Shown here: positions 1 to 55,618 of the stretch, piece by piece
How the letters are laid out: every line of letters begins with the position of its first letter
Position numbering within the stretch: position 1 is the stretch's first letter
Assembly (NCBI GenBank): GCA_051005755.1
Contig: JBPCJA010000194.1
Location: forward strand, 1-55,618
Source of the DNA: Solirubrobacteraceae bacterium
GTDB taxonomy: Bacteria; Actinomycetota; Thermoleophilia; Solirubrobacterales; Solirubrobacteraceae
Length of the DNA stretch: 55,618 nt
Reading direction: 5' to 3'
Position numbers and translations under genes: made by a program
The notes under the pieces: generated by a model
What the model was told of the DNA's origin: nothing
Seen by the model: the letters and a program-made list of their open reading frames with translations, nothing else
The model's database searches: none

Positions 1-1046
1 GTCGCCACATGCGGGTCATGGATCGCCACGTCGGCCAGCTCGCGCTCCAGCAGCCGCACGAGCTTGTGCGCGAGCGAGTCGCGTTCGTCGTCGGTGTCGG
101 CCTTGAAGGCCAGTCCGAGCACCGCGACCTTGCGCCCGGCCAGCGACCCCATCCGGCGCTTGACGCCGCTGACCAGGAAGTGCGGGACCGTTTCGTTGAC
201 GCGCGATACCGCTAGCAGCATGCCTGGCGCATTCGAGCGCTCCTCGGAGAACGTGAAGTCCTTGCGCAGGCACGACCCGGCGGTGAAGCCGGGGCGCTCG
301 ATGCCGCCGCGCGGGTAGTCGCGGTTGATGAGGTCGATGACGTCGAAGACGTTGGCCCCGTACTGGTCGCAGTCCATCATCAGCAGGTTGGGCAGCGCGA
401 ACTGGGTGTAGCGGATGATGTTCGTCCAGATCTTCGCGAGCTCGGCCTGGACCGGCGTGGTCTGCACGATCGGCGCGCCGAAGACCTCGAACAGGCTCGC
501 GACAATCTCGCCGGAGCGTTCCCCGACCCCACCCACGATGCACGGCAGGGTCGCGATCTCCTCGAGGAAGTGGCCGGCGGCGATGCGCTCGGGGCAATGG
601 GCGACGAACACCTCCTCGCCGATATCGAAGCCGCGGTGCTTGGCGAGGTAACCCGCGACGAACTCGGTCGTGCCCGGGGCGATCGTCGAGCGCAGCGTCA
701 GCGCGTGGCCGGGACGCAGGTGCGCCAGCAGGTCGTCCAGCGCCGAGCGGATGCCGCGCATGTCGATCTCGATGTGCGAGAACGACGGCGTGCCGAGCGT
801 GATCACGATGTGCTCGGCCAGCGCCGCGTCGGCGACGCGGTCGGAGACGGTCAGCGTGCCGGCCGCGTGGACGCGGTTCAGCGCCTCCTGCGCGCCCGGC
901 TCGGCGAACGGCATGCGCGCGTCGCGGACGGCCTGCAGGCGGTCCGCGTCCTTGTCGACGCCGAGCACGCTGAGGCCGCGATCTGCGAACGAGATCGCGA
1001 GCGGGAGCCCGATCCGGCCGAGCCCGATGACGGCGACCTCAGGCAT
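1..1046 (-). CDS. Nucleotide-sugar dehydrogenase (UDP-glucose/GDP-mannose dehydrogenase family, possibly WecC-like); 3' end runs off the left edge
   Basis: Absent from the ORF track because there is no stop in the window. Manual reverse translation from ATG 1046-1044 gives MPEVAVIGLGRIGLPLAISFADRGLSVLGVDKDADRLQAV (Rossmann GxGxxG), then CPERIAAGHFLEE, AELAKIWTNIIRYTQFALPNLLMM and GRKVAVLGLAFKADTDDERDS. The frame stays open to nt 3. It lies 12 nt downstream of the WecG-type gene on the same strand. The WecC role is inferred from that neighbour only. Confidence 0.85.
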   Translation of the reverse strand, partial: MPEVAVIGLGRIGLPLAISFADRGLSVLGVDKDADRLQAVRDARMPFAEPGAQEALNRVHAAGTLTVSDRVADAALAEHIVITLGTPSFSHIEIDMRGIRSALDDLLAHLRPGHALTLRSTIAPGTTEFVAGYLAKHRGFDIGEEVFVAHCPERIAAGHFLEEIATLPCIVGGVGERSGEIVASLFEVFGAPIVQTTPVQAELAKIWTNIIRYTQFALPNLLMMDCDQYGANVFDVIDLINRDYPRGGIERPGFTAGSCLRKDFTFSEERSNAPGMLLAVSRVNETVPHFLVSGVKRRMGSLAGRKVAVLGLAFKADTDDERDSLAHKLVRLLERELADVAIHDPHVA

Positions 1047-1058
1047 GAGGCGGGGAAT

Positions 1059-1901
1059 CTATCGCTCGCGGGGGTCGCCGAGCAGGCGGTGGCGCGCGTA
1101 CTGGCGCGCGAATCCCGTGATGAAGCGGGGGTTGTAGCGCACGTAGCGCGGTCCCAGGCGCTTTGGCTCCTGCACCATCCGAAAGAGCCACTCCAGCCCG
1201 GCGGACTGCATCCACTCGGGCGCCTGCGGCACGAGGCCGGCGTGGAAGTCGAACGCCGCGCCGACGCCGACGAGCACCGCAGCGTCGAGGCGGTCGCGCA
1301 TCGCCGCCATCCACTTCTCCTGCTTGGGAGCGCCGACGCCGACCCAGATGACGTCGGCCTTGGAGCGGTTCATCTCCTCGACGATCACGTCCTCCTCCTC
1401 CGCGGAGAGGTCGCGGAAGGGCGGCGAGTAGCCGCCGACGATCTTCACGCCCGGGAAGCGCCGGCGCAGGTTCAGCGCCAGCTGCACGAGGGCGCCCTGG
1501 TTGCGGCCGCCGTAGAGGTACATCCGGGTGCCGGTCTGCGCGCCGCGCTCGCAGTAGCGGGCCATCAGCTCGGGGCCGTAGACGCGCTCGTCGAGGTCGC
1601 CGCCGAGGGCGTTCATCGCCCACACCAGCGGCTGGCCGTCGGGCACCGTGAGGGACGAGTTCAGGACCGCCTCGCGCAGCTCGGGGTCCTCGCCGCAGAC
1701 CATGATCGTGTGCGTCGCCGCGACGCAGATGTAGCCCTTCTCCTGATGGGAGATCGCGCCGTCCATCCACGCCATCGTCTCCTCGTAGTTGGTCATCGCC
1801 AGCGGCACGCCGAGCACGTCCATCGCGTCGGGCGTGGCGAGGGTGGCCGCCGGCCGCGAGGGCACGGGCAGCCCGGTGGGGAGGGGGCGGGAGATGGTCA
1901 T
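1059..1901 (-). CDS. WecG/TagA/CpsF-family (GT26) glycosyltransferase
   Basis: From ORF 1059..2126, with the start trimmed to ATG 1901 (MTISRPL); ATG 1823 (MDVLGVPLA) is an alternative. Family-typical blocks: GVPLAMTNYEETMAWM, VPDGQPLVWA, VGVGAPKQEKWM, GLEWLFRMVQEPKRL. Confidence 0.85.
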   Translation of the reverse strand: MTISRPLPTGLPVPSRPAATLATPDAMDVLGVPLAMTNYEETMAWMDGAISHQEKGYICVAATHTIMVCGEDPELREAVLNSSLTVPDGQPLVWAMNALGGDLDERVYGPELMARYCERGAQTGTRMYLYGGRNQGALVQLALNLRRRFPGVKIVGGYSPPFRDLSAEEEDVIVEEMNRSKADVIWVGVGAPKQEKWMAAMRDRLDAAVLVGVGAAFDFHAGLVPQAPEWMQSAGLEWLFRMVQEPKRLGPRYVRYNPRFITGFARQYARHRLLGDPRER

Positions 1902-2055
1902 GTGGGGTTCCGACGACGGGGGGTGCCGTCTCAGGGTACGAGTGAGAACGCCCCCGGGCCCGAAAGGTTGCGTTCTTGCACGGCGCGATACGCAGCCCCC
2001 TCCTGCGCCCTTACCCGTCGATCCTGTCACGAAACGCTCCCGATACCCTGCCCGC

Positions 2056-3006
2056 GTGCCCCGCGCACTGATCACCGGCGTCAGCGGACAGGACGGCTGG
2101 TACCTCAGCGAGCTGCTGCATGCCAAGGGCTACGAGGTCGTCGGACTCGTGCGGCCCGGATCCGACGCGCCCGCGCCGGCGGGGGTCGCGACGCTGCCCG
2201 CAGACCTCGCCGACGCCGACGCGCTGCGCGCCGCCGTGCTGCAGACGGCGCCCGACGAGCTCTATCACCTCGCCGCGCCGACGTTCGTCCCCGCGTCGTG
2301 GAAGGACCCCGCGGGCACGCTCGTGCAAGTCGCCGGCGCGACGGCCACGCTGCTGCTCGCCGCGCACGAGGCCGACGCGCAGGTGCGCGTCATGTCGGCC
2401 AGCTCGGGCGAGATCTTCGGTGCCGCCAACGTCTCGCCGCAGGACGAGGACACGCCGATGCGGCCGCGCTCGCCGTACGGCGTGGCGAAGGTCGCCGCCT
2501 TCGGGATGGTCGACAACCTGCGCCGCAAGCGCGGTCTGCACGCCTCCAGCGCGATCGCCTACAACCACGAGTCGCCGCGGCGCCCCGAGCGCTTCCTGCC
2601 GCGCAAGGTCGCGCGCGGCGCGGCGGCGATCAAGCTCGGGCTGCAGGACGAGCTCGTGCTCGGCGACCTCGACGCGGTGCGCGACTGGTGCCACGCGCGC
2701 GACGTCGTGCGCGGCTACCGGCTCATGCTCCAGCAGGACGAGCCCGGCGACTACGTCCTCGCGGGCGGCAGCGGTCGCACCGTGCGCGACCTCGTCGACA
2801 CGGCCTTCAGCTGCGTCGGCCTGGATCCCGCCGACCACGTCCGCGTCGACGAGACGCTCGTCCGCCCGTCGGAGCGAACCCCGCCTGTCGGCGACATCTC
2901 GCGGGCGCGGGAGCGGCTGGGCTGGGAGCCGGAGACGAGCTTTGAGGCGATGATCGAGGAGATGGTGCAGGCCGACCTCGAGGAGCTCGGCGCGGCCGCG
3001 CGGTAA
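2056..3006 (+). CDS. GDP-mannose 4,6-dehydratase-like SDR (divergent paralogue)
   Basis: Frame of ORF 1789..3006. GTG 2056 gives VPRALITGVSGQDGWYLSELLHAKGYEVVGL. Later blocks are YGVAKVAAFG, AYNHESPRRPERFLPRKV and LGDLDAVRDWCHARDVV, as in Gmd. The upstream part of the track ORF is low-complexity and overlaps the divergent promoter region. Confidence 0.8.
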   Translation: MPRALITGVSGQDGWYLSELLHAKGYEVVGLVRPGSDAPAPAGVATLPADLADADALRAAVLQTAPDELYHLAAPTFVPASWKDPAGTLVQVAGATATLLLAAHEADAQVRVMSASSGEIFGAANVSPQDEDTPMRPRSPYGVAKVAAFGMVDNLRRKRGLHASSAIAYNHESPRRPERFLPRKVARGAAAIKLGLQDELVLGDLDAVRDWCHARDVVRGYRLMLQQDEPGDYVLAGGSGRTVRDLVDTAFSCVGLDPADHVRVDETLVRPSERTPPVGDISRARERLGWEPETSFEAMIEEMVQADLEELGAAAR

Positions 3007-3055
3007 GCGCGCGTGCCTCTCGCGAGCTTGCCGAGCTTCTAGACTCGCGCCGATC

Positions 3056-4303
3056 ATGGCCTTGGGAGTCATCGGCATGGGCTACGTGGGCCTGCCGCTC
3101 GCCGTTGCCTTCGCCGCGGAGGGCCACGACGTCGTGGCCTTCGACGTCGATCGGTGCAAGGTCGACGCGCTGCGCCGCGGTGAGTCCTACGTGGAGGACG
3201 TCGCCGACCGGGCGCTCGCCGCCGTCGCGGGGCGGATCGAGGCGACGACGCGGCCCGACGCGCTCGCCCGCTGCGACGCCGTGCTGATCTGCGTGCCGAC
3301 ACCCCTGACGGCCAACCGCGAGCCGGACCTCGGTCCGCTCGTCGACGCCTGCCGCGCGCTCTCGGAGGTCGTGCAGGCGGGCCAGCTCGTCGTGCTCGAG
3401 TCGACCACCTATCCCGGCACCACGCGCGAGCGCGTCGCCCCGATCCTCGCCGAGTCCGGCCTCGTCGCCGGCGTGGACTTCAGCCTCGCCTTCTCGCCCG
3501 AGCGCGTCGACCCCGGCCGCACGGACCACACGATGCGCACGACGCCGAAGGTCGTCGGGGGGCTGACGGAGGCCTGCGGCGACCGCGCCGAGGCGCTGTA
3601 CCGCGACATCTGCGACACGATCGTGCGCGTCTCCACGCCCGAGGCGGCGGAGCTCACGAAGCTGTTGGAGAACATCTTCCGTTCGGTCAACATCGCGCTC
3701 GTCAACGAGCTGGCGATGCTCTGCGACCGCATGCAGATCGACATCTGGGAGGTCGTCGACGCCGCTTCGACGAAGCCCTATGGGTTCATGCGCTTCGAGC
3801 CCGGGCCCGGCATGGGCGGCCACTGCATGCCGGTCGATCCCTTCTACCTGTCGTGGCGCGCGCGCGAGTTCGACATGACGACGGAGTTCATCGAGCTCGC
3901 CGGCAAGATCAACCAGCAGATGCCCTACCACTGCGTGGCGAAGGTCGAGCGCCTGCTCAACGACGCCGGCAAGCCGGTCCGCGGATCGAAGATCGCCATC
4001 CTGGGCGTGGCCTACAAGCCCGGCGTCGGCGACGTGCGCGAGTCACCCGGCCTGAAGATCGTCACGCTGCTGGCCGCGCTCGGCGCCGACGTGCGCTACC
4101 ACGATCCGTTCGTGTCCGAGCTGCCCGCTCACGGCCTGCGCAGCGAGGCGCTCGACGTCGTGCTCGCCGGCGCCGACCTGGCGCTCATCGTCACGGCCCA
4201 CCCGGGCGTCGATCACGACGCGGCGGTCGCCGGCGTGCCGCTGGCGCTCGACCTGCGCGGCGTCACGCGGCACAGCGCGGGCGGCCGCGCAGTGCTCCTG
4301 TGA
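3056..4303 (+). CDS. Nucleotide-sugar 6-dehydrogenase (WbpA/TviB-like UDP-N-acetylhexosamine dehydrogenase family)
   Basis: MALGVIGMGYVGLPLAVAFAAEGHDVVAFD (Rossmann), AELTKLLENIFRSVNIALVNELA, GPGMGGHCMPVDPFYLSW, KIAILGVAYKPGVGDVRESP. Confidence 0.88.
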   Translation: MALGVIGMGYVGLPLAVAFAAEGHDVVAFDVDRCKVDALRRGESYVEDVADRALAAVAGRIEATTRPDALARCDAVLICVPTPLTANREPDLGPLVDACRALSEVVQAGQLVVLESTTYPGTTRERVAPILAESGLVAGVDFSLAFSPERVDPGRTDHTMRTTPKVVGGLTEACGDRAEALYRDICDTIVRVSTPEAAELTKLLENIFRSVNIALVNELAMLCDRMQIDIWEVVDAASTKPYGFMRFEPGPGMGGHCMPVDPFYLSWRAREFDMTTEFIELAGKINQQMPYHCVAKVERLLNDAGKPVRGSKIAILGVAYKPGVGDVRESPGLKIVTLLAALGADVRYHDPFVSELPAHGLRSEALDVVLAGADLALIVTAHPGVDHDAAVAGVPLALDLRGVTRHSAGGRAVLL

Positions 4304-5301
4304 CCGCGCCCGTGCGGGTCGGCGTCGTCGGCCTCGGCTACTGGGGCCCGAACCTCGCCCGCAACCTCGACGCGCTCGATGGCGTCGAGCTGGCGTGGTG
4401 CTGCGACGCGCGCGAGCAGGCACGCGAGCGCCTCGCCGCGAGCTTCCGCCGCACGCGCTTCACCGCCGACCTCGAGGACCTGCTGGCCGACGACGAGCTC
4501 GACGCGGTCATCGTCGCGACGCCGGTGCCGACGCACGCGCAGCTCGCCGTCCGCGTCCTGCAGGCGGGCAAGCACTGCTTCGTCGAGAAGCCGCTCGCGC
4601 AGTCGGTCGCCGACGGCGAGCGCGCGGTCGCGGCGGCGCGCGAGGCCGATCGCCTGCTGATGGTCGGGCACCTGCTCGAGTACCACCCCGGCGTGCGCAA
4701 GCTCAAGCAGGTCGCCGACTCGGGCGAGCTCGGCGAGATCCACTACATCTACTCCAACCGGCTCAACCTCGGCCAGCTGCGCGCCGACGAGAACGCGCTG
4801 TGGAGCCTCGGCGCGCACGACATCTCCGTGATCCTGCATCTCGCCGGCGAGGATCCGCACGAGCTCTCGGCACACGGCGAGTCGTACATGCGCCCGGGCG
4901 TCGAGGACGTCGTCTTCGCGTTCCTGCGCTTCCCGTCCGGCCTGGCCGCGCACCTGCACCTGTCGTGGCTTGACCCGCACAAGGAGCGGCGCTTCACCGT
5001 CGTCGGATCGCAGCGGATGGCGACGTTCGACGACATGGACTTCGAGCGCAAGGTCACCGTCTACGACAAGGGCTTCGACCAGAAGTCCGACTCCTACGGC
5101 GAGTACATCACCCGCGCCGGCGACATCTACAGCCCGCGGATCTCCAACGCAGAGCCGCTGCGCTTGGAGGTCGAGCACTTCGTGGCGTGCGTGCGAGACG
5201 GCACGGCGCCGCGCTCGGACGGCGACAGCGGGCTGCGCGTGGTGCGCGTGCTCGAGGAGCTGCAGGCGGAGCTGGACCGCACGCGGCGCGTCACGGAGTG
5301 A
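4300..5301 (+). CDS. Gfo/Idh/MocA-family oxidoreductase (WbpB-like)
   Basis: GTG 4300 overlaps the upstream TGA (GTGA). VTAPVRVGVVGLGYWGPNLARNL, DAVIVATPVPTHAQLAVRVLQAGKHCFVEKPLA, LMVGHLLEYHPG. GTG 4312 is an alternative start. Confidence 0.85.
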   Translation: MTAPVRVGVVGLGYWGPNLARNLDALDGVELAWCCDAREQARERLAASFRRTRFTADLEDLLADDELDAVIVATPVPTHAQLAVRVLQAGKHCFVEKPLAQSVADGERAVAAAREADRLLMVGHLLEYHPGVRKLKQVADSGELGEIHYIYSNRLNLGQLRADENALWSLGAHDISVILHLAGEDPHELSAHGESYMRPGVEDVVFAFLRFPSGLAAHLHLSWLDPHKERRFTVVGSQRMATFDDMDFERKVTVYDKGFDQKSDSYGEYITRAGDIYSPRISNAEPLRLEVEHFVACVRDGTAPRSDGDSGLRVVRVLEELQAELDRTRRVTE

Positions 5302-5331
5302 CGGCCGCGAGGCGATTCGGCGCGTGGGAGC

Positions 5332-5574
5332 TCAGGTTGCCGCGGATCCGACCGTTGGGGCGAGGTCAGCGAGAGCCTCGACGTAGGCGCGAGCGTCATC
5401 GAGCGATGCGTGACTACCGTCGTGCATGCACCAACCCGACCCACTGGAGTGGCGCTCGGCAACCAGCCACCGATGACGTAGTTCCGTGTTGAGCTTCCAC
5501 GGGTTGGCTATGCGCCACTGACCATCGGGGGACTCGAACAGCCCGCGCTCGATCTTGCGCCAGTCGTCAGGCAT
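5332..5574 (-). CDS. Hypothetical small protein (80 aa)
   Basis: ATG 5574 inside ORF 5332..5664: MPDDWRKIERGLFESPDGQWRIANPWKLNTELRHRWLVAERHSSGSGWCMHDG. It has non-repetitive, protein-like composition. It overlaps the stop of the upstream 84-aa ORF by 8 nt. GC3 is visibly lower than in neighbouring genes. No family recognised. Confidence 0.45.
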   Translation of the reverse strand: MPDDWRKIERGLFESPDGQWRIANPWKLNTELRHRWLVAERHSSGSGWCMHDGSHASLDDARAYVEALADLAPTVGSAAT

Positions 5575-5821
5575 CGACGTTCTCCTTTGTGAGGTACTTC
5601 TCGTGGGTGACGTGTAGCACGCAGCCCGGAGCGAATGCTTCGTCGTCGAGGACGCGAGCGGCACGCAGGAGTGCGACTCGCTGCGCGTGCTGACGCGGAG
5701 CCAGCTCTCGCTTGTCGGCCCACCGCGTGAGCTGACGATGGGCGGCGAACCTCAGCACCGCCATCTCGTCGCCGGACAGGTACCGCGTCGGCCCATCGCT
5801 CGTGGATCGGGTCTGGGGCAC
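5567..5821 (-). CDS. Hypothetical small protein (84 aa)
   Basis: ORF 5567..5821: MPQTRSTSDGPTRYLSGDEMAVLRFAAHRQLTRWADKRELAPRQHAQRVALLRAARVLDDEAFAPGCVLHVTHEKYLTKENVDA. It is protein-like and overlaps the downstream ORF. No family recognised. Confidence 0.45.
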   Translation of the reverse strand: MPQTRSTSDGPTRYLSGDEMAVLRFAAHRQLTRWADKRELAPRQHAQRVALLRAARVLDDEAFAPGCVLHVTHEKYLTKENVDA

Positions 5822-6526
5822 GGCGAGCTACCCCACCGCATCGGTGCGATCTCCAGCAACTCGGGGAAAATGACGCAGCCTTCCTCGCCGCGACCAAGGA
5901 GGTCTCGACCCCGCGAAGCCCGGGCGGCGACGGCGGTTGCCGCCCCGCGAGGCGATCGAGGCAGCGCGTGACGTGTCCGGATCTCTGGATAGTCGCGGAC
6001 GATGAGAGCGTCCGGACGGCTCTACGCCCGCCTCGGCCTCCGCCCTGCGCCTGGACCACGCTGGGTTCCCTTGGGACCTGTTGCCGGGTGCGGGGAGGCA
6101 CTGACCTCGCTGCGGCTCGACCGCGCGCGTGGGTATAGCGGGAGCATGCAGAAGTGACGGATGGGCAGTCCGTGACGGACGAGGGGTCACTACTGCACGT
6201 ATCTCATGCGGAAGTGCCCGCGGTTGGTGGACGCTTCGTCCAAGTGTCACTTGTGCATGTGCCAGGGTTCAGTAACGAGCGCATAGCCGATGGCGTGGGG
6301 GCTGTCCTCGTCGGCGACGCCGTCCCGCGGTCGCCGCCCGGCGACTCGGCGCGCAGCCCGACCGCGAGCGCTCGGCCGCCGAGCGACGTCCCAGATCGTC
6401 CGCCGCCACCAAGCTGGATGGCAGGCCGCTCGACGGCTGTCAACCAATTCCAAGGGCGCCTCCGGCGCCAACGAGCCGAGGGCCCGGCGCTCAGCGATCC
6501 CTGCATGCCTGCGGTGGCCCGCTCGC

Positions 6527-7612
6527 TCAGCCGAGCACGGCGTGGACCGCCACGACGACCTCCGCGGCCTGGCCGGCGCTCAGGACCGGGCTCATCGGCA
6601 GCGCGATGTGGGTGCGCGCGAGCTCGTCGGTGACGGGCAGCTCGGCGGCCCCGCCGAACGCGCGCATCGCCGGCTGGCGGTGCAGCGGCGTGCGGTAGTA
6701 GCCCCTGCAGCCGATCCCGGCGGCCGTCAGGCCGGCCTCGAGCTCGCTCGCGCGCTCGCTGCGCACGACGTACAGATGCCACGCCGGCTCGGCGTCCGCC
6801 GCCGCGACCGGCAGCGTCACGAGCTCGCCGAGCCCGGCCTCCTCGTACTGGCGGGCGGCGGCGCGCCGGCCGTCGGCCCAGGCGTCGAGGTGCGGGAGCT
6901 CGACGCGCAGGATCGCCGCCTGCAGCTCGTCGAGGCGCGAGTTGTAGCCGACGTGCTCGTAGGTGACCTTGTCGTGCGAGCCGTGGAAGCGCAGCATCCG
7001 CACCCGCTCGGCGAGCGCGCCGTCACCGGTCGTGATCGCGCCGCCGTCGCCGAAGCAGCCGAGGTTCTTCGACGGAAAGAAGCTGAACGTCGCCGCGGTG
7101 CCCAGCGCGCCGGGCCGCCCGGTGGGCGACCGCGAGCCGGCCGCCTGGGCCGCGTCCTCGAGCACCGGCACGCCGAGCGCCTCGATCTCGGCGATCGGCG
7201 CGACGTTGCCGAAGAGGTGCACGGCGACGACCGCCGTCGTCGCCGGCGTCAAGGCGGCCCGCACCGTCTCGGCCGTGACGCAGGCGGTGTCGGGATCGAC
7301 GTCGCAGAACACGGGGCGCGCGCCGGCGTTCGCCACCGCCTCGGCCGTGGCGAAGAACGTGAACGAGGGAACGACGACGTCGTCGCCGGGGCCGACGCCC
7401 ATCGCCCGCAGGGCGATCGTCAGCGCGTCGGTGCCGTTGGCGACGCCGATCGCGTGCGCGCTGGCGCAGTAAGCCGCCAGCTCGTCCTCGAACGCCGCGA
7501 CCTCGGGGCCGAGGATGAAGCGCCCCGAGTCCAGCACGCCGCCGATCGCCGCCTCGAGCTCGGCGCGCAGCGGCGCCAGTGGCGTGGAGGTGTCGAAGAG
7601 GGGAACGGGCAT
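6527..7612 (-). CDS. DegT/DnrJ/EryC1/StrS-family PLP-dependent sugar aminotransferase (WbpE-like)
   Basis: LGPEVAAFEDELAAYCASAHAIGVANGTDALTIAL, VVVPSFTFFATAEAV and ATFSFFPSKNLGCFGDGGAITT (the Lys in SFFPSK is the expected PLP lysine), plus HGSHDKVTYEHVGYNSRLDELQAAIL. Confidence 0.9.
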   Translation of the reverse strand: MPVPLFDTSTPLAPLRAELEAAIGGVLDSGRFILGPEVAAFEDELAAYCASAHAIGVANGTDALTIALRAMGVGPGDDVVVPSFTFFATAEAVANAGARPVFCDVDPDTACVTAETVRAALTPATTAVVAVHLFGNVAPIAEIEALGVPVLEDAAQAAGSRSPTGRPGALGTAATFSFFPSKNLGCFGDGGAITTGDGALAERVRMLRFHGSHDKVTYEHVGYNSRLDELQAAILRVELPHLDAWADGRRAAARQYEEAGLGELVTLPVAAADAEPAWHLYVVRSERASELEAGLTAAGIGCRGYYRTPLHRQPAMRAFGGAAELPVTDELARTHIALPMSPVLSAGQAAEVVVAVHAVLG

Positions 7613-7720
7613 ACGAGCTGCCGGAGGGTACGGGGGCGGTCGTCCGTCAGGCGCTCTGGTTCACCAACAGCATCGCTGACCGAAGGGAGGAACCGTCGCA
7701 CGCGGGTATTTCGGCGAGGT

Positions 7721-7761
7721 CTTGTCGAGTTATGAGCGGATAGAGCTCACAACTCGACAAG
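7721..7761. promoter_or_regulatory. Imperfect inverted repeat in a divergent promoter region
   Basis: cttgtcgagttatgagc (7721-7737) pairs with gctcacaactcgacaag (7745-7761): 17-nt arms, 1 mismatch, 7-nt spacer. It sits in the relatively AT-rich 260-nt gap between the aminotransferase start (7612, -) and the rfbG start (7873, +). Confidence 0.3.
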
Positions 7762-7872
7762 CACGCTCGGCGCGCTGTGGCCGATGCTTCGAAAGGCCCC
7801 TCCCTCATCGATGCCGTGCGCTCGCGCTCGCTCGCAGAAGCGGACACAGCGACCACTAGCATCCGCCGTCTC

Positions 7873-8961
7873 ATGCCATCCCTCCTAGACCCCGGGTTCT
7901 GGAGCGATCGCGCGGTGCTCGTCACCGGGCACACGGGCTTCAAGGGCGCCTGGCTCACGCTCTGGCTGCAGGTGCTCGGAGCGCGCGTCACCGGATTCGC
8001 CGACGCGATCCCGACGACGCCCTCGCTCTACGAGCTGGCGCGGGTCGGCGACCGCGTCCAGGACGTCCGCGCCGACATCCGCGACCATCCCGCGGTCCTC
8101 GCCGCCTTCGCCGAGCATGAGCCCGAGATCGTCATCCACATGGCGGCGCAGGCGTTCGTGCGCCGCTCCTTCGGCGACCCCCGCGCCACGTACGAGACGA
8201 ACGTCATGGGGACCGTCAACGTGCTCGAGGCGGTCCGTGCCACCCCCTCGGTGCGCGCGGTCGTGAACGTGACGTCGGACAAGTGCTACGACAACCGCGA
8301 GCAGCGCCGCCCGTTCGCCGAGGACGATCCGAAGGGCGGTCATGATCCGTATTCGAGCTCCAAGGGCTGTGCGGAGCTCGTCGCCGACGCATACCTGCGG
8401 TCGTACTTCGCGCCGCAGCCCGAGGGGCCGCGGCTGGGCTGCGCCCGGGCCGGCAACGTCATCGGCGGCGGCGACTGGGGCGAGGACCGCCTCATCCCGG
8501 ACATCATGCGCGGCGCGCTCGCCGGGGCGCCGATCCCGGTCCGCAACCCGGAGGCGATCCGTCCCTGGCAGCACGTGCTCAACCCGCTGTCGGGCTACCT
8601 GCGCCTCGCGCAGGCACTGCACGGCGAGCCCCGCCGCCAGGGCGGCTGGAACTTCGGTCCCGGACTCGACGACGCGCGCCCCGTGCGCTGGATCGCCAAC
8701 CGCCTGACGGAGCTCTGGCCGGAGGACCTGCGCTGGGAGCTGGATGCGAACCCGGCCACGCCACACCCGCACGAGGCCCGCTACCTCGCGCTGGACTCGA
8801 CGAAGGCGCGCGACGAGCTCGGGTGGGCGCCGACGTGGGGACTCGACGACGCGCTGGCCGGCATCGTCGCCTGGTACGAGGCGCTGCGCTCCGGCGAGGA
8901 CATGCGCGCCGTGACGCTCGCTCAGATCGAGGCCTTCCAGGCCGCGGGCGCGCCGGCCTGA
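7873..8961 (+). CDS. rfbG: CDP-glucose 4,6-dehydratase
   Basis: ATG 7873 in ORF 7777..8961: MPSLLDPGFWSDRAVLVTGHTGFKGAWLTLWLQVLGARVTG, VIHMAAQAFVRRS, NVTSDKCYDN, DPYSSSKGCAELV, IRPWQHVLNPLSGYL. Confidence 0.88.
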   Translation: MPSLLDPGFWSDRAVLVTGHTGFKGAWLTLWLQVLGARVTGFADAIPTTPSLYELARVGDRVQDVRADIRDHPAVLAAFAEHEPEIVIHMAAQAFVRRSFGDPRATYETNVMGTVNVLEAVRATPSVRAVVNVTSDKCYDNREQRRPFAEDDPKGGHDPYSSSKGCAELVADAYLRSYFAPQPEGPRLGCARAGNVIGGGDWGEDRLIPDIMRGALAGAPIPVRNPEAIRPWQHVLNPLSGYLRLAQALHGEPRRQGGWNFGPGLDDARPVRWIANRLTELWPEDLRWELDANPATPHPHEARYLALDSTKARDELGWAPTWGLDDALAGIVAWYEALRSGEDMRAVTLAQIEAFQAAGAPA

Positions 8962-8968
8962 CGGCGGC

Positions 8969-11993
<3,025 letters not shown>

Positions 11994-11997
<4 letters not shown>

Positions 11998-12518
11998 GGT
12001 TCGTCGAGACCCCGCTGGAGGGGGTGCTGCTCGTTGAGCAGGAGCGGCTGGGCGACGAGCGGGGCTACTTCGCGCGAACGTACGACCGCGAGCTGTTGCC
12101 GGTCGTCGTGCAGATGAGCACGTCGTTCAACGTGCGCGCCGGGACGCTGCGCGGGCTGCATTACCAGCAGGAGCCCCACGGCGAGTCCAAGCTCGTGCGC
12201 TGCACGCGGGGCGCGATCTTCGACGTCGCGGTCGACCTGCGGCCGGGCTCGCCGACGCGCCACCGCTGGTTCGGCGCCGAGCTGAGCGCCGCCAACGGTC
12301 GCTCGCTGCTCATCGCGCCCGGCTTCGCGCACGGCTTCCAGACGCTCGTCGACGACACCGAGGTGCTCTACGCGATGGACGCCCCGTACGTCGCCGAGGC
12401 CGCCCGCGGCGTGCGCTGGGACGACCCCGCGTTCGCGATCCCGTGGCCGGACGCGCCGTCCGGCGGGCGCACGATGTCCGAGCGCGACGCGGCCTACCCC
12501 GACGTCGGCGGCGCATGA
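11994..12518 (+). CDS. dTDP-4-dehydrorhamnose 3,5-epimerase-like cupin (NDP-sugar epimerase)
   Basis: GTG 11994 overlaps the upstream TGA (GTGA). VRFVETPLEGVLLVEQERLGDERGYFARTY, LRGLHYQQEPHGESKLVRCTRGAIFDVAVDLR, APGFAHGFQTL. Confidence 0.85.
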
Positions 12519-13435
12519 TCGCGCCGCGCCGGGTGCTCGTCACCGGGGCGAGCGGGTTCATCGGCCGGCACGCGCTGCAGCCGCTGCTACGGCGCGGCTT
12601 CGAGGTCCACGCGGTGACGAGCCGTGAGCCGCCGTGGCAGGCGCCGCCGGGGGTGCGCTGGCATCGCGCCGACCTGCTGGCGCCCGCCGGGCCCGGCGAT
12701 CTGCTCGCGGCGGCGGCTCCGACCCACCTGCTGCACTTCGCCTGGTACGCCGAGCACGGCCGCTTCTGGACGTCGGCGGAGGACCTGCGCTGGACGGCCG
12801 CCACGATCGCGCTCGTGCAGGCCTTCGCCGAGCGCGGCGGCCGGCGGGCGGTGCTCGCGGGCACCTGCGCCGAGTACCGCTGGGGCGATCCCGGGCCGCG
12901 CATCGAAGGCGTGACGCCGCTGGAGCCCGCGACGCTCTACGGGACGGCGAAGCACGCCACGCGCGCGCTGCTGCAGGCCGCCTCGGCGGAGCTCGGCATC
13001 GAGTTCGCATGGGGCCGCGTCTTCTTCCTCTACGGTCCGGGCGAGGCGCCCGGCCGGCTCGTCGCATCGGTCGCCCGCGCGCTCCTCGCGGGCAAGCGCG
13101 CGGCCACGGGCGACGGCACGCAGATCCGCGACTTCCTGCACGTCGCCGACGTCGCGGGCGCGTTCGCCGCGCTGCTGGACAGCCCGGTGACGGGCGCGGT
13201 CAACATCGCCTCGGGCGAGGGCCGGCCCCTGCGGGACGTCATCGCCGCGATCGGCGCCGCGACCGGCCGCGAGGACCTGCTCGACGTCGGCGCGCTGCCG
13301 CCGCGGCCGGGCGATCCCGGCGAGCTCGTCGCAGGCGTCGGCCGCCTGCGAGACGAGGTCGGCTTCGTCCCGGCGATCGGCCTGCGCGACGGGATCGAGG
13401 GGACCGTGGCGTGGTGGCGCGAGCAGGCAGGGTGA
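12515..13435 (+). CDS. NAD-dependent epimerase/dehydratase-family SDR (likely NDP-4-ketohexose reductase)
   Basis: ATG 12515 overlaps the upstream TGA (ATGA). MIAPRRVLVTGASGFIGRHAL, LYGTAKHATRALL (YxxxK), IRDFLHVADVA. The reductase role is inferred from operon position. Confidence 0.8.
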   Translation: MIAPRRVLVTGASGFIGRHALQPLLRRGFEVHAVTSREPPWQAPPGVRWHRADLLAPAGPGDLLAAAAPTHLLHFAWYAEHGRFWTSAEDLRWTAATIALVQAFAERGGRRAVLAGTCAEYRWGDPGPRIEGVTPLEPATLYGTAKHATRALLQAASAELGIEFAWGRVFFLYGPGEAPGRLVASVARALLAGKRAATGDGTQIRDFLHVADVAGAFAALLDSPVTGAVNIASGEGRPLRDVIAAIGAATGREDLLDVGALPPRPGDPGELVAGVGRLRDEVGFVPAIGLRDGIEGTVAWWREQAG

Positions 13436-13456
13436 TGCCGCGGTCCCGTTCTAGGA

Positions 13457-15037
13457 CTACCGGACCGCGAGCGGACCGGCGAACGTCCTGGTGTTCGTCG
13501 CCGTGGCGTTGCGCGCGCGTGCGCTCTGATCTCCAAACAGCCCGGACCTGGACTTCGCCAGTGTCCAGGCGGCATGGGCGACGCCGTCGCTCATTTCGGC
13601 CAATGCCGTGGTGTTGAGGTTCGTGATCGTGTCGCACGGCTTGTGATAACAGGCGTCGTACGGCTGCCCGGCGACGCCGCCGTAGGTCGCCGCCTGCGCG
13701 GCGGTCTTCGTACGCTCTGCGCCGCTGAACAGCCCACCGGCCGGAATCCCGACCGCGATGAACGGGCCGTAGTCCGAACGGCCGTCGAAGGGGGTGGGAT
13801 CGGTCGCCAGCCCCAGGCCCGCGAAGTAGGTGCTGAAGAGCGCCTCGATCTGACCGGACCCGGGCGGTCCGGCCCGCACGGTCCCGACCGGCGGGAACGC
13901 CGAGTTGTCGCCGTCGTACACGAAGCGCACGTAGTTCGGTGAGCCGAGCATGTCGAAGTTGAGGTTGGCGTAGATGTCACCGAGGGCGTCGCCGAGGTTT
14001 TCGACGTAGTGCTGGGCGCCCAGAAGGCCCTCCTCCTCGGCTCCCCAGAACGCAAAGCGCAGCGCGCGACGCGGCTTCAGGTCGAGCTTGGCGATCTGGA
14101 TGGCCGTCTCCAGGCCCGTGGCCGAACCCGAGCCGTTGTCGTTGATCCCGGGCCCGGCGGGCACGGAGTCCAGGTGCGAGCCGATCACGATCGTCTGCGA
14201 CGTGTCGCCGCCGCCGCGCGCGTAGTCGGCGATGACGTTCCGGGTCGTCCTGATCTCCGAGATCGTCGAGGTCGACACACGGACCGTAACCGCGCCCGCC
14301 CGTGTCTGATTGACGAGCTCCTCGCCGATCGCGTAGCTCGTGCCGATGACCGGGATCGTCACGCCTGGGGTGCCCAGCGATCCGAGCACGAGCACCGTCC
14401 GGTCCTCAGGCTGCGTCGGGCTCTGTGGCTGGCCCTCGTTGAAGATGATCACCGCGCTCGCGCCGGCGGCTGCGGCGTTGTCGGCCTTCTGGCGAAACGA
14501 GCAGGTGCCTCGCTGCAGCAGCGCGACGTTACCGGCCGCAAAGCCCGCGAAGTCGGAGGCCTCGCAGCCACTGCTCGACGCGTTGGGCGGGTTGGCGGCG
14601 ATCGGGACGACGACATCGATCGTCTGAAGAGCGGCACTCACGTCCCCGCTGCCCGAATAGCTCATCGTGGCGAACTCATCAGCCGTGAACGTCCTCGGGC
14701 TGGGTGACACGCGCGCGAATGCCGCAGGGACGATCTCCTGAAAGAACGGGAACTCGAACGACTGCTCGCTGACCGTGTAGCCCGCCTGCACGAGCTGGCG
14801 CTTGACGTAGTCCGCGGACGCGTCAAAGCCCGGGCTGCCGGACACACGCGTACCGCCACTTGCGTTGGCGATGAACTGGAACACCCGCTCGTGACCCAAG
14901 ATGCCGTTGACCGTCACCGCATCGCGCAGCCTCTTGGTGTTGACCTGATCAAGCGCTCCTGCCGTCGGCGCCAGGGCCGCCGAGCTGATCAGCGCGATCA
15001 GCAGACCGCAGAAGGCGGCTCGCATTGGACGGTGCAC
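13457..15037 (-). CDS. Secreted M28-family aminopeptidase with PA domain
   Basis: Signal-peptide-like N-terminus MHRPMRAAFCGLLIALISSAALAPTAGA. PA-domain block GNVALLQRGTCSFRQKADNAAAAGASAVIIFN. M28 metal-ligand blocks IGSHLDSVPAGPGINDNGSG, FAFWGAEEEGLLGA, NFDMLGSPN, HKPCDT. Confidence 0.9.
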   Translation of the reverse strand: MHRPMRAAFCGLLIALISSAALAPTAGALDQVNTKRLRDAVTVNGILGHERVFQFIANASGGTRVSGSPGFDASADYVKRQLVQAGYTVSEQSFEFPFFQEIVPAAFARVSPSPRTFTADEFATMSYSGSGDVSAALQTIDVVVPIAANPPNASSSGCEASDFAGFAAGNVALLQRGTCSFRQKADNAAAAGASAVIIFNEGQPQSPTQPEDRTVLVLGSLGTPGVTIPVIGTSYAIGEELVNQTRAGAVTVRVSTSTISEIRTTRNVIADYARGGGDTSQTIVIGSHLDSVPAGPGINDNGSGSATGLETAIQIAKLDLKPRRALRFAFWGAEEEGLLGAQHYVENLGDALGDIYANLNFDMLGSPNYVRFVYDGDNSAFPPVGTVRAGPPGSGQIEALFSTYFAGLGLATDPTPFDGRSDYGPFIAVGIPAGGLFSGAERTKTAAQAATYGGVAGQPYDACYHKPCDTITNLNTTALAEMSDGVAHAAWTLAKSRSGLFGDQSARARNATATNTRTFAGPLAVR

Positions 15038-15138
15038 ATCCCCTCCCTCCGTGAAATGGTGGAACTCGGAGCCAGCTCGCGGGACGCGCGCCGATCTTCT
15101 GGGTCGATACCCGCGGCGAGAAAGCTACCAGGCGGTGT

Positions 15139-15187
15139 GCCCGCCGATGCCAGCCCGCCGATGCCAGCCCGCCGATGCCAGCCCGCC
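15139..15187. repeat. Intergenic tandem repeat, 14-nt unit gcccgccgatgcca in 3.5 copies
   Basis: Exact copies at 15139-15152, 15153-15166 and 15167-15180, plus partial gcccgcc at 15181-15187. It lies between the APH-kinase stop (15203) and the M28 peptidase start (15037), both on the minus strand. The period is not a multiple of 3. Confidence 0.9.
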
Positions 15188-15202
15188 TGCTGGCGCGCCG
15201 TT

Positions 15203-16003
15203 CTATGCGGATCGTGGGAACAGCCAGCTGAAGCTGCGTTTGGCGGCCTGCGCGTACTCGGCGCGTCCACTTGACTGACCGTAGGCGAGGTCCTCCAGCG
15301 CGGCGCATCGCGCGAAGAACTCGATGCACTGAAGGGCTGCGTCGTCGAGGCCACCGTAGGCGTCCAGTGCCTCGTCGAGGAACGCAGGACCGAAGTCCCG
15401 ATGCAGACGAGAGAAGTCGAGCGCCGGATCGGTGATCGCTGCATCCGACCAGTCGATGATGCCGGTCAGGGATCCATCGAGATCCAGCAGGTGCTCCGCG
15501 CCGAGATCGGCATGCGCGAGGACAAGCCGGTGCGACGGGCGCGGAACCGTCGCGTGCACGACGCCGAGAAGATCGTCCGGACCATCCAAGTCGTCGAGCC
15601 ACGCGCGCGGATCGGCGTCTTCGGTCGGGACGACGTCGACGACTGCCGCTGCGTCGGTGGTGTGCAGATCGCGCAGAAATCGTCCCAGCCGATGTGCGGT
15701 GCCCCGCGACGGTGAGCGTCCCAGCAGCGGACGTCCCGCAAGCAGGGGATAGGCCAGGACGCCCTCGTCCGCGTCGGCGAAGCGAGGAGTCGGGACCGGA
15801 AGCGACACGCGGGGCGCAACGATTTCCAGCAGCCGCGCCTCGCGACGCACGCTCTGGGCATCCGCGACCCGGAGAACGAGGTCACCGGCGACGAAGACGA
15901 CGTGGTCGAGCCCGTGACCGAGCGTACGGACCGCGACGCCGGCCAGCTCCGGGGCGTGCATCCGAAGCGATCGTGTTGCGCGCTCGCGCGGGGTAGCCCT
16001 CAT
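15203..16003 (-). CDS. Aminoglycoside-phosphotransferase (APH/choline-kinase) fold kinase
   Basis: ATG 16003 overlaps the stop of the upstream HAD gene (ATGA). LVLAHADLGAEHLLDLDGSLTGIIDWSDAAITDPALDF contains the Brenner-type HxDxxxxN-like catalytic loop and the DWS/DxD metal motif typical of the APH fold. Confidence 0.8.
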   Translation of the reverse strand: MRATPRERATRSLRMHAPELAGVAVRTLGHGLDHVVFVAGDLVLRVADAQSVRREARLLEIVAPRVSLPVPTPRFADADEGVLAYPLLAGRPLLGRSPSRGTAHRLGRFLRDLHTTDAAAVVDVVPTEDADPRAWLDDLDGPDDLLGVVHATVPRPSHRLVLAHADLGAEHLLDLDGSLTGIIDWSDAAITDPALDFSRLHRDFGPAFLDEALDAYGGLDDAALQCIEFFARCAALEDLAYGQSSGRAEYAQAAKRSFSWLFPRSA

Positions 16004-16848
16004 GTCGCGGAATCGCCACAGGTGTCCGGGCCTTCCGCGACGTTGTCGGAGCGACTCTGCCGGCGCCGGGACGCCAGCCACCGCGCGACGCCGTCGTCGT
16101 CATTGGACAGCGTGACGTCGTCGGCGACGGCGAGCACCGCGGGATGGGCGTTGGCCATCGCGACGCCGACTCCCGCCCAGGCGAGGGCGTCCGCATCGTT
16201 GGGCATGTCGCCGAACGCCACGACGTCGGCAGCATTCACGCCCCATTCCTCGCAGAGCGCCGCCAGCGCCGCAGCCTTGCCCGTGCCCGGCGGGCCGATC
16301 TCGATGAATGCACCGCCGGAGTGCGTCAGCCGGCAGCGCATGTTCAAGCCGGGCGCGAGTGCTTCGCAGAGGACGTCGGGCGCGTAGCCGTCGGCGATCG
16401 CCATGAGCTTCGTCGCGGCGCCCTCCGGCGCGAGCGTGCCGACGGTCCGGGTGACCTCGACATCGATCCGCAGACCCGCGAGCCGCGCGAACGCGGGCTC
16501 GGCGATCGTGCCTTCGAACGTCTCCAGCGCGAGCGAGAGAGCGGGCACGCGCAGACGGAGCGCGTGGGCGAGCACGTCGAGGTCGCGCGGACCCCATGTC
16601 GTCGCGGCGACGATCCGGCCGGTTCGCGTGTCCCACGTGGTCGCGCCGTTGTCACAGACGGCGTAGCGCACGAGGGTCCACAAGGGCTCGACGACGCGCA
16701 GCAGACGCACCGGCCGTGCGGTGAGGGCGACGACGACGACACCGTCGTCGTCCAGCGTCCGCAGCTCGTCAGCCGTCGCGGGTGAGAGCGCTCCGTGCGA
16801 CGCGAGGAGCGTTCCGTCGACATCGCTGGCCACGACCGCGGGGATCAC
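16000..16848 (-). CDS. HAD-superfamily Cof-type phosphatase
   Basis: GTG 16848 gives VIPAVVASDVDGTLL (HAD motif I DxDGT). TARP is motif II, GTGKAAAL motif III and AFGDMPNDADAL motif IV. The track start at 17001 would overlap the upstream SDR gene by 100 nt. Confidence 0.8.
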   Translation of the reverse strand: MIPAVVASDVDGTLLASHGALSPATADELRTLDDDGVVVVALTARPVRLLRVVEPLWTLVRYAVCDNGATTWDTRTGRIVAATTWGPRDLDVLAHALRLRVPALSLALETFEGTIAEPAFARLAGLRIDVEVTRTVGTLAPEGAATKLMAIADGYAPDVLCEALAPGLNMRCRLTHSGGAFIEIGPPGTGKAAALAALCEEWGVNAADVVAFGDMPNDADALAWAGVGVAMANAHPAVLAVADDVTLSNDDDGVARWLASRRRQSRSDNVAEGPDTCGDSAT

Positions 16849-16900
16849 GGCGCCGGACCTGAAATCTGATGGTCGAGGGCCATCGCACGGGCAGCGCGAA

Positions 16901-17872
16901 TCAGGGCGCGATCTCGGAGCCCGCCGCCACGTCGAAGCGCTTCCAGAGGTCCCGCCGCTCGCGCAGCCAGTCGGCAAGCGCCCGAAAGCCGGTCGCGACA
17001 TCGTCCCGTGCGCGCCAGCCGAGCTCCTCGGCCGCGAGCGATGCGTCCGCGACCCAGACCTTCGCGTCCCAGTCGCGCTGGGGCTCGGTGCCCCACTCGG
17101 GCTCGACGTCGAGCCCCATCTCGGCGCGCGCGATCGCGACGACCTCCCGCAGCTTCGTCTCGCGCCCCGAGCCGATGTTGTAGACGGCGCCGCGCGGGAC
17201 GTCGGTGCGCTGCGCGGCGACGACGAAGGCCTCGTTCGTGTCCTGCACGCTGATGAAGTCGCGCGGCGTGTCGGGCGAGACGAGCGGCGGCAGGCGGCCC
17301 TCCAGGCCCCGCGCCACGAGCGTCGGCATGAGCCGCCCCGGCTCCTCCCAGGGGCCGAACACGCTGTAGAGGCGCAGCGTCACGACGTGCAGGTCGTCGC
17401 GCTGAGCGACGAAACGGCAATGCGTCGTCGCGGCCGCCTTCATGACCGCGTAGTCGGAGTTCGGATCGACGCGCTCGGTCTCCTTCGGCGCGTGCTGCTT
17501 GAAGCCGTACTCCGAGCTCGTGCCGGCGTGGACGAAGGCCTCGAAGCCCTCCGCCTCGCAGGCGGCGAGCAGGCGCACGGTGCTGACGAGGTTCGTCTGC
17601 ATGATCCGCTCGGAGTCGCGCTGCCAGGAGTAGGCGCCGTGGGCGGCGAGGTGGAAGACCCACTCGGGCCGGTGCTCGGAGACCGTCGCCTTGATCGCGT
17701 CGCCGTCGAGCAGCTCGAGGGCGACGACCTGAGCGTCCTGCGCGATCTCCGCAAGGCGCCAGGTCGACCCGTCCGGCCGCTCGGTCGCCACGACGTCGTG
17801 TCCGCCGGCGAGCAGATGGCGGACGAGGTTCGCGCCGATGAAGCCGCCGGCGCCCGTCACGAGGGCTTTCAC
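16901..17872 (-). CDS. NAD-dependent epimerase/dehydratase-family SDR
   Basis: MKALVTGAGGFIGANLVRHLLAGGHDVVA, AGTSSEYG, YAVMKAAA (YxxxK), DFISVQD. Confidence 0.85.
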   Translation of the reverse strand: MKALVTGAGGFIGANLVRHLLAGGHDVVATERPDGSTWRLAEIAQDAQVVALELLDGDAIKATVSEHRPEWVFHLAAHGAYSWQRDSERIMQTNLVSTVRLLAACEAEGFEAFVHAGTSSEYGFKQHAPKETERVDPNSDYAVMKAAATTHCRFVAQRDDLHVVTLRLYSVFGPWEEPGRLMPTLVARGLEGRLPPLVSPDTPRDFISVQDTNEAFVVAAQRTDVPRGAVYNIGSGRETKLREVVAIARAEMGLDVEPEWGTEPQRDWDAKVWVADASLAAEELGWRARDDVATGFRALADWLRERRDLWKRFDVAAGSEIAP

Positions 17873-17875
17873 CGT

Positions 17876-18811
17876 CTACGCCTTCGCGGCGAGCGCGTCC
17901 AGCGCCGTCGTCGCTGCCCGCACGACGGCGTCCCCGTCGATCCCGTAGCGGTGCTCGAGCCAGCGCTGCGAGCCGGTCGCGCCGGACGGCATCTCCCGGA
18001 CCGCGCAGCGCACGACGCGCGTCGCGAGCCCGTGCTCGGCGACGACCTCGCTGACGAGCGAGCCCAGGCCGCCGTTGGCGTAGGCGGCCTCGTGGGTCAC
18101 CGCGACGGGGACGCGCTCGAGCAGCGCGACGAGGTCGTCGACGGGCGCCGGCGCCAGCGACGCGCAGATGCTGACCGACGCGTCGATGCCCTGCTCGCCG
18201 GACAGCAGCGCGGCGGCCCGGACCGTTTCGGCCGCGATCGGCCCGGTGGCGATGAGCGCGACGTCGTCGCCGGGCGAGACGGTCGTCAGCCGCCCGAGGT
18301 CGAAGCGCCCGTCGAGGCCGGGCACCGCGACGCCGCCCTTGCCGAGACGGAAGTAGACCGGCCCGTCGATGGCGTGCCCGGCGCGCAGCCCGGCCCGCGC
18401 CTGCTCGGGGTCGGCGGCAGCGATCACCGTCATCCGCGGCTGCGCGCGCATGATCGCGAGGTCCTCCAGCGCGTGGTGCGTCACGCCGTTGTGCGCGTAG
18501 TCGAAGCCGCCGCCCACGCCGACGATCCGCACGGCCAGGTCGTGGAGCAACGGACCGTTGCGGATGAACTCGTAGGGCCGCAGGGTCGCGAAGGTCGCGA
18601 TCGAGTAGACGAACGGCCGCAGGCCCGCCTCGGCGAGCCCGGTGGCGACGCCGACCATGTTCTGCTCGGCGACGCCGAGGTTGTAGAACCGGTCGGGGAA
18701 CCGCTCGGCGAACGGCTCGAGGACCATGAACCCGAGGTCCCCGGTGAGCAGGACGACGGCCGGGTCGCGCTCGGCCGTGACGAGCAGCTCGTCGAGGAAC
18801 GCGTTCCTCAT
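17876..18811 (-). CDS. Transketolase, C-terminal (pyrimidine-binding) subunit
   Basis: ATG 18811 overlaps the TGA of the N-terminal subunit (ATGA). MRNAFLDELLVTAERDPAVVLLTGDLG, FYNLGVAEQNMVGVATGLA, THHALEDLAIMRAQPRMTVIAAADP. Confidence 0.88.
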   Translation of the reverse strand: MRNAFLDELLVTAERDPAVVLLTGDLGFMVLEPFAERFPDRFYNLGVAEQNMVGVATGLAEAGLRPFVYSIATFATLRPYEFIRNGPLLHDLAVRIVGVGGGFDYAHNGVTHHALEDLAIMRAQPRMTVIAAADPEQARAGLRAGHAIDGPVYFRLGKGGVAVPGLDGRFDLGRLTTVSPGDDVALIATGPIAAETVRAAALLSGEQGIDASVSICASLAPAPVDDLVALLERVPVAVTHEAAYANGGLGSLVSEVVAEHGLATRVVRCAVREMPSGATGSQRWLEHRYGIDGDAVVRAATTALDALAAKA

Positions 18812-19596
18812 CCGACCTGCGCCATCGCCGAGACGTACTCGTCGTCGTCCATCGGCATGTAGTGCCAGCGGATCTGCGACTCCATGTAGTCGACGCCCTT
18901 GCCGAACGTCGTGTGTGCGACGAGCACGCGCGGCCGGCCGTCGCGCGGGGCGTCGAGCGCCGCCCGGATGGCACCGGTGTCGTGGCCGTCGACCTCGACG
19001 ACGTCCCAGCCGAACGCCCGCCAGCGCTCGGCCATCGTGGGGCCGAGGTCCAGCACGTCCTTCGTGTACCCGAGGGCCTGCTGGCCGTTGAGGTCGATGA
19101 CCGCGGTGAGGTTGTCCAGGCCGTGCTGGGCGGCGAACATCGCCGCCTCCCAGACGGACCCTTCGTTGCACTCGGCATCGGAGATCAGCACGACGATCCG
19201 GCGCCTGGAGCCCTGCACCCTGCCCGCGAGCGCGGCCCCCGTGCCCATGCTCAGGCCCTGACCCAGCGAGCCGGTGCAGAAGTCGACGTCGTCGAGCGCA
19301 TGCTCGGGATGGCCGGCCAGCAGCGTACCGTCGCCGGCGAAGGTCTCGAGCTGCTCGTGCGTCAGACGGCCGGCGACGTGCAGCGCGCAGTACCACGCCA
19401 GCGCGGCATGGCCCTTGGACAGGATGAACCGGTCACGATCCGAGCGCTCCTCGCCACGATCGAGGTCCAGCGCGCCGTCCGCGAGCACCGCGAGCAGCTC
19501 GACCACCGAGAGCGAGGAGCCGATATGGCCGATGTGCGCGCGCTTGGACTGCTCGAGCACGGCGCGGCGGATCTGCTGTGCTGTGGCGGCAGGCAC
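18808..19596 (-). CDS. Transketolase, N-terminal (ThDP-binding) subunit
   Basis: GTG start 19596. HIGSSLSVVELLAVL, DRFILSKGHAALAWY, TGSLGQGLSMGTGAAL, VLISDAECNEGSVWEAAMFAAQHGLDNLTAVIDLNGQQ (GDG-X-N-type ThDP motif variant). Confidence 0.88.
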   Translation of the reverse strand: MPAATAQQIRRAVLEQSKRAHIGHIGSSLSVVELLAVLADGALDLDRGEERSDRDRFILSKGHAALAWYCALHVAGRLTHEQLETFAGDGTLLAGHPEHALDDVDFCTGSLGQGLSMGTGAALAGRVQGSRRRIVVLISDAECNEGSVWEAAMFAAQHGLDNLTAVIDLNGQQALGYTKDVLDLGPTMAERWRAFGWDVVEVDGHDTGAIRAALDAPRDGRPRVLVAHTTFGKGVDYMESQIRWHYMPMDDDEYVSAMAQVG

Positions 19597-19767
19597 CCCG
19601 GGAAGCCTAGGGCCTATCCCGGTGGGTCACGTACGATCCCCGCCGGGATGGGCCCCTGATCCGACACCGGTCGCGTGTTGCCCGCGGCGTGCTCGCGGGC
19701 GCCCGGGCACCGCCTGGGGCAGCCTCTAAGCTAGGCGCTGAATGGTCGGCTCCACGTCGTCGAGCCC

Positions 19768-20778
19768 ATGAAGCTGTCTCCGATCATCGCGTGCTACCGC
19801 GACGCCCAGGCGGTTCCGCACATGTACCGGCGTCTCGTCGAGACCTTCGAGCGGATCGGCTGCGACTACGAGATCATCTTCGTCAACGACGGGTCGCCCG
19901 ACGACGCACGCGATGTGCTCGCCCGGATCGCCGCCGCCGACCCCAACGTCGTGGTCGTCAACCACGCCCGCAACTTCGGCTCGCAGTCGGCCTTCACGAG
20001 CGGCATGGCGATCGCCACGGGCGATGCGTGCATCCTGCTGGACGGTGACCTGCAGGACCCGCCGGAGCTCATCGAACAGTTCGTCGAGCGCTGGAAGGAC
20101 GGCTACGACGTCGTCTACGGCGAGCGCGTCGGACGCGAGGCACCCCCGTTGATGCGGGCGTTCTACAAGGGCTTCTACCGCGTGTTCCGCCGCGCGGCCT
20201 ACGTCAACGTTCCGCTGGACGCCGGCGACTTCTCGCTCATCGACCGCCGCGTCGTCGACGCGCTGAACGCCATGCCCGAGAAGCAGCGCTTCCTCCGTGG
20301 CCTGCGGGCCTGGGTCGGGTTCAAGCAGATCGGCGTTCCCTACGTCCGCCCCGAGCGGATGTTCGGCGTCACCACGAACAACTTCCGCAAGAACCTCGGC
20401 TGGGCGCGCCGGGCGGTCGTGTCGTTCTCCTACGCGCCGCTGGACTTCATCACCGGGCTGGCGCTGTCGGTCGTCGCCCTGAGCGCCTTCGGGCTCGTCG
20501 CGCAGATCGTGCTGAAGATCGTTGCTCCAGGCGCGGCGCCGGAGGGCCTGACGACCGTCATCACGCTGATCCTCTTCATCGGCGGGATCCAGCTGCTGTG
20601 CCTCGCGATCATCGGCTCGTACATCGCGCACATGTACGAGGAGGTGAAGGGCCGGCCGGCGTACATCGTCGACTCCGTCCTCAACGCTCCCGACGGCGCC
20701 GCGCTGGAGCCGAGCGCGCTCGAACGCGGCCGCCACGAGCTGCGCGGCGAGGCGATCCAGCACGTCGAGGCGGGATGA
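19768..20778 (+). CDS. GT2 polyprenyl-phosphate glycosyltransferase (GtrB/ArnC/DPM1-like) with C-terminal TM helices
   Basis: PIIACYRDAQAV, YEIIFVNDGSPDD, ILLDGDLQDPPELI (DxD), FYRVFRRAAYVNVPLDAGDFSLIDRRVV. Two hydrophobic helices near the C-terminus: LALSVVALSAFGLVAQIVL and VITLILFIGGIQLLCLAIIG. Confidence 0.88.
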   Translation: MKLSPIIACYRDAQAVPHMYRRLVETFERIGCDYEIIFVNDGSPDDARDVLARIAAADPNVVVVNHARNFGSQSAFTSGMAIATGDACILLDGDLQDPPELIEQFVERWKDGYDVVYGERVGREAPPLMRAFYKGFYRVFRRAAYVNVPLDAGDFSLIDRRVVDALNAMPEKQRFLRGLRAWVGFKQIGVPYVRPERMFGVTTNNFRKNLGWARRAVVSFSYAPLDFITGLALSVVALSAFGLVAQIVLKIVAPGAAPEGLTTVITLILFIGGIQLLCLAIIGSYIAHMYEEVKGRPAYIVDSVLNAPDGAALEPSALERGRHELRGEAIQHVEAG

Positions 20779-21194
20779 GCGTCCCGGCGGCGGGCGGGGC
20801 CGGCCGCACGGAGGCCTGGTCGCGGGTGCTCGAGTTCGTGCGCTTCGGCGCCGTCGGGGCCTCGAGCACGGTCCTCTACCTCGCCGTGTACGGCGGCGCC
20901 CTCCTCATCGGCGTGCCGTTCATCCTCGCGGCGCTGGCGGCGTTCGTGCTGAGCGCCGTGTGCGGCTACCTCCTGCACCACCGCTGGACGTTTCGCACCA
21001 ATGCGCCCACGCGCGGCGGGCTTGCGCGCTGGCTGATCCTCCAGGGCACGGTGCTGGGCTGCAATCTGCTCGCGCTGTGGGCGCTCGTGGTGCAGGCGGG
21101 CATCGGCCGGCTCCTCGCCCAGGTCATGCTCCTGCCGTTGCTCCCGCTTGCGACGTACCTGCTCAGCCGGCGCCGCGTGTTCCGGGCCGCGTAG
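20775..21194 (+). CDS. GtrA-family small membrane protein
   Basis: ATG 20775 overlaps the upstream TGA (ATGA). 139 aa with four hydrophobic segments. EFVRFGAVGASSTVLYLAVY and GYLLHHRWTFR are typical of GtrA-like proteins. Confidence 0.85.
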   Translation: MSVPAAGGAGRTEAWSRVLEFVRFGAVGASSTVLYLAVYGGALLIGVPFILAALAAFVLSAVCGYLLHHRWTFRTNAPTRGGLARWLILQGTVLGCNLLALWALVVQAGIGRLLAQVMLLPLLPLATYLLSRRRVFRAA

Positions 21195-21981
21195 GGCCCG
21201 CGGCCGCCCGGGCGGTGGCGGTCCAGCCGAGACAGTCGTCGCCGCCGTCGGAGCGCAGGGTGGCCTGCGCGACGACGGCGAGCAGACAGACGACCGGCAG
21301 GCCCAGGGCCGCTGCGGCCCGCCGGACGCCGAGCCCGCCGCCCGGCGGGAACAGCGCGGGAAACACGAGCGCCATGACCTTGGCGCATGCGACGGTCAGC
21401 TCGTTGCCGCGGGCGTGGACCACGACGTCGGTGAAGCCGGCCTGCCCGAGCAGGTTGCGCAGGCTCGAGGGCGTGTAGCGCCAGTAGTCGTGCGGGATGT
21501 AGTGCCAGCGTGCCGAGAACGGCACCGTGAGCACGATGCGACCGTCGTCGCGCAGCACGCGACGGGCCTCGGCGAGGAACACCGCGGGCTCCGGGACGTG
21601 CTCGAGCGTCTCGGTCGTCAGCACGACGTCGACCGAGGCGTCGGCGACCGGCCAGCGGTCGCCCGAGAAGTACTCCGTCTCGGGCATCGCGTAGCCGAAG
21701 TCCTCTTCGGCGGCGGCGTCGTCGATCGCGCGGTAGCGGGCGCCTGCGGGCAGCAGCGGCCGGTAGGGCTGGGCACCGGACCCGACGTCGAGCACGTCTC
21801 CGTGCGCGTCTGCGAGCAGGACGCGCAGGTCCCGCCACGCGGAGGCGGCCTGGAGGTCGAGCGTGCGGCGGATCGCGGCCACCATCCGGTCGCGGCGGGT
21901 ACGCGGTGCCCGGAACGCGGGCGGTTGCCAGCGCTCGGTGGTGCGGAGGGCGAAGTTCTCCCGGTCAGGCAGCTGGGGCAT
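21163..21981 (-). CDS. Class I SAM-dependent methyltransferase
   Basis: VLDVGSGAQPY (motif I), VVLTTETLEHVPEP, GRIVLTVPF. The 3' end overlaps the convergent GtrA gene by 32 nt, and the 5' end overlaps the upstream methyltransferase stop by 17 nt. ATG 21885 is an alternative start. Confidence 0.8.
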   Translation of the reverse strand: MPQLPDRENFALRTTERWQPPAFRAPRTRRDRMVAAIRRTLDLQAASAWRDLRVLLADAHGDVLDVGSGAQPYRPLLPAGARYRAIDDAAAEEDFGYAMPETEYFSGDRWPVADASVDVVLTTETLEHVPEPAVFLAEARRVLRDDGRIVLTVPFSARWHYIPHDYWRYTPSSLRNLLGQAGFTDVVVHARGNELTVACAKVMALVFPALFPPGGGLGVRRAAAALGLPVVCLLAVVAQATLRSDGGDDCLGWTATARAAAGPTRPGTRGAG

Positions 21982-22933
21982 GGGCGGCGGGGCGCTCGGG
22001 GGCCGCGGATCGTCTGCCCCAGGCCAGGAGATTACCCACCGGAACCGTGAGCGCCCGGTCGCCGATCCCGGCGCGCTCGAGTACCCGCTGCGCCAGCTCG
22101 CCGACCCTCCGCGGCAGGGGGAGGAGCCGGACCCAGTAGCGCAGCGGATAGCGGTTGCGGATCGCCCGATGCCCGACGTCCACGAGTCCGGCCCTCCGGA
22201 GCAGCCGCGTCACGCTCAGCGGGGAGAACAGCTGTTGATGCTCGACGTCGACGATCGGGGAGCGCAGGCCGAGCAGCCGATTGACCGGCGCCCGCCGGTC
22301 GTGGCAGACGAGTGCCAGGACGCCGCCGGGCTTCAGCAGCCGGGCCGCGTCGCGCACGAGCACGGCCGGGTCCGGCACGTGCTCGATCGTCTGAAAGCAG
22401 GTCACGAGGCTGAGACTGCCCGCCGGGCGGACGTCCGGCGTGAACACCGCGTGCTCGATGAGGTCTGCGATCCGCGCCTCGGCGGCGGCGATCGGCTCGG
22501 TCGACGGCTCGACGCCCCCCACGCCGGTGAAACCGGCGTCGAGCAGCTCGCCGAGGAAGGCGCCCTCCCCGGTGCCGATGTCGAGCGCCCCGTCGCGGTC
22601 GGGCAGGACTGCCAGGAGCGGCGCGAGCGCTTCGCGGTAGGTGCGCGCGGCGAAGCGCCCCTCGATCGCGCTGTCGAACGCCGCCTCCTCGTAGGCGCGG
22701 GCCAGCGCTTCGGGGGCGGGCACGGGGCTCGCATAGACGAGGTCGCACTGCCGGCAGCGCACGAGGCGCAGGCGCATGTGCTCGGGACGCTTGCGCGAGG
22801 CGAAGGCGTAGCGATCCAGCGACGCGGTGTCGAGCCGCTCCTCGGCGAAGACGTCGCTGTCGTCCGTCGAGCCGCACACCGGGCATGCGCGCGCGCTGAG
22901 CTCGCCGAGGAACGCGTGCGTCGGATTAGCCAT
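21965..22933 (-). CDS. Class I SAM-dependent methyltransferase with N-terminal Cys4 zinc-ribbon
   Basis: ATG 22933 inside ORF 21965..23374: MANPTHAFLGELSARACPVCGS...LVRCRQCDLVYASP, ALDIGTGEGAFLGELL, VTCFQTIEHVPDP, GGVLALVCHD. Confidence 0.82.
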   Translation of the reverse strand: MANPTHAFLGELSARACPVCGSTDDSDVFAEERLDTASLDRYAFASRKRPEHMRLRLVRCRQCDLVYASPVPAPEALARAYEEAAFDSAIEGRFAARTYREALAPLLAVLPDRDGALDIGTGEGAFLGELLDAGFTGVGGVEPSTEPIAAAEARIADLIEHAVFTPDVRPAGSLSLVTCFQTIEHVPDPAVLVRDAARLLKPGGVLALVCHDRRAPVNRLLGLRSPIVDVEHQQLFSPLSVTRLLRRAGLVDVGHRAIRNRYPLRYWVRLLPLPRRVGELAQRVLERAGIGDRALTVPVGNLLAWGRRSAAPERPAAHAPAA

Positions 22934-23216
22934 CGTCGCCGGTGTCCTGCGATGGTCGGTAGCCGTACGCGGCCTCGCGCACCGCCAGTACCGGCGCTCG
23001 GCGCGATCGACGTCGAGTCCCGGGTCCGCAAGGCGGCGCTCGACGTGATCGATGCCCAAGGTAGCCCGCGATTCGCTCCGCGAGATCGCGCAGCTGCGGC
23101 TCGGCATGCAGACCCACCCGCAGGGTGCGCAACTTGGGCGCCGTCTGCGCCGAGTCCTCCACGCGTCCGAGCCTACCTCGCCCGCGGTCGTGCCGTCCGG
23201 GTGATGGAGTTGATCC

Positions 23217-24227
23217 ATGGACCTCCTCGTTCTCGGCGGCACGGCGTGGCTTGGACGTGAGGTATCCAGGCAGGCGGTCGACCGCGGGTACGCGGTGACG
23301 TGCCTGGCGCGAGGCGAGAGCGGGACCGTCGCCGCCGGAGCTGTCCTGGTCGCTGCCGACCGGCGCGAGTCCACGGCGTACGAGCGGGCGGTCGACCGTG
23401 ATTGGGACGCGGTGATCGAGGTGTCCTGGCAGCCGGGCCTCGTGCGCGGGGCGCTTGCGGCGCTGGGCGCGAGGGCGAGGCATTGGACCTACGTCTCCTC
23501 GGTCAGCGTCTACGAGTCACACGCGATCCCCGGTGCCGACGAGACGGCTCCCGTGCTGGCGCCCATCGACATCGACGAGGCGGGCCGCGAGCAGTACGGC
23601 GAGGCGAAAGTGGCCTGCGAGCAGCTGTCGGCCGCGGGCGTCGGTGACCGGCTGCTGATCGCGCGGGCCGGGCTGATCGGAGGACCGGGCGACCACACCG
23701 GACGCTCCGGCTCTTGGGTCGCGCGTGCCGCGCGTGACCCGGAGGGAGCGATGCTCGTCCCGGACTCCCCGAACGTGCCGACGCAGGTCGTCGACGTCCG
23801 CGACCTCGCGAGCTGGCTGCTCGACAGCGCGCAAGCAGAGACGACCGGAACGTATGACGCCGTCGGCCCGGTGGTGCCGTTCGGTGCCTGGGTCGAGCAG
23901 GCACGCGTGGTCGGCGGACATACCGGGCCGGTCGTGCGGGCGCCCCCGGCGTGGCTGCTCGAGCACGGCGTGAAGGCGTACATGGGCCCTCAATCGTTGG
24001 CGATGTGGTCGGTCGAGCACGGCTGGGAGGGCTTCTCGGCCCGCGCGGGCGCGGCTGCGCGAGCCGCCGGACTGCACCACCGTTCGCGGACCGAATTGCT
24101 CATCGACGTGCTGGCATGGGAGCGCGAGCAGGGCCTGGACCGGTCCCGGAACGCCGGTCTCAGTCCCACACGCGAGCACGAGCTGCTCGCCGAGCTCGCC
24201 AGCCGACGTGGGCACGATCGGCAATAA
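23217..24227 (+). CDS. NAD(P)-binding SDR-family protein (epimerase/reductase-like)
   Basis: [33 protein letters not shown] (Rossmann), YGEAKVACE (YxxxK), [12 protein letters not shown]. Confidence 0.75.
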
Positions 24228-24605
24228 CTACCACTGTCGTGACGCCGACCTCAGCGCGGCTGCGTGACAGCGGTCACACGTCAGAAGTTCATGGATGCAG
24301 ACACGTTTACTACGTACCATCGGACCTCGCAGAGCACCTCTGGGCGGTGGCCCTCCATGAGCGCCGTCGCGCCGGAACACGCCGGTGCGCTCGGTCGACG
24401 CCGGGACGTGACGGGCGCGAGCACGGCTACCGAACCAGTAATTTTGATCTTTCTTGCATCTTCCTGAGAGGGTCGTGACGCGCGCGACGATGATGACCGG
24501 TTTCTGGCAGCAGACGATAGATCGCTGTAGTGGGGTGGGCACGGATCGTCCGGGGCGGTTCTGGCTGCGGACAGAACGGGTGTCTCGGCGGCTTGCGGAG
24601 AGTCC

Positions 24606-26708
24606 GTGACGGCCTTCGGCGGAAGCACTCCCAAGGCCTTTGTGAGCTGGGCTCACAGTGACGATGCGTGGCGGGACACCATTGCCCGCTTCGTCGTGGC
24701 GCTGCGCGAGTTCGGGATCGATGCCGACGTCGATCTGTTCCATGCCCATGACGGCTCCGTTGACTGGGCGACCTACGGTCCGAACGCGATCGAGCACAAC
24801 GACTTCGTCCTGCTTGCCACCAGCGCCGCCTACAAGCAACGGTGGGACGCTCCTCAGCTGGCTATCGCCACCACGGGCACGGGTGCGGGGGCGGCGCGCG
24901 AGGCAAACGTCCTCAAGGCCCTCTTCAATCGAGACCAGACCGCGTTCTTTCAGAAGGTGATCGTCGTCGTGCTCCCCGGCGCACGAGACGCCGACATTCC
25001 CAACGAGCTGGTGGCTGGCCTACCCAGGTTCGTCATTCCAGAGATCGATGAGCGCCACCTCAAGGACCTGCTTCGGCGCCTCACGGGCCAGCCGGCGTTC
25101 GTCCCCGCCCCGCCGGGTCAGGTACCCATTCTCCCTCCAGAGATCGGGGGCCCGGTCAGAACGACGCAGGCATCCGGAGACCCCGCCGGCAACGAGAAGG
25201 TCGCATCGAACCTCAAGCAGCGCCTCGACCAACTCGACAAGAGCATCGCGGCCACGCCCGCCGGTGCCGAGGACACGCGCAATGACGAAAAGGCGGAGCG
25301 CAGCGCGCTGTCAGCAGCGCTCAAGGCGATCACGAAACGCGCCCATGGCAATTCGCAGCCCTCGCGGAGATGGAGGCTGCCGGTCGTCGTGAGCGCGGTT
25401 GTGCTGGCACTGGTCGCCATCTACTCGCTCTCGGGCGCGGGCGGCGAGGCGGGCAAGGACGCCTTGGACGGGGCGCAGCTTGCGGTCAAGTACGTCAACG
25501 ACGGTGACGATCCCGAGTCGAAGCTGCCGCTCAAGGCCGGTGGGGGATTGCCTCGTCTCGGTGGTGCCAAGCTCGAGCTCGTTCCGACCGATGTGGGGAG
25601 CACTCGGTGTAAGAGCCAACCCGCGTTCAACCAGCTCGTGGATCGCGACCACGTCGTCGCGGTGGTCGGGGCGTACGAGTCGACAGTCACGCTGCAGGCG
25701 CTCATCGCGGCGGACCGGCGCCATGTGCCGCTCGTCAACGACAGCGCGACCGCGCCACCGTTGACGGAACGCAACCCAGCAGGGGTCATCAGGGCGTGCA
25801 CCGTCGATCCGGATCCGAGGCCGTCCCGGTGGTTCTTTCGTGTCGGGCCGAGCGACACTCGGGCCGCGGAGCAGTTCTTCACCCTCATCGAGGAAGCCGA
25901 GCGCAGCGGCAAGATTCCTCGCGTCCGCAAGGTGGCGATCCTGCACGAGAACAACGACTTCTTCGGCAACGCCGGCGCGGCGATCACCAAGGAGCTCGCG
26001 CAGCGCCGCCGGGTGGCGGTCCGCGCGTTTCGCTACCCCACCGTGCTGGGGCCGTCCGCGCCACGGTCAGATTCGTCCTGCACCGTTAAGGAGAGCACGA
26101 TCACGACGCTGCGGCGACGAGTGCAGCAGATGAAGCAGTACCAACCCGACGTCGTGTTCGCGCTGGGCTACAGACCCGATGCGATCGCGGCGGTCCAGAT
26201 GATGCAGAAGCTCGGCTACGTGCCTCCGCCGCTGCTCGCCTACGGTGGGGGCTTCGTCGACCGCACGTTCATCCGCGGCGTGCAGGCCGGCAATCGCGCG
26301 TGCGATCTGCCCCGCGCCGATCCCGCCCGCATCATCGCGCGGGTGGCGTGGTCACCGGACGGCAAGAGCCAGAGCCAAACGGCGCGGCGCATCGCACAGC
26401 TCTTCCAGAGGAGCTACAACCGACCGATGACCCCCACGGCAGCCTCCGGCTTCACGGCGATGCTGACGCTCGCGCGGGCGATCAACGATGCCGGTTCGCC
26501 CGATCCCGCAAAGATCCGGGCCGCGCTGCGCGCGCTCGACTTGCCGGCCGACGCGACGATCATGCCCTGGGGGGGCGTCAGGTTCGACGCTCACGGCCAG
26601 AACGTGCGGGCCCGGTTCGTGCTCCAGCAGATCATCAGGGGGAGCTATCGCGTCGTCTATCCGGGCGACGTCGCCGACGCCAGCGCCATCTGGCCCCCCT
26701 TCAGGTAG
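24606..26708 (+). CDS. Receptor-like single-pass membrane protein: N-terminal SEFIR/TIR-like domain, charged linker, one TM helix, C-terminal type-I periplasmic-binding-protein (LivK/Peripla_BP_6-like) domain
   Basis: GTG 24606. aa 10-80 read KAFVSWAHSDDAWRDTIARFVVALREFGIDADVDLFHAHDGSVDWATYGPNAIEHNDFVLLATSAAYKQRW (SEFIR/TIR-like strand-helix pattern). aa 244-256 RAHGNSQPSRRWR form a positive cluster. aa 257-275 LPVVVSAVVLALVAIYSL form the TM helix (nt about 25374-25430). The C-terminal region has AQLAVKYVNDG, GAKLELVPTDVGS, VVAVVGAYESTVTLQ, WFFRVGPSD and VAILHENNDFFGN, as in branched-chain amino-acid-type binding proteins. Confidence 0.85.
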   Translation: MTAFGGSTPKAFVSWAHSDDAWRDTIARFVVALREFGIDADVDLFHAHDGSVDWATYGPNAIEHNDFVLLATSAAYKQRWDAPQLAIATTGTGAGAAREANVLKALFNRDQTAFFQKVIVVVLPGARDADIPNELVAGLPRFVIPEIDERHLKDLLRRLTGQPAFVPAPPGQVPILPPEIGGPVRTTQASGDPAGNEKVASNLKQRLDQLDKSIAATPAGAEDTRNDEKAERSALSAALKAITKRAHGNSQPSRRWRLPVVVSAVVLALVAIYSLSGAGGEAGKDALDGAQLAVKYVNDGDDPESKLPLKAGGGLPRLGGAKLELVPTDVGSTRCKSQPAFNQLVDRDHVVAVVGAYESTVTLQALIAADRRHVPLVNDSATAPPLTERNPAGVIRACTVDPDPRPSRWFFRVGPSDTRAAEQFFTLIEEAERSGKIPRVRKVAILHENNDFFGNAGAAITKELAQRRRVAVRAFRYPTVLGPSAPRSDSSCTVKESTITTLRRRVQQMKQYQPDVVFALGYRPDAIAAVQMMQKLGYVPPPLLAYGGGFVDRTFIRGVQAGNRACDLPRADPARIIARVAWSPDGKSQSQTARRIAQLFQRSYNRPMTPTAASGFTAMLTLARAINDAGSPDPAKIRAALRALDLPADATIMPWGGVRFDAHGQNVRARFVLQQIIRGSYRVVYPGDVADASAIWPPFR

Positions 26709-26789
26709 CGACGCTCGGTCGTAGGTCGACGCGGACGATCCGCCCCGCGCCATTCCGGGAGACATGCAGGCGCTCGCTTCTGGACTCGA

Positions 26790-27971
26790 TCAACCCGTTG
26801 AGCCTCGTCGTCCCGGCCACGCCATGACGTCGTCATCGGATGGCTTTGTGGTGCTGGGGGTGCTCGTGGTGAGGAGGTGCTCGGTCCCGTCGACGAGCGC
26901 GGTGTACAGCTCGGTCGCCCGGCGATGCTTCAGGATCGGAGCGGCCTGACCGGACCAGAGGGCCACGACGTCGGTGCGGCCCTGGGCGCGCGCCGCGGCA
27001 AGGACCGGCTTGAGCAGGTGCCCCTGGTACGGATAGGGCTCGATCGCGCCGTCGCGCGTGAGCTCCTCCATCAGGCGATTGGGGATCCCGCGCGCGAGGC
27101 GCCCGCTGTACGCGCGGGCCAGGCGTGTGTGACGGGCATCGGGACTGCGGAGTGCGGCGCGGTGCTCGGGCGTGGTGCCAGACTCCTCGGTGGCGAGGAA
27201 CGCGGTGCCGATCTGCACGCCCTCGGCGCCCAGCGCCAGCGCCGCGAGGACGCCGTGCGCGTCGGCGACGCCCCCGGCGGCGATCACAGGCGCCTTGACC
27301 TCGGCCGCGGCGATGCGCACGAGCGCGAGCGTCCCGACCAGCGAGTCCTCGGCAGCCGCGAGAAACGCGCCGCGGTGGCCGCCGGCCTCGGCACCCGAGG
27401 CGACGATCGCCCCTACGCCCGCCTCGTCGAGTGCGACGGCTTCGTCGGGCGTCGTGGCCGTGCCGATCGTGGCGATGCCACGTTCGCGGAACGCGGCCAG
27501 CAGGCGGTCGTCGGGTATGCCGAAGACGAAGCTGAACGCGGCGGGGCGCGCGGCCAGGACAGCCGCGGCCTGCTCGGCGAAGGTGGGCGAGAAGCGCTCG
27601 GGGTACGGCGGCGCGTCGACGCCGACCTCGTCGTAGAGCGCCTGCAGCCGCGCGACCGCGGCGGCGTACCGCTCACGCGTCATCTCCGACTCCGGCACGT
27701 CGTGGGTCGAGACCCAGAGGTTGAGGGCGAACGGCCGGGCGGTCGCCGCGTGGAGCTCGGCGGCGAGCGCCCGGATGGCGTCGGGCTCGAGGTGGTGGAC
27801 GCCGTACGAGCCGAGGCCGCCGGCCTGCGACACGGCGGTGAGCAGCGCGGCGCTGGAGAGCCCCCCGCCGAACGGGCCCTGGACGATCGGGTGGTGGATA
27901 CCGAGCAGCTCGGTGAGCCTCGTGCGAGGCCATGTGCTGCCGCGGGAAGGTGGTGTGTGCATGACAGTCAC
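26790..27971 (-). CDS. Nitronate monooxygenase (NMO / 2-nitropropane dioxygenase family)
   Basis: LGIHHPIVQGPFGGGLSS, VASGAEAGGHRG, VIAAGGVADAHGVLAALALGAEGVQIGTAFL. Confidence 0.88.
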   Translation of the reverse strand: MTVMHTPPSRGSTWPRTRLTELLGIHHPIVQGPFGGGLSSAALLTAVSQAGGLGSYGVHHLEPDAIRALAAELHAATARPFALNLWVSTHDVPESEMTRERYAAAVARLQALYDEVGVDAPPYPERFSPTFAEQAAAVLAARPAAFSFVFGIPDDRLLAAFRERGIATIGTATTPDEAVALDEAGVGAIVASGAEAGGHRGAFLAAAEDSLVGTLALVRIAAAEVKAPVIAAGGVADAHGVLAALALGAEGVQIGTAFLATEESGTTPEHRAALRSPDARHTRLARAYSGRLARGIPNRLMEELTRDGAIEPYPYQGHLLKPVLAAARAQGRTDVVALWSGQAAPILKHRRATELYTALVDGTEHLLTTSTPSTTKPSDDDVMAWPGRRGSTG

Positions 27972-28006
27972 CCTATGGCGCGCCTCTCGTTGCGTACCCT
28001 GCCCGT

Positions 28007-30259
28007 GTGGCGACCGGCGTCCCGACGCTCAACATCGTCGCCGAGCGGGCCGCGGTCGACGACCGGGCGGCAGTGCACGCTGGCGGCGGGAGCTCGGCGG
28101 CACTGCACCTGCTCGCGCCGGTCGCGGCGTTCGCGCTGCTGGCCGGGGCGCTGCTCGCCGTCCTGGGGCCGTCGGAGGGGATGGAGACGGGTCTGTGGGC
28201 GCTGGCGTTCGCGGTCGCGCTGCCGCTGGGCGTCGCCGTCGCCGTCAGGCAGGTGCGCGCCATGGCGGCCGCACCTCCGGGGACCGGAGCGTGGGCCGTC
28301 GCACTCGGCACGCTGGTAATCGCCGCGGCGATGCTGCTGCGCGAGCGGACCGGGGCCGGGCATGCACAGCACGCCGCGATCGCGCTCGCCGGCCTCGTCG
28401 CCCTCTGGATCCCCTTCGGGCTGGCGCGCGAGTCGCGGCTGCGCACGCGGTTGGCCGCAGCCCCGGTGGGCACCGGCCCGCTGGCCGCCGCCGCGGCGCT
28501 GGCGCTGCTCGCGTCGCCGTTCATCCCGACAGCCGTCGTCACCCCGGCGCGGCTGGCGCCGGCGCTGCTGGTCGCCGGCACGGTGTTCGCCGTCGTCCTG
28601 GCGACCCGGGATTCGGCGTCCCGGCCGTTGGCCCGGCGCCTGTTCGACGTGCTGGCGGTCGGGCTCCTCGCACTCGTCGTCCTGACGACACCCGACGTGA
28701 CGCTGGGCGGCTACAACGTCATCCACCACCACGACTTCTTCCTCGGGCCTACCAACGACGTGCTCAACGGGCGCACGATGCTCGTCGACACGTTTTCGCA
28801 GTACGGCGTCGGCGTCATCTATGCGCTCGCGCTCGTGTTCCAGATCGTGCCCATGGGCTACGGCGGGCTCGCGCTCGTCATCGCCTGCGCCACGGTCGCG
28901 GTCTACGCACTGACGTACGTGACGCTCCGCGCGGCCATCGACTCCCCCGTGCTCGTCGCCTGCGGCATGGCCGTCGCGGTCCTGAGCAACATCTTCCTGC
29001 AGCGCGAGAGCTACCTGTTCTTCCCGAGCACCGGGCCGCTGCGCTTCGGCTTGCCGTACGTGCTCATCGCATCCGCGGTGCTGGCCGCGCGATTCCCGAA
29101 CCGGTCGCGGGCACTGCGAATCGTCGGGTTGGCCACGCTCGCGGCGGCGGCCCCGTGGAGCCTGGAGACGTTCGTCTACACCGGCGCGGTGTACGCGGCG
29201 ATCGTGCTGCTGGAGGCCTACGGTCGCCCGGCGGTCGACCTCCGCGCGGGCTTGGGCATCGTCGTGCGCCGCGGCGTGGAGGGCCTCGGGGTCGTGGTGG
29301 GAGCGATCGCGGCGATGTCGCTCGCGACGCTCGTGCTCAGCGGCAAGGCGCCCAACTGGGGCGGCTATCTCGACTACATCGCCCTGTACTCGACCGAGGG
29401 CCTCGGTCAGATGCCGGTCGACTGGTTCTCGACGGGTCCGGTGGCAGGGCTCGCGATCTTCCTCTCGGCCGCCGGTGTCGTGTGGCTTTCACGCACCGGC
29501 CGCGCTCCGGCGGCGCTGCTCGTCGCCCTCGCGGGCTTCACGGCGTTCGCGGTGGCGTCCTTCACCTATTACCTCGGACGTTCGCACCCGAACAACCTGC
29601 TGCACCTCATGGTTCCGAGCGTGGCGCTCGGAACGCTCTGGGCCAGCGTCCTGCTGCGGCCCGCGGCTGCCGGCGGCTCGCGGCCCACGATGCTCGCCGG
29701 AGCGGCGCTGCTGGCGATCGGGGCGAGCATCGCGGTGGCGGCGCTGCCGCTCGCGAAGGCGAGATGGCCGGAGACCGCGCTGTCGCAGGTCGTCTCCTAC
29801 GTGCGCGGCGACCCGCCCGGGACGGGGTTGCGCTCGTCCCTCGCCCGCGAGTGGGACCAGCCGGTCGTCGACGGCCGCAGCGAGGAGGCGGCCCGGGTGC
29901 TCGCGCGCCTGCAGCCGGGTGACGGGCCGCTGCTGGTCCTCACCGAGCCAGAGCTGACGACCGAGATCCTGCTGCGCGCGGGTCGGCGCAACGTCCTGCC
30001 GATCGCCAATCCGACCGAGGACGACCTCGTCGCGTCCTCGGACGCTCGCGTCCGTGCCGCGCTACGCCGCGTGCGGTCCGGCACGCTCATGCTCACCTCC
30101 GACCCGCAGCCCCGCGGCTCGAAGACGGCGCTTGGTGCGCCGCGCAACTTCAACGGCCTCCAGCAGCTCGCGCTCGACGGGCTGCGCCGCCGGTTCGCAT
30201 GGCGCACGGTCACGGTGACGCCCGGGGGTCTGCGCGTGGTCCGGCTCGTCGAGCGCTAG
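28007..30259 (+). CDS. Large polytopic membrane protein (750 aa) of unrecognised family with C-terminal soluble domain; paralogue of 30256-32640
   Basis: GTG 28007. Many hydrophobic helices throughout aa 30-590. Conserved blocks shared with the paralogue: HHHDFFLGPTNDVLNGRTMLVDTFSQYGVGVIYALA, PLRFGLPYVL, SLETFVYTGAV, YYLGRSHPNN, and in the C-terminal domain LLVLTEPELTTEILLRAGRRNVLPIANPTEDDLV. Confidence 0.85.
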   Translation: MATGVPTLNIVAERAAVDDRAAVHAGGGSSAALHLLAPVAAFALLAGALLAVLGPSEGMETGLWALAFAVALPLGVAVAVRQVRAMAAAPPGTGAWAVALGTLVIAAAMLLRERTGAGHAQHAAIALAGLVALWIPFGLARESRLRTRLAAAPVGTGPLAAAAALALLASPFIPTAVVTPARLAPALLVAGTVFAVVLATRDSASRPLARRLFDVLAVGLLALVVLTTPDVTLGGYNVIHHHDFFLGPTNDVLNGRTMLVDTFSQYGVGVIYALALVFQIVPMGYGGLALVIACATVAVYALTYVTLRAAIDSPVLVACGMAVAVLSNIFLQRESYLFFPSTGPLRFGLPYVLIASAVLAARFPNRSRALRIVGLATLAAAAPWSLETFVYTGAVYAAIVLLEAYGRPAVDLRAGLGIVVRRGVEGLGVVVGAIAAMSLATLVLSGKAPNWGGYLDYIALYSTEGLGQMPVDWFSTGPVAGLAIFLSAAGVVWLSRTGRAPAALLVALAGFTAFAVASFTYYLGRSHPNNLLHLMVPSVALGTLWASVLLRPAAAGGSRPTMLAGAALLAIGASIAVAALPLAKARWPETALSQVVSYVRGDPPGTGLRSSLAREWDQPVVDGRSEEAARVLARLQPGDGPLLVLTEPELTTEILLRAGRRNVLPIANPTEDDLVASSDARVRAALRRVRSGTLMLTSDPQPRGSKTALGAPRNFNGLQQLALDGLRRRFAWRTVTVTPGGLRVVRLVER

Positions 30260-32640
30260 CCCCGCCGCGGCGTCAGCTCCACTGCGACGATGCCGCTCGG
30301 GTCGGCTGCGAGCCGGCGCATGTGGAACACGGTGCGCATGTGCGCCAGCAGGCGCTGACGCAGCCGCAGGTAGTTCGCCTGTCCCTCGCGGATGACCTCC
30401 AGCAGCTCCGCGGCCGGGGTGCCGGGGTCACCGGCGAGCGCGGACCGCTCCGTGACCAGCACGGTGCGCGGGGGCAGCCGCGCGGTCGCGGCGGAGAGCC
30501 TCGCGAAGGCGGAAGGGAGCAGCGCGTCCTCGGTGGGCGTCGCGATCGGCAGTGCGTTGGCACGGCCGCTGCGCACGAGCACCTCGGTCGTCAGCTCGGG
30601 TCCCAGCAGCACCGCAGGGGCGTGCCGGCCGCCGTAGCGGCGCACGAGCTGCTGCGCGGCCTGCTCGGGCTCGTAGGCCGACGCGATCGGTGACGCGATG
30701 AGCGCGGCCACCCGTCCGCGCAGGCTCTCGTCGAACGTCTGGCCGAGCAGGGCGCGCGGGTCGGTTGGGGGCAGGGTCACCGACCTGCCGGTGAGGGCCG
30801 CCAGCGCGGTGCGTCTCCAACCGTCGACGAACGCGCTCATCGACGAGCCGGCGAGCAGCAGTGCGACGATGCAGGCGATCGCCGTGAACGCGAGGCGGGG
30901 GACGCGGGAGGCCGACCGCGCGCCCCGGATCGCCATGTCCGTCCAGAGGGCCGTCAGCACGATCGTCGGCACCCCGATCTTCGCCTGCACGCCTTCCGCC
31001 GAACGGCCGAGGTAGTACGTGTAGGCCACGATGCCGAAGCCGGTGAGCGCTGCGATGACCGGAAGCTGCGCACGCGTCCGCGGCTGCAGCTCGCGACCCC
31101 GCAGGGTAAGGACGATCACCGCCGCCGCCGACGCGAACAGGACGCCCGCGTGCGCGAGCCCCGAGGAGAACGGCGCGATGAGCAGCTTGCCGAAGTCGCC
31201 TGAGCCGTAGATCCGCAGGAAGTCGAGGTATGTGCCCCAGTCGGGCCAGCTGCCCGCGGCCAGCCGGGTGGCGAGCGCGAACGCGCATTGGACCGCGAGC
31301 GTCGCGGCCGCCAAGCGGGCAACGCTCGCGCCGAACGGCGCGATCCGCTCGCGCGCGTGGCCGCCCGCGAGCCACGCCGAGCAGGCGAGGAACGCGAGCA
31401 CCGCGCCGAGCGTGTACGCGAACGTCTCGATGCTCCAGACGGAGACCAGCGCGGCGAGCATGAGCGCGGGCCACTGGGGGGAGCCGCGGCGCTGCCCGAT
31501 CACGAGCACGAGCAGGACGAGGAACGGCGGCCCGAAGCGCAGCACGCCCGCCATCGGATACGAGGTGAACGAGTAGGAGCCGAAGACATTCGTCATGACC
31601 GCGACCGCGACGGCTCCGATCGCGATCGCCTGCGACCGCGTGGAGAGCCGCAGCAGCAGGTAGATCGCGCAGAACCACAGCGCCGTCAGCACCCCGATCC
31701 CGAGCTCGAACGAGCCGTAGCTCAGCTGCGAGCCCGTGACGTGGTAGGCCGCCGCGATCGCGTAGATGACGCCGATGCCGTATTGGGAGAACGTGTCGAC
31801 GAGCAGCGCCCGCCCGTGAAGCGCGTCGTTGACCGGCCCGACGTAGAAGTTCAGGTGGTGCAGGACGTCGTTGGCGGGCGCCGAGTCCGGGTGGTACTGC
31901 AGGTCGTTGACGAGGACGACGAGCAGGGCGCAGAACGCGACGTCGACGGCGAGCGGAGGGCCTGGCATGCCTCGCCGCCCGGCCGCCAGCCCGGCCATGA
32001 GAGCCACGCCCACGATCGCCGCGAGCGCGAGCTTGGCCGGTTCGTGCGCCGCCGGCGGCGCGAACGGGAGCAGGCAGGCCGCGAGCGCGACGATGCCCGC
32101 CGTCGCGGTCCAGGGACGTCGCAGCAGCGCGAGCACGGCCAGGGCCTCGGGCCGCCGCAGCCAGCGCACGTCGAGGGCGAGCAGCGTCGCGGTGGCCCCG
32201 AGCATCACCAGCGCGGCGACCGCCGAGGAGGCACCGGCGTGGGCGAGCGCCCACGTGCAGGCCATGATGGCCGCCAGGGCTGCGGCGTTGACGGCGGCGA
32301 GGGCATCGAGCAGGTCGCCCGCGCGGCGCGCCAGTGGCAGAGCGAACGCGACGCCGGCAACGACAGCGCCGGCGGTGGCGAGGTACCCGGCCTGCTCGGT
32401 GGCCTCCGTATGCCCGAACGCGAGCACCAATGCCGCGCAGGAGCCCGCGGCGGTCGCAGCCACGATCGAGATCGCCAGCACGAGCTCGCCGGCGATCGGT
32501 GGGCGCGCGGGCCCGCCGGAACCAGGCCTGGCGCGGAGATCCTCCTGCAGCGCTGCGTCGGCGCGCGCCACGTTCGACACGGCTGCAGCGTAGGCGATCC
32601 CCGGCGGCACGGCGGTCGCCGGGCCGGCCATGCGTAGCAT
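30256..32640 (-). CDS. Large polytopic membrane protein (794 aa), paralogue of 28007-30259
   Basis: ATG 32640 (MLRMAGPATAV) inside track ORF 30256..33621. The upstream extension is Arg/Pro-rich and overlaps the next gene. Blocks: LHHLNFYVGPVNDALHGRALLVDTFSQYGIGVIYAIA, VLRFGPPFLV, SIETFAYTLGAV, YYLGRSAEG, VLLGPELTTEVLVRSGRANALPIATPTEDALL. Its stop overlaps the stop of the convergent paralogue within CTAG (30256-30259). Confidence 0.82.
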   Translation of the reverse strand: MLRMAGPATAVPPGIAYAAAVSNVARADAALQEDLRARPGSGGPARPPIAGELVLAISIVAATAAGSCAALVLAFGHTEATEQAGYLATAGAVVAGVAFALPLARRAGDLLDALAAVNAAALAAIMACTWALAHAGASSAVAALVMLGATATLLALDVRWLRRPEALAVLALLRRPWTATAGIVALAACLLPFAPPAAHEPAKLALAAIVGVALMAGLAAGRRGMPGPPLAVDVAFCALLVVLVNDLQYHPDSAPANDVLHHLNFYVGPVNDALHGRALLVDTFSQYGIGVIYAIAAAYHVTGSQLSYGSFELGIGVLTALWFCAIYLLLRLSTRSQAIAIGAVAVAVMTNVFGSYSFTSYPMAGVLRFGPPFLVLLVLVIGQRRGSPQWPALMLAALVSVWSIETFAYTLGAVLAFLACSAWLAGGHARERIAPFGASVARLAAATLAVQCAFALATRLAAGSWPDWGTYLDFLRIYGSGDFGKLLIAPFSSGLAHAGVLFASAAAVIVLTLRGRELQPRTRAQLPVIAALTGFGIVAYTYYLGRSAEGVQAKIGVPTIVLTALWTDMAIRGARSASRVPRLAFTAIACIVALLLAGSSMSAFVDGWRRTALAALTGRSVTLPPTDPRALLGQTFDESLRGRVAALIASPIASAYEPEQAAQQLVRRYGGRHAPAVLLGPELTTEVLVRSGRANALPIATPTEDALLPSAFARLSAATARLPPRTVLVTERSALAGDPGTPAAELLEVIREGQANYLRLRQRLLAHMRTVFHMRRLAADPSGIVAVELTPRRG

Positions 32641-32732
32641 GTCGCGCGTGAGCGAGTCCGGATCATGGGGCGCGCCGTCGGTCCGCGAGCCGCCCGGGAT
32701 CTGCGTGCGCCGGCGGGCGCGGCGCGACCGCT

Positions 32733-33605
32733 TCAGCCGCGAACCGCGGTGAGCGACAGGGACGGGCCATGAGCGTGGTCCGGCCGGTCGAAGCCGACCT
32801 CGACGTCGCGCCAGCCGAAGTGGTCGAGCGCCCCCATGAGGTCGGCGCGCGACAGCCAGTTGGCGTGCGCCTGGTTGCCGCCGTAGAAGCCGACGAGCTT
32901 GCGCCCGACGCCGTAGTCGAAGCGGTGGACGCAATGCGCGAATCCGCGCGTGACGGCCGCTGCCGGCTCGCCGGCGAAGTGGCGGCGGATTCGCGGCGCC
33001 AGGCGCGCGACGTGCTCGGCGTCGTAGTACTGGGTCCACAGCGCCAGCCGGCGCCCCCGAGCGGCGGTCAGCGCGATGAGCTCGACCGGATCGATCATGT
33101 GGTACAGGACTCCCTGCGCAAGGACGAGGTCGTATACGTCGGGCTCGGATCGCAGCATCGCGACGAAGTCGCCGAGCCGGAAGTGGGCCGCGTCCATGCG
33201 CAGCAGATCCTTGACGACGAGGCACTTCAGGAAGTGGCGGGCGTTGCCCTCGACGGCCACGACCCGTCCCGCGCCCGCCTGCAGCGCCATGTACGTGTGG
33301 CCGCCCTCCAGCGGCCCGAGTTCCAGCACGGACTGCCCGTCGAGCGGACCGAAGCGCTCGAGGGTCCAGCGGATGCGCTCGTCCTCGAAGAGCTGCGCGT
33401 CGCCCGCGCGCAGCCCGTCGTAGGGCGGCGGCAGTCGCGACGCCCACTCGCCCGCGAAGATGTCGAGCATGGCCTGCGCGTCCGGCGGCCGGAGGACGTG
33501 GGCGCCCGACGCATCTCCCCACCAGTGGATCTTCTGGCTGCGCAGCATGCCGGCCAGGCCGCGGGCACGGGTCTGTAGCGAGCTCATCGCGGCCGGCGCG
33601 CGCAT
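32733..33605 (-). CDS. Class I SAM-dependent methyltransferase (DUF1698/CmoB-like layout)
   Basis: ATG 33605 (MRAPAAMSSLQ) or ATG 33587. VLELGPLEGGHTYMALQAGAGRVVAVEGN (motif I), YDLVLAQGVLYHMIDP. Confidence 0.78.
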   Translation of the reverse strand: MRAPAAMSSLQTRARGLAGMLRSQKIHWWGDASGAHVLRPPDAQAMLDIFAGEWASRLPPPYDGLRAGDAQLFEDERIRWTLERFGPLDGQSVLELGPLEGGHTYMALQAGAGRVVAVEGNARHFLKCLVVKDLLRMDAAHFRLGDFVAMLRSEPDVYDLVLAQGVLYHMIDPVELIALTAARGRRLALWTQYYDAEHVARLAPRIRRHFAGEPAAAVTRGFAHCVHRFDYGVGRKLVGFYGGNQAHANWLSRADLMGALDHFGWRDVEVGFDRPDHAHGPSLSLTAVRG

Positions 33606-33659
33606 GGATCGAACGTAACATCTCCTCGCCCTGACGCCGCCCGTGACCACCGCCCCCGC

Positions 33660-34598
33660 ATGAGCCTCCGCACCCGCACCGCGGTCGTCCACCTCGTGCG
33701 CCGCGTCAACGGGATCGCTCCGTTCGAGCGCTTCCTGACGTCCTACGAGCGTGTCGACGCCGGTCTCGAGCACGATCTCGTCCTGCTGTTCAAGGGCTTT
33801 GGCGGCGCGCGCGAGCGCGACCCCTACCTCCAGCGCGCCGCCGCTCACGCGCCGCGGAGCGTCGAGCTGCCCGACGACGGAACGGATCTCACCGCGTACG
33901 TCGCGGCCGCTGCGATGCTCGACCACGAGCGCGTGTGCTTCGTGAACTCCTTCAGCGAGATCCTCGCGCCGGGCTGGCTGGGATTGCTCGATGCCGCGCT
34001 CCGGGACCGGCGCGCGGGCGCCGCCGGGGCGACCGGCTCCTGGGGAAGCCAGCTGTCGTACGAGCTGTTCCAGCTCGGCGCGCCGGGCGCCTACGCTCGC
34101 GCGTTTCGCAGCCGGCGCGTCGCACGCGAGGTCATGTACGAGCTTACGGGGGCGCCGCTCGCCGGAGCGGTCCGCAGCTGGCTGTACACCGTGCTCATGG
34201 CGGGGCTGCGGTCACGCACGATGGGCCTCTTCCCCGCGCCCCACCTGCGGACGAACGCGTTCCTCGTCGATCGCGCGCTGCTGCGCTCGCTGCGGACCGG
34301 CCGCACCGTCACGAAGCTGGACGCGTACCAACTGGAGAGCGGGCGCCGCTCGATCACCGCCCAGTTGCGAGCTCGCGGCCTCGCCCCGGTCGTCGTGGAC
34401 AGGACGGGTACCGCGCGCGAGCCCGACGCGTGGCACAGCGCCGACGTGTTCGCGCAGTCCGACCAGGAGGACCTGATCGTCGCCGACAACCAGACGCGGC
34501 TGTATGCGGCGGCGACGACGCGCCAGCGCGAGGTCCTGTCGGCCTTCGCATGGGGGCCGCGGGCGCGGCCGGCACCGAGCGGGAACGCGCGAACGTGA
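33660..34598 (+). CDS. Hypothetical protein (312 aa), unrecognised family, translationally coupled to the flippase gene
   Basis: ORF 33660..34598 with high GC3 and non-repetitive sequence: AVVHLVRRVNGIAPFERFLTSYERVDAGLEHDLVLLFKGF, VCFVNSFSEILAPGWLGLL, HLRTNAFLVDRALL. The alternating strand/helix N-terminus hints at a nucleotide-diphospho-sugar-transferase-like fold, which is inference only. Confidence 0.7.
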   Translation: MSLRTRTAVVHLVRRVNGIAPFERFLTSYERVDAGLEHDLVLLFKGFGGARERDPYLQRAAAHAPRSVELPDDGTDLTAYVAAAAMLDHERVCFVNSFSEILAPGWLGLLDAALRDRRAGAAGATGSWGSQLSYELFQLGAPGAYARAFRSRRVAREVMYELTGAPLAGAVRSWLYTVLMAGLRSRTMGLFPAPHLRTNAFLVDRALLRSLRTGRTVTKLDAYQLESGRRSITAQLRARGLAPVVVDRTGTAREPDAWHSADVFAQSDQEDLIVADNQTRLYAAATTRQREVLSAFAWGPRARPAPSGNART

Positions 34599-36070
34599 CG
34601 GCCGCCGACCCGCCCGCGCCGCCCGCTGACCTCATCGACAGCACGGCAGCCGGGCCCGCGGCGATGCGTGGCGGCTTCCTGCGCATCGCGAGCTTCGCGG
34701 GCTCGCTCATCATCGGCCTGGCGTCGGCGCCGCTGCTCGTTCGCCATCTCGGCGAGATCGAGTTCGGCCGCTACTCGACGGCGCTGGCCGTGATCGCGAT
34801 CGTCGCCGGCCTGACCGAGGGCGGCGTCACCACGGTCGCGCTGCGCGAGCTGTCGGTCACGAAGGAGCCCGCCGAGGCGCGGCGCCTGATGAGCGACCTG
34901 CTCGGCCTGCGAATCGTGCTCAGCACGGCTGGCCTCGCGGTCGCCGTCGCCTTCACGGCCGTCGCCGGCTACGGCCAGACCCTGACCCTCGGCGTGCTCC
35001 TGGCCGGCGTCGGCATGATCCTCGCGGCCACGCAGGGGCTGCTCGCGGTCGTCCTCCAGAGCCGGCTGCGCTTCGGCTGGGCGGCGCTGATCGAGCTCGC
35101 CCGCGGCATCGTCGGGATCGGCCTGATCGTCGTCCTCGTGCTCGCGGGCCAGGGAACGATCGAGTTCCTCGCCGTCGCCATTCCCGTGGGTGCGCTGGCG
35201 CTCGCCCTGACCGTGCCGCTCGTGCGCGGGCAGACGTCGCTGCGTCCCGCGTTTGCGCCCCGCCGCTGGTTGGCGCTGCTGCGCGAGGTGCTCGTCATCG
35301 CCCTGGCGGTCGCCGTCTACGCGCTGTACTTCCGCGTCACGCTGCTGGTCACCTCGCTCGTCTCCACCGCTGACGAGACGGGCTACTTCGCGATCTCGTT
35401 CCGGCTCATGGAGGCGCTCATCGGCATCCCCATCCTGCTCATCGGCGCGGCGTTTCCGATCATCTCCCGGTCCGCTCGCGACGATCGCGAGCGCTTCGAG
35501 TACGCGACACGCCGGATCTACGAGCTGTCGCTGTTCCTCGGCGGCCTCATGGCGCTGGGCCTGCTGCTGTCGGCGCCGTTCGCGATCGAGGTGCTCGTCG
35601 GCACGAGCGACCACCCGTCGGTCGAGGTCCTCCAGATCCAGAGCGTGGCGCTCGCGGCGGGCTTCGTCGTCGCCGCGACCTCGTTTCCGCTGCTCGGCAT
35701 GCGCCGCCACCGCGAGCTCCTCGTCGCCAACAGCGTCGCGCTCCTGCTGGCGGCGGTGCTCGCCCTGGCGCTGGCGCCGTCGCTCGGCGCGGTCGGCGCG
35801 GCGATCGCCGCGGTGACCGCCGACTTCGTGCTGGCAGGGACGACGACGGCGATGCTCCTGCGCCGCGGCGGGCCGCCGCTGCCGCTGTCGGCAGTACCCG
35901 TCACCCTCGCTGCGGCGCTGTGCGGATACGGAGCCGCCTGGCTCGTCGGGATCCATCCGGTCGTCGATGCCGTCGTCGGATGCAGCGTCTTCCTCGCCGT
36001 GCTCGTCCTCCTGCGGCGCTTCCCGCCGGAGTTGCGCGAGCTGCTGACCAGCGGGCGCACCGAGCGTTAA
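34595..36070 (+). CDS. Polysaccharide biosynthesis protein / Wzx-type flippase (MOP superfamily)
   Basis: GTG 34595 overlaps the upstream TGA (GTGA); ATG 34664 is an alternative. About 12-14 hydrophobic helices. N-terminal FLRIASFAGSLIIGLASAPLLVRHLGEIEFGRYSTALAVIAIVAGL is typical of Wzx/RfbX-like proteins. Confidence 0.82.
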   Translation: MTAADPPAPPADLIDSTAAGPAAMRGGFLRIASFAGSLIIGLASAPLLVRHLGEIEFGRYSTALAVIAIVAGLTEGGVTTVALRELSVTKEPAEARRLMSDLLGLRIVLSTAGLAVAVAFTAVAGYGQTLTLGVLLAGVGMILAATQGLLAVVLQSRLRFGWAALIELARGIVGIGLIVVLVLAGQGTIEFLAVAIPVGALALALTVPLVRGQTSLRPAFAPRRWLALLREVLVIALAVAVYALYFRVTLLVTSLVSTADETGYFAISFRLMEALIGIPILLIGAAFPIISRSARDDRERFEYATRRIYELSLFLGGLMALGLLLSAPFAIEVLVGTSDHPSVEVLQIQSVALAAGFVVAATSFPLLGMRRHRELLVANSVALLLAAVLALALAPSLGAVGAAIAAVTADFVLAGTTTAMLLRRGGPPLPLSAVPVTLAAALCGYGAAWLVGIHPVVDAVVGCSVFLAVLVLLRRFPPELRELLTSGRTER

Positions 36071-36111
36071 CCGTGCCTCATCCCGCCTCCGGGGCGCTTT
36101 GCGCATCGATG

Positions 36112-36219
36112 TCATGCGCATGTCGCCCCGCGTCGAACGTCGTCCAGTTCCGCGTCGCCTCGCTGCAGCGCCAGGATGTCCTCGCCGGTGAGGCGGCCGG
36201 CCGGTGCATCGCTCGTCAT
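36112..36219 (-). CDS. Possible 35-aa ORF, translationally coupled
   Basis: ATG 36219 overlaps the TGA of ORF 36216-36509 (ATGA). MTSDAPAGRLTGEDILALQRGDAELDDVRRGATCA has mostly G/C at codon position 3. No other support. Confidence 0.25.
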   Translation of the reverse strand: MTSDAPAGRLTGEDILALQRGDAELDDVRRGATCA

Positions 36220-36509
36220 GTCCGCCCGAGCTGGCGAAGGCCGAACTCGATGTCGCAGAGCTGGCCGTGGCGTGCCTGCGGTGGCTGCAGCCGGCCGATC
36301 ATGCGCTGATGCTCGCTGCACGGATCGTCGACGACGAGCTCGATCGGGGCGATGCGCTCGGCCGCGCGATCGGACGCCGTGCCACGTCGGCGCGCAAGCT
36401 CGGTCAGCTCGGTGCGGAGGTCGTCGTCGACGGGCTCGTGGAAGCGCACCCGGACCATGCGGCGCTCGCGCTGGGTCAGCCCGAGCCGCTCGTCAAGGCT
36501 GATCGTCAC
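36216..36509 (-). CDS. Hypothetical small protein (~97 aa)
   Basis: GTG 36509 (or 36515) within ORF 36216..36656: VTISLDERLGLTQRERRMVRVRFHEPVDDDLRTELTELARRRGTASDRAAERIAPIELVVDDPCSEHQRMIGRL. I counted 11 non-G/C third positions in 97 codons, against about 22 in 102 for the antisense ORF 36204..36743. It is divergent from the HTH-deformylase gene. Confidence 0.4.
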   Translation of the reverse strand: MTISLDERLGLTQRERRMVRVRFHEPVDDDLRTELTELARRRGTASDRAAERIAPIELVVDDPCSEHQRMIGRLQPPQARHGQLCDIEFGLRQLGRT

Positions 36510-36810
36510 ATGCACGCATCCGCAGACCAGCCGGCCGGCGCGATACGCGCGCCCCAGATGCCAGCGGCCAGTGCTCGAACGGTGCTCAGTGTCTACCGCT
36601 GCCGGCGAGGTGTCGCGGACGAACGGCCTTTGGCTCGTACTGACTGCAAGACGCATGTGCCTCCCTCGGCTCGACGGGACCGTCAGGCGCGCGTTGGGAG
36701 CGCCCAGGGTGAGCGGATCGCCGGCGTTCGGATCCGACGGTGAGGTACCGTCAGATCCAGCGCCGTGACCGCATCAGCACCCGATCACGGCTGCAGGGGA
36801 TGACTGAAGG

Positions 36811-38361
36811 ATGCGCTCGGCTCACTCAGACCTCACTCAGCCTTCTGGCGACGCCGCCCGGCGCACAGTCGAGGCCGCCCGCGCCGCCGAGAGCTTCATC
36901 GCGGATCTACGGCGCTGGCGCGAGGTTCGCGGGCTGTCACAGAAGCGGCTTGCGGCCGAGATGGCGTACGACGCGTCGTACGTGAGCAAGATCGAGACGG
37001 GCCAGCAGCAGCCGACCCACGAGTTCGCTCGCCGAGCCGACGAGGTTCTCGATGCCGGCGGCAGCCTCATCCGGCGTTGCCGCGACTACACCTCCAGCCG
37101 TCTGATGACGAGTGGGGCACAGCCCCCCGTTCGTCTGGCCAGTGACGACGCGGGCTCGTTGGCTCACAGTCTCCTCGTGCGCCACGAGGAAGCCGAATGC
37201 CGCTACGTCGACGGCGTCTATCACCTCCACATGCGCCGCCAGCTCTACAACGCCAGCGATGCGCCGGTCACCCGCTACCTCATCCGGATCGCGGTCGATC
37301 GCCATCCCAAGACCCCGGAGCGATCGAACGAGCTGTATCGGCAGCGACCGTTGACCTGGGAGGAGATCGGGCTGCGCGCATGGTGCGAGGGCGAGGAGCT
37401 GCACTGGGAGGTCAAGCACGACCGCGACGCCTTCAAGGAGATCTGGCTGCTGCTGGAGAGCGGGCAACGCAAGCTGCCGCTGTACCCCGGCCAGAGCACG
37501 TGGCTTGAGTACCGGTACACGGTCGGCGAGGACAAGTGGGGCCAATGGTTTCAGCGCGCGATCCGGCTGCCGACCGAGCGCCTCAGCGTGCAGCTCGTCT
37601 TCCCCGCCGAACTCGACCCCGCCGTCTGGGGTACCGAGACGACGATGACCGCGCGGGCCGTTCCCGTGCGCACGGCCATCATGCAGCGCGACGACGGCGA
37701 CCAGCGCATCTTCAGCTGGTCGACCGAGAGCCCGCCGCTGCACGCCCGCTACCGCTTCGAGTGGCGCCTCGCCGGCCAGGACCTCAGCGCCGAGCACATG
37801 CGCCCCAGCGAGCGCATGCGCGCCCTCGGCGTCGTCCAGGCGCACGACCCGGCCCTGCGCCAGCCCTGTGAGCCGTTCGACCTTCCCGCCGATCGCGACC
37901 TCGCGCACAGCGTGAGCGAGCTGCTGACGGCGTTCCTGCATCCGCTGCGCGCCGCGCACTCCTTCGGCAAGGGCATGGGCCTCGCGGCCCCGCAGATCGG
38001 CATCGCGCGCCGCGCCGCCGTCGTCCAGGCGCCTGACCAGCCGCCCCTCGTGCTCCTCAACCCGCGCATCCTCGACGCATCGGCGGACACCGACGAGCAG
38101 TACGAGGGCTGCCTGAGCTTCTTCGACGTCCGCGGCATCGTCGAGCGGCCGTTGCGCATCGAGGTCGAGCACACCGCGCTCGACGGCGCGGCGCACATCA
38201 CGACCTTCGAGCACGCGGCTGCCCGCCTCTGGGCCCACGAGATCGACCACCTCGACGGCAAGCTCTACACCGACCGCATGCCGCCCGGCCTCGAGCCGGT
38301 ACCGGTGGAGCGCTACCACGCCACGGGGACCGCATGGCGGTATGGCTCGCCCCGCGCCTAA
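36811..38361 (+). CDS. Fusion protein: XRE-type HTH, unrecognised ~250-aa domain and a complete peptide deformylase domain
   Basis: HTH: LRRWREVRGLSQKRLAAEMAYDASYVSKIETGQQQPTHEFARRADEVL. Middle domain (aa about 100-335) has no recognisable motif. PDF region from the in-frame ATG at 37816: MRALGVVQAHDPALRQPCEPF, GKGMGLAAPQIG (motif 1), EGCLSF (motif 2), AHEIDHLDG (motif 3). There is no stop between the parts. Confidence 0.85.
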   Translation: MRSAHSDLTQPSGDAARRTVEAARAAESFIADLRRWREVRGLSQKRLAAEMAYDASYVSKIETGQQQPTHEFARRADEVLDAGGSLIRRCRDYTSSRLMTSGAQPPVRLASDDAGSLAHSLLVRHEEAECRYVDGVYHLHMRRQLYNASDAPVTRYLIRIAVDRHPKTPERSNELYRQRPLTWEEIGLRAWCEGEELHWEVKHDRDAFKEIWLLLESGQRKLPLYPGQSTWLEYRYTVGEDKWGQWFQRAIRLPTERLSVQLVFPAELDPAVWGTETTMTARAVPVRTAIMQRDDGDQRIFSWSTESPPLHARYRFEWRLAGQDLSAEHMRPSERMRALGVVQAHDPALRQPCEPFDLPADRDLAHSVSELLTAFLHPLRAAHSFGKGMGLAAPQIGIARRAAVVQAPDQPPLVLLNPRILDASADTDEQYEGCLSFFDVRGIVERPLRIEVEHTALDGAAHITTFEHAAARLWAHEIDHLDGKLYTDRMPPGLEPVPVERYHATGTAWRYGSPRA

Positions 38362-38527
38362 CGCCGCCACCGGCGGCGGCTCGTGCGTCGTGCGACGAGG
38401 AACGGCCTGTGCGCAAAAGCGATCTCGACGCGTATCGTCTCGGCGGCTATCGCATCCACGCGAAAGCGATAGCCGGCAGCGTAATCGGACCCGTTGACGC
38501 CGCGGGTGCGCAGGCCGTTTTGGACGG

Positions 38528-39625
38528 TCACGAGGTCGGCACGGGTGTTGTCGCGGGTCGGTCGTCGCCGTCGCATCCGGTGCTTGCGGTCACCCGCCGC
38601 CGTTGGCGCGCGGTGCGCAGGTCAATGCCGGTAAGGACACGGGCCAGAGCAAGGGCCATCGCGCCAAGGATCACACCGCCGACGTCGTCGAGGACGTAGT
38701 GCCACCCGAGGTAGATCGTGGCGGTCGCCGTCACGGCGAACCAGATCCACAACGCCATCCTCAGTCGTCTTCCGAGCCCGAGGAGGTGAGCCGACATCGC
38801 GGCGGTGAAGCTCATCGAGATGTGGAGCGAGGCAAAGGCCGCGATGCTCTGGGGCGTCCCGGTCGCGGGATCGTGAAGGAACGCGACCCGCTGGTCGAGC
38901 AGCACGCTCTGCAGATGGGTGACCTCGGAAGGCGGGAGAGCGGCGAAGGCGGCCGGTTCGACGTAGATGGGTCCCAGCGAGGGCAGCAGAAAGTAGCTCG
39001 CGGCACCCAGCAGCCAGTTGATCGACTGGGCGGTTGTGTAGAAGAGGCCCGCCTGCAGGTCGCGGCAGAAGACGAGGGCGAGGCCGATCGTTAGCGGCAG
39101 GAAGACGATGAAGGCCACGTAGGCGCTCGAGAGGACGTGCGTCGGGAGGCCTATCCCGAGGAGGGTGTGCAGCAGCGCGGCGGGATCGTTGCCGCCGAAC
39201 AGATTGCGATCGAGATCGGCCAGCTGGCGGTCGAAGAGGTCGCCGGGCCTGAGCAGGGGAACCACGCTCTTGAGGTTGCGATAGGCCATGTAGGTCGCGT
39301 AGAAGCCGACCAGCGCGCTGCCCGCGGCCACTCCCCGTCCGAGGGTCCAGCGCTCGCGCCGGACGCGCCGCATCGCCGCTCGCGACGGAGGAAAGCCCCC
39401 CGAGCGACCGGCGCGGACCACGATGTCGAGCCCCACCAGCACCACCGTCCCGCAGCCCACCAGGGCCAGGTACAGAGCGGCCACGTGATCGGGGTCTCGC
39501 AGCGGCAATTCCACCGCGTGGGTCGCCAGTAGCGCTGCGAGGACAGTGACGACGGCCACCACCGGGCCCGCCACCGTGTCGCGCCACCGGGCGGAGTGGG
39601 GCCACGACCGCGATCGCGTGGTCAC
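38528..39625 (-). CDS. PAP2_C-type integral membrane phosphotransferase (AUR1/IPC-synthase/SMS-like), copy 2 of a tandem pair
   Basis: GTG 39625 overlaps the upstream TGA (GTGA). Multiple TM helices. FASLHISMSF (SxH motif) and IYLGWHYVLDDVGGVILG (HYxxD motif). Highly similar to 39622-40707 along its whole length. Confidence 0.8.
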   Translation of the reverse strand: MTTRSRSWPHSARWRDTVAGPVVAVVTVLAALLATHAVELPLRDPDHVAALYLALVGCGTVVLVGLDIVVRAGRSGGFPPSRAAMRRVRRERWTLGRGVAAGSALVGFYATYMAYRNLKSVVPLLRPGDLFDRQLADLDRNLFGGNDPAALLHTLLGIGLPTHVLSSAYVAFIVFLPLTIGLALVFCRDLQAGLFYTTAQSINWLLGAASYFLLPSLGPIYVEPAAFAALPPSEVTHLQSVLLDQRVAFLHDPATGTPQSIAAFASLHISMSFTAAMSAHLLGLGRRLRMALWIWFAVTATATIYLGWHYVLDDVGGVILGAMALALARVLTGIDLRTARQRRRVTASTGCDGDDRPATTPVPTS

Positions 39626-40707
39626 GCCGGTGTGGGATTCGGCGTGGACGGTCGTCGGGCCGTGCGCACGTCGAAGCCGGTCAGGACAGAGGCCAGGGCG
39701 ACCGCCATCGCGCCGAGGATCAGGCCGCCGAGGTCGTCGAGGACGTAATGCCAGCCCAGGTAGATGGTGGCCGCGGTGGTCACGGCGAGCAGGACCCACG
39801 CCGCGATTTTGATGGGCCGCCCGAGCCTCAGCAGATGGACCACCAGCGCGGCGGTGAAGAAGATCGAGACGTGCAGCGAGGAGAACGCGGCGATGCTCTG
39901 CGCCGTGCCGGCTGCCGGGTCGCGCAGGAACTCGAGCCGCTGGTCGAACAGGACGCCCTGTAGTTGCGTGACGTCGGAGACCGGCAGGTTCGCGAAGACG
40001 GCGGGCTCCGCGTAGACCGGTCCCAGCGAGGGCAAGAGGAAATAGCTTCCCGCGCCCAGCAGCCAGTTGATCGACTGAGCCGTCGTGTAGAAGAGACCCG
40101 CCTGCAGGTCGCGCGAGAAGACAAGGGCGACGGCAAGCGTCCCCGGTATGAAGACGAAGAAGAGCATGTACGCGGCCGACAGGACGTGGGCGGGGATTCC
40201 TGTGCCGAGGAGGGCATGGAGCAGCGCGCCGGGATCGTTGCCGCCGAACAGACTGCGATCGAGATCGGCCAGCTGGCGGTCGAAGAGCTCCCCGGGCCGC
40301 AGCAGGGGAACCACGCTCTTGAGGTTGCGATACGCCAGGTAGGTGATGTAGAAGCTGACCAGGGCGCTGCCGACTGCGACTCCCCGCCCCAGGGTCCAGC
40401 GCTCACGCCGGACGCGCTGCATGGATGCTCGCGACGGCCGCAGCCTGCCCGAGCGACGACCCGCACGGACCACGACGTCGAGAACTACGAGCACCGCGAC
40501 AAGGCAGAGGATCAACACGAGACGTCGGCCGGCGACGTGGTCGGGATCCCGCAGCGGCAGCCCCGCCGCGTCGGTTGTAAGCAGCGCCGCGATGACCGAG
40601 ACCATCGCCACCGCCGGGCCGGCGACCAGCATGCGCCGCGGGAGTGGCTCGGGGGCGGCGGGCGGGGCCGTGGAAGCCGCCACGCGGCGTTCGTGCAGTG
40701 CGAGCAT
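39622..40707 (-). CDS. PAP2_C-type integral membrane phosphotransferase (AUR1/IPC-synthase/SMS-like), copy 1 of a tandem pair
   Basis: ATG 40707 (MLALHERR) inside track ORF 39622..41232; the upstream extension is not protein-like. FSSLHVSIFF and IYLGWHYVLDDLGGLILG. Shared blocks YRNLKSVVPLLRPG.LFDRQLADLDR.LFGGNDP and LQAGLFYTTAQSINWLLGA.SYFLLPSLGP.Y.EPA. Confidence 0.8.
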   Translation of the reverse strand: MLALHERRVAASTAPPAAPEPLPRRMLVAGPAVAMVSVIAALLTTDAAGLPLRDPDHVAGRRLVLILCLVAVLVVLDVVVRAGRRSGRLRPSRASMQRVRRERWTLGRGVAVGSALVSFYITYLAYRNLKSVVPLLRPGELFDRQLADLDRSLFGGNDPGALLHALLGTGIPAHVLSAAYMLFFVFIPGTLAVALVFSRDLQAGLFYTTAQSINWLLGAGSYFLLPSLGPVYAEPAVFANLPVSDVTQLQGVLFDQRLEFLRDPAAGTAQSIAAFSSLHVSIFFTAALVVHLLRLGRPIKIAAWVLLAVTTAATIYLGWHYVLDDLGGLILGAMAVALASVLTGFDVRTARRPSTPNPTPA

Positions 40708-41384
40708 CGAAGGGGACGTGCTCAGGTCTTGAGGCCGACGATCATGGGATATGCGCGGTCGACGCAACGCGTCGCAGTGATAGGAGGACACCTCGGACAG
40801 CCGTGGAGCGACGGGTTGCCAGAAACCGGTGTTTATCAGCCCAACGCTCTCAACGACGGCCCCTCGCTGCGAAGTCCAGACCACGCGAGCGCGCCGTTTC
40901 CGCCGGCCTTTCTGCGGGCCTATGGCACGGGCTGGCTCCGCCGCACCTGTAGGAACGCCGCCTTCGACGCCGCCGGAGTCCTGGGCAGGCCAAACGCCTG
41001 GCTTGTGACGTGCTCGCAGGACGCCGCCTCGAACGGGGATCCGAAGGCGTGCGCGGCGGATCGTAACGATGCTGGCGCAGCTCGTTCCCGAGGTCATGGC
41101 GTTGCAGCCGTCGCGGGTGCTGACGTCCGAAGCGAGCGCCGAGCGACTCGGCGGCGCGAGCCCCTCTCGTCGAGGACTCCGCTTGCGCATTGCGCGAGGA
41201 GGAGCCGTCTTGGGCTCCTTGTCTGACGCCAAGTCGTGGCCATCTGCGGCGGTGAGGGCGGCGGCGCAGATTCGTATAGCGGTGCCCGGGTACGCGCGCC
41301 GGTGTGCCGTCGGTGCGCTCGAGCTCGAGTTTTGGCGATCACCCCGCGGCGGGCCTTGCCGCGCATCCGCGTCAGGCTCGGCTG

Positions 41385-42203
41385 GTGCCGGTCACGGCTC
41401 TGACGTCCGCCGAGATCTCGTTACCGAGCGGGCCCGATGCGTTGCGTGTTCGGGAGCGGATCGCAGCCCTCGCCGACACCGTCGATCTTGTTGGACTGAC
41501 TGACAATCACGCCGGCCAACCGCGGATGTCTCCGCTTGCCGCGGTTGCGCTTGCGAGGGAGCAGGGCGTCGCGACGGTCGTTCACGTTTCGTGTCGCGAT
41601 CGCAATCGGCTGGCGCTGCAGTCCCAGGTCGTGGGGGCCGCCGCGCTCGGATCTGAAGGTGTCCTGTGTCTGTACGGTGATCCGGTCGAAGGAGTTGCGC
41701 GCGTCAAGGACCTCACCGCGACGGCGTTGATCGGGCAAGCCAAGGCGTGGGCCGCGCCCCACACGCTCGCCGTGGGAGCGGTCGTCAACCCGTTTGCGCC
41801 GGACGTCGATCGCGAGGTACGCCTGCTCGAGCGAAAGATCGCCGCCGGCGTGGACTTCCTGCAATCGCAGATGATCTTTGACCTCGAAGCGCTGCGCGTC
41901 TTCCTTGACGGCGTCGGCGACCTGCTCGTCGGCGTGCGCTTCTACGCCAGCGTCGCGCTGCTACGCGATCAGCGCATGGCCGATCACGCACGCGCCCTGC
42001 CCGGCTGTCTGATCCCCGAGCGCGCATATCGGCAGATCGGCATCGGCGGGGGAACAGCGCTCGCCTCTGAGCTTGCGACGGAACTGGCCGGCATCTCGGG
42101 GGTCGACGCGCTGCATATCTTCCCGCTCGGAGCCGAGACGGCAACCCGCGATGTCGCCGCGGCATTCCGCACTGCCCGCGGCGCCCCAGCTCAGCGCCGG
42201 TAG
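41385..42203 (+). CDS. Methylenetetrahydrofolate reductase (MetF/MTHFR) family protein
   Basis: Frame of ORF 41304..42203. GTG 41385 (VPVTALTSAEISLP) is preferred over the track start. VHVSCRDRNRLALQSQVVGAAALGSEGVLCLYGDP, VNPFAPD, ERKIAAGVDFLQSQMIFD. Confidence 0.75.
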   Translation: MPVTALTSAEISLPSGPDALRVRERIAALADTVDLVGLTDNHAGQPRMSPLAAVALAREQGVATVVHVSCRDRNRLALQSQVVGAAALGSEGVLCLYGDPVEGVARVKDLTATALIGQAKAWAAPHTLAVGAVVNPFAPDVDREVRLLERKIAAGVDFLQSQMIFDLEALRVFLDGVGDLLVGVRFYASVALLRDQRMADHARALPGCLIPERAYRQIGIGGGTALASELATELAGISGVDALHIFPLGAETATRDVAAAFRTARGAPAQRR

Positions 42204-42682
42204 ACGAGGGCTCTGCACCACGCGGAGCTCCGACCCACGTTGCCTCGCGCGCTTCTGCCACACCGAACACATCCCCTCATCGCCATCGACCCGCCGCTCC
42301 TCCTGGACGATTGCGTCAGCCGACTGCACCCGCTCGCGCAATGCGCGAATGGGAGCGGTCCGAGACGCCCCGGCCGAGTGCCGCATCTCGTCCAACGACG
42401 CCGGCTCGGTCGGCGCGACCATGTCCTCGACCGCAGCTGCTCACGACCGCCTCGATGGCGGGTTGCGGCAACGAGGACTTCTCAGCATTGACCAAGGTGG
42501 TGCTGCTGCCCAGCTCATTCGCCGGCAGCTCGGGCCGCTGACCCGATTGCCCATCCGCGCTCGTTGCCTGTGCCTTTTTGCGGTTGTCACGTCGGCGCCG
42601 ACGTGGTGCTGTACGACACCTCTCAACGCCAAGCGCCTTGCCGGCGGATGCGACCGGGGCTGAGAGGGCTGCGTCGGGTTCG

Positions 42683-43951
42683 TCAGCCGGCCTCGTCGGC
42701 GCGTGCCAGTCGCGCCGCCCGGGCCAGCAGGTAGCGCTGTTCGGGCGAGCTGGAGGTGCGGCGCGCGGCGCCCTGGTAGGCACGCTGGGCGGCGGCGCGG
42801 TCGCCGGCCATCTCGAGCAGGTGGGCGCGCACGGCCTCGAGGCGGTGGCCGTGGTCGAGGCTGCCGTCGGCGGCCAGCTGCTCAACCCTCCGCAGGCCCG
42901 CCTCCGGACCCTCGACCATCGCCAACGCGACGGCGTGATTCAGCCACACCACCGGATTGTCCGAGCGACGGGCGAGCAGCTCGTAGAGCGCCAGGATCTG
43001 CGGCCAGTCGGTCTCGCCGGCGCTCGGCGCCTCGTCATGGACGGCGGCGATCGCGGCCTGTAGCCGATACGGGCCCGCGGGCGACCGTGCGAGCGCCGTC
43101 TCGATCAGGGCGACACCCTCGGCGATCTGCTCGCGGTCCCACTGGCTGCGGTCCTGCTCGGCCAGCGGGATGAGCGCACCGTCAGCCGCGGTCCTTGCCG
43201 TCCGTCGCGCGTCGGTCAGCAGCATGAGTGCCAGCAGGCCTGCGACCTCGCCCTGGTCGGGCAGGAGCCGATGCGTCATCCGCGCGAGCCGAATCGCCTC
43301 GGCGGCCAGCTCGACGCGGTGCAGGCTCGGCCCGGTCGACGCGACGTAGCCCTCGTTGAAGATCAGGTACAGCACGTGGAGCACCGCCTGCAGCCGCTGC
43401 GGACGCTCGGCCGGGGGCGGCAGCCTGAACGGCCGGTTCGATGCCTTGACCTGCTGCTTCGCGCGGCTGATCCGCTGCGCCATCGTCTTCTCCGGCACGA
43501 GGAACGCGTGGGCGATCTCGGCTGTGGTCAGGCCGCCGACGGCGCGCAGCGCGAGCGCGATCTGCGACGCCGGCGTGAGCGCCGGGTGGCAGCACAGGAA
43601 CAGCAGGATCAGCCCGTCGTCGGCGTCGGTCGGCGGCGGCCCGGCCCCGGCGGCCGGAGCCGCGAAGTCGGCCGGCAGGACCCACGAGTGGACCTCGTCC
43701 TCGCGACGCTGACGGGCCTGCTCGGCGCGCAGCAGGTCGGTCAGGCGGCGCGATCCGACCGTGATCAGCCAGGCGACGGGATTGTCGGGAAGCCCCTCAC
43801 CGGGCCATTGCGTGGCGGCCGCCAGCAACGCCTCCTGGACGGCGTCCTCGGCGGTGTCGAAGTGGCCGTAGCGACGGACCAGCGCGCCGAGGACCTGCGG
43901 CGCGCACTCGCGCAGCAGGTCCTCCAGCTCGGCGCTGCTGGAGGGTCGCAC
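42683..43951 (-). CDS. ECF-type RNA polymerase sigma factor with long C-terminal helical-repeat extension
   Basis: GTG 43951 (VRPSSSAELEDLL). Region 2: DTAEDAVQEALLAAATQWP...NPVAWLITVGSRRLTDLLR. Region 4: LILLFLCCHPALTPASQIALALRAVGGLTTAEIAHAFLVPEKTMAQRISRAK. It lies 8 nt downstream of the YCII gene, which is the usual partner layout. Confidence 0.85.
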   Translation of the reverse strand: MRPSSSAELEDLLRECAPQVLGALVRRYGHFDTAEDAVQEALLAAATQWPGEGLPDNPVAWLITVGSRRLTDLLRAEQARQRREDEVHSWVLPADFAAPAAGAGPPPTDADDGLILLFLCCHPALTPASQIALALRAVGGLTTAEIAHAFLVPEKTMAQRISRAKQQVKASNRPFRLPPPAERPQRLQAVLHVLYLIFNEGYVASTGPSLHRVELAAEAIRLARMTHRLLPDQGEVAGLLALMLLTDARRTARTAADGALIPLAEQDRSQWDREQIAEGVALIETALARSPAGPYRLQAAIAAVHDEAPSAGETDWPQILALYELLARRSDNPVVWLNHAVALAMVEGPEAGLRRVEQLAADGSLDHGHRLEAVRAHLLEMAGDRAAAQRAYQGAARRTSSSPEQRYLLARAARLARADEAG

Positions 43952-43959
43952 CGGCGGCG

Positions 43960-44376
43960 CTATGCCTCCGTCGAGGCTGGCGCCGACTGGATCGGGCGGA
44001 TGTCGACCGGCAGACCGTCGACGCTGCCGCCGGGGCCCGGGCACGTGGTGACGTAGGCAGCGATCTCGGTCGCGCGGTCGATGCCGTCGACGTCGACGAT
44101 CCAGAATCCGGCGAGGACCTCCTTGCTCTCCGCGTACGGGCCGTCGGTCACGACCGCCTCGCCGTCGACGCGCTGGACGCGACGCGCGTGCGCTGGATCG
44201 CTCAGGCCCTGGCCGTCGACCCACTCGCCGCGGGCGACGAGGTCCTCGTTGAGCTCGTTCATGAACGTGAACATCGCCTCGAGCTCCTGCGGCGCCCAGG
44301 TCGGCACGTCGGTTTCCTTGCCCGCCATCGCGTCGTAGTGCTGCTGGGAGGCCTCCATGATGATCATGTAGCGCAT
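43960..44376 (-). CDS. YCII-related (DGPF) domain protein
   Basis: ATG 44376, preceded by gaaaggaaca (AGGA). MRYMIIMEASQQHYDAM, VVTDGPYAESKEVLAGFWIVDVD. Confidence 0.85.
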   Translation of the reverse strand: MRYMIIMEASQQHYDAMAGKETDVPTWAPQELEAMFTFMNELNEDLVARGEWVDGQGLSDPAHARRVQRVDGEAVVTDGPYAESKEVLAGFWIVDVDGIDRATEIAAYVTTCPGPGGSVDGLPVDIRPIQSAPASTEA

Positions 44377-44693
44377 GATTGTTCCTTTCAGGTTCGGAGC
44401 CCGGATGGCCCCGTTCAATGGCTACGTCGGAGCCGCCTGCCGCTTCTCTACATGGTCGCCGAGATGCCTTGCAGCGGGCCCGCCACCTCGTCGGGGGTCG
44501 ATGTAGTCGCCGACGGACTGGAATCGATCGAGCACTCAGGGCACGCCGATGACCGAGACATCGTTCTCGGCACCAAAGAGGACGCGAGGTCGTTCACGAC
44601 CCGCTAGCGGCCGGTCTTGGTCACAACTCGCAGCTGATGGGCATGGCCGAAGAGCAGCTCAGTGCGGGGCCCGAATTGCGCAGCCGCGGCAGA

Positions 44694-44993
44694 TCAGTCG
44701 AGATCGAACGCGGCGTGGATGGCCGCTGTCAAGGCGCGTTCCTGGGCGGGGAGCAGCACGCCGATCTGGGTGCCGAGCGCTGTGGTCGGGACGGTCACGA
44801 TGTTGTCGCAGCTCACGACGCTGGCTTGGGTCAGACCGTTGGCCGGTCCGATCGGCACCTCGGTGGACAGGCCTCTTGGCGTTGTGGTGATCGGCGCCAC
44901 CGTCACACGTGTGAGATGGGGGCGTACCAGCTCTCGCGTCAACACGAGCACCGGACGCTGCTTGTCGAGTTGCGCGAGGTGGATCGGGTGCAC
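44694..44993 (-). CDS. mazF: MazF/PemK-family type II toxin (endoribonuclease)
   Basis: GTG 44993. LDKQRPVLVLTRELVRPHLTRVTVAPITTTPRGLSTEVPIGPANGLTQASVVSCDNIVTV. 1-nt overlap with the antitoxin stop. Confidence 0.82.
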   Translation of the reverse strand: MHPIHLAQLDKQRPVLVLTRELVRPHLTRVTVAPITTTPRGLSTEVPIGPANGLTQASVVSCDNIVTVPTTALGTQIGVLLPAQERALTAAIHAAFDLD

Positions 44994-45226
44994 TACTCGA
45001 GATCGAGCGAGTGGCCGGCGACATGTCGCGCCAGGCTGTCCATGTCGGGATCATCGCCGGCTCCCGCCAGAATGGCAGCATCGCGAGCCGCGATCGCGCG
45101 GCGACGTTCGCGCTCCAGCGCGACCGTCACGACGGCTGCCCTGCTGCTGGCTTGACCGGCACTGACCACCCCGTCGACAAACTCGACGATGTCCTCAGGC
45201 AGACGAACCGCGATCTGCTTGCTCAT
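44993..45226 (-). CDS. Ribbon-helix-helix type antitoxin (MazE-like partner)
   Basis: MSKQIAVRLPEDIVEFVDGVVSAGQASSRAAVVTVALE is an RHH beta-strand plus helices. 77 aa with an acidic C-terminus, directly upstream of the toxin. Confidence 0.78.
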   Translation of the reverse strand: MSKQIAVRLPEDIVEFVDGVVSAGQASSRAAVVTVALERERRRAIAARDAAILAGAGDDPDMDSLARHVAGHSLDLE

Positions 45227-45278
45227 CCCAACACGGTACCACGCTGGGATGCGATCGTTTGCACCGCGATCTCGTCCG

Positions 45279-45755
45279 TCAGGGCGATTCGACCAGCTCT
45301 GCGAGCCGCGCGAGCGCCTCTCGCCAGCCTAGCTCGTTGTCGGCGGGCGAGATCCCCTCCGGGAGGCGGTTGTGTACCGCGACGAGCTCGGTGCCGCCGT
45401 CTGCGTCGGAGAGGGTGATGGTGGTCATCATCTCGCCGCGCATCGCGGGATCGTCGCTCTCGAACTCGTCCGCCTCCACGACCAGCTCGTTGGGAACGAG
45501 TCTGACGAACCGGCCGCGGTAGGTGTCGGTGCGCCCGCTGGTCTTACCGGCGCGATCGGGAGCGTCGTACGTCAGCGAGATCCTGACCGCACCCCCCTCT
45601 CGAGCCTCGAATTCATGCACCTCGCTGGTCATCCCGGCCGGCACCCTCCAGCGTGCGACCGCCGTCGGATCGACCAGTGCACCGTAGACGCGATCTCGAG
45701 GCGCATGGATCAATCGCCGCATCCGCGTTGAGCTCACGCCCATACGGTCGCACAC
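45279..45755 (-). CDS. SRPBCC-superfamily protein (AHSA1/START-like)
   Basis: RLIHAPRDRVYGALVDPTAVARW, GGAVRISL, TTITLSDADGGTELVAVH, GWREALARLAELVE. The start may be an internal ATG (MGVSS or MRRLIH). Confidence 0.78.
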   Translation of the reverse strand: MCDRMGVSSTRMRRLIHAPRDRVYGALVDPTAVARWRVPAGMTSEVHEFEAREGGAVRISLTYDAPDRAGKTSGRTDTYRGRFVRLVPNELVVEADEFESDDPAMRGEMMTTITLSDADGGTELVAVHNRLPEGISPADNELGWREALARLAELVESP

Positions 45756-45814
45756 GGGGCTTGCGTCCGGCAGGAGCGCCCCGCGACGCGTCGCGGGGCG
45801 CCCGAGGTCGGCAG

Positions 45815-46225
45815 CTAGGACGTCGGCGGCGCTTCGACCACCGCGATGTGGTTGCCATCCGGGTCACGCAGCATGAACATCAACGGCGCACCGGGGATTC
45901 GGGTGAGCTCCTGGTCGACGTCGATCCCGCCGACGGCGCTCAGGCCGGCATGGTCACCGGCCACGTCGGCTGACTCGACGCCGATGGAGCTGCCGCCGGG
46001 CTGGGCGCCGCCCATCGGCGGATTGAGCGCCAGACGGGCGCTTGAGCCCGGCGGGGCCACCTCGATCCAGCGGCCCTCGTCGTGTTCGCCGAAGCGCACG
46101 TCGGCCCGCAGCTCGAACCCGAGCTTGTCGGTGTAGAAGGCGACGGCTGCGTCCTGGTCGGAGACGACGAACATGGCGACGCCGATGTTCGAGATGGTGG
46201 TGTGGGTGCTGGTGAGATCGCTCAT
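45815..46225 (-). CDS. VOC-family (glyoxalase/bleomycin-resistance fold) protein
   Basis: NIGVAMFVVSDQDAAVAFYTDKLGFEL, RWIEVAPPG, FMLRDPDGNHIAVVE. Confidence 0.85.
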   Translation of the reverse strand: MSDLTSTHTTISNIGVAMFVVSDQDAAVAFYTDKLGFELRADVRFGEHDEGRWIEVAPPGSSARLALNPPMGGAQPGGSSIGVESADVAGDHAGLSAVGGIDVDQELTRIPGAPLMFMLRDPDGNHIAVVEAPPTS

Positions 46226-46256
46226 GTGTACGAAGACCTGATGCGCCGCCAGAACT

Positions 46257-46400
46257 CATCGCTCACCGCCACTTTTCTCGTCGATCGCGCGCGGGCTGAC
46301 CAACAGCTCGCCCGCAACCTCCCTGGAGGTCGCCCCCTCCCGACGAGCCGTGCGATGTGCAGCTGCTGCGGCGTGAGCTCGACCACGGTCTCGGCGCTCC
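46257..46400 (-). pseudogene. LuxR-type HTH remnant split between two reading frames
   Basis: Frame of ORF 46222..46542 reads ELTPQQLHIARLVGRG and then nonsense. The adjacent frame reads ATSREVAGELLVSPRAIDEK. Together these recreate the LTxxExxxLxLVxxGxSxxEIAxxLxxSxxTV pattern. Confidence 0.4.
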
Positions 46401-46595
46401 TGCGGGCCACGGCGAGGTGGCCTGGGGCGACGTCGAAGGTCGAGCGGCGTGAGCGATCATGGCCATGACGATGGCGGGCGGCGACCGCCGGGCGGGTGAG
46501 CTTTGCCATGCCTGAGCTGACGGCCGCGGCGGCGCCGCGCAACGTTTCGCGGCCTGGGCAGTTTCAGCCACATCAAGCGCTATCTCGTCGCCCTT

Positions 46596-46961
46596 GTGGC
46601 ACTCACTACTCTCGCCGCCGGGGCCGCCCCGGCGGCCGCCGCGACCCTCAGCGGCCCATCACGGCTGCACGTATTGCAGCAGGTCACCTACCGCGCCACC
46701 GGCCTGCCGGCCGGCAGCTACGCGCTGCTCATCGAGCGCACGAGCAGCCGCGGCGCGCGCTGCACGGCGCATCTCGCCGCCCGCCGCCAGGCCTCCGGCG
46801 TGGAGCTCTTCCACGGCAGCCTCCCCGACGGGCTGCAGTGCGTCCGCGGCTCGCAGCAGTTCAGCACCGGCGTGCGCCCGGGCGCCTACCGCGTGCTCGT
46901 GCGCGCGGTCGCAGGCAACGGGCGGGCCGTCGCCGGCCGGTCGGTCCGCGTCGTGGGCTGA
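46596..46961 (+). CDS. Small hypothetical protein with signal-peptide-like N-terminus (121 aa)
   Basis: GTG 46596. (M)ALTTLAAGAAPAAAATLSG, then beta-rich sequence SRLHVLQQVTYRATGLPAGSYALLIERTSS...GAYRVLVRAVAGNGRAV. No family recognised. Confidence 0.5.
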   Translation: MALTTLAAGAAPAAAATLSGPSRLHVLQQVTYRATGLPAGSYALLIERTSSRGARCTAHLAARRQASGVELFHGSLPDGLQCVRGSQQFSTGVRPGAYRVLVRAVAGNGRAVAGRSVRVVG

Positions 46962-47012
46962 CGCGGTGCCCAGCCGGCTGGATAAGCGGATTGCGTGGGC
47001 GAGCCAGGCTAG

Positions 47013-47149
47013 GTAGGAGCGCCGGCGGTGCGGCTTGTGGCGGTCAGCGTCGAACATGGCCGGTGCGTCTGGGTGTGCTGGCCGGCGAGATCGCGATCGG
47101 CGAGGACTTCGACGAGCCGTTGCCCGAGTTCGAGCCGTACACGACGTGA
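47013..47149 (+). pseudogene. Decayed Phd/YefM-like antitoxin (5'-truncated and frameshifted)
   Basis: One frame (47013-47060) reads VGAPAVRLVAVSVEHG directly after a TAG. Another frame (47066-47149) reads RLGVLAGEIAIGEDFDEPLPEFEPYTT and stops with GTGA coupling to vapC. Both resemble the C-terminal half of this antitoxin type. The N-terminal ~40 aa are absent. Confidence 0.5.
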
Positions 47150-47520
47150 GCGGCGTTCTCGTCGACACGCATATCGCGCTGTGGGCGCTCGGTGATCCGG
47201 CGCGGCTGACCGACACCGAGCGAGCACTGCTCGTCGACCCGTCAGTAGACCGTCGCCTCAGCCCGATGTCGATCTGGGAAGCCGCAATCAAACGCGAGGC
47301 CGGACGACTGCGCGCACCCCGGAACCTGACCGCCGTGCTCGCCGCCGAGTTTCGGATGCTGCAGATCACGGCGTCACTGCTGGAGGCAGCTGCCGAGCTG
47401 CCGCGCCACCATGCCGATCCGTTTGACCGCGTTCTCATCGCCCACGCACTCGACGAGCACCTCAGCGTGCTCACCCGTAACCCTGCCTTCGCCCCCTACG
47501 GCGTACGAATCGCAGCCTGA
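47146..47520 (+). CDS. vapC: PIN-domain VapC-family toxin
   Basis: GTG 47146 in ORF 47035..47520: VSGVLVDTHIALWALGDPARLTDTERALL, SPMSIWEAAIKREAGRL, HHADPFDRVLIAHALDEHLSVLTRN (acidic PIN residues D, E, D present). Confidence 0.82.
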   Translation: MSGVLVDTHIALWALGDPARLTDTERALLVDPSVDRRLSPMSIWEAAIKREAGRLRAPRNLTAVLAAEFRMLQITASLLEAAAELPRHHADPFDRVLIAHALDEHLSVLTRNPAFAPYGVRIAA

Positions 47521-47645
47521 GCAACCCGCAGGACGCCAACGCACCCCACTGACGCTTCGCGCGACGAAGAGCGCTGCGTCGGCCTGTCTGGCGTGTGATG
47601 TGTCGGCTTGGCTGGGAGCGGTTGGGCGTGTCGGACGCCGTCGGC

Positions 47646-47966
47646 TTACGACATGGTGGAGAGCGCTGTGGCGACGGCGAAGCCCAGGGTCGTGGCCAGT
47701 CCGGCGACGGGGCCGGCGCCGCGCGTGGCCTCGGGAATCATCGAGTCGATCAGCATGACGATGAGCGCGCCGGCCGCGAAGCCGTCGATCAGGCTGCGCA
47801 GATCGCCCGTCACAGCGTCCGCCGCGGCGCAGCCGATCAGGGTGGCGAGCGCGCAGCATGATGCGACGACCGACCAGAGCAGCAGGATGTGACTGCGGCT
47901 ACTGCCCGCACGTTGCCGCCACGAGCCGGCACACTGGAACACCGGCCAACCCGGACGCCACCACAC
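47646..47966 (-). pseudogene. C-terminal fragment of a ZIP-family metal transporter
   Basis: Only the last ~80 aa look genuine: ILLLWSVVASCCALATLIGCAAADAVTGDLRSLIDGFAAGALIVMLIDSMIPEATRGAGPVAGLATTLGFAVATALS. This matches the ZIP C-terminal pattern AGxMxxxxxDExIPEA...GF. There is no room for the missing ~170 N-terminal residues before the gene at 48007. Confidence 0.5.
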
Positions 47967-48006
47967 CGCCTACGACCACTGACACGACGGAATCAATCAT
48001 CTAGCC

Positions 48007-48903
48007 GTGCCGGACCAGATCGACATCCGCTGCCCCCTGTGCGAAGGCGCGTCGGAGCGCGCGTTCGTCACGCGCGACCGCAACCGTGGCATCGGCGCCG
48101 AGGAGTTCGAGTACCGCCGCTGCCTGGACTGCGGCGTGCTGTACCTGCGCAACGTCCCGGACGACCTCGCGCGCTTCTATCCGGGCGAGTACTTCTCGCT
48201 CCCCGCGCTGGCGCACCTGCGGGCGATCGGCCGCGGCAGCGAGCGCTACCGCATCGAGATCGTGCAGCGCCACGTGCGCGGTGGCCGGCTGGTCGAGATC
48301 GGTCCCGGGGACGGGATCTTCGCGGTCCAGGCGCTCGACGCGGGCTTCGACGTCGCCACGATCGAGATGGATCCCGAGGCCTGCGAGCACCTGCGCTCCA
48401 CACTCGGCATCGAGGTCGTCCAGTCGGCTGCGCCCGAGGACGCGCTCGGTGGCCTCGCGCCGCTGCGGGCGGTGGTGGCCTGGCACGTGCTCGAGCACCT
48501 GCCGCACCCCTGGGCGCTGCTCGAGGCGGCCGCGCGCGCGCTCCAGGCGGGCGGCGTGCTCGTCATCGCGACGCCCAACCCGGGCGCGTTCGGCCTGCGC
48601 GTCCTCGGCGGCCGGTGGCCGCACGTCGACGCGCCGCGCCACCTGTTCCTGATGCCGCACGCGACGCTCATCGACCGCGGGCGGCGGCTGGGGCTCGAGC
48701 CCGTGCAGCTCACGCACACCGACCCCGGCGGCCTGCACTGGAACGCGTTCGCGTGGCACTACGCGCTGCGCCGGCCGGGCATCGCGCCGCGCGCCGACCA
48801 CGCTGCGCGGCTGGCGGGCCACGCGATCGCCGCCGCGCTCGCGCCGATCGAGCGCCGCGGGCTGCGCGGTGCCGCCTACACCCTGGTCCTGCGCAAGCGG
48901 TGA
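48007..48903 (+). CDS. Class I SAM-dependent methyltransferase with N-terminal Cys4 zinc-ribbon
   Basis: IRCPLCEGAS...YRRCLDCGVLYL, RLVEIGPGDGIFAVQAL (motif I), VVAWHVLEHLPHP, GGVLVIATPNP. Confidence 0.82.
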   Translation: MPDQIDIRCPLCEGASERAFVTRDRNRGIGAEEFEYRRCLDCGVLYLRNVPDDLARFYPGEYFSLPALAHLRAIGRGSERYRIEIVQRHVRGGRLVEIGPGDGIFAVQALDAGFDVATIEMDPEACEHLRSTLGIEVVQSAAPEDALGGLAPLRAVVAWHVLEHLPHPWALLEAAARALQAGGVLVIATPNPGAFGLRVLGGRWPHVDAPRHLFLMPHATLIDRGRRLGLEPVQLTHTDPGGLHWNAFAWHYALRRPGIAPRADHAARLAGHAIAAALAPIERRGLRGAAYTLVLRKR

Positions 48904-50120
48904 TAGAGCTGGCCGTGCGCCACCGGCGGCGGCGGAGGAGGTCGCTCGAAGACGTCGAGCAGCGACATGTACCTGCCACGCACCTTGGGCGGGTCCCACG
49001 CGATGAACTGGCCGAGCAGCAGCCCGTGGACGACGTTGTAGAACGCCTGTCGCAGGCGCTCGGGCAGGCGCGGGGCGGCGAGCTTGCACGTGCGGATGAG
49101 CCCGCGCGCGAGTGCCCGCTCCCACGGCCGCAGGTGGCGCTCGAGCTCGGCGACCTGCTCGACCGGGACCGTGCCCGCCATGAAGTGACCCTCGTAGACG
49201 TGGACGGCCTGCAGCACGCGGAAGCGCCGCCGGTCGGGCTCGGCCGGTACGAGCGTTCCATAGCGCGCCGAGATCGCCTCCAGCGCCGACAGCCAGCCGG
49301 TGTTGATGTTCGTGCCGGGCATGTCGGCCAGGCGCGGCTCGCGTTCCTGCCGATTCCCGCCGGGCGCCTCGAGGAACGCCTTGCCGGCCTTCTCTTGTTC
49401 GTTGAGATGAAAGAAGCCGTAGGACTTCGGCGTGACCCCGATCGTCACGAGTGGCTGCGGCGTGATGACGATCCTGCGCGCGCTCAGGAAGACGACGTTG
49501 GTCGCGTAGTAGTCCGGAAACGCGGACTGAAAGAACGGACCCTGCGGCGCGAGCTCCTCGACGAGCCGGCGGCTGACCGTCGAGAACTGCATGTTGAAGC
49601 CGTAGCGCAGGCGAAAGTGCATCGCGTGCGCCACCATCTTGCGCGCCGTCGCGCGGTCGAGCACGAACGGCTCGCGGACGCCGCGCAGGAACTTCGCATA
49701 GCCGTGGGCCTGGAGGAAGCCCTCCGGCTCGGACGGGTGGACGCCCGGATAGGAGAACAGCCACGCGCTCTGGTAGATGACGTCGGGCTCGCCGAACCGC
49801 TGCACGAGGCCGCGAATCGCGCCCACGTAGCCGGGCATCAGCCCGTCGTCGTCACCGAGCATGACGACGTAGCGGCCGCGGCTGTGGTCGAGGGCGTTGT
49901 TCCAGTTGTCGGTGACCGGAACGAACGACCGGGTGCGCACGTAGCGGATGCGCTCGTCCCCGAGCGCCCGGAGGTACCCCGCGATGTCCTCCTCGGAGTC
50001 GTTGTCGGACACGACGAGCTCCCAGTCGCCGTCATCCTGGCGGCGGACGGTCTCGACCGCGTAGCGCAGGTACTCGAGGCGGTTGCGGGTCGGCAGCAGG
50101 ACCGAGACGAGCGGGGCCAT
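48876..50120 (-). CDS. GT2-family glycosyltransferase
   Basis: MAPLVSVLLPTRNRLEYLRYAVETVRRQ, WELVVSDNDSEEDI, VVMLGDDDGLMP (DxD). The 3' end overlaps the convergent methyltransferase by 28 nt. Confidence 0.85.
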   Translation of the reverse strand: MAPLVSVLLPTRNRLEYLRYAVETVRRQDDGDWELVVSDNDSEEDIAGYLRALGDERIRYVRTRSFVPVTDNWNNALDHSRGRYVVMLGDDDGLMPGYVGAIRGLVQRFGEPDVIYQSAWLFSYPGVHPSEPEGFLQAHGYAKFLRGVREPFVLDRATARKMVAHAMHFRLRYGFNMQFSTVSRRLVEELAPQGPFFQSAFPDYYATNVVFLSARRIVITPQPLVTIGVTPKSYGFFHLNEQEKAGKAFLEAPGGNRQEREPRLADMPGTNINTGWLSALEAISARYGTLVPAEPDRRRFRVLQAVHVYEGHFMAGTVPVEQVAELERHLRPWERALARGLIRTCKLAAPRLPERLRQAFYNVVHGLLLGQFIAWDPPKVRGRYMSLLDVFERPPPPPPVAHGQLYHRLRRTRV

Positions 50121-50126
50121 CGTGGC

Positions 50127-51059
50127 TCAGCGCTCCAGCATGCCGGGCGCTCGCCGGCGGCGAAGCAGCGCGGCTCCGTTGCTCGTGAGGTCACGGTAGA
50201 CCGTCCACTTCTGGCGGTCCAGGCGGCGGAAGAGGAGCGCGCGCGGCACGGCCATCGTGACGAGCAGCGCGCCGAGCGCGCGGGTCTGCGAGCGCGGGAA
50301 GTGGATCGAGCCGTAGCGCACCATCCCGTGCAGCATGCGCCGCAGCGACTCGGCCGCGGTCCAGCGGCCGACGGTCGCGCCGCCGATGTGGCGGAACATC
50401 GCGTCCGGGGCCCACAGCGCCGGCCCGTGCGCCGCGAGCCGGCGCGAGATGTCGACGTCCTCGAACCAGAACCAGTACCCCTCGTCCCAGCCGCCGATCC
50501 GCTCCAGCGCGGAGCGGCGGACGAGCAGCCCCCCGCCCGCCGGCTGGTCGACCTCGATCGGATCCCCGTGGTCGTCGAGGTCACGATGGCTCGTGGGCGC
50601 GGTCCAGGGGTTCCTCGGCCAGAGGCGGTCGAGGCCGGTGAGGCTCATCGCGTAGCCGGCGAGCGTCGGGAACGCCCGCGGGCGGTAGGCGTCCTGGGTC
50701 ACGAGCGTGGTTGGGTCGACGAGCCGGCCGCCGGCGGAGACCGCGTGCGGATGCGCGTCGAGCACGGCGACGAGCCGGTCGATCGCGCCGGGCTCGCTGA
50801 ACATGTCGTCGTTCATGAACAGGACGTAGGGCGCGCTGCCGCACTCACCGCCGCGGTTGAACGCGAACGACAGGCCGCGGTGGCTGTCGAGGTGGACGAG
50901 CCGCACGTGCGGGGCATGCTCTCGCACCGCTTCTGCGGTCCCGTCATCGGATGCATTGTCGATGACGACGATCGAGGCGATCGACCGGTCCCGGAGATGG
51001 TCGAGGCACTCGAGGACCATCTCGCGGGCGTTGTTCGTGACGATGACGACGTCGACCAT
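50127..51059 (-). CDS. GT2-family glycosyltransferase
   Basis: MVDVVIVTNNAREMVLECL, IVVIDNASDDGT, VLFMNDDMF, GGLLVRRSALERIGGWDEGYWFWFEDVDISRR. Confidence 0.88.
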   Translation of the reverse strand: MVDVVIVTNNAREMVLECLDHLRDRSIASIVVIDNASDDGTAEAVREHAPHVRLVHLDSHRGLSFAFNRGGECGSAPYVLFMNDDMFSEPGAIDRLVAVLDAHPHAVSAGGRLVDPTTLVTQDAYRPRAFPTLAGYAMSLTGLDRLWPRNPWTAPTSHRDLDDHGDPIEVDQPAGGGLLVRRSALERIGGWDEGYWFWFEDVDISRRLAAHGPALWAPDAMFRHIGGATVGRWTAAESLRRMLHGMVRYGSIHFPRSQTRALGALLVTMAVPRALLFRRLDRQKWTVYRDLTSNGAALLRRRRAPGMLER

Positions 51060-51064
51060 CGGCG

Positions 51065-51082
51065 GCCCATCCTAGGATGGGC
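51065..51082. promoter_or_regulatory. 18-bp perfect palindrome GCCCATCCTAGGATGGGC between divergent GT2 start codons
   Basis: It is centred at 51073/51074, exactly equidistant (14.5 nt) from ATG 51059 (-) and TTG 51088 (+). On each strand it presents AGGA 10 nt upstream of the respective start codon. The whole intergenic gap is 28 nt. Confidence 0.6.
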
Positions 51083-51087
51083 GCGTC

Positions 51088-52107
51088 TTGACCGGCGCAT
51101 CCGTCACGCTCGTCGTGCTCAGCTTCAACGGGCGCGACCTGCTCGCCGCGACGCTGCCGTCGGTGCTCTCCCAGGGGGTCGAGGTGCTCGTCGTCGACAA
51201 CGGATCGGCTGACGGCACGGGGACCTATCTGCGCGAGGAGTGGCCGGGGGTGCGCGTGCTCGAGCTGCTCGAGAACGTCGGCGTCGCCGCGGCCCTCAAC
51301 CGCGGCCTCGCGGCGACCACGACCGAGTTCGTCGCGCTGCTCAACAACGACGTCGAGCTGGCACCGGGGTGGCTCGAGCCGTTGCTGACGACGCTGCGGG
51401 CGCATCCCGAGGCGGCCGCGGCCTCCGGCAAGCTCCTGCGCTACGACGACCGCGAGCGCCTGGACGCCGCCGGCGACGTGCTCCTGCGCTCCTCCGCGGC
51501 CATCAACCGGGGGGCGGGCGAGCTCGATCGCGGGCAGTACGACCGCGCCGAGGCGGTCTTCGGCGTCTGCGCGGGGGCCGCGCTGTACCGCCGCGCGGCG
51601 TTCGACGTGGTCGGGCCCTTCGACGAGGCCTACTTCGCCTACCTCGAGGACGTCGACTGGGCGATGCGGGCACAGCTCGCGGGCCTCGGCGCGCGCTACG
51701 AGCCTGCCGCCGTCGCCTTCCACATGGGCGGCGCGACGACGCGCCGGCATAAGGGCTTCTACGTGCGCCTGCAGCGACGCAACCAGCTGCTGCTCGTGGC
51801 CAAGACCTTCCCCGCCGGGACGCTCGCGCGCCACGGCTGGCGGATCGCGCTGACGCTGGCGCTGTCGCTCGTCGCGAGCGCGCGCGACGGCGGCCTGCGC
51901 GACCACCTCGGCGGCTGGGGCGAGGCGGCGCGGATGCTGCCCGCCGCGCTGCAGCGCCGGCGCGCGGTCCAGCGCGACCGGCGAGTGCCCGTCCGCGAGG
52001 TCGAGCGGCTCATGGCGGCGGGCGTGCCGCCCGGGCTGTCGCGGCCCCTGCGGCTGCTGTTCGAGCACGCGCCCGATGCTGCGCGGCGGCGGGCGGGCGT
52101 GCTCTGA
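51088..52107 (+). CDS. GT2-family glycosyltransferase (rhamnosyltransferase-like)
   Basis: TTG 51088. VTLVVLSFNGRDLLAATL, VLVVDNGSADGT, ALLNNDVEL, CAGAALYRRAAFDVVGPFDEAYFAYLEDVDWAMR. Confidence 0.86.
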   Translation: MTGASVTLVVLSFNGRDLLAATLPSVLSQGVEVLVVDNGSADGTGTYLREEWPGVRVLELLENVGVAAALNRGLAATTTEFVALLNNDVELAPGWLEPLLTTLRAHPEAAAASGKLLRYDDRERLDAAGDVLLRSSAAINRGAGELDRGQYDRAEAVFGVCAGAALYRRAAFDVVGPFDEAYFAYLEDVDWAMRAQLAGLGARYEPAAVAFHMGGATTRRHKGFYVRLQRRNQLLLVAKTFPAGTLARHGWRIALTLALSLVASARDGGLRDHLGGWGEAARMLPAALQRRRAVQRDRRVPVREVERLMAAGVPPGLSRPLRLLFEHAPDAARRRAGVL

Positions 52108-52209
52108 CGTCGCGTGGTTGCGGCCGGCGGGGTTGAGGCCTACGTCAGAATGGACAGGTCCCTACGGGAGTCACCGAGGTCAGAAGGTCGAGCAAGAGGA
52201 GTGACAATC

Positions 52210-52338
52210 ATGCGTGCTGGATCCGTCGAGCCTGCCCGCCGCATCGTCGTCGAGCCCATCCGCCGGCCTGCTGTCGCGCCGGCCGAGCCTGCACCGCCGC
52301 CGCAGCCCGCCAAGGCACCCGAGAAGGTTGCGGCATGA
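52210..52338 (+). CDS. Possible 42-aa Pro/Ala-rich peptide
   Basis: ATG 52210 is preceded by aagaggag (52194-52201, 8-nt spacer). MRAGSVEPARRIVVEPIRRPAVAPAEPAPPPQPAKAPEKVAA. Its stop overlaps the start of the next gene (ATGA at 52335-52338). Confidence 0.45.
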   Translation: MRAGSVEPARRIVVEPIRRPAVAPAEPAPPPQPAKAPEKVAA

Positions 52339-52841
52339 CCGACGAGGTCCCGCTCCTTCCCGAGGAGGTCCTGGGCTACCGGGCCTGGTGGATGGGCGAC
52401 GGGGAGCTCGTGTCCTACGTAGCCGTCCATCCGGACGCGCAGACCGTCTGGGCACCGGACATCGTCGTCGCCCGCTGCCGTCATGGCCACGAGGCGCCCC
52501 ACACCGGCTGCACATGCGGGCTGCACGCCTCCTACGAGCCCCCCGACCCCTGCCGCGACGGCGGCTTCGGCCACAACGACGCCGTCTACGGAGCGGTCGT
52601 CGCCTGGGGTGCGATCGACACGACGTCGACGGACTTCCGGGCACAGTACGCACGGATCGTCTGCCTCGCGTTCTGGCGGATGCAGACCTGGCATCACACC
52701 GAGCAGATCCGCGCGCTCGCCCGCCGCCACCGCGTGCGCTGCGTCGAGCTCGACGAGCTGGCCGACGTCGCGCACGAGTTCGCCAGCGAGATCCCACCGC
52801 AGCTGCGCGGACGCTCGCCGGTCGACGGTCCGGCTTCCTGA
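52335..52841 (+). CDS. Hypothetical Cys/His-rich protein (168 aa)
   Basis: MTDEVPLLPEEVLGYRAWWMGDGELVSY, ARCRHGHEAPHTGCTCGLHASY (clustered C/H), AVYGAVVAWGAIDTTSTDFRAQYARIVCLAF. High GC3 and non-repetitive. No named family recognised. Confidence 0.7.
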   Translation: MTDEVPLLPEEVLGYRAWWMGDGELVSYVAVHPDAQTVWAPDIVVARCRHGHEAPHTGCTCGLHASYEPPDPCRDGGFGHNDAVYGAVVAWGAIDTTSTDFRAQYARIVCLAFWRMQTWHHTEQIRALARRHRVRCVELDELADVAHEFASEIPPQLRGRSPVDGPAS

Positions 52842-52852
52842 TCGCGGTGAGC

Positions 52853-52877
52853 GGGGACCCGTCCCAGGACGGGCCCC
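52853..52877. terminator. GC-rich hairpin between convergent genes (candidate bidirectional terminator)
   Basis: ggggacccgtcc-ca-ggacgggcccc: a 7-bp core stem (52858-52864 with 52867-52873) plus a gggg/cccc extension with one bulged A. It lies between stops at 52841 (+) and 52890 (-). There is no T-tract. Confidence 0.35.
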
Positions 52878-52889
52878 CGGCCTCCCTGC

Positions 52890-54158
52890 TCAGGCGCCGA
52901 TCGGCGTGAGCACGTGGTCGTAGATGAACTCACCGACCGCGCTGCCCGACAGGAACCCGTGCTTGCCGTCCCAGTCGAAGTGCACACCCAGATATACGCG
53001 ACTGCGGGCATCCTCGAGCGCCGCGTCGGTGAAGCTGATGAACGTGCGCTTCACAGCCGGGGTCTTGGGCAGGTTGGGATCCTCGGTGGTCGCCGTGAAC
53101 GTGACGCTGTCGGTGCCGAAGAAGCGGCGCATGATGGCGAAATGCGCAGCGGCAAGCGCGGCATGGCCCGACACGTATGCCGGAAACGACGGTGAGAAGT
53201 GCTTCCCGGAAGTCGGACTCCCCTTCGTCGGATCGAATGACAGCGGCTCCCACTTCTCGTCGGGGCTCGTCGCCGGGTTGCCGTCGTCCTTGGCCAGCCT
53301 GATCGCGGTCTCCGGCCGCCACAGGTCCAGGCTCGTCTCGAACTTCGCGTCCCACGCGACGATCGCGGCGTCGGCCATGGCCAGGGCCGCGAGCGCGAAC
53401 AGGCGGGCGTTGTCGACGAGATCCACGCCTTTCTGCTTCGAGACGACCTTCGCGATGTCGAAGAGCTGGCCCGGCGGCTTGTAGGTCCCGTCGAGGTCGT
53501 TGGCCCAGAAGAACGCGATCTCGGTCTGCTCGCTGGTCCTCTTCGTGGAGTTGGACTTGCCGAGCAGCTTGACCTCGTTGAACTGCGCCGTGTACTCGGA
53601 GCTCGCGAGCATCTGAGGCTTCGATGCGTAGCCGCCTGGCCGCGGCGGGCGGAACGCGTTGCCGGCGGGGATGCCGAACGGCTTCACGCTCGGCCAGTTC
53701 GGCGTCCCTGCCGGGCCGGAGTTCGTCGGCCGCCAGTCGCCCGCTTCCTTACCGCTCACGTACGGCGTCATGTCGTCGGCTCCGTCGCCGGTGCGAGCCT
53801 CGATCATCGCCCGCGCGGCGGCCCGGCCGACGGCCTTGCCGCCGGAGATGTCGGTCCCAGGGGGCAGAGCGGCGATCGCCTTGTCGCGCTCTGCCGCAAG
53901 GTCGACCTTGGTGGTCGGGAACGCGACGGCAAGGGTGTCGTGTGCCGCGTGCGCGATGGCGGCCTCGATCGAGGCGCCCGGCGCCGCATGCACCGAGACG
54001 AGATATGGGCGGTGCGTCGAGGGCGCGATCGAGTTGACCGCGTCGTAGATCGCGCCATGCATCATCGCGCCGCCTCGGGTGATCGGTCCGGGGAAGCCCC
54101 CGACCTGCCGTACCACGTTGAGCAGCACGTCGTTCCAATGGGTGACAGCATCAGCCAT
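52890..54158 (-). CDS. Vanadium-dependent haloperoxidase / acid-phosphatase (PAP2 superfamily) family protein
   Basis: KFETSLDLWRPETAIR (K...RP), FPAYVSGHAALAAAH (SGH), ARSRVYLGVHFDWDGKHG (R...H). No obvious signal peptide (MADAVTHWNDVLL). Confidence 0.8.
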   Translation of the reverse strand: MADAVTHWNDVLLNVVRQVGGFPGPITRGGAMMHGAIYDAVNSIAPSTHRPYLVSVHAAPGASIEAAIAHAAHDTLAVAFPTTKVDLAAERDKAIAALPPGTDISGGKAVGRAAARAMIEARTGDGADDMTPYVSGKEAGDWRPTNSGPAGTPNWPSVKPFGIPAGNAFRPPRPGGYASKPQMLASSEYTAQFNEVKLLGKSNSTKRTSEQTEIAFFWANDLDGTYKPPGQLFDIAKVVSKQKGVDLVDNARLFALAALAMADAAIVAWDAKFETSLDLWRPETAIRLAKDDGNPATSPDEKWEPLSFDPTKGSPTSGKHFSPSFPAYVSGHAALAAAHFAIMRRFFGTDSVTFTATTEDPNLPKTPAVKRTFISFTDAALEDARSRVYLGVHFDWDGKHGFLSGSAVGEFIYDHVLTPIGA

Positions 54159-54412
54159 CGTCTTCCTCCTGGCAGTCGAATCGAGGTTGCACGAAACAGC
54201 CTCAGTATCCCGTGAGAGTGGCGAGAAGCAACGTCCTGATACACATACCGTACTTTTTTACTCATACAACGGCGCCACCTGCAACATGGTGTTTCCATGG
54301 AATTGCTGTATATGCGGCGCATTCTTCGTTACGGTGGCGGCAGCCCGCTGCGCGCTGCGGCGCCGTAATCGTGGGCGTCGCGCCCGTGCGCGAGGCTGGG
54401 CAAGATAGGCCC

Positions 54413-55459
54413 GTGGCGCGCGTGCTGCACATCCTGCCCCACCGCGGCGGCGGGGCGGAGACGTACATCGACCTCCTCGAGGGGCTGGCGGACTTCGAGC
54501 ACGAGCGCGTCGCGCTGTCACGCGGGCGCATGCCGCTGTCGGCCGCGGCGTCGCTACCCGTCGGGTATCCCAGGATCGCGCGAGCCGCGCGGCGGGCGGA
54601 CCTCGTGCACGCCCACGGCGACGTCGCCGCGGCGCTCGCGCTGCCGATGCTGCGCGGCCGCCCGTCGGCGGTCACGACGCACGGCCTGCACTTCCTGCGC
54701 CGCGCGACGGGGGCGCGGCGCGCTGCCGCGCAGCGCGCGCTGCGGGCCGTGGCGCGCACCGCCGACCGCGTGCTCTGCACGTCGCAGGCCGAGCACGACG
54801 AGCTCTCGGAGCTGCTCGGAACGGCGCTCGCGCAGCGCTTGGAGGTCGTTCACAACGGAATTGCCTTCCCGCCGGCGGCCGATCCCGCGGCGCGCGCGGC
54901 CGCGCGCGCCGAGCTTCGGCTCGCGGACGGCGACGTCGCGGCGTTGTTTCTCGGCGAGCTGGAGGTGCGCAAGGCGCCGCTCGTGGCGGTCGCCGCGGCG
55001 CGACGGGCGGCGGCCGAGGGCGCGCCGCTCGTGCTGTTCGTCGCCGGCGACGGGCCGCAGGCCGATGCGGTTCGGGCCCAGGGCTCGAGCGTCGTCCGTC
55101 CGCTCGGCTTCCGTCGCGACGCCGAGCGGTTGCTGGCCGCCGCCGACATCTTCGTCCTGCCCTCCGAGCGCGAGGGCCTGTCGTTCGCGGTGCTCGAGGC
55201 GATGGGGCACGGCCTGGCGATGGTCGTCTCCGACGGGCCCGGCAACCCGGAGGCGATCGGCGACGCGGGCATCGTCGTCCGCAGCGGCGATGTCGCCGCG
55301 CTGGCCGCGGCGCTCGGCGCGCTGGCCCGCGACCCGACGCAGCGCTCGCTGCTCGGCGCCGCCGCCCGCGAGCGCGTGCGCTCGACCTTCAGCCTGGAGC
55401 GGATGCTCGCCGGCGTCGGCGCGGCGTATGCGGCGGCGCGGGGCGCCCACGCCGACTGA
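54413..55459 (+). CDS. GT4-family (GT-B) glycosyltransferase
   Basis: GTG 54413 in ORF 54212..55459: VARVLHILPHRGGGAETYIDLL. FVLPSEREGLSFAVLEAMGHGLAMVVSDGPGNPEAIGDAG carries the E-x7-E motif. Confidence 0.85.
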   Translation: MARVLHILPHRGGGAETYIDLLEGLADFEHERVALSRGRMPLSAAASLPVGYPRIARAARRADLVHAHGDVAAALALPMLRGRPSAVTTHGLHFLRRATGARRAAAQRALRAVARTADRVLCTSQAEHDELSELLGTALAQRLEVVHNGIAFPPAADPAARAAARAELRLADGDVAALFLGELEVRKAPLVAVAAARRAAAEGAPLVLFVAGDGPQADAVRAQGSSVVRPLGFRRDAERLLAAADIFVLPSEREGLSFAVLEAMGHGLAMVVSDGPGNPEAIGDAGIVVRSGDVAALAAALGALARDPTQRSLLGAAARERVRSTFSLERMLAGVGAAYAAARGAHAD

Positions 55460-55618
55460 CCCCGGCGGCCGGGAGGCCACCGGGATAGGCCCTTAGTAGT
55501 GCTTTGGTAGGTGTATGGAGGTGGGATGGGGTGCGGCGGCGAATGTCGTGGGATGGTCACTGTTATGGAGGGCGAGGACGCGGCTGTGGGTGTGGTCGGC
55601 GTGGCGCCGGAGGTCAAG

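Follow-up and report, generated by a model that had tools for sequence, protein, structure and literature searches.

A single gene in the window (the whole stretch of DNA analysed here, 55,618 nucleotides from a Solirubrobacteraceae bacterium) encodes a SEFIR domain fused to a LivK-type ligand-binding domain, and its intact relatives join the two through one transmembrane (TM) helix. We propose, with a probability of about 0.5, that the intact proteins are ligand-gated effectors that would be activated by clustering and would consume NAD, the window copy being a decaying allele. The fusion itself is genuine. The first-pass annotation had allowed for an assembly artefact, and this explanation can be rejected since full-length orthologues are present in several independent assemblies.

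Gene structure and genomic context

The open reading frame (24606..26708; all features described here lie on the + strand and are given in window coordinates) starts with GTG, encodes a protein of 700 aa made of a SEFIR domain, a linker, a remnant TM segment and a periplasmic-binding-protein (PBP) domain, and runs uninterrupted to a normal stop. We prefer the start at 24606 to the gene caller's at 24642 (P0001, 688 aa) because orthologues keep residues 1-12 in the protein alignment and because strand A of the SEFIR domain begins at residue 10 in the AF2 model. A likely Shine-Dalgarno sequence, GGAGAG, can be read at 24597-24602. The upstream intergenic region (378 nt, 24228..24605) is comparatively AT-rich, as had been noted at first reading, with 63.8% GC against 71.3% for the window, and shows zero mismatches to that of the sister strain L001. 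Scanning it for sigma-70-type promoters and terminators gave no signal above chance, and an Rfam search of the 378 nt gave no match. The description of the gene as a one-gene unit with no obvious partner also stands: the next gene downstream is read in the opposite direction, the SEFIR-linked loci examined share no conserved partner gene, and only the 378-nt gap, with no conserved small gene, is found upstream of the window gene. The locus is an envelope-glycan context and not a defence island; the neighbouring genes encode a GT2 protein, GtrA, methyltransferases, an epimerase-like protein, an NMO and multi-TM proteins. One orthologue adjoins an integrase/RepSA element.

The N-terminal SEFIR domain

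The N-terminal domain (aa 10-160, 24633..25085) is built of five beta/alpha units, as delineated with Pfam, PADLOC, AF2 and Foldseek. It had been described as SEFIR/TIR-like, and of the two, SEFIR fits better: PF08357 matches aa 10-147 with 32.2 bits, above the Pfam cut-off of 23, whereas TIR_2 reaches 23.4 bits, under its cut-off of 28. The PADLOC bSEFIR model matches the window protein with an E-value of 7e-13 in the SEFIR part alone (model positions 38-203 of 412), its C-terminal region being without counterpart. Modelled by AF2 (pLDDT 84.6, pTM 0.78), aa 1-190 adopt an alternating beta/alpha fold for which the top Foldseek match is the Act1 SEFIR domain (9ot1, E 6e-7, TM-score 0.71); further matches are IL-17RA (4nux), the SPARTA TIR domain, a prokaryotic SEFIR domain (5y8e) and IL-17RB (3vbc). 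In a sequence search of the PDB, 5y8e aligned over the N-terminal half only.

An invariant motif, G93-A-G-A-A-R-E99-A100 (24882..24905), occupies the N-terminus of helix 94-109. Across 26 SEFIR homologues (38-77% identity), G93, G95, A96 and E99 do not vary, and conservation is at least 90% at A94, A97 and A100. Invariant within the motif and lying C-terminal to strand C (67-71) in the AF2 model, E99 (24900-24902) is a candidate catalytic residue. The matching column of human Act1 SEFIR holds a His. When the SEFIR and TIR-TM-PBP alignments were compared with hhalign, the match was weak (probability 7.8%) and the TIR Glu fell one helix after E99. After the domain comes a Pro-rich segment, QPAFVPAPPGQVPILPP (aa 162-178, 25089..25139), which is conserved in SEFIR homologues and which, in an alignment with human Act1 SEFIR, pairs with the C-terminal EEFVAPPRGPLPTLQ of that domain.

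These likenesses to Act1 raise the alternative that the domain is a non-enzymatic docking module of the IL-17R/Act1 kind, so that a ligand bound outside would lead to the recruitment of soluble members of the same SEFIR subfamily. Such recruited proteins, bearing a sigma-70 region 4 HTH, TPR, HEAT, kinase or protease part, would alter transcription or signalling. In related bacteria, SEFIR domains 45-61% identical to that of the window are fused to Sigma70_r4, TPR, HEAT_2, Pkinase, trypsin, ROK and cupin domains, but a six-frame HMM scan of the 55-kb window found no second SEFIR or PBP gene, and the lack of a conserved partner gene also speaks against recruitment. The best fold matches are non-enzymatic animal SEFIR domains, which counts against an enzyme, with Act1 and IL-17RA coming from a signalling helical assembly and Act1 sharing the C-terminal motif; however, the invariant Gly-rich loop and Glu resemble a catalytic or nucleotide-binding site more than an interface. 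Similarly, the mutation D40A at the SEFIR-SEFIR interface abolishes defence by the Bacillus SEFIR protein, yet this protein, the sole bacterial SEFIR studied, depletes NAD+ to yield ADPR and nicotinamide. In the literature on bacterial SEFIR domains, this depletion is reported, and residue-level data on the catalytic residue were not found. Finally, the sensor described below is also joined to an ordinary signalling kinase, although its alternative partners are mostly enzymes of cell-death systems. On balance, we consider the docking role quite unlikely, and an NAD-consuming SEFIR domain is the reading kept below.

The sensor domain

The C-terminal domain (aa 271-697, 25416..26696) is a type I PBP of the LivK/ANF-receptor kind, in agreement with the LivK-type assignment made from the first reading. 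PF13458 (Peripla_BP_6) covers aa 271-674 with an E-value of 2e-32 and a score of 113.6 bits (cut-off 31.7), and PF01094 matches as well. SAR11_0655 in complex with L-pyroglutamate (8wch_A) is found both by phmmer (E 2e-40) and by Foldseek (TM-score 0.93, rmsd 2.1), giving a two-lobe flytrap; LivK/LivJ and then the ectodomains of class C GPCRs (GABA-B, CaSR, mGluR) come next in the Foldseek search. Four cysteines, C335 (25608-25610), C398 (25797-25799), C492 (26079-26081) and C566 (26301-26303), thus spanning 25608..26303, are invariant in the alignment of six SEFIR-linked orthologues and confined to the PBP half. Three of the four have invariant equivalents in TIR-linked relatives, and three sit in insertions relative to 8wch. 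The cysteines are predicted to form disulfides.

Among solved structures, the closest relatives are binding proteins of ABC transporters, and the name given to the homologues in source databases is [quoted passage not shown]. One may hence ask whether the protein serves an ABC importer or a chemosensory pathway as a membrane-anchored substrate-binding protein, the SEFIR domain being incidental or regulatory. We find this highly improbable. The window-type locus (L001) has no ABC permease or ATPase gene within ~10 kb, none lies in the other SEFIR-linked flanks examined, and the fused clade is set apart from the standalone transport proteins. Moreover, the N-terminal anchor of the clade always follows a large cytoplasmic domain, either an enzyme or a signalling module, and the cytoplasmic region of the window protein spans ~270 aa.

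The membrane junction and the 63-bp deletion

In the full-length AF2 model, two juxtamembrane helices (aa 193-216 and 222-246, 25182..25343, pLDDT 74-90) occupy the linker that had been thought probably coiled, and the model suggests that they probably form a helical hairpin or a coiled coil. A homologous helical segment is carried behind the SEFIR domain by soluble relatives of ~273 aa. The positive cluster noted before the hydrophobic segment corresponds to KRAHGNSQPSRRWR (aa 244-257, K244-R257, 25335..25376), placed on the cytoplasmic side by charge count: the 17 aa that precede the hydrophobic stretch contain five K/R and no D/E, and the following side one K/R and three D/E. For the family, these flanking charges support the N-in/C-out orientation proposed earlier, with the SEFIR domain inside and the binding domain outside.

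The first-pass annotation took the hydrophobic stretch LPVVVSAVVLALVAIYSL (aa 258-275, 25377..25430) for the single TM helix. It is instead a remnant, in which the ancestral TM helix survives as its N-terminal half, fused directly to strand beta1 of the PBP domain, 21 residues having gone relative to the homologues. These have a ~20-aa TM helix, a G/P-rich spacer and strand beta1 (V-K-V-G-A-I-Y-S-L-S-G), in that order. All three elements are kept in the 15 homologues out of 15 that were checked, with basic residues N-terminal to the hydrophobic segment. As shown by protein alignment and by DNA alignment to the syntenic L001, the loss results from an in-frame deletion of 63 bp (21 codons; orthologue sequence, AVVAALAVNGGGPLPPAVRVG) whose junction, at 25415..25418, is flanked by GGTCG microhomology. 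The lost residues comprise the outer half of the TM helix, the spacer/linker and the first residues of beta1. An identical 63-bp deletion is present in an independent assembly (L018).

Could the window allele nevertheless be an intact, working single-pass receptor, with LPVVVSAVVLALVAIYSL as its TM helix and the 21-aa gap as a tolerated length variant, as first annotated? The 18-19-residue stretch does have a high hydropathy (Kyte-Doolittle 19-residue mean of 2.37) and the correct flanking charges, and the frame is open to its normal stop. However, residues 271-277 (AIYSLSG) are the conserved PBP core strand beta1 in every homologue, and with beta1 folded, only ~8-13 hydrophobic residues and zero spacer are left for the membrane. 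The full-length AF2 model has no TM helix, residues 248-262 being disordered (pLDDT < 50) and residues 266-273 (VLALVAIY) forming beta1 of the binding domain; AF2 is not reliable on membrane insertion, and the 18-residue LPVVVSAVVLALVAIYSL still scores as a possible TM segment. The junction segment is missing in 0 of the 20 other homologues aligned or scanned, and although the allele is found in two assemblies, its sole other copy has gained a frameshift. An intact receptor is thus unlikely. Most likely, the window allele can no longer fold its sensor while also spanning the membrane, which makes it a decaying or deregulated copy; with its truncated TM/beta1 junction, it is probably not a working receptor, and it could still be functional or constitutively active.

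Occurrence of the fusion and partners of the sensor

Among GTDB species representatives, we found SEFIR-domain matches only and no full-length SEFIR-TM-PBP protein, and a metagenome scan added one further intact copy. The family is a small and rare set of putative single-pass receptors from soil Actinomycetota, probably Solirubrobacterales-like. In an exhaustive search of 1.84 billion representatives, the family breaks off sharply: the closest ~20 clusters bear N-terminal extensions and the rest are standalone binding proteins of ~420 aa. One sensor clade (at least 42% identity) is joined through one TM helix to SEFIR, TIR_2, SIR2_2+TIR_2, Peptidase_C14, CHAT or Pkinase domains, P0096 and P0101 being the kinase-linked members, and a neighbour-joining tree built from the sensor domain interleaves the effector types. 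SEFIR, TIR, SIR2+TIR, caspase, CHAT and kinase modules are all known to be activated by dimerisation or oligomerisation. Such a variety of outputs behind one sensor clade and a single TM helix supports an outside-in receptor logic, and gives comparative weight to the receptor analogy drawn at the outset.

The relatives also retain features of their effectors. Those linked to TIR keep the "VRxEI" Glu, and those linked to caspase the His/Cys dyad. The latter have, in addition, a conserved overlapping upstream gene of 129 aa with a Gly-rich hydrophobic helix. By its position, size and Gly-rich helix only, this gene is EACC1-like and fits an EACC1-caspase system, in which EACC1 is a protease-released pore former; Pfam and PADLOC models gave no match to it.

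Divergence and lesions among sister strains

The sensor half of the gene is a divergence hot spot. Compared by blastn with a strain whose flanks are ~99% identical, a tract covering the linker, the TM segment and the PBP module (25100..26780) differs by ~12% of its nucleotides, against 1% or less in the flanks. Mismatches per 100 nt rise from 0 over 23900-24900 to 6-18 over 25100-26700, and dS reaches 0.19-0.21 in the tract, whereas the SEFIR domain has 0.016 and the flanking genes 0.017-0.042. The dN/dS ratio is 0.16-0.21 for the SEFIR domain and 0.51-0.65 for the sensor, and a ratio of 0.5-0.65 may reflect relaxed constraint instead of diversifying selection. A diversity-generating retroelement was rejected as the source of the divergence, which is even over ~1.65 kb and not limited to a short variable repeat; none of the annotated neighbouring genes has a reverse-transcriptase domain. 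Nor is the 63-bp deletion the recombination breakpoint, given that the divergent tract begins ~300 nt upstream of it.

Several sister copies are broken. In L018, the frameshift that accompanies the 63-bp deletion is a 2-bp deletion (25197..25198) that splits the gene into ORFs of 225 and 439 aa. In L003, the gene is interrupted after codon 103 (24914..24915) by an element encoding an IS66-family transposase (PF03050, E 2.6e-45). The syntenic copy in L015 has two frameshifts, the adjoining genes being intact. P0002, by contrast with the window copy, which is probably non-functional, is an intact orthologue and the better choice for study. A sensor that is exchanged and fast-evolving, a conserved SEFIR domain and a gene independently broken in near-identical strains are what would be expected of a costly conflict gene.

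Discussion

The scenario that we propose for the intact members is as follows. A LivK-type Venus-flytrap outside the cell would be connected, by a TM helix of ~20 aa and the two-helix juxtamembrane segment, to a cytoplasmic SEFIR domain. Binding of a small carboxylate or amino-acid-like ligand would close the flytrap, and the closed form would alter the pairing or clustering of receptor molecules. This change would be relayed through the TM helix and the helical hairpin so as to bring SEFIR domains together. Once clustered, the SEFIR domains would switch on and consume NAD+, as TIR domains and the SEFIR defence protein of Bacillus do, and this may halt growth, kill the cell or produce an NAD-derived signal. 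Meanwhile, the sensor module would be exchanged and diversified among strains and the SEFIR module conserved.

In bacteria, the immune and cell-death effectors characterised so far (TIR, SIR2, SEFIR and caspase-like proteases) are, to our knowledge, nearly all governed by intracellular sensors. The present family ties such effectors to a predicted extracellular ligand-binding domain, which raises the question of whether a diffusible molecule can control them from outside the cell, as in animal death or cytokine receptors. Tentatively, and with more doubt than confidence, we suggest that the whole sensor clade may be a bacterial "death-receptor-like" family, in which a fast-diversifying extracellular small-molecule sensor and one TM helix would serve interchangeable effectors (SEFIR, TIR, SIR2+TIR, caspase-EACC1 or CHAT) triggered from outside. 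If so, abortive-infection-type effectors would be fired by, for example, a metabolite from lysed or infected kin and not by intracellular phage cues, and the repeated inactivation of the gene among near-identical strains would be explained by the burden that such a trigger imposes. The clade also constitutes a natural swap series, with one sensor attached to a kinase, TIR, SEFIR, caspase or CHAT output, so that the ligand of one member could be read through another.

Comparison with known systems

The layout is not wholly uncatalogued: within the sensor clade, the caspase version alone has been noted in print, and we found no paper pairing SEFIR or TIR with a PBP. A review of signalling by solute-binding proteins leaves TIR, SEFIR and caspase unmentioned. 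Caspase-TM-PBP proteins were described as an EACC1-caspase "System 4" with a C-terminal TM and PBP (Kaur, Burroughs, Iyer and Aravind 2020, eLife, PMC7159879), and a metacaspase with an ANF_receptor domain was noted by Asplund-Samuelsson et al. (2012). System 4 and the window protein share the order effector, one TM helix and extracellular PBP, both are actinobacterial, and their PBP domains are 61-67% identical; however, System 4 has a caspase in place of SEFIR and an upstream EACC1-like gene, whereas the SEFIR version has no upstream partner. bSEFIR of Bacillus sp. NIO-1130 (Millman et al. 2022) resembles the window gene in its N-terminal domain, which scores as SEFIR above TIR, and in being a single-gene unit. 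Unlike the window gene, which adds a TM segment and an extracytoplasmic PBP and lies among glycan genes, bSEFIR is soluble, has an intracellular C-terminal region and resides in defence islands.

The IL-17 receptors and Act1 (9ot1, 4nux and 3vbc) are the best structural matches, and the receptors have, like the family, a ligand domain outside, one TM helix and a cytoplasmic SEFIR domain; Act1 and the window protein also have the Pro-rich C-terminal motif in common. IL-17 receptors are nonetheless N-out with a fibronectin-type ectodomain, whereas the window-type protein is N-in with a PBP ectodomain, and animal SEFIR domains are adaptors that lack the GAGAAREA motif, Act1 having a His in the E99 column. 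For the sensor, the closest folds are SAR11_0655 (8wch, L-pyroglutamate) and LivJ/LivK, which are standalone transport proteins, in contrast with the three Cys-bearing insertions and the TM tether of the window clade. As in the family described here, a type I PBP ectodomain serves as a transmembrane sensor in ANF receptors, in the flytraps of class C GPCRs and in actinobacterial Ser/Thr kinase-TM-PBP proteins. Their outputs are a cyclase, a 7-TM bundle and a kinase, respectively, whereas that of the family is a SEFIR domain of the immune/death type.

Domain content of the window protein

The open reading frame at 24606-26708 (forward strand) encodes 700 residues from a GTG start, with GGAGAG 3 nt upstream. 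The gene caller placed the start 12 codons downstream; we prefer 24606 because the 12 residues that this start adds are conserved among orthologues and the initial SEFIR strand opens at residue 10. By the tested criteria, the protein belongs to both the SEFIR and the Peripla_BP_6 families. Pfam places SEFIR (PF08357) at residues 10-147 (32.2 bits, curated cut-off 23) and Peripla_BP_6 at residues 271-674 (E 2e-32, 113.6 bits, curated cut-off 31.7), with TIR_2 (residues 12-90, 23.4 bits) below its curated cut-off of 28. Moreover, the PADLOC bSEFIR model matched residues 8-193 (E 7e-13). An AlphaFold2 model of residues 1-190, computed from 26 homologues, shows five alternating strand/helix units (pLDDT 84.6, pTM 0.78). 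Act1 SEFIR, solved as part of the IL-17RA/RB/Act1 complex (9ot1; TM-score 0.71, E 6e-7), heads its PDB matches. The other top matches are the SEFIR domain of IL-17RA (4nux), the NADase TIR of SPARTA systems (~22% identity), the prokaryotic SEFIR 5y8e and the SEFIR domain of IL-17RB (3vbc). The C-terminal domain is closest to the L-pyroglutamate-binding protein SAR11_0655 (8wch; sequence E 2e-40, TM-score 0.93, rmsd 2.1 Å), after which come LivK/LivJ and then the flytrap ectodomains of GABA-B, CaSR and mGluR.

The first-pass annotation had assigned a SEFIR/TIR-like domain and a LivK-type binding domain, and both calls stand, with scores above the Pfam cut-offs and folds that match solved relatives. 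The linker and the basic cluster (K244-R257) that it described are present, as is the charge bias around the hydrophobic stretch (5 K/R and no D/E before it, 1 K/R and 3 D/E after it). The 378-nt upstream gap is indeed AT-richer (63.8% GC, against 71.3% for the window), and the gene has no partner, as stated; its downstream neighbour is a nitronate monooxygenase (NMO) gene on the opposite strand.

A deletion at the junction of the TM segment and the sensor

The one part of that description that did not hold is the intact TM helix. In an alignment of the window protein with five full-length homologues (60-82% identity), 21 residues are missing at the very point where the TM segment meets the binding domain: the window reads ...VVLALV joined to AIYSLSG, and the syntenic orthologue ...VVLALV-AVVAALAVNGGGPLPPAVRVG-AIYSLSG. 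The underlying DNA change is a clean in-frame loss of 63 bp with GGTCG microhomology on its flanks. In all 15 homologues checked, those with other N-terminal domains included, a hydrophobic helix of ~20 residues is followed by a spacer rich in G, P and S and then by the beta1 strand, and beta1 of the binding domain carries the motif [VI][KR][VI]G[AVS][IL]Y[SP]L[ST]G in 15/15. Therefore, the stretch first read as a helix, LPVVVSAVVLALVAIYSL, joins what is left of the ancestral TM, its inner half, directly to beta1; half of the TM, the spacer and the start of beta1 are lost. The full-length AlphaFold2 model (pLDDT 84.2) has a disordered segment at 248-262 (pLDDT <50), no helix in 247-265 and beta1 at 266-273 (VLALVAIY), although such a model is no test of membrane insertion and the stretch retains a hydrophobic score. 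Either the stretch would span the membrane and leave the sensor without a core strand, or beta1 would form and leave ~8-13 hydrophobic residues and no spacer. The window allele is thus rather likely to be non-functional or deregulated. The deletion is no assembly quirk of the window contig, since the same 63 bp are missing from L018, an independently assembled Logan contig that matches the window at 99.75% identity along 3.6 kb.

Broken and intact copies in sister strains

Several near-identical strains share the gene order GT2, GtrA, two methyltransferases, epimerase-like gene, SEFIR-TM-PBP gene, NMO and a multi-TM protein of 750 aa. Contigs from three samples (L001, L002 and L020) carry the SEFIR-TM-PBP gene intact, encoding 723 aa. 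L018 combines the window's deletion with a 2-bp deletion at 25197-25198, which splits the gene into ORFs of 225 and 439 aa. In L003 (1146-3153), an element with a transposase gene of the IS66 family (PF03050, E 2.6e-45) is inserted after codon 103, corresponding to window 24914/24915. In L015 (5606-7766), the syntenic locus of a more distant strain, two frameshifts leave three reading frames (155, 387 and 197 aa) with all neighbours present there intact, and this copy is likely a pseudogene. Close relatives thus show three or more independent types of lesion in this gene, and the window copy, judged from its sequence, is probably a damaged allele.

The loci also differ in content between strains (L017 4462-5640, L016 1913-4602), and that of L015 has no NMO gene. 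At one orthologue locus an Amidase_2 (peptidoglycan amidase) gene is inserted just upstream; another orthologue adjoins a RepSA replication initiator and an integrase, a neighbourhood that looks like an actinomycete integrative element. The L003 MAG is labelled Pseudomonadota, and its contig looks mis-binned, given its 99.65% identity to the window, whose relatives are all Actinomycetota. The 750-aa protein (28007-30259, forward strand), which has many long hydrophobic stretches and no Pfam match, is conserved in sister strains; its neighbouring genes point to a possible role in envelope glycan assembly.

A divergent sensor half

The window and L001 are ~99% identical in the flanks, with zero mismatches in 23900-24900; from ~25100 to the gene end each 100 nt contains 6-18 mismatches, and near-complete identity returns beyond 26800. 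The 63-bp deletion sits within this divergent tract and not at its edge. Between the window and L001, dS is 0.016 in the SEFIR part, 0.21 in the linker and TM, 0.19 in the binding domain and 0.017-0.042 in the flanking genes. Over all six pairs, which include pairs of intact alleles, dN/dS is 0.16-0.21 for the SEFIR part, 0.21-0.41 for the linker and TM and 0.51-0.65 for the binding domain; for the window and L001 only, it is 0.16 in the epimerase-like gene and 0.56 in the 750-aa protein gene. From these patterns, intact-allele pairs included, we infer that lineages exchange the sensor module and that its protein sequence changes fast, the SEFIR module being conserved. The gap between the methyltransferase and epimerase-like genes (22923-23100) aligns poorly with L001, with indels and 92% identity over 79 nt in surroundings of ~99%, which marks it as a second small variable spot.

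One sensor clade with several N-terminal partners

Three homology searches and an exhaustive scan, the latter over 1.84 billion cluster representatives, agree on the shape of the family. Nearly all of the closest ~20 binding-domain representatives (>=42% identity) carry long N-terminal extensions, and the hits below them are ordinary standalone binding proteins of ~420 aa. By Pfam, the extensions are SEFIR (the window protein and five clusters), TIR_2 (about a dozen), Peptidase_C14 caspase (five), Ser/Thr protein kinase (P0096 and P0101), CHAT (P0018) and SIR2_2 with TIR_2 (P0102, 1123 aa). The last of these places two NAD-consuming modules on one receptor, ahead of the TM and PBP. A neighbour-joining tree of binding domains, computed without bootstrap, sets the fused clade apart from the standalone proteins and interleaves SEFIR-, caspase- and TIR-linked sensors within it. 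A role in transport is unlikely, since ABC transporter genes are absent from the SEFIR-linked loci examined and the fused clade is distinct from standalone binding proteins.

The TIR-linked relatives retain the 'VRxEI' Glu and the caspase-linked ones their His and Cys motifs; the caspase, TIR, SIR2+TIR, CHAT and SEFIR domains scanned all match PADLOC defence-effector models. Upstream of the caspase-TM-PBP genes lies a conserved gene of 129 aa with a 17-nt overlap (L013 5628-6017, L019 973-1362), whose product has a Gly-rich hydrophobic helix (MLTVGGLVIVLGL) and matches no Pfam or PADLOC model; it looks like EACC1. This arrangement fits the EACC1-caspase 'System 4', in which C-termini with a TM and PBP were mentioned in passing (Kaur et al. 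2020, PMC7159879), and according to a 2025 preprint the caspase releases EACC1 as a pore-forming protein. The kept motifs, the EACC1-like gene and the PADLOC matches suggest that the partner domains are active enzymes.

The full-length SEFIR-TM-PBP proteins come from metagenome sources only (JGI, ENA, Logan); the homology search returned none from NCBI or UniRef, and none was found in GTDB species representatives.

The SEFIR subfamily outside the receptor-like proteins

Members of this SEFIR subfamily are found widely in Solirubrobacteraceae, Conexibacteraceae and some Actinomycetes. Some are fused to Sigma70_r4, TPR, HEAT, kinase, trypsin, ROK or cupin domains; others consist of ~273 aa and share the helical tail. 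W80, G93, G95, A96, E99 and P132 are invariant across 26 of its proteins, and the G-A-G-A-A-R-E-A motif opens helix 94-109. Among these relatives (P0071, P0074, P0030, P0034 and P0036 were noted), SEFIR domains with 55-59% identity to that of the window protein are fused to DNA-binding domains of the sigma-70 region 4 type; such SEFIR-HTH proteins could be transcription factors under control of SEFIR assembly. After the SEFIR domain, a Pro-rich tail (QPAFVPAPPGQVPILPP; 25089-25139, forward strand, aa 162-178) aligns with EEFVAPPRGPLPTLQ, C-terminal in the human Act1 SEFIR. The alignment of the bacterial LLRxLTGQPAFVPAPPGQVPILPP with the Act1 motif indicates an extension common to bacterial and animal SEFIRs.

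A proposed model for the intact receptor-like proteins

The sensor family has a single hydrophobic segment with positive charge inside, and the modules on its cytoplasmic side are swapped. Four Cys, confined to the sensor half, are invariant in six SEFIR-linked orthologues; 3/4 are invariant also in TIR-linked relatives, and 3/4 lie in clade-specific insertions. Type I PBP ectodomains, as in ANF receptors and class C GPCRs, signal by closure and re-orientation of dimers, and kinases, TIRs, SIR2s, caspases and CHAT proteases are switched on by induced proximity. The SEFIR defence protein of Bacillus uses up NAD+, yielding ADPR and nicotinamide, and requires a SEFIR-SEFIR interface. We propose that, in intact members, an external ligand would close the flytrap, that closure would re-pack the TM and two juxtamembrane helices (193-216 and 222-246) and so cluster the SEFIR domains, and that the clustered domains would use up NAD+ or derive a signal from it. 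We put the probability of this whole mechanism at about one half. The nearest solved relative binds L-pyroglutamate, a hint that suggests a small carboxylate or amino-acid-like ligand.

In the main rival model, the receptor SEFIR would serve as a docking site for soluble partners (SEFIR-HTH, TPR or kinase proteins), much as IL-17R brings in Act1. The fold matches to Act1/IL-17R and the Act1-like Pro-rich motif speak for such an adaptor, but the invariant Gly-rich loop and Glu, together with the sensor's other partner domains, make it improbable compared with a ligand-gated, NAD-consuming receptor. The receptor interpretation of the first-pass annotation gains strong comparative support from the sensor clade, although the window allele itself is probably defective.

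Relation to known systems

The window gene falls outside the definition of bSEFIR defence, since its match to that model is confined to the SEFIR part and its neighbourhood is no defence island, and it is not a member of the EACC1-caspase system. With IL-17R the family would share the likeness of a single-pass receptor, in the opposite polarity. Kinase-TM-PBP, caspase-TM-PBP (Kaur et al. 2020, PMC7159879) and metacaspase-ANF_receptor (Asplund-Samuelsson et al. 2012) combinations are known or were noted before, and our literature search found no description of SEFIR-TM-PBP or TIR-TM-PBP. The main interest lies in the family pattern, in which one diversifying extracellular sensor is joined to interchangeable death or immune effectors.

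Follow-up and report, generated by a model that had tools for sequence, protein, structure and literature searches.

XRE-type helix-turn-helix (HTH) domains are coupled to a HEXXH metallopeptidase in ImmR/ImmA, in CapH/CapP and in HTH_3+Peptidase_M78 fusions such as RamB, and pairs of this kind are typical of mobile-element and defence regulation. PutA, BirA and NadR are trigger enzymes or enzyme-repressor fusions, in which the state of the substrate can control transcription; we know of no trigger enzyme based on a deformylase. Peptide deformylase (PDF) is usually regarded as a housekeeping enzyme and antibiotic target, and is usually a stand-alone protein of about 150-200 aa which is commonly encoded in a def-fmt operon.

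Accessory PDFs are common, mobile elements often carry them, and they can make cells less susceptible to actinonin; one natural PDF fusion, the def-fmt of Exiguobacterium, is functional (PMC12690207). GntR-family and XRE-family regulators and Nudix genes are the standard regulatory genes of AICEs (PMC2440964). In anti-phage defence, DUF4062 is an NADase with variable C-terminal sensor regions and MisB of Metis is a ligand-clearing enzyme (bioRxiv 10.64898/2026.09.04.749371, 10.64898/2026.06.25.731849); neither the middle domain described below nor PDF is mentioned in these two papers.

The gene analysed here lies in a stretch of 55,618 nucleotides from a Solirubrobacteraceae bacterium (contig JBPCJA010000194.1), which we call the window, and encodes a protein in which an XRE HTH, a predicted beta-rich middle domain (mid) and a PDF follow one another. 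Like ImmR/ImmA, CapH/CapP and RamB, the protein ties an XRE HTH to a metal-dependent HEXXH hydrolase. Unlike in those systems, the hydrolase is a PDF with Cys/His/His ligands instead of an M78/ImmA protease, repressor cleavage is not suggested and an extra beta domain lies between HTH and hydrolase; models of the ImmR/CapH/M78 type matched the HTH only. With PutA, BirA and NadR it shares the one-component or trigger-enzyme architecture, with DNA-binding and enzymatic domains in one polypeptide (from Pfam matches and the structural model), but in this family the enzyme is dispensable in some orthologues and mid looks like the primary sensor. In the def-fmt of Exiguobacterium the two fused enzymes belong to one pathway, whereas this gene joins a PDF to transcription-factor and putative sensor domains.

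Gene structure and reading frame

The features of the locus are listed below, where L005 is the closest homologue locus, with a gene 80% identical to that of the window.

36216..36656, minus strand: small divergent gene, 146 aa (strand from protein conservation versus L005)
36730..36758, no strand assigned: palindrome GGATCCGACGGT-N5-ACCGTCAGATCC, 12-nt arms, 92% complementary
36794..36810, plus strand: conserved leader CAGGGGATGACTGAAGG, identical in L005 while the flanking intergenic DNA has diverged
36811..38361, plus strand: complete CDS of the HTH-mid-PDF protein, a single ORF of 516 aa plus stop, GC3 0.90
36907..37074, plus strand: XRE-type helix-turn-helix, aa 33-88 (Pfam HTH_31, HTH_3, model helices)
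37114..37164, plus strand: flexible linker 1, aa 102-118 (pLDDT below 50; mean pairwise identity 0.17)
37165..37776, plus strand: predicted beta-rich mid domain, aa 119-322 (AF2 model; no family match)
37777..37815, plus strand: linker 2 or junction, aa 323-335 (pLDDT dip at 324-328; identity 0.30)
37816..38310, plus strand: peptide deformylase domain, aa 336-500 (Pfam PF01327, PDB matches, Foldseek)
37972-37995, plus strand: PDF motif 1, GMGLAAPQ
38104-38118, plus strand: PDF motif 2, EGCLS
38236-38250, plus strand: PDF motif 3, HEIDH
38311..38358, plus strand: C-terminal tail, predicted disordered (Y502, G506, W509 and Y511 invariant in 43/43)

The preliminary description of this DNA had proposed one uninterrupted 516-codon ORF, and this was confirmed. 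The plus-strand ORF at 36811-38361 runs from an ATG through 516 codons with 0 internal stops, and GC3 per 90-nt window of the gene frame was of coding type throughout (0.73-1.0), including at 37711-37891, which means that the frame runs unbroken across the mid-PDF junction. A start earlier than 36811 is ruled out by an in-frame TGA at 36805-36807; the L005 gene has a GTG start where the window gene has its ATG. A stop or frameshift near 37800 that would separate two genes was not seen: GC3 is unbroken there, and the same architecture of ~500 aa was found in nearly all of the best 120 database matches and in 80/80 of the best genome loci, so the fusion cannot be a sequencing artefact. The idea that a stop or frameshift was missed in assembly or sequencing, joining two genes, can point to one lineage which does carry two separate genes. 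It is refuted by the uninterrupted architecture in hundreds of independent genomes, plasmids and metagenomes and by the coding signal that continues along the whole gene, and its probability is negligible.

HTH and middle domain

An XRE HTH had been placed at aa about 30-85, and the Pfam searches agree: HTH_31 matched aa 33-88 (E 1.2e-11, 45.2 bits against a cutoff of 27) and HTH_3 also passed its threshold (E 1.8e-6, 28.3 bits against a cutoff of 23). The model contains a helical bundle at this position, with helices 44-51, 55-62 and 70-80 at pLDDT above 90, and the protein therefore belongs to the XRE-family HTH regulators. PADLOC and PHROGs matches to the HTH were to generic HTH regulators only; those from PADLOC-DB v2 (HTH_VI, CapH, the N-terminus of RmrA and C-protein) all lie inside aa 19-82, and in that database no defence-system protein model beyond the generic HTH matched the window protein.

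The region behind the HTH (aa about 100-335) had been described as a domain with no recognisable motif. This holds in that aa ~90-335 gave no Pfam match, but the folded part covers only aa ~119-322 and is flanked in the model by low-confidence linkers (102-118 and 324-328). This folded part of ~205 aa was modelled by AF2 with a pLDDT of 86 and a pTM of 0.81, and had no match in PHROGs or PADLOC; the model shows what appears to be a previously undescribed beta-rich domain. It carries the signature KWGxWFQRxxRLPT, and N147, G244, R249, T255 and W318 are invariant across all architectures.

M1 aminopeptidases (LTA4H, ERAP1), ribophorin I and VIT domains were the best structural matches of mid, which resembles the N-terminal beta-saddle of these proteins with TM scores of 0.43-0.51. 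The Foldseek match to the M1 N-domain is moderate (E about 1e-6, rmsd 5-8 Å, about 8% identity) and represents a fold analogy without a sequence-level relationship. Pfam Peptidase_M1_N had no match in the window protein, a mid-only profile searched against PDB sequences returned only de novo designed Ig proteins and no natural homologue, and a BFVD fold search with mid returned giant-virus M1/VIT-like proteins only, with no phage relatives. In M1 enzymes the beta-saddle packs against the HEXXH catalytic domain and helps to hold the N-terminus of the substrate.

Mean pairwise identity within the family was 0.61 for the HTH, 0.67 for mid and 0.65 for the PDF, against 0.17-0.30 for the linkers, a pattern which shows the three domains to be under apparently similar purifying selection, with mid the most conserved. 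The full-length AF2 model had a pTM of 0.48 and therefore demonstrates no mid-PDF interface.

Peptide deformylase domain

Pep_deformylase (PF01327) matched aa 341-491 (E 4.4e-36, 124.3 bits against a cutoff of 22.8) over profile positions 4-151 of 156, and PDF sequences from the PDB matched the window protein down to E 2e-18. The three catalytic motifs read earlier from the sequence (GMGLAAPQ, EGCLS and HEIDH) are all present within 37972-38250, and G388, G390, Q395, E432, G433, C434, H476, E477 and H480 are invariant in 43/43 family members. The PDF model superposes on solved PDFs in the PDB (Foldseek: target-normalised TM 0.81-0.87, rmsd 2.2-2.9 Å, 28-34% identity), and it does not lack the metal-ligand geometry whose absence would have spoken against a deformylase. 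As modelled, the PDF domain is structurally canonical and motif-complete.

The domain shares with Def/PF01327 enzymes the fold, the three motifs, the Cys/His/His ligands, the Glu and the Gln. It departs from the stand-alone def-fmt pattern in forming the C-terminal third of a 516-aa three-domain protein, behind an HTH and a novel domain and among unrelated neighbours. It also differs from Def in belonging to a subtype with EGC(L/W)SFFD, AHE replacing QHE and a Y..G..W.Y tail, in scoring below the cutoffs of the NCBIfam equivalogs (94.9 against 103.95 bits for TIGR00079 and 106.4 against 125 bits for PRK00150), in having no fmt linkage and, within this family, in being able to vanish while the rest of the protein stays. 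The tail, of which residues 503-516 have pLDDT below 50, was also found in a stand-alone PDF at locus L106 and in the fusion protein P0137 (see below). That no fmt lies nearby, as had been noted, is true of the whole window, in which neither the Fmt signature S-L-L-P-x-x-R-G nor a second set of PDF motifs occurred in any frame. Def2-type accessory paralogues resemble the window PDF in being likely non-housekeeping and often on mobile DNA (PMC12690207).

The in-frame ATG at 37816 (Met336) had raised the possibility of a dual-product gene, making the 516-aa fusion and also a free PDF of ~181 aa. Met336 is invariant in all loci examined and is placed where a stand-alone PDF would begin, and the PDF can work as a separate polypeptide, as a natural two-gene version demonstrates. 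However, SD-like motifs at functional spacing before Met336 are depleted (2/96 loci, against 16% at control in-frame positions), and Micromonospora copies read AGCGACCGG-ATG at this point, with no SD. The natural split variant does not use Met336 either: its PDF gene starts at a GTG 8 codons upstream of the Met336 equivalent, which overlaps a TGA and has its own AGGAG 5 nt upstream. GC3 shows no discontinuity, and the conserved (P/A)-S-(E/D/Q)-x that ends linker 2 before Met336 (junctions of 84 loci) lies, as (P/A)-S-E-x-M, in a predicted helix, so the conservation of this region can be structural. Internal initiation at Met336 is thus unsupported by the SD content in 96 loci and by the natural split, and we consider a dual product very unlikely.

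Distribution and architectures of the family

A check of domain architectures found the combination of HTH and Pep_deformylase to be common in actinomycetes yet uncharacterised in the searchable literature, in which we found no paper on an HTH-PDF fusion. There were about 580 matches in species-representative actinomycete genomes, and the family was also found on 16 plasmids and 12 IMG/VR contigs; cultured phage genomes held stand-alone PDFs only and the fusion was absent from them. All family members carry the sole annotation "peptide deformylase". Judged by these matches, this is a large, widely conserved and unstudied actinomycete gene family.

The mid domain was found in 346 representative clusters with several architectures, and among mid-domain representatives HTH_31 was present in 51/83 and PDF in only 19/83. 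Micromonosporaceae proteins consisting of HTH and mid only have the same synteny as the fusions (DUF6311, a 267-aa divergent gene, a convergent flavohaemoprotein gene and an Rce1-like gene) and no PDF gene nearby. This comparison shows HTH plus mid to be the evolutionary core, with the PDF an accessory that is fused, split and translationally coupled, or lost. The earlier suggestion of an extra def paralogue is therefore incomplete: the PDF adds to an HTH+mid core, the mid-PDF pair recurs with other partner domains, and mobile DNA often carries the family.

Mid and the PDF subtype of the window were linked in four layouts: a mid-PDF fused behind an HTH; split, translationally coupled genes; a DUF4062 NADase-mid-PDF fusion; and a stand-alone PDF gene just upstream of a Metallophos-mid gene. 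The DUF4062 fusion (P0137) shares 50% identity with aa 121-511 of the window protein, and was down-weighted because in the homology search its architecture was a singleton, on a 2.7-kb contig. The fourth layout was seen in 2/2 loci examined, with the PDF gene 22-30 nt upstream; between these two loci the proteins share just 34% identity, EGCLSFF is present in both stand-alone PDFs, and the one at L106 is 47% identical to the window PDF domain and shares its tail. A metagenome scan with the Metallophos-mid alignment found the mid domain or PDF in 0/80 returned loci, which is uninformative because the patterns derived from the Metallophos part. The short contig L107, which carries a Trypsin-mid gene, had no called PDF gene, and a plasmid search with P0211 and with mid alone gave 0 further architectures.

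In these relatives with other N-termini, PADLOC matches were confined to the N-terminal domains. The DUF4062 and Metallophos partner domains match the PADLOC candidate PDC-S60 and a CBASS-type endonuclease effector. The Trypsin_2 partner domain, which has Trypco1 as a neighbour, gave matches to protease models of retrons and Lamassu. The single-protein defence systems (DUF4062/NIR proteins, Evangelion and Vesta) have an N-terminal effector and a C-terminal sensor, and mid holds the sensor position behind DUF4062, Metallophos and Trypsin_2; the PDF could play a ligand-clearing role comparable to that of MisB in Metis. The window protein differs from these systems in having an HTH in the effector position.

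Genomic context

Genes neighbouring the homologues included RepSA, integrase, FtsK/SpoIIIE, DnaB, methylase and DUF6907, and an AICE-type integrase/RepSA/FtsK-like set was found near the gene in L003, L005, L007, L009, L014, L025 and others. Outside Micromonosporaceae the gene is often in AICE, plasmid or prophage-like DNA. In about 9 loci a KorSA-like GntR gene of the same orientation precedes the gene by 57-273 nt, and in 2-3 loci a NUDIX gene follows it directly. The homologues can thus follow a KorSA-like GntR and/or precede a Nudix gene in a similar way to the pSAM2-type AICE module (KorSA, Pif Nudix, XRE; PMC2440964), and like pSAM2 the AICE-type loci have RepSA, integrase and an FtsK-like transfer gene alongside. 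Unlike pSAM2-type AICE genes, the Micromonosporaceae copies are chromosomal core genes, stable at a fixed locus with no mobile-element or defence neighbours. The window copy also differs, since integrase, RepSA and Xis (queries from L003 and L005) had no tblastn match in the 55.6-kb window.

Two parts of the window are homologous to L005 (36242-38338 and 5370-5801), and around the gene the DNA homology comprises 36242-36557 and 36760-38338. The window gene and its small divergent neighbour appear from this to be an orphan module of ~2.1 kb, outside any intact element. ARAGORN made only two tRNA calls, both implausible (93-94 nt, inside ORFs and far from the gene). Defence or mobile-type neighbours at homologue loci included GmrSD, M78 with DUF4411, NERD, a DNA methylase and a Fic toxin; no defence-island genes are directly adjacent to the window gene, which lies between a polysaccharide-export gene and two PAP2 genes.

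Clustering of neighbours across more than 80 loci gave no family-wide partner gene, and the recurrent clusters represented Micromonosporaceae synteny or mobile-element genes. A link to envelope-glycan genes (DUF6311, GT1/GT2, DegT, flippase) was considered and rejected as a general association, because the blocks are lineage-specific and are not homologous to one another or to the neighbours of the window gene.

Discussion

The preliminary description had offered a DNA-binding regulator with a deformylase-type sensor or effector, and this is the best reading of our results, since the three domains are conserved to the same degree and 43/43 members keep the catalytic residues. Our tentative proposal, which we put forward as possible and by no means assured, is a one-component transcriptional switch in which mid and PDF together form a module for sensing or processing N-formyl peptides. 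Mid and PDF stay together in several layouts, often on mobile DNA, which suggests that the pair is a sensing module and not a surplus housekeeping enzyme. The ligand on which mid and PDF would act jointly would be a conserved one, with N-formyl-methionyl peptide N-termini the most plausible candidate; such a ligand is favoured over an arms-race target because mid is the most conserved domain (0.67) and has a fold like that of the M1 aminopeptidase N-domain. Mid would bind or report the ligand and the active PDF would turn it over, keeping basal ligand low and resetting the signal, while the ligand state would alter DNA binding by the HTH and so the transcription of the gene itself or its neighbours, which on mobile elements would be kor/pif-type regulatory-immunity genes. 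It could also be that an active PDF is merely a useful enzyme without a signalling role.

A mobile, self-regulated accessory deformylase, which would supply extra or inhibitor-tolerant PDF capacity, for example against actinonin-type inhibitors of soil actinomycetes, is a rather doubtful alternative. The HTH would then only autoregulate, and mid would be a spacer, a dimerisation domain or a ribosome-docking domain. Such PDFs are common, often mobile and able to lower actinonin susceptibility (PMC12690207), and the invariant catalytic residues, the canonical fold, the plasmid and AICE locations, the absence of fmt from the window and the scores below the NCBIfam equivalog cutoffs, as expected of a non-housekeeping paralogue, would all fit. 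However, syntenic orthologues retain HTH and mid and drop the PDF, so the PDF can be dispensed with. Conservation is highest in mid, which is also found in proteins lacking an HTH, next to Metallophos, Trypsin_2 and DUF4062 domains; and autoregulation cannot explain why a stand-alone PDF of the same subtype pairs with an HTH-less Metallophos-mid protein.

Mid is fused to DUF4062, Metallophos and Trypsin_2, for which matches to models of defence effectors were obtained, and DUF4062 is a proven NADase effector; this raises another alternative, in which the gene would by itself provide defence against phages or plasmids, or immunity for an element. Mid, alone or together with the PDF, would detect an infection cue and the HTH output would activate defence or element genes, in parallel to the NADase, phosphoesterase or protease output of the relatives. 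This would be in keeping with the GmrSD, M78 with DUF4411, NERD, DNA methylase and Fic toxin genes among the neighbours, with the frequent mobile-element location and with the occupation of the kor/pif immunity slot in AICE loci. We nevertheless judge it unlikely: the HTH-mid-PDF protein has no toxic effector and PADLOC matches its HTH only, mid is highly conserved instead of diversifying, Micromonosporaceae hold the gene at a fixed locus of housekeeping type, the window copy has no directly adjacent defence-island genes, and cultured phages and the defence literature give no mention of the protein. An extension of our proposed switch, to which we likewise give a low probability, is that mid and this PDF subtype form a hitherto unrecognised sensing cassette for the N-terminal formylation state, in which blocked or overwhelmed deformylation leads to interchangeable outputs. 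Mid would bind N-formyl-Met peptides and the dedicated PDF would clear basal ligand; the trigger could be a phage or mobile element that takes over translation, or a natural inhibitor of PDF, for instance actinonin; and the output would be transcription (HTH, as in the window), NAD+ depletion (DUF4062) or phosphoester/nucleic-acid cleavage (Metallophos).

In this family an intact PDF is coupled, physically or genetically, with a new beta domain and with domains of signalling or effector type, and conjugative elements and plasmids are frequent carriers. Should the PDF be part of a sensor, this would be the first case in bacteria in which the formylation status of protein N-termini is connected with gene regulation or immunity, and would provide a function for several hundred genes annotated only as "peptide deformylase". 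It could also matter for self-resistance to actinonin, or its sensing, in actinomycetes that produce antibiotics, and for what triggers AICE transfer and immunity; the sensing cassette, if true, would parallel in bacteria the formyl-peptide sensing of animal innate immunity. Even on the plainest reading, annotation pipelines put a wrong label on a family of transcription factors, which inflates the number of "extra PDF genes" counted in actinomycetes.

Upstream region

The strand of the small upstream ORF is ambiguous by GC3, and protein-level conservation favours the minus strand: against L005 the minus-strand frame had 81/125 identical residues (score 400) and the plus frame 47/87 (score 209). 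This gene is common only to the window and L005, and had no match in Pfam, PADLOC or PHROGs. The leader CAGGGGATGACTGAAGG before the start codon of the HTH-mid-PDF gene is the probable ribosome-binding region. The palindrome at 36730-36758 is a weak candidate for an operator, and is not conserved in L005. Simple scans for sigma-70 promoters and intrinsic terminators found none, which is expected from the GC content. Upstream of the Micromonospora orthologues another block is conserved, GTCAAG-N5-TGTCG, together with promoter-like and SD blocks, and these footprints are consistent with an operator.

Domain structure of the fusion protein

The gene lies in a single open reading frame, as the preliminary description had claimed, and an in-frame TGA at 36805-36807 rules out a start further 5′ of 36811. 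The CAGGGGATGACTGAAGG-ATG start context is kept in the closest homologue (locus L005, protein 80% identical), with GTG replacing ATG there.

36811-38361, + strand: HTH-mid-PDF reading frame, 516 codons, uninterrupted
aa 33-88: HTH_31/HTH_3 (Pfam)
aa 341-491: Pep_deformylase (Pfam, E = 4.4e-36)

A stop or frameshift near 37800 had been considered, and none was found: the frame is unbroken and GC3 ranged from 0.73 to 1.0 in each 90-nt window, the junction included. The proposed XRE helix-turn-helix (HTH) near the N-terminus and complete peptide deformylase (PDF) at the C-terminus were both recovered by Pfam, with all PDF catalytic residues present. NCBIfam PDF models were matched at scores below their equivalog cutoffs and solved PDFs with E values down to 2e-18. 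AlphaFold2 predicted three well-folded domains for the full-length protein (mean pLDDT 86), with a low pTM of 0.48, and the model therefore does not give the arrangement of the three domains relative to each other. The modelled PDF domain fitted crystal structures with a target-normalised TM of 0.81-0.87 (rmsd 2.2-2.9 Å), so that active-site geometry is predicted to be retained. Pfam found no domain between the HTH and Pep_deformylase; the unmatched middle domain described at aa ~100-335 does exist, but its folded part (mid) covers only aa ~119-322 and is flanked by two flexible linkers. Neither an Fmt signature nor a second PDF was found in any frame of the whole window, in agreement with the earlier statement that no fmt is nearby. 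The GC content of the window (~70%) is consistent with an actinomycete origin.

Family size and conservation

A search over 5.8 billion proteins gave 1793 matches. Nearly all of the best 120 were 486-524 aa long with the same HTH and PDF Pfam pair, originating from Streptomyces, Kitasatospora, Streptacidiphilus, Lentzea, Yinghuangia and many metagenomes, and their database name was "peptide deformylase" only. Taking one genome per GTDB species, at least 581 stretches encode a relative; the best 80 were all full length and cover Streptomyces, Micromonospora, Amycolatopsis, Actinomadura, Nocardia, Kibdelosporangium, Saccharopolyspora and others. In an alignment of 43 sequences, mean pairwise identity was 0.61 for the HTH, 0.67 for mid, 0.65 for the PDF and 0.17-0.30 for the linkers, the three domains being conserved to a similar degree. 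The PDF catalytic residues (G388, G390, Q395, E432-G433-C434, H476-E477 and H480) were invariant, as was the C-terminal tail Y502..G506..W509.Y511. HTH-mid-PDF is a conserved family, a real gene rather than an accident, and the probability that it is an artefact is next to nil.

The preliminary description had raised the possibility that the architecture is common and already characterised: it is common, but no characterising paper was found in the searchable literature, and the sole fusion named in a 2025 survey of accessory PDFs is def-fmt (PMC12690207). The architecture, the mid domain and the linkage of mid to PDF are all new to the searchable literature, the proteins themselves being already in databases. 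The family is akin to known kinds, namely one-component regulators, trigger enzymes and accessory PDFs.

The mid domain and its partners

Modelled alone, mid was predicted with confidence (pLDDT 86, pTM 0.81) to fold largely as beta structure. The best Foldseek matches were the N-terminal beta-saddle of M1 aminopeptidases (LTA4H, ERAP1/2, APN), ribophorin I, the VIT region of ITIH1 and a putative protease of DUF3857 type, at a TM of only 0.43-0.51 and ~8% identity. A viral structure library gave the same fold families, with members from giant viruses and without any phage relative. A mid-only profile had no meaningful match among PDB sequences, and no PHROGs or PADLOC model matched mid.

Exhaustive phmmer with mid alone as query gave 346 representative clusters containing the domain. 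Among the 83 reasonably complete representatives used to count architectures, the partners were HTH_31 (n = 51), PDF (n = 19), Metallophos (n = 4), DUF4062 (n = 2) and Trypsin_2 (n = 2), with an inositol monophosphatase partner carrying a weak nSTAND3 match in one. This variety of partners indicates that mid is a mobile module, most often paired with an XRE HTH. Residues N147, G244, R249, T255 and W318 were invariant in all architectures examined, and the family signature is a KWGxWFQRxxRLPT block. The precomputed Pfam list of the family member P0422 (520 aa, from a metagenome) has PF27520 at the N-terminus instead of HTH_31, which may be another N-terminal swap.

P0137, a DUF4062-mid-PDF protein, shares 50% identity with the window protein across aa 121-511, with SERM junction and Y..G..WRY tail included; this architecture is a singleton on a 2.7-kb contig. 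Two Metallophos-mid proteins (P0211 and P0241) share only 34% identity, and in both of their loci (L106 and L108) a stand-alone PDF gene lies 22-30 nt upstream on the same strand. The L106 PDF is 47% identical to the window PDF domain and has the Y..G..W.Y tail in common, and both stand-alone PDFs carry the unusual motif EGCLSFF. A PDF gene would rarely be expected beside an arbitrary gene (some 1 in 1000 by rough estimate). The linkage of mid and PDF thus recurs across several gene layouts, and its presence at two of two divergent Metallophos-mid loci, together with the fusions, argues for a functional partnership of mid with this PDF subtype. At L108 (4590-5246, 7186-8253) the setting is island-like: a NERD-domain gene comes after the pair, and close by are a GntR/UTRA regulator, an HTH_17 gene and a phage-type integrase.

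The N-terminal partners are effector-type domains. DUF4062 and Metallophos match the two variants of the PADLOC candidate PDC-S60 and a CBASS-type endonuclease effector; for Trypsin_2 the matches are protease models of retron and Lamassu systems, with Trypco1 as a neighbour. Two 2026 preprints show DUF4062 (NIR) to be an anti-phage NADase with variable C-terminal regions as sensors (bioRxiv 10.64898/2026.09.04.749371, 10.64898/2026.06.25.731849), and one of them describes the Metis system, in which a partner phosphatase, MisB, clears a basal activating ligand. Neither preprint mentions PDF or the mid domain.

Loss and separation of the deformylase

In Micromonosporaceae (19-27 loci, within L036-L085) the fusion gene occupies one fixed chromosomal site. 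Upstream are DUF6311 membrane proteins and a divergent 267-aa gene whose product has a Cys-rich C-terminus; downstream are a convergent flavohaemoprotein gene (Globin+FAD_binding_6) and an Rce1-like/CPBP gene. A clade of proteins with HTH and mid only (~306-330 aa) is 55-57% identical to these fusions; P0290, for example, matches aa 24-320 of the window protein and then ends. All four loci of this clade examined (L102-L105) share the synteny. In the three which reach past the gene, the flavohaemoprotein gene starts only a few bases from the stop or overlaps it, and no PDF gene is near; the fourth contig stops at the gene. These are orthologues which have lost the PDF, the remainder being kept under selection.

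On two S. cellulosae plasmids (NZ_CP109221 and NZ_CP109098) the family gene occurs as two separate CDSs, HTH-mid (323 aa) and PDF (189 aa).

L100 (S. cellulosae plasmid NZ_CP109221), 7959-9496: split HTH-mid and PDF gene pair

The GTG of the PDF overlaps the TGA of HTH-mid, with AGGAG 5 nt before the GTG, and the two genes form a translationally coupled pair. HTH and mid are the core of the family, with the PDF as accessory partner.

Translation initiation and regulatory DNA

An internally initiated PDF product from ATG 37816 (Met336) had been proposed, and this is unsupported. Shine-Dalgarno (SD)-like motifs at functional spacing before Met336 are depleted (2 of 96, vs 16% at control in-frame positions), and the natural split on the S. 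cellulosae plasmids uses a different PDF start. Met336 follows (P/A)-S-(E/D/Q)-x in all 84 loci inspected and, with the preceding residues, is within a predicted short helix. A dual-product gene is highly improbable.

A palindrome with 12-nt arms at 36730-36758 of the window is not kept in L005, and scans for consensus promoters and terminators found nothing. Phylogenetic footprinting of the intergenic region in Micromonospora gave three conserved blocks upstream of the gene: GTCAAG-N5-TGTCG, often preceded by an inverted CGACA/TTGACAA half-site; ACGTGAAAC-TGATACT; and GAGGAAGC, an SD 8 nt before the ATG. The blocks are compatible with a putative operator and promoter, and GTCAAG-N5-TGTCG was found only in PDF-bearing Micromonosporaceae loci.

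Genomic context of homologues

Outside Micromonosporaceae the gene is often on mobile DNA, with neighbours including RepSA, tyrosine integrase, Xis, an FtsK/SpoIIIE transfer protein, a DnaB-type helicase, DNA methylase, DUF6907, WhiB and NUDIX; GmrSD, M78 with DUF4411, or Fic are occasional neighbours. [quoted passage not shown] Among actinomycete plasmids 16 carry full-length copies, as do 12 IMG/VR contigs; cultured phages lack the fusion, their PDFs being stand-alone only. Three related loci on Streptomyces plasmids and a contig (L034, L100, L101) have a divergent glycosyltransferase operon just upstream (GT1, two hypothetical genes, GT2), which has no homology to the window polysaccharide genes or to DUF6311.

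Possible function

We tentatively favour a general model in which mid and PDF act jointly on a conserved ligand, with the HTH as output and the PDF resetting the signal. The domain which the mid fold resembles helps to hold substrate N-termini beside an HEXXH catalytic domain. Because of this likeness, the strict conservation of the PDF active site and the position of mid as the most conserved domain, which makes it unlikely to track fast-evolving phage proteins, the ligand would most plausibly be N-formyl-Met peptide termini. The HTH would turn ligand state into transcription, and PDF turnover would hold the basal signal low, by analogy with MisB. Such ligand clearing would explain a PDF in cis, in trans, or dispensable where the host PDF suffices. 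A specific formylation-state sensing cassette with interchangeable outputs is quite improbable.

That the gene encodes a self-regulated accessory or inhibitor-tolerant PDF is rather unlikely, as orthologues have lost the PDF and HTH-less pairs of mid and PDF exist. We give little credence to a defence or element-immunity protein: the HTH-mid-PDF protein is without a toxic effector and without PADLOC membership, and its Micromonosporaceae locus is of housekeeping type.

Surroundings of the gene in the window

The gene region has DNA homology to L005, which adjoins integrase and RepSA, at 36242-36557 and 36760-38338 only; the copy in the window therefore resembles an orphan module of ~2.1 kb comprising the HTH-mid-PDF gene and a divergent 146-aa gene. 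This module may be an AICE remnant, and tblastn found no integrase, RepSA or Xis match anywhere in the window.

Upstream flank: Polysacc_synt_3 flippase-like gene
36216-36656, - strand: divergent gene, 146 aa, without family assignment
38528-39799 and 39622-41232, - strand: two tandem PAP2_3 membrane phosphatase paralogues, immediately downstream and convergent
5567-5821, - strand: 84-aa ORF at the 5370-5801 homology stretch, no Pfam match

The 146-aa gene is conserved only in L005 (65% aa identity in the minus-strand frame), where the overlapping plus-strand ORF called is probably on the wrong strand. A further stretch, 5370-5801 (432 bp), has 74% DNA identity to L005 5092-5511, which consists of small ORFs beside RepSA and directly abuts the segment matching 36242-36557. 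In the window these two stretches are ~30.4 kb apart, bracketing the polysaccharide-biosynthesis region, and may represent a decayed AICE split by an insertion.

Other genes of the window include:

24606-26708, + strand: 700-aa ORF, fusion of an N-terminal SEFIR/TIR-like domain and a periplasmic-binding-protein domain (SEFIR E = 1.5e-7, TIR_2 9e-5, Peripla_BP_6 E = 2e-32)
41304-42203, + strand: MTHFR-like gene
42683-44224, - strand: ECF-type sigma factor with C-terminal DUF6596
44694-44993, - strand: MazF/PemK-type toxin gene (PemK_toxin E = 2.3e-12)

The 24606-26708 product, with its layout of effector plus ligand sensor, might be a defence or signalling protein. ARAGORN called tRNA-Ala(GGC) at 12628-12720 and tRNA-Cys(GCA) at 41071-41164; both are 93-94 nt long, lie inside GC3-supported ORFs and are probably false positives.
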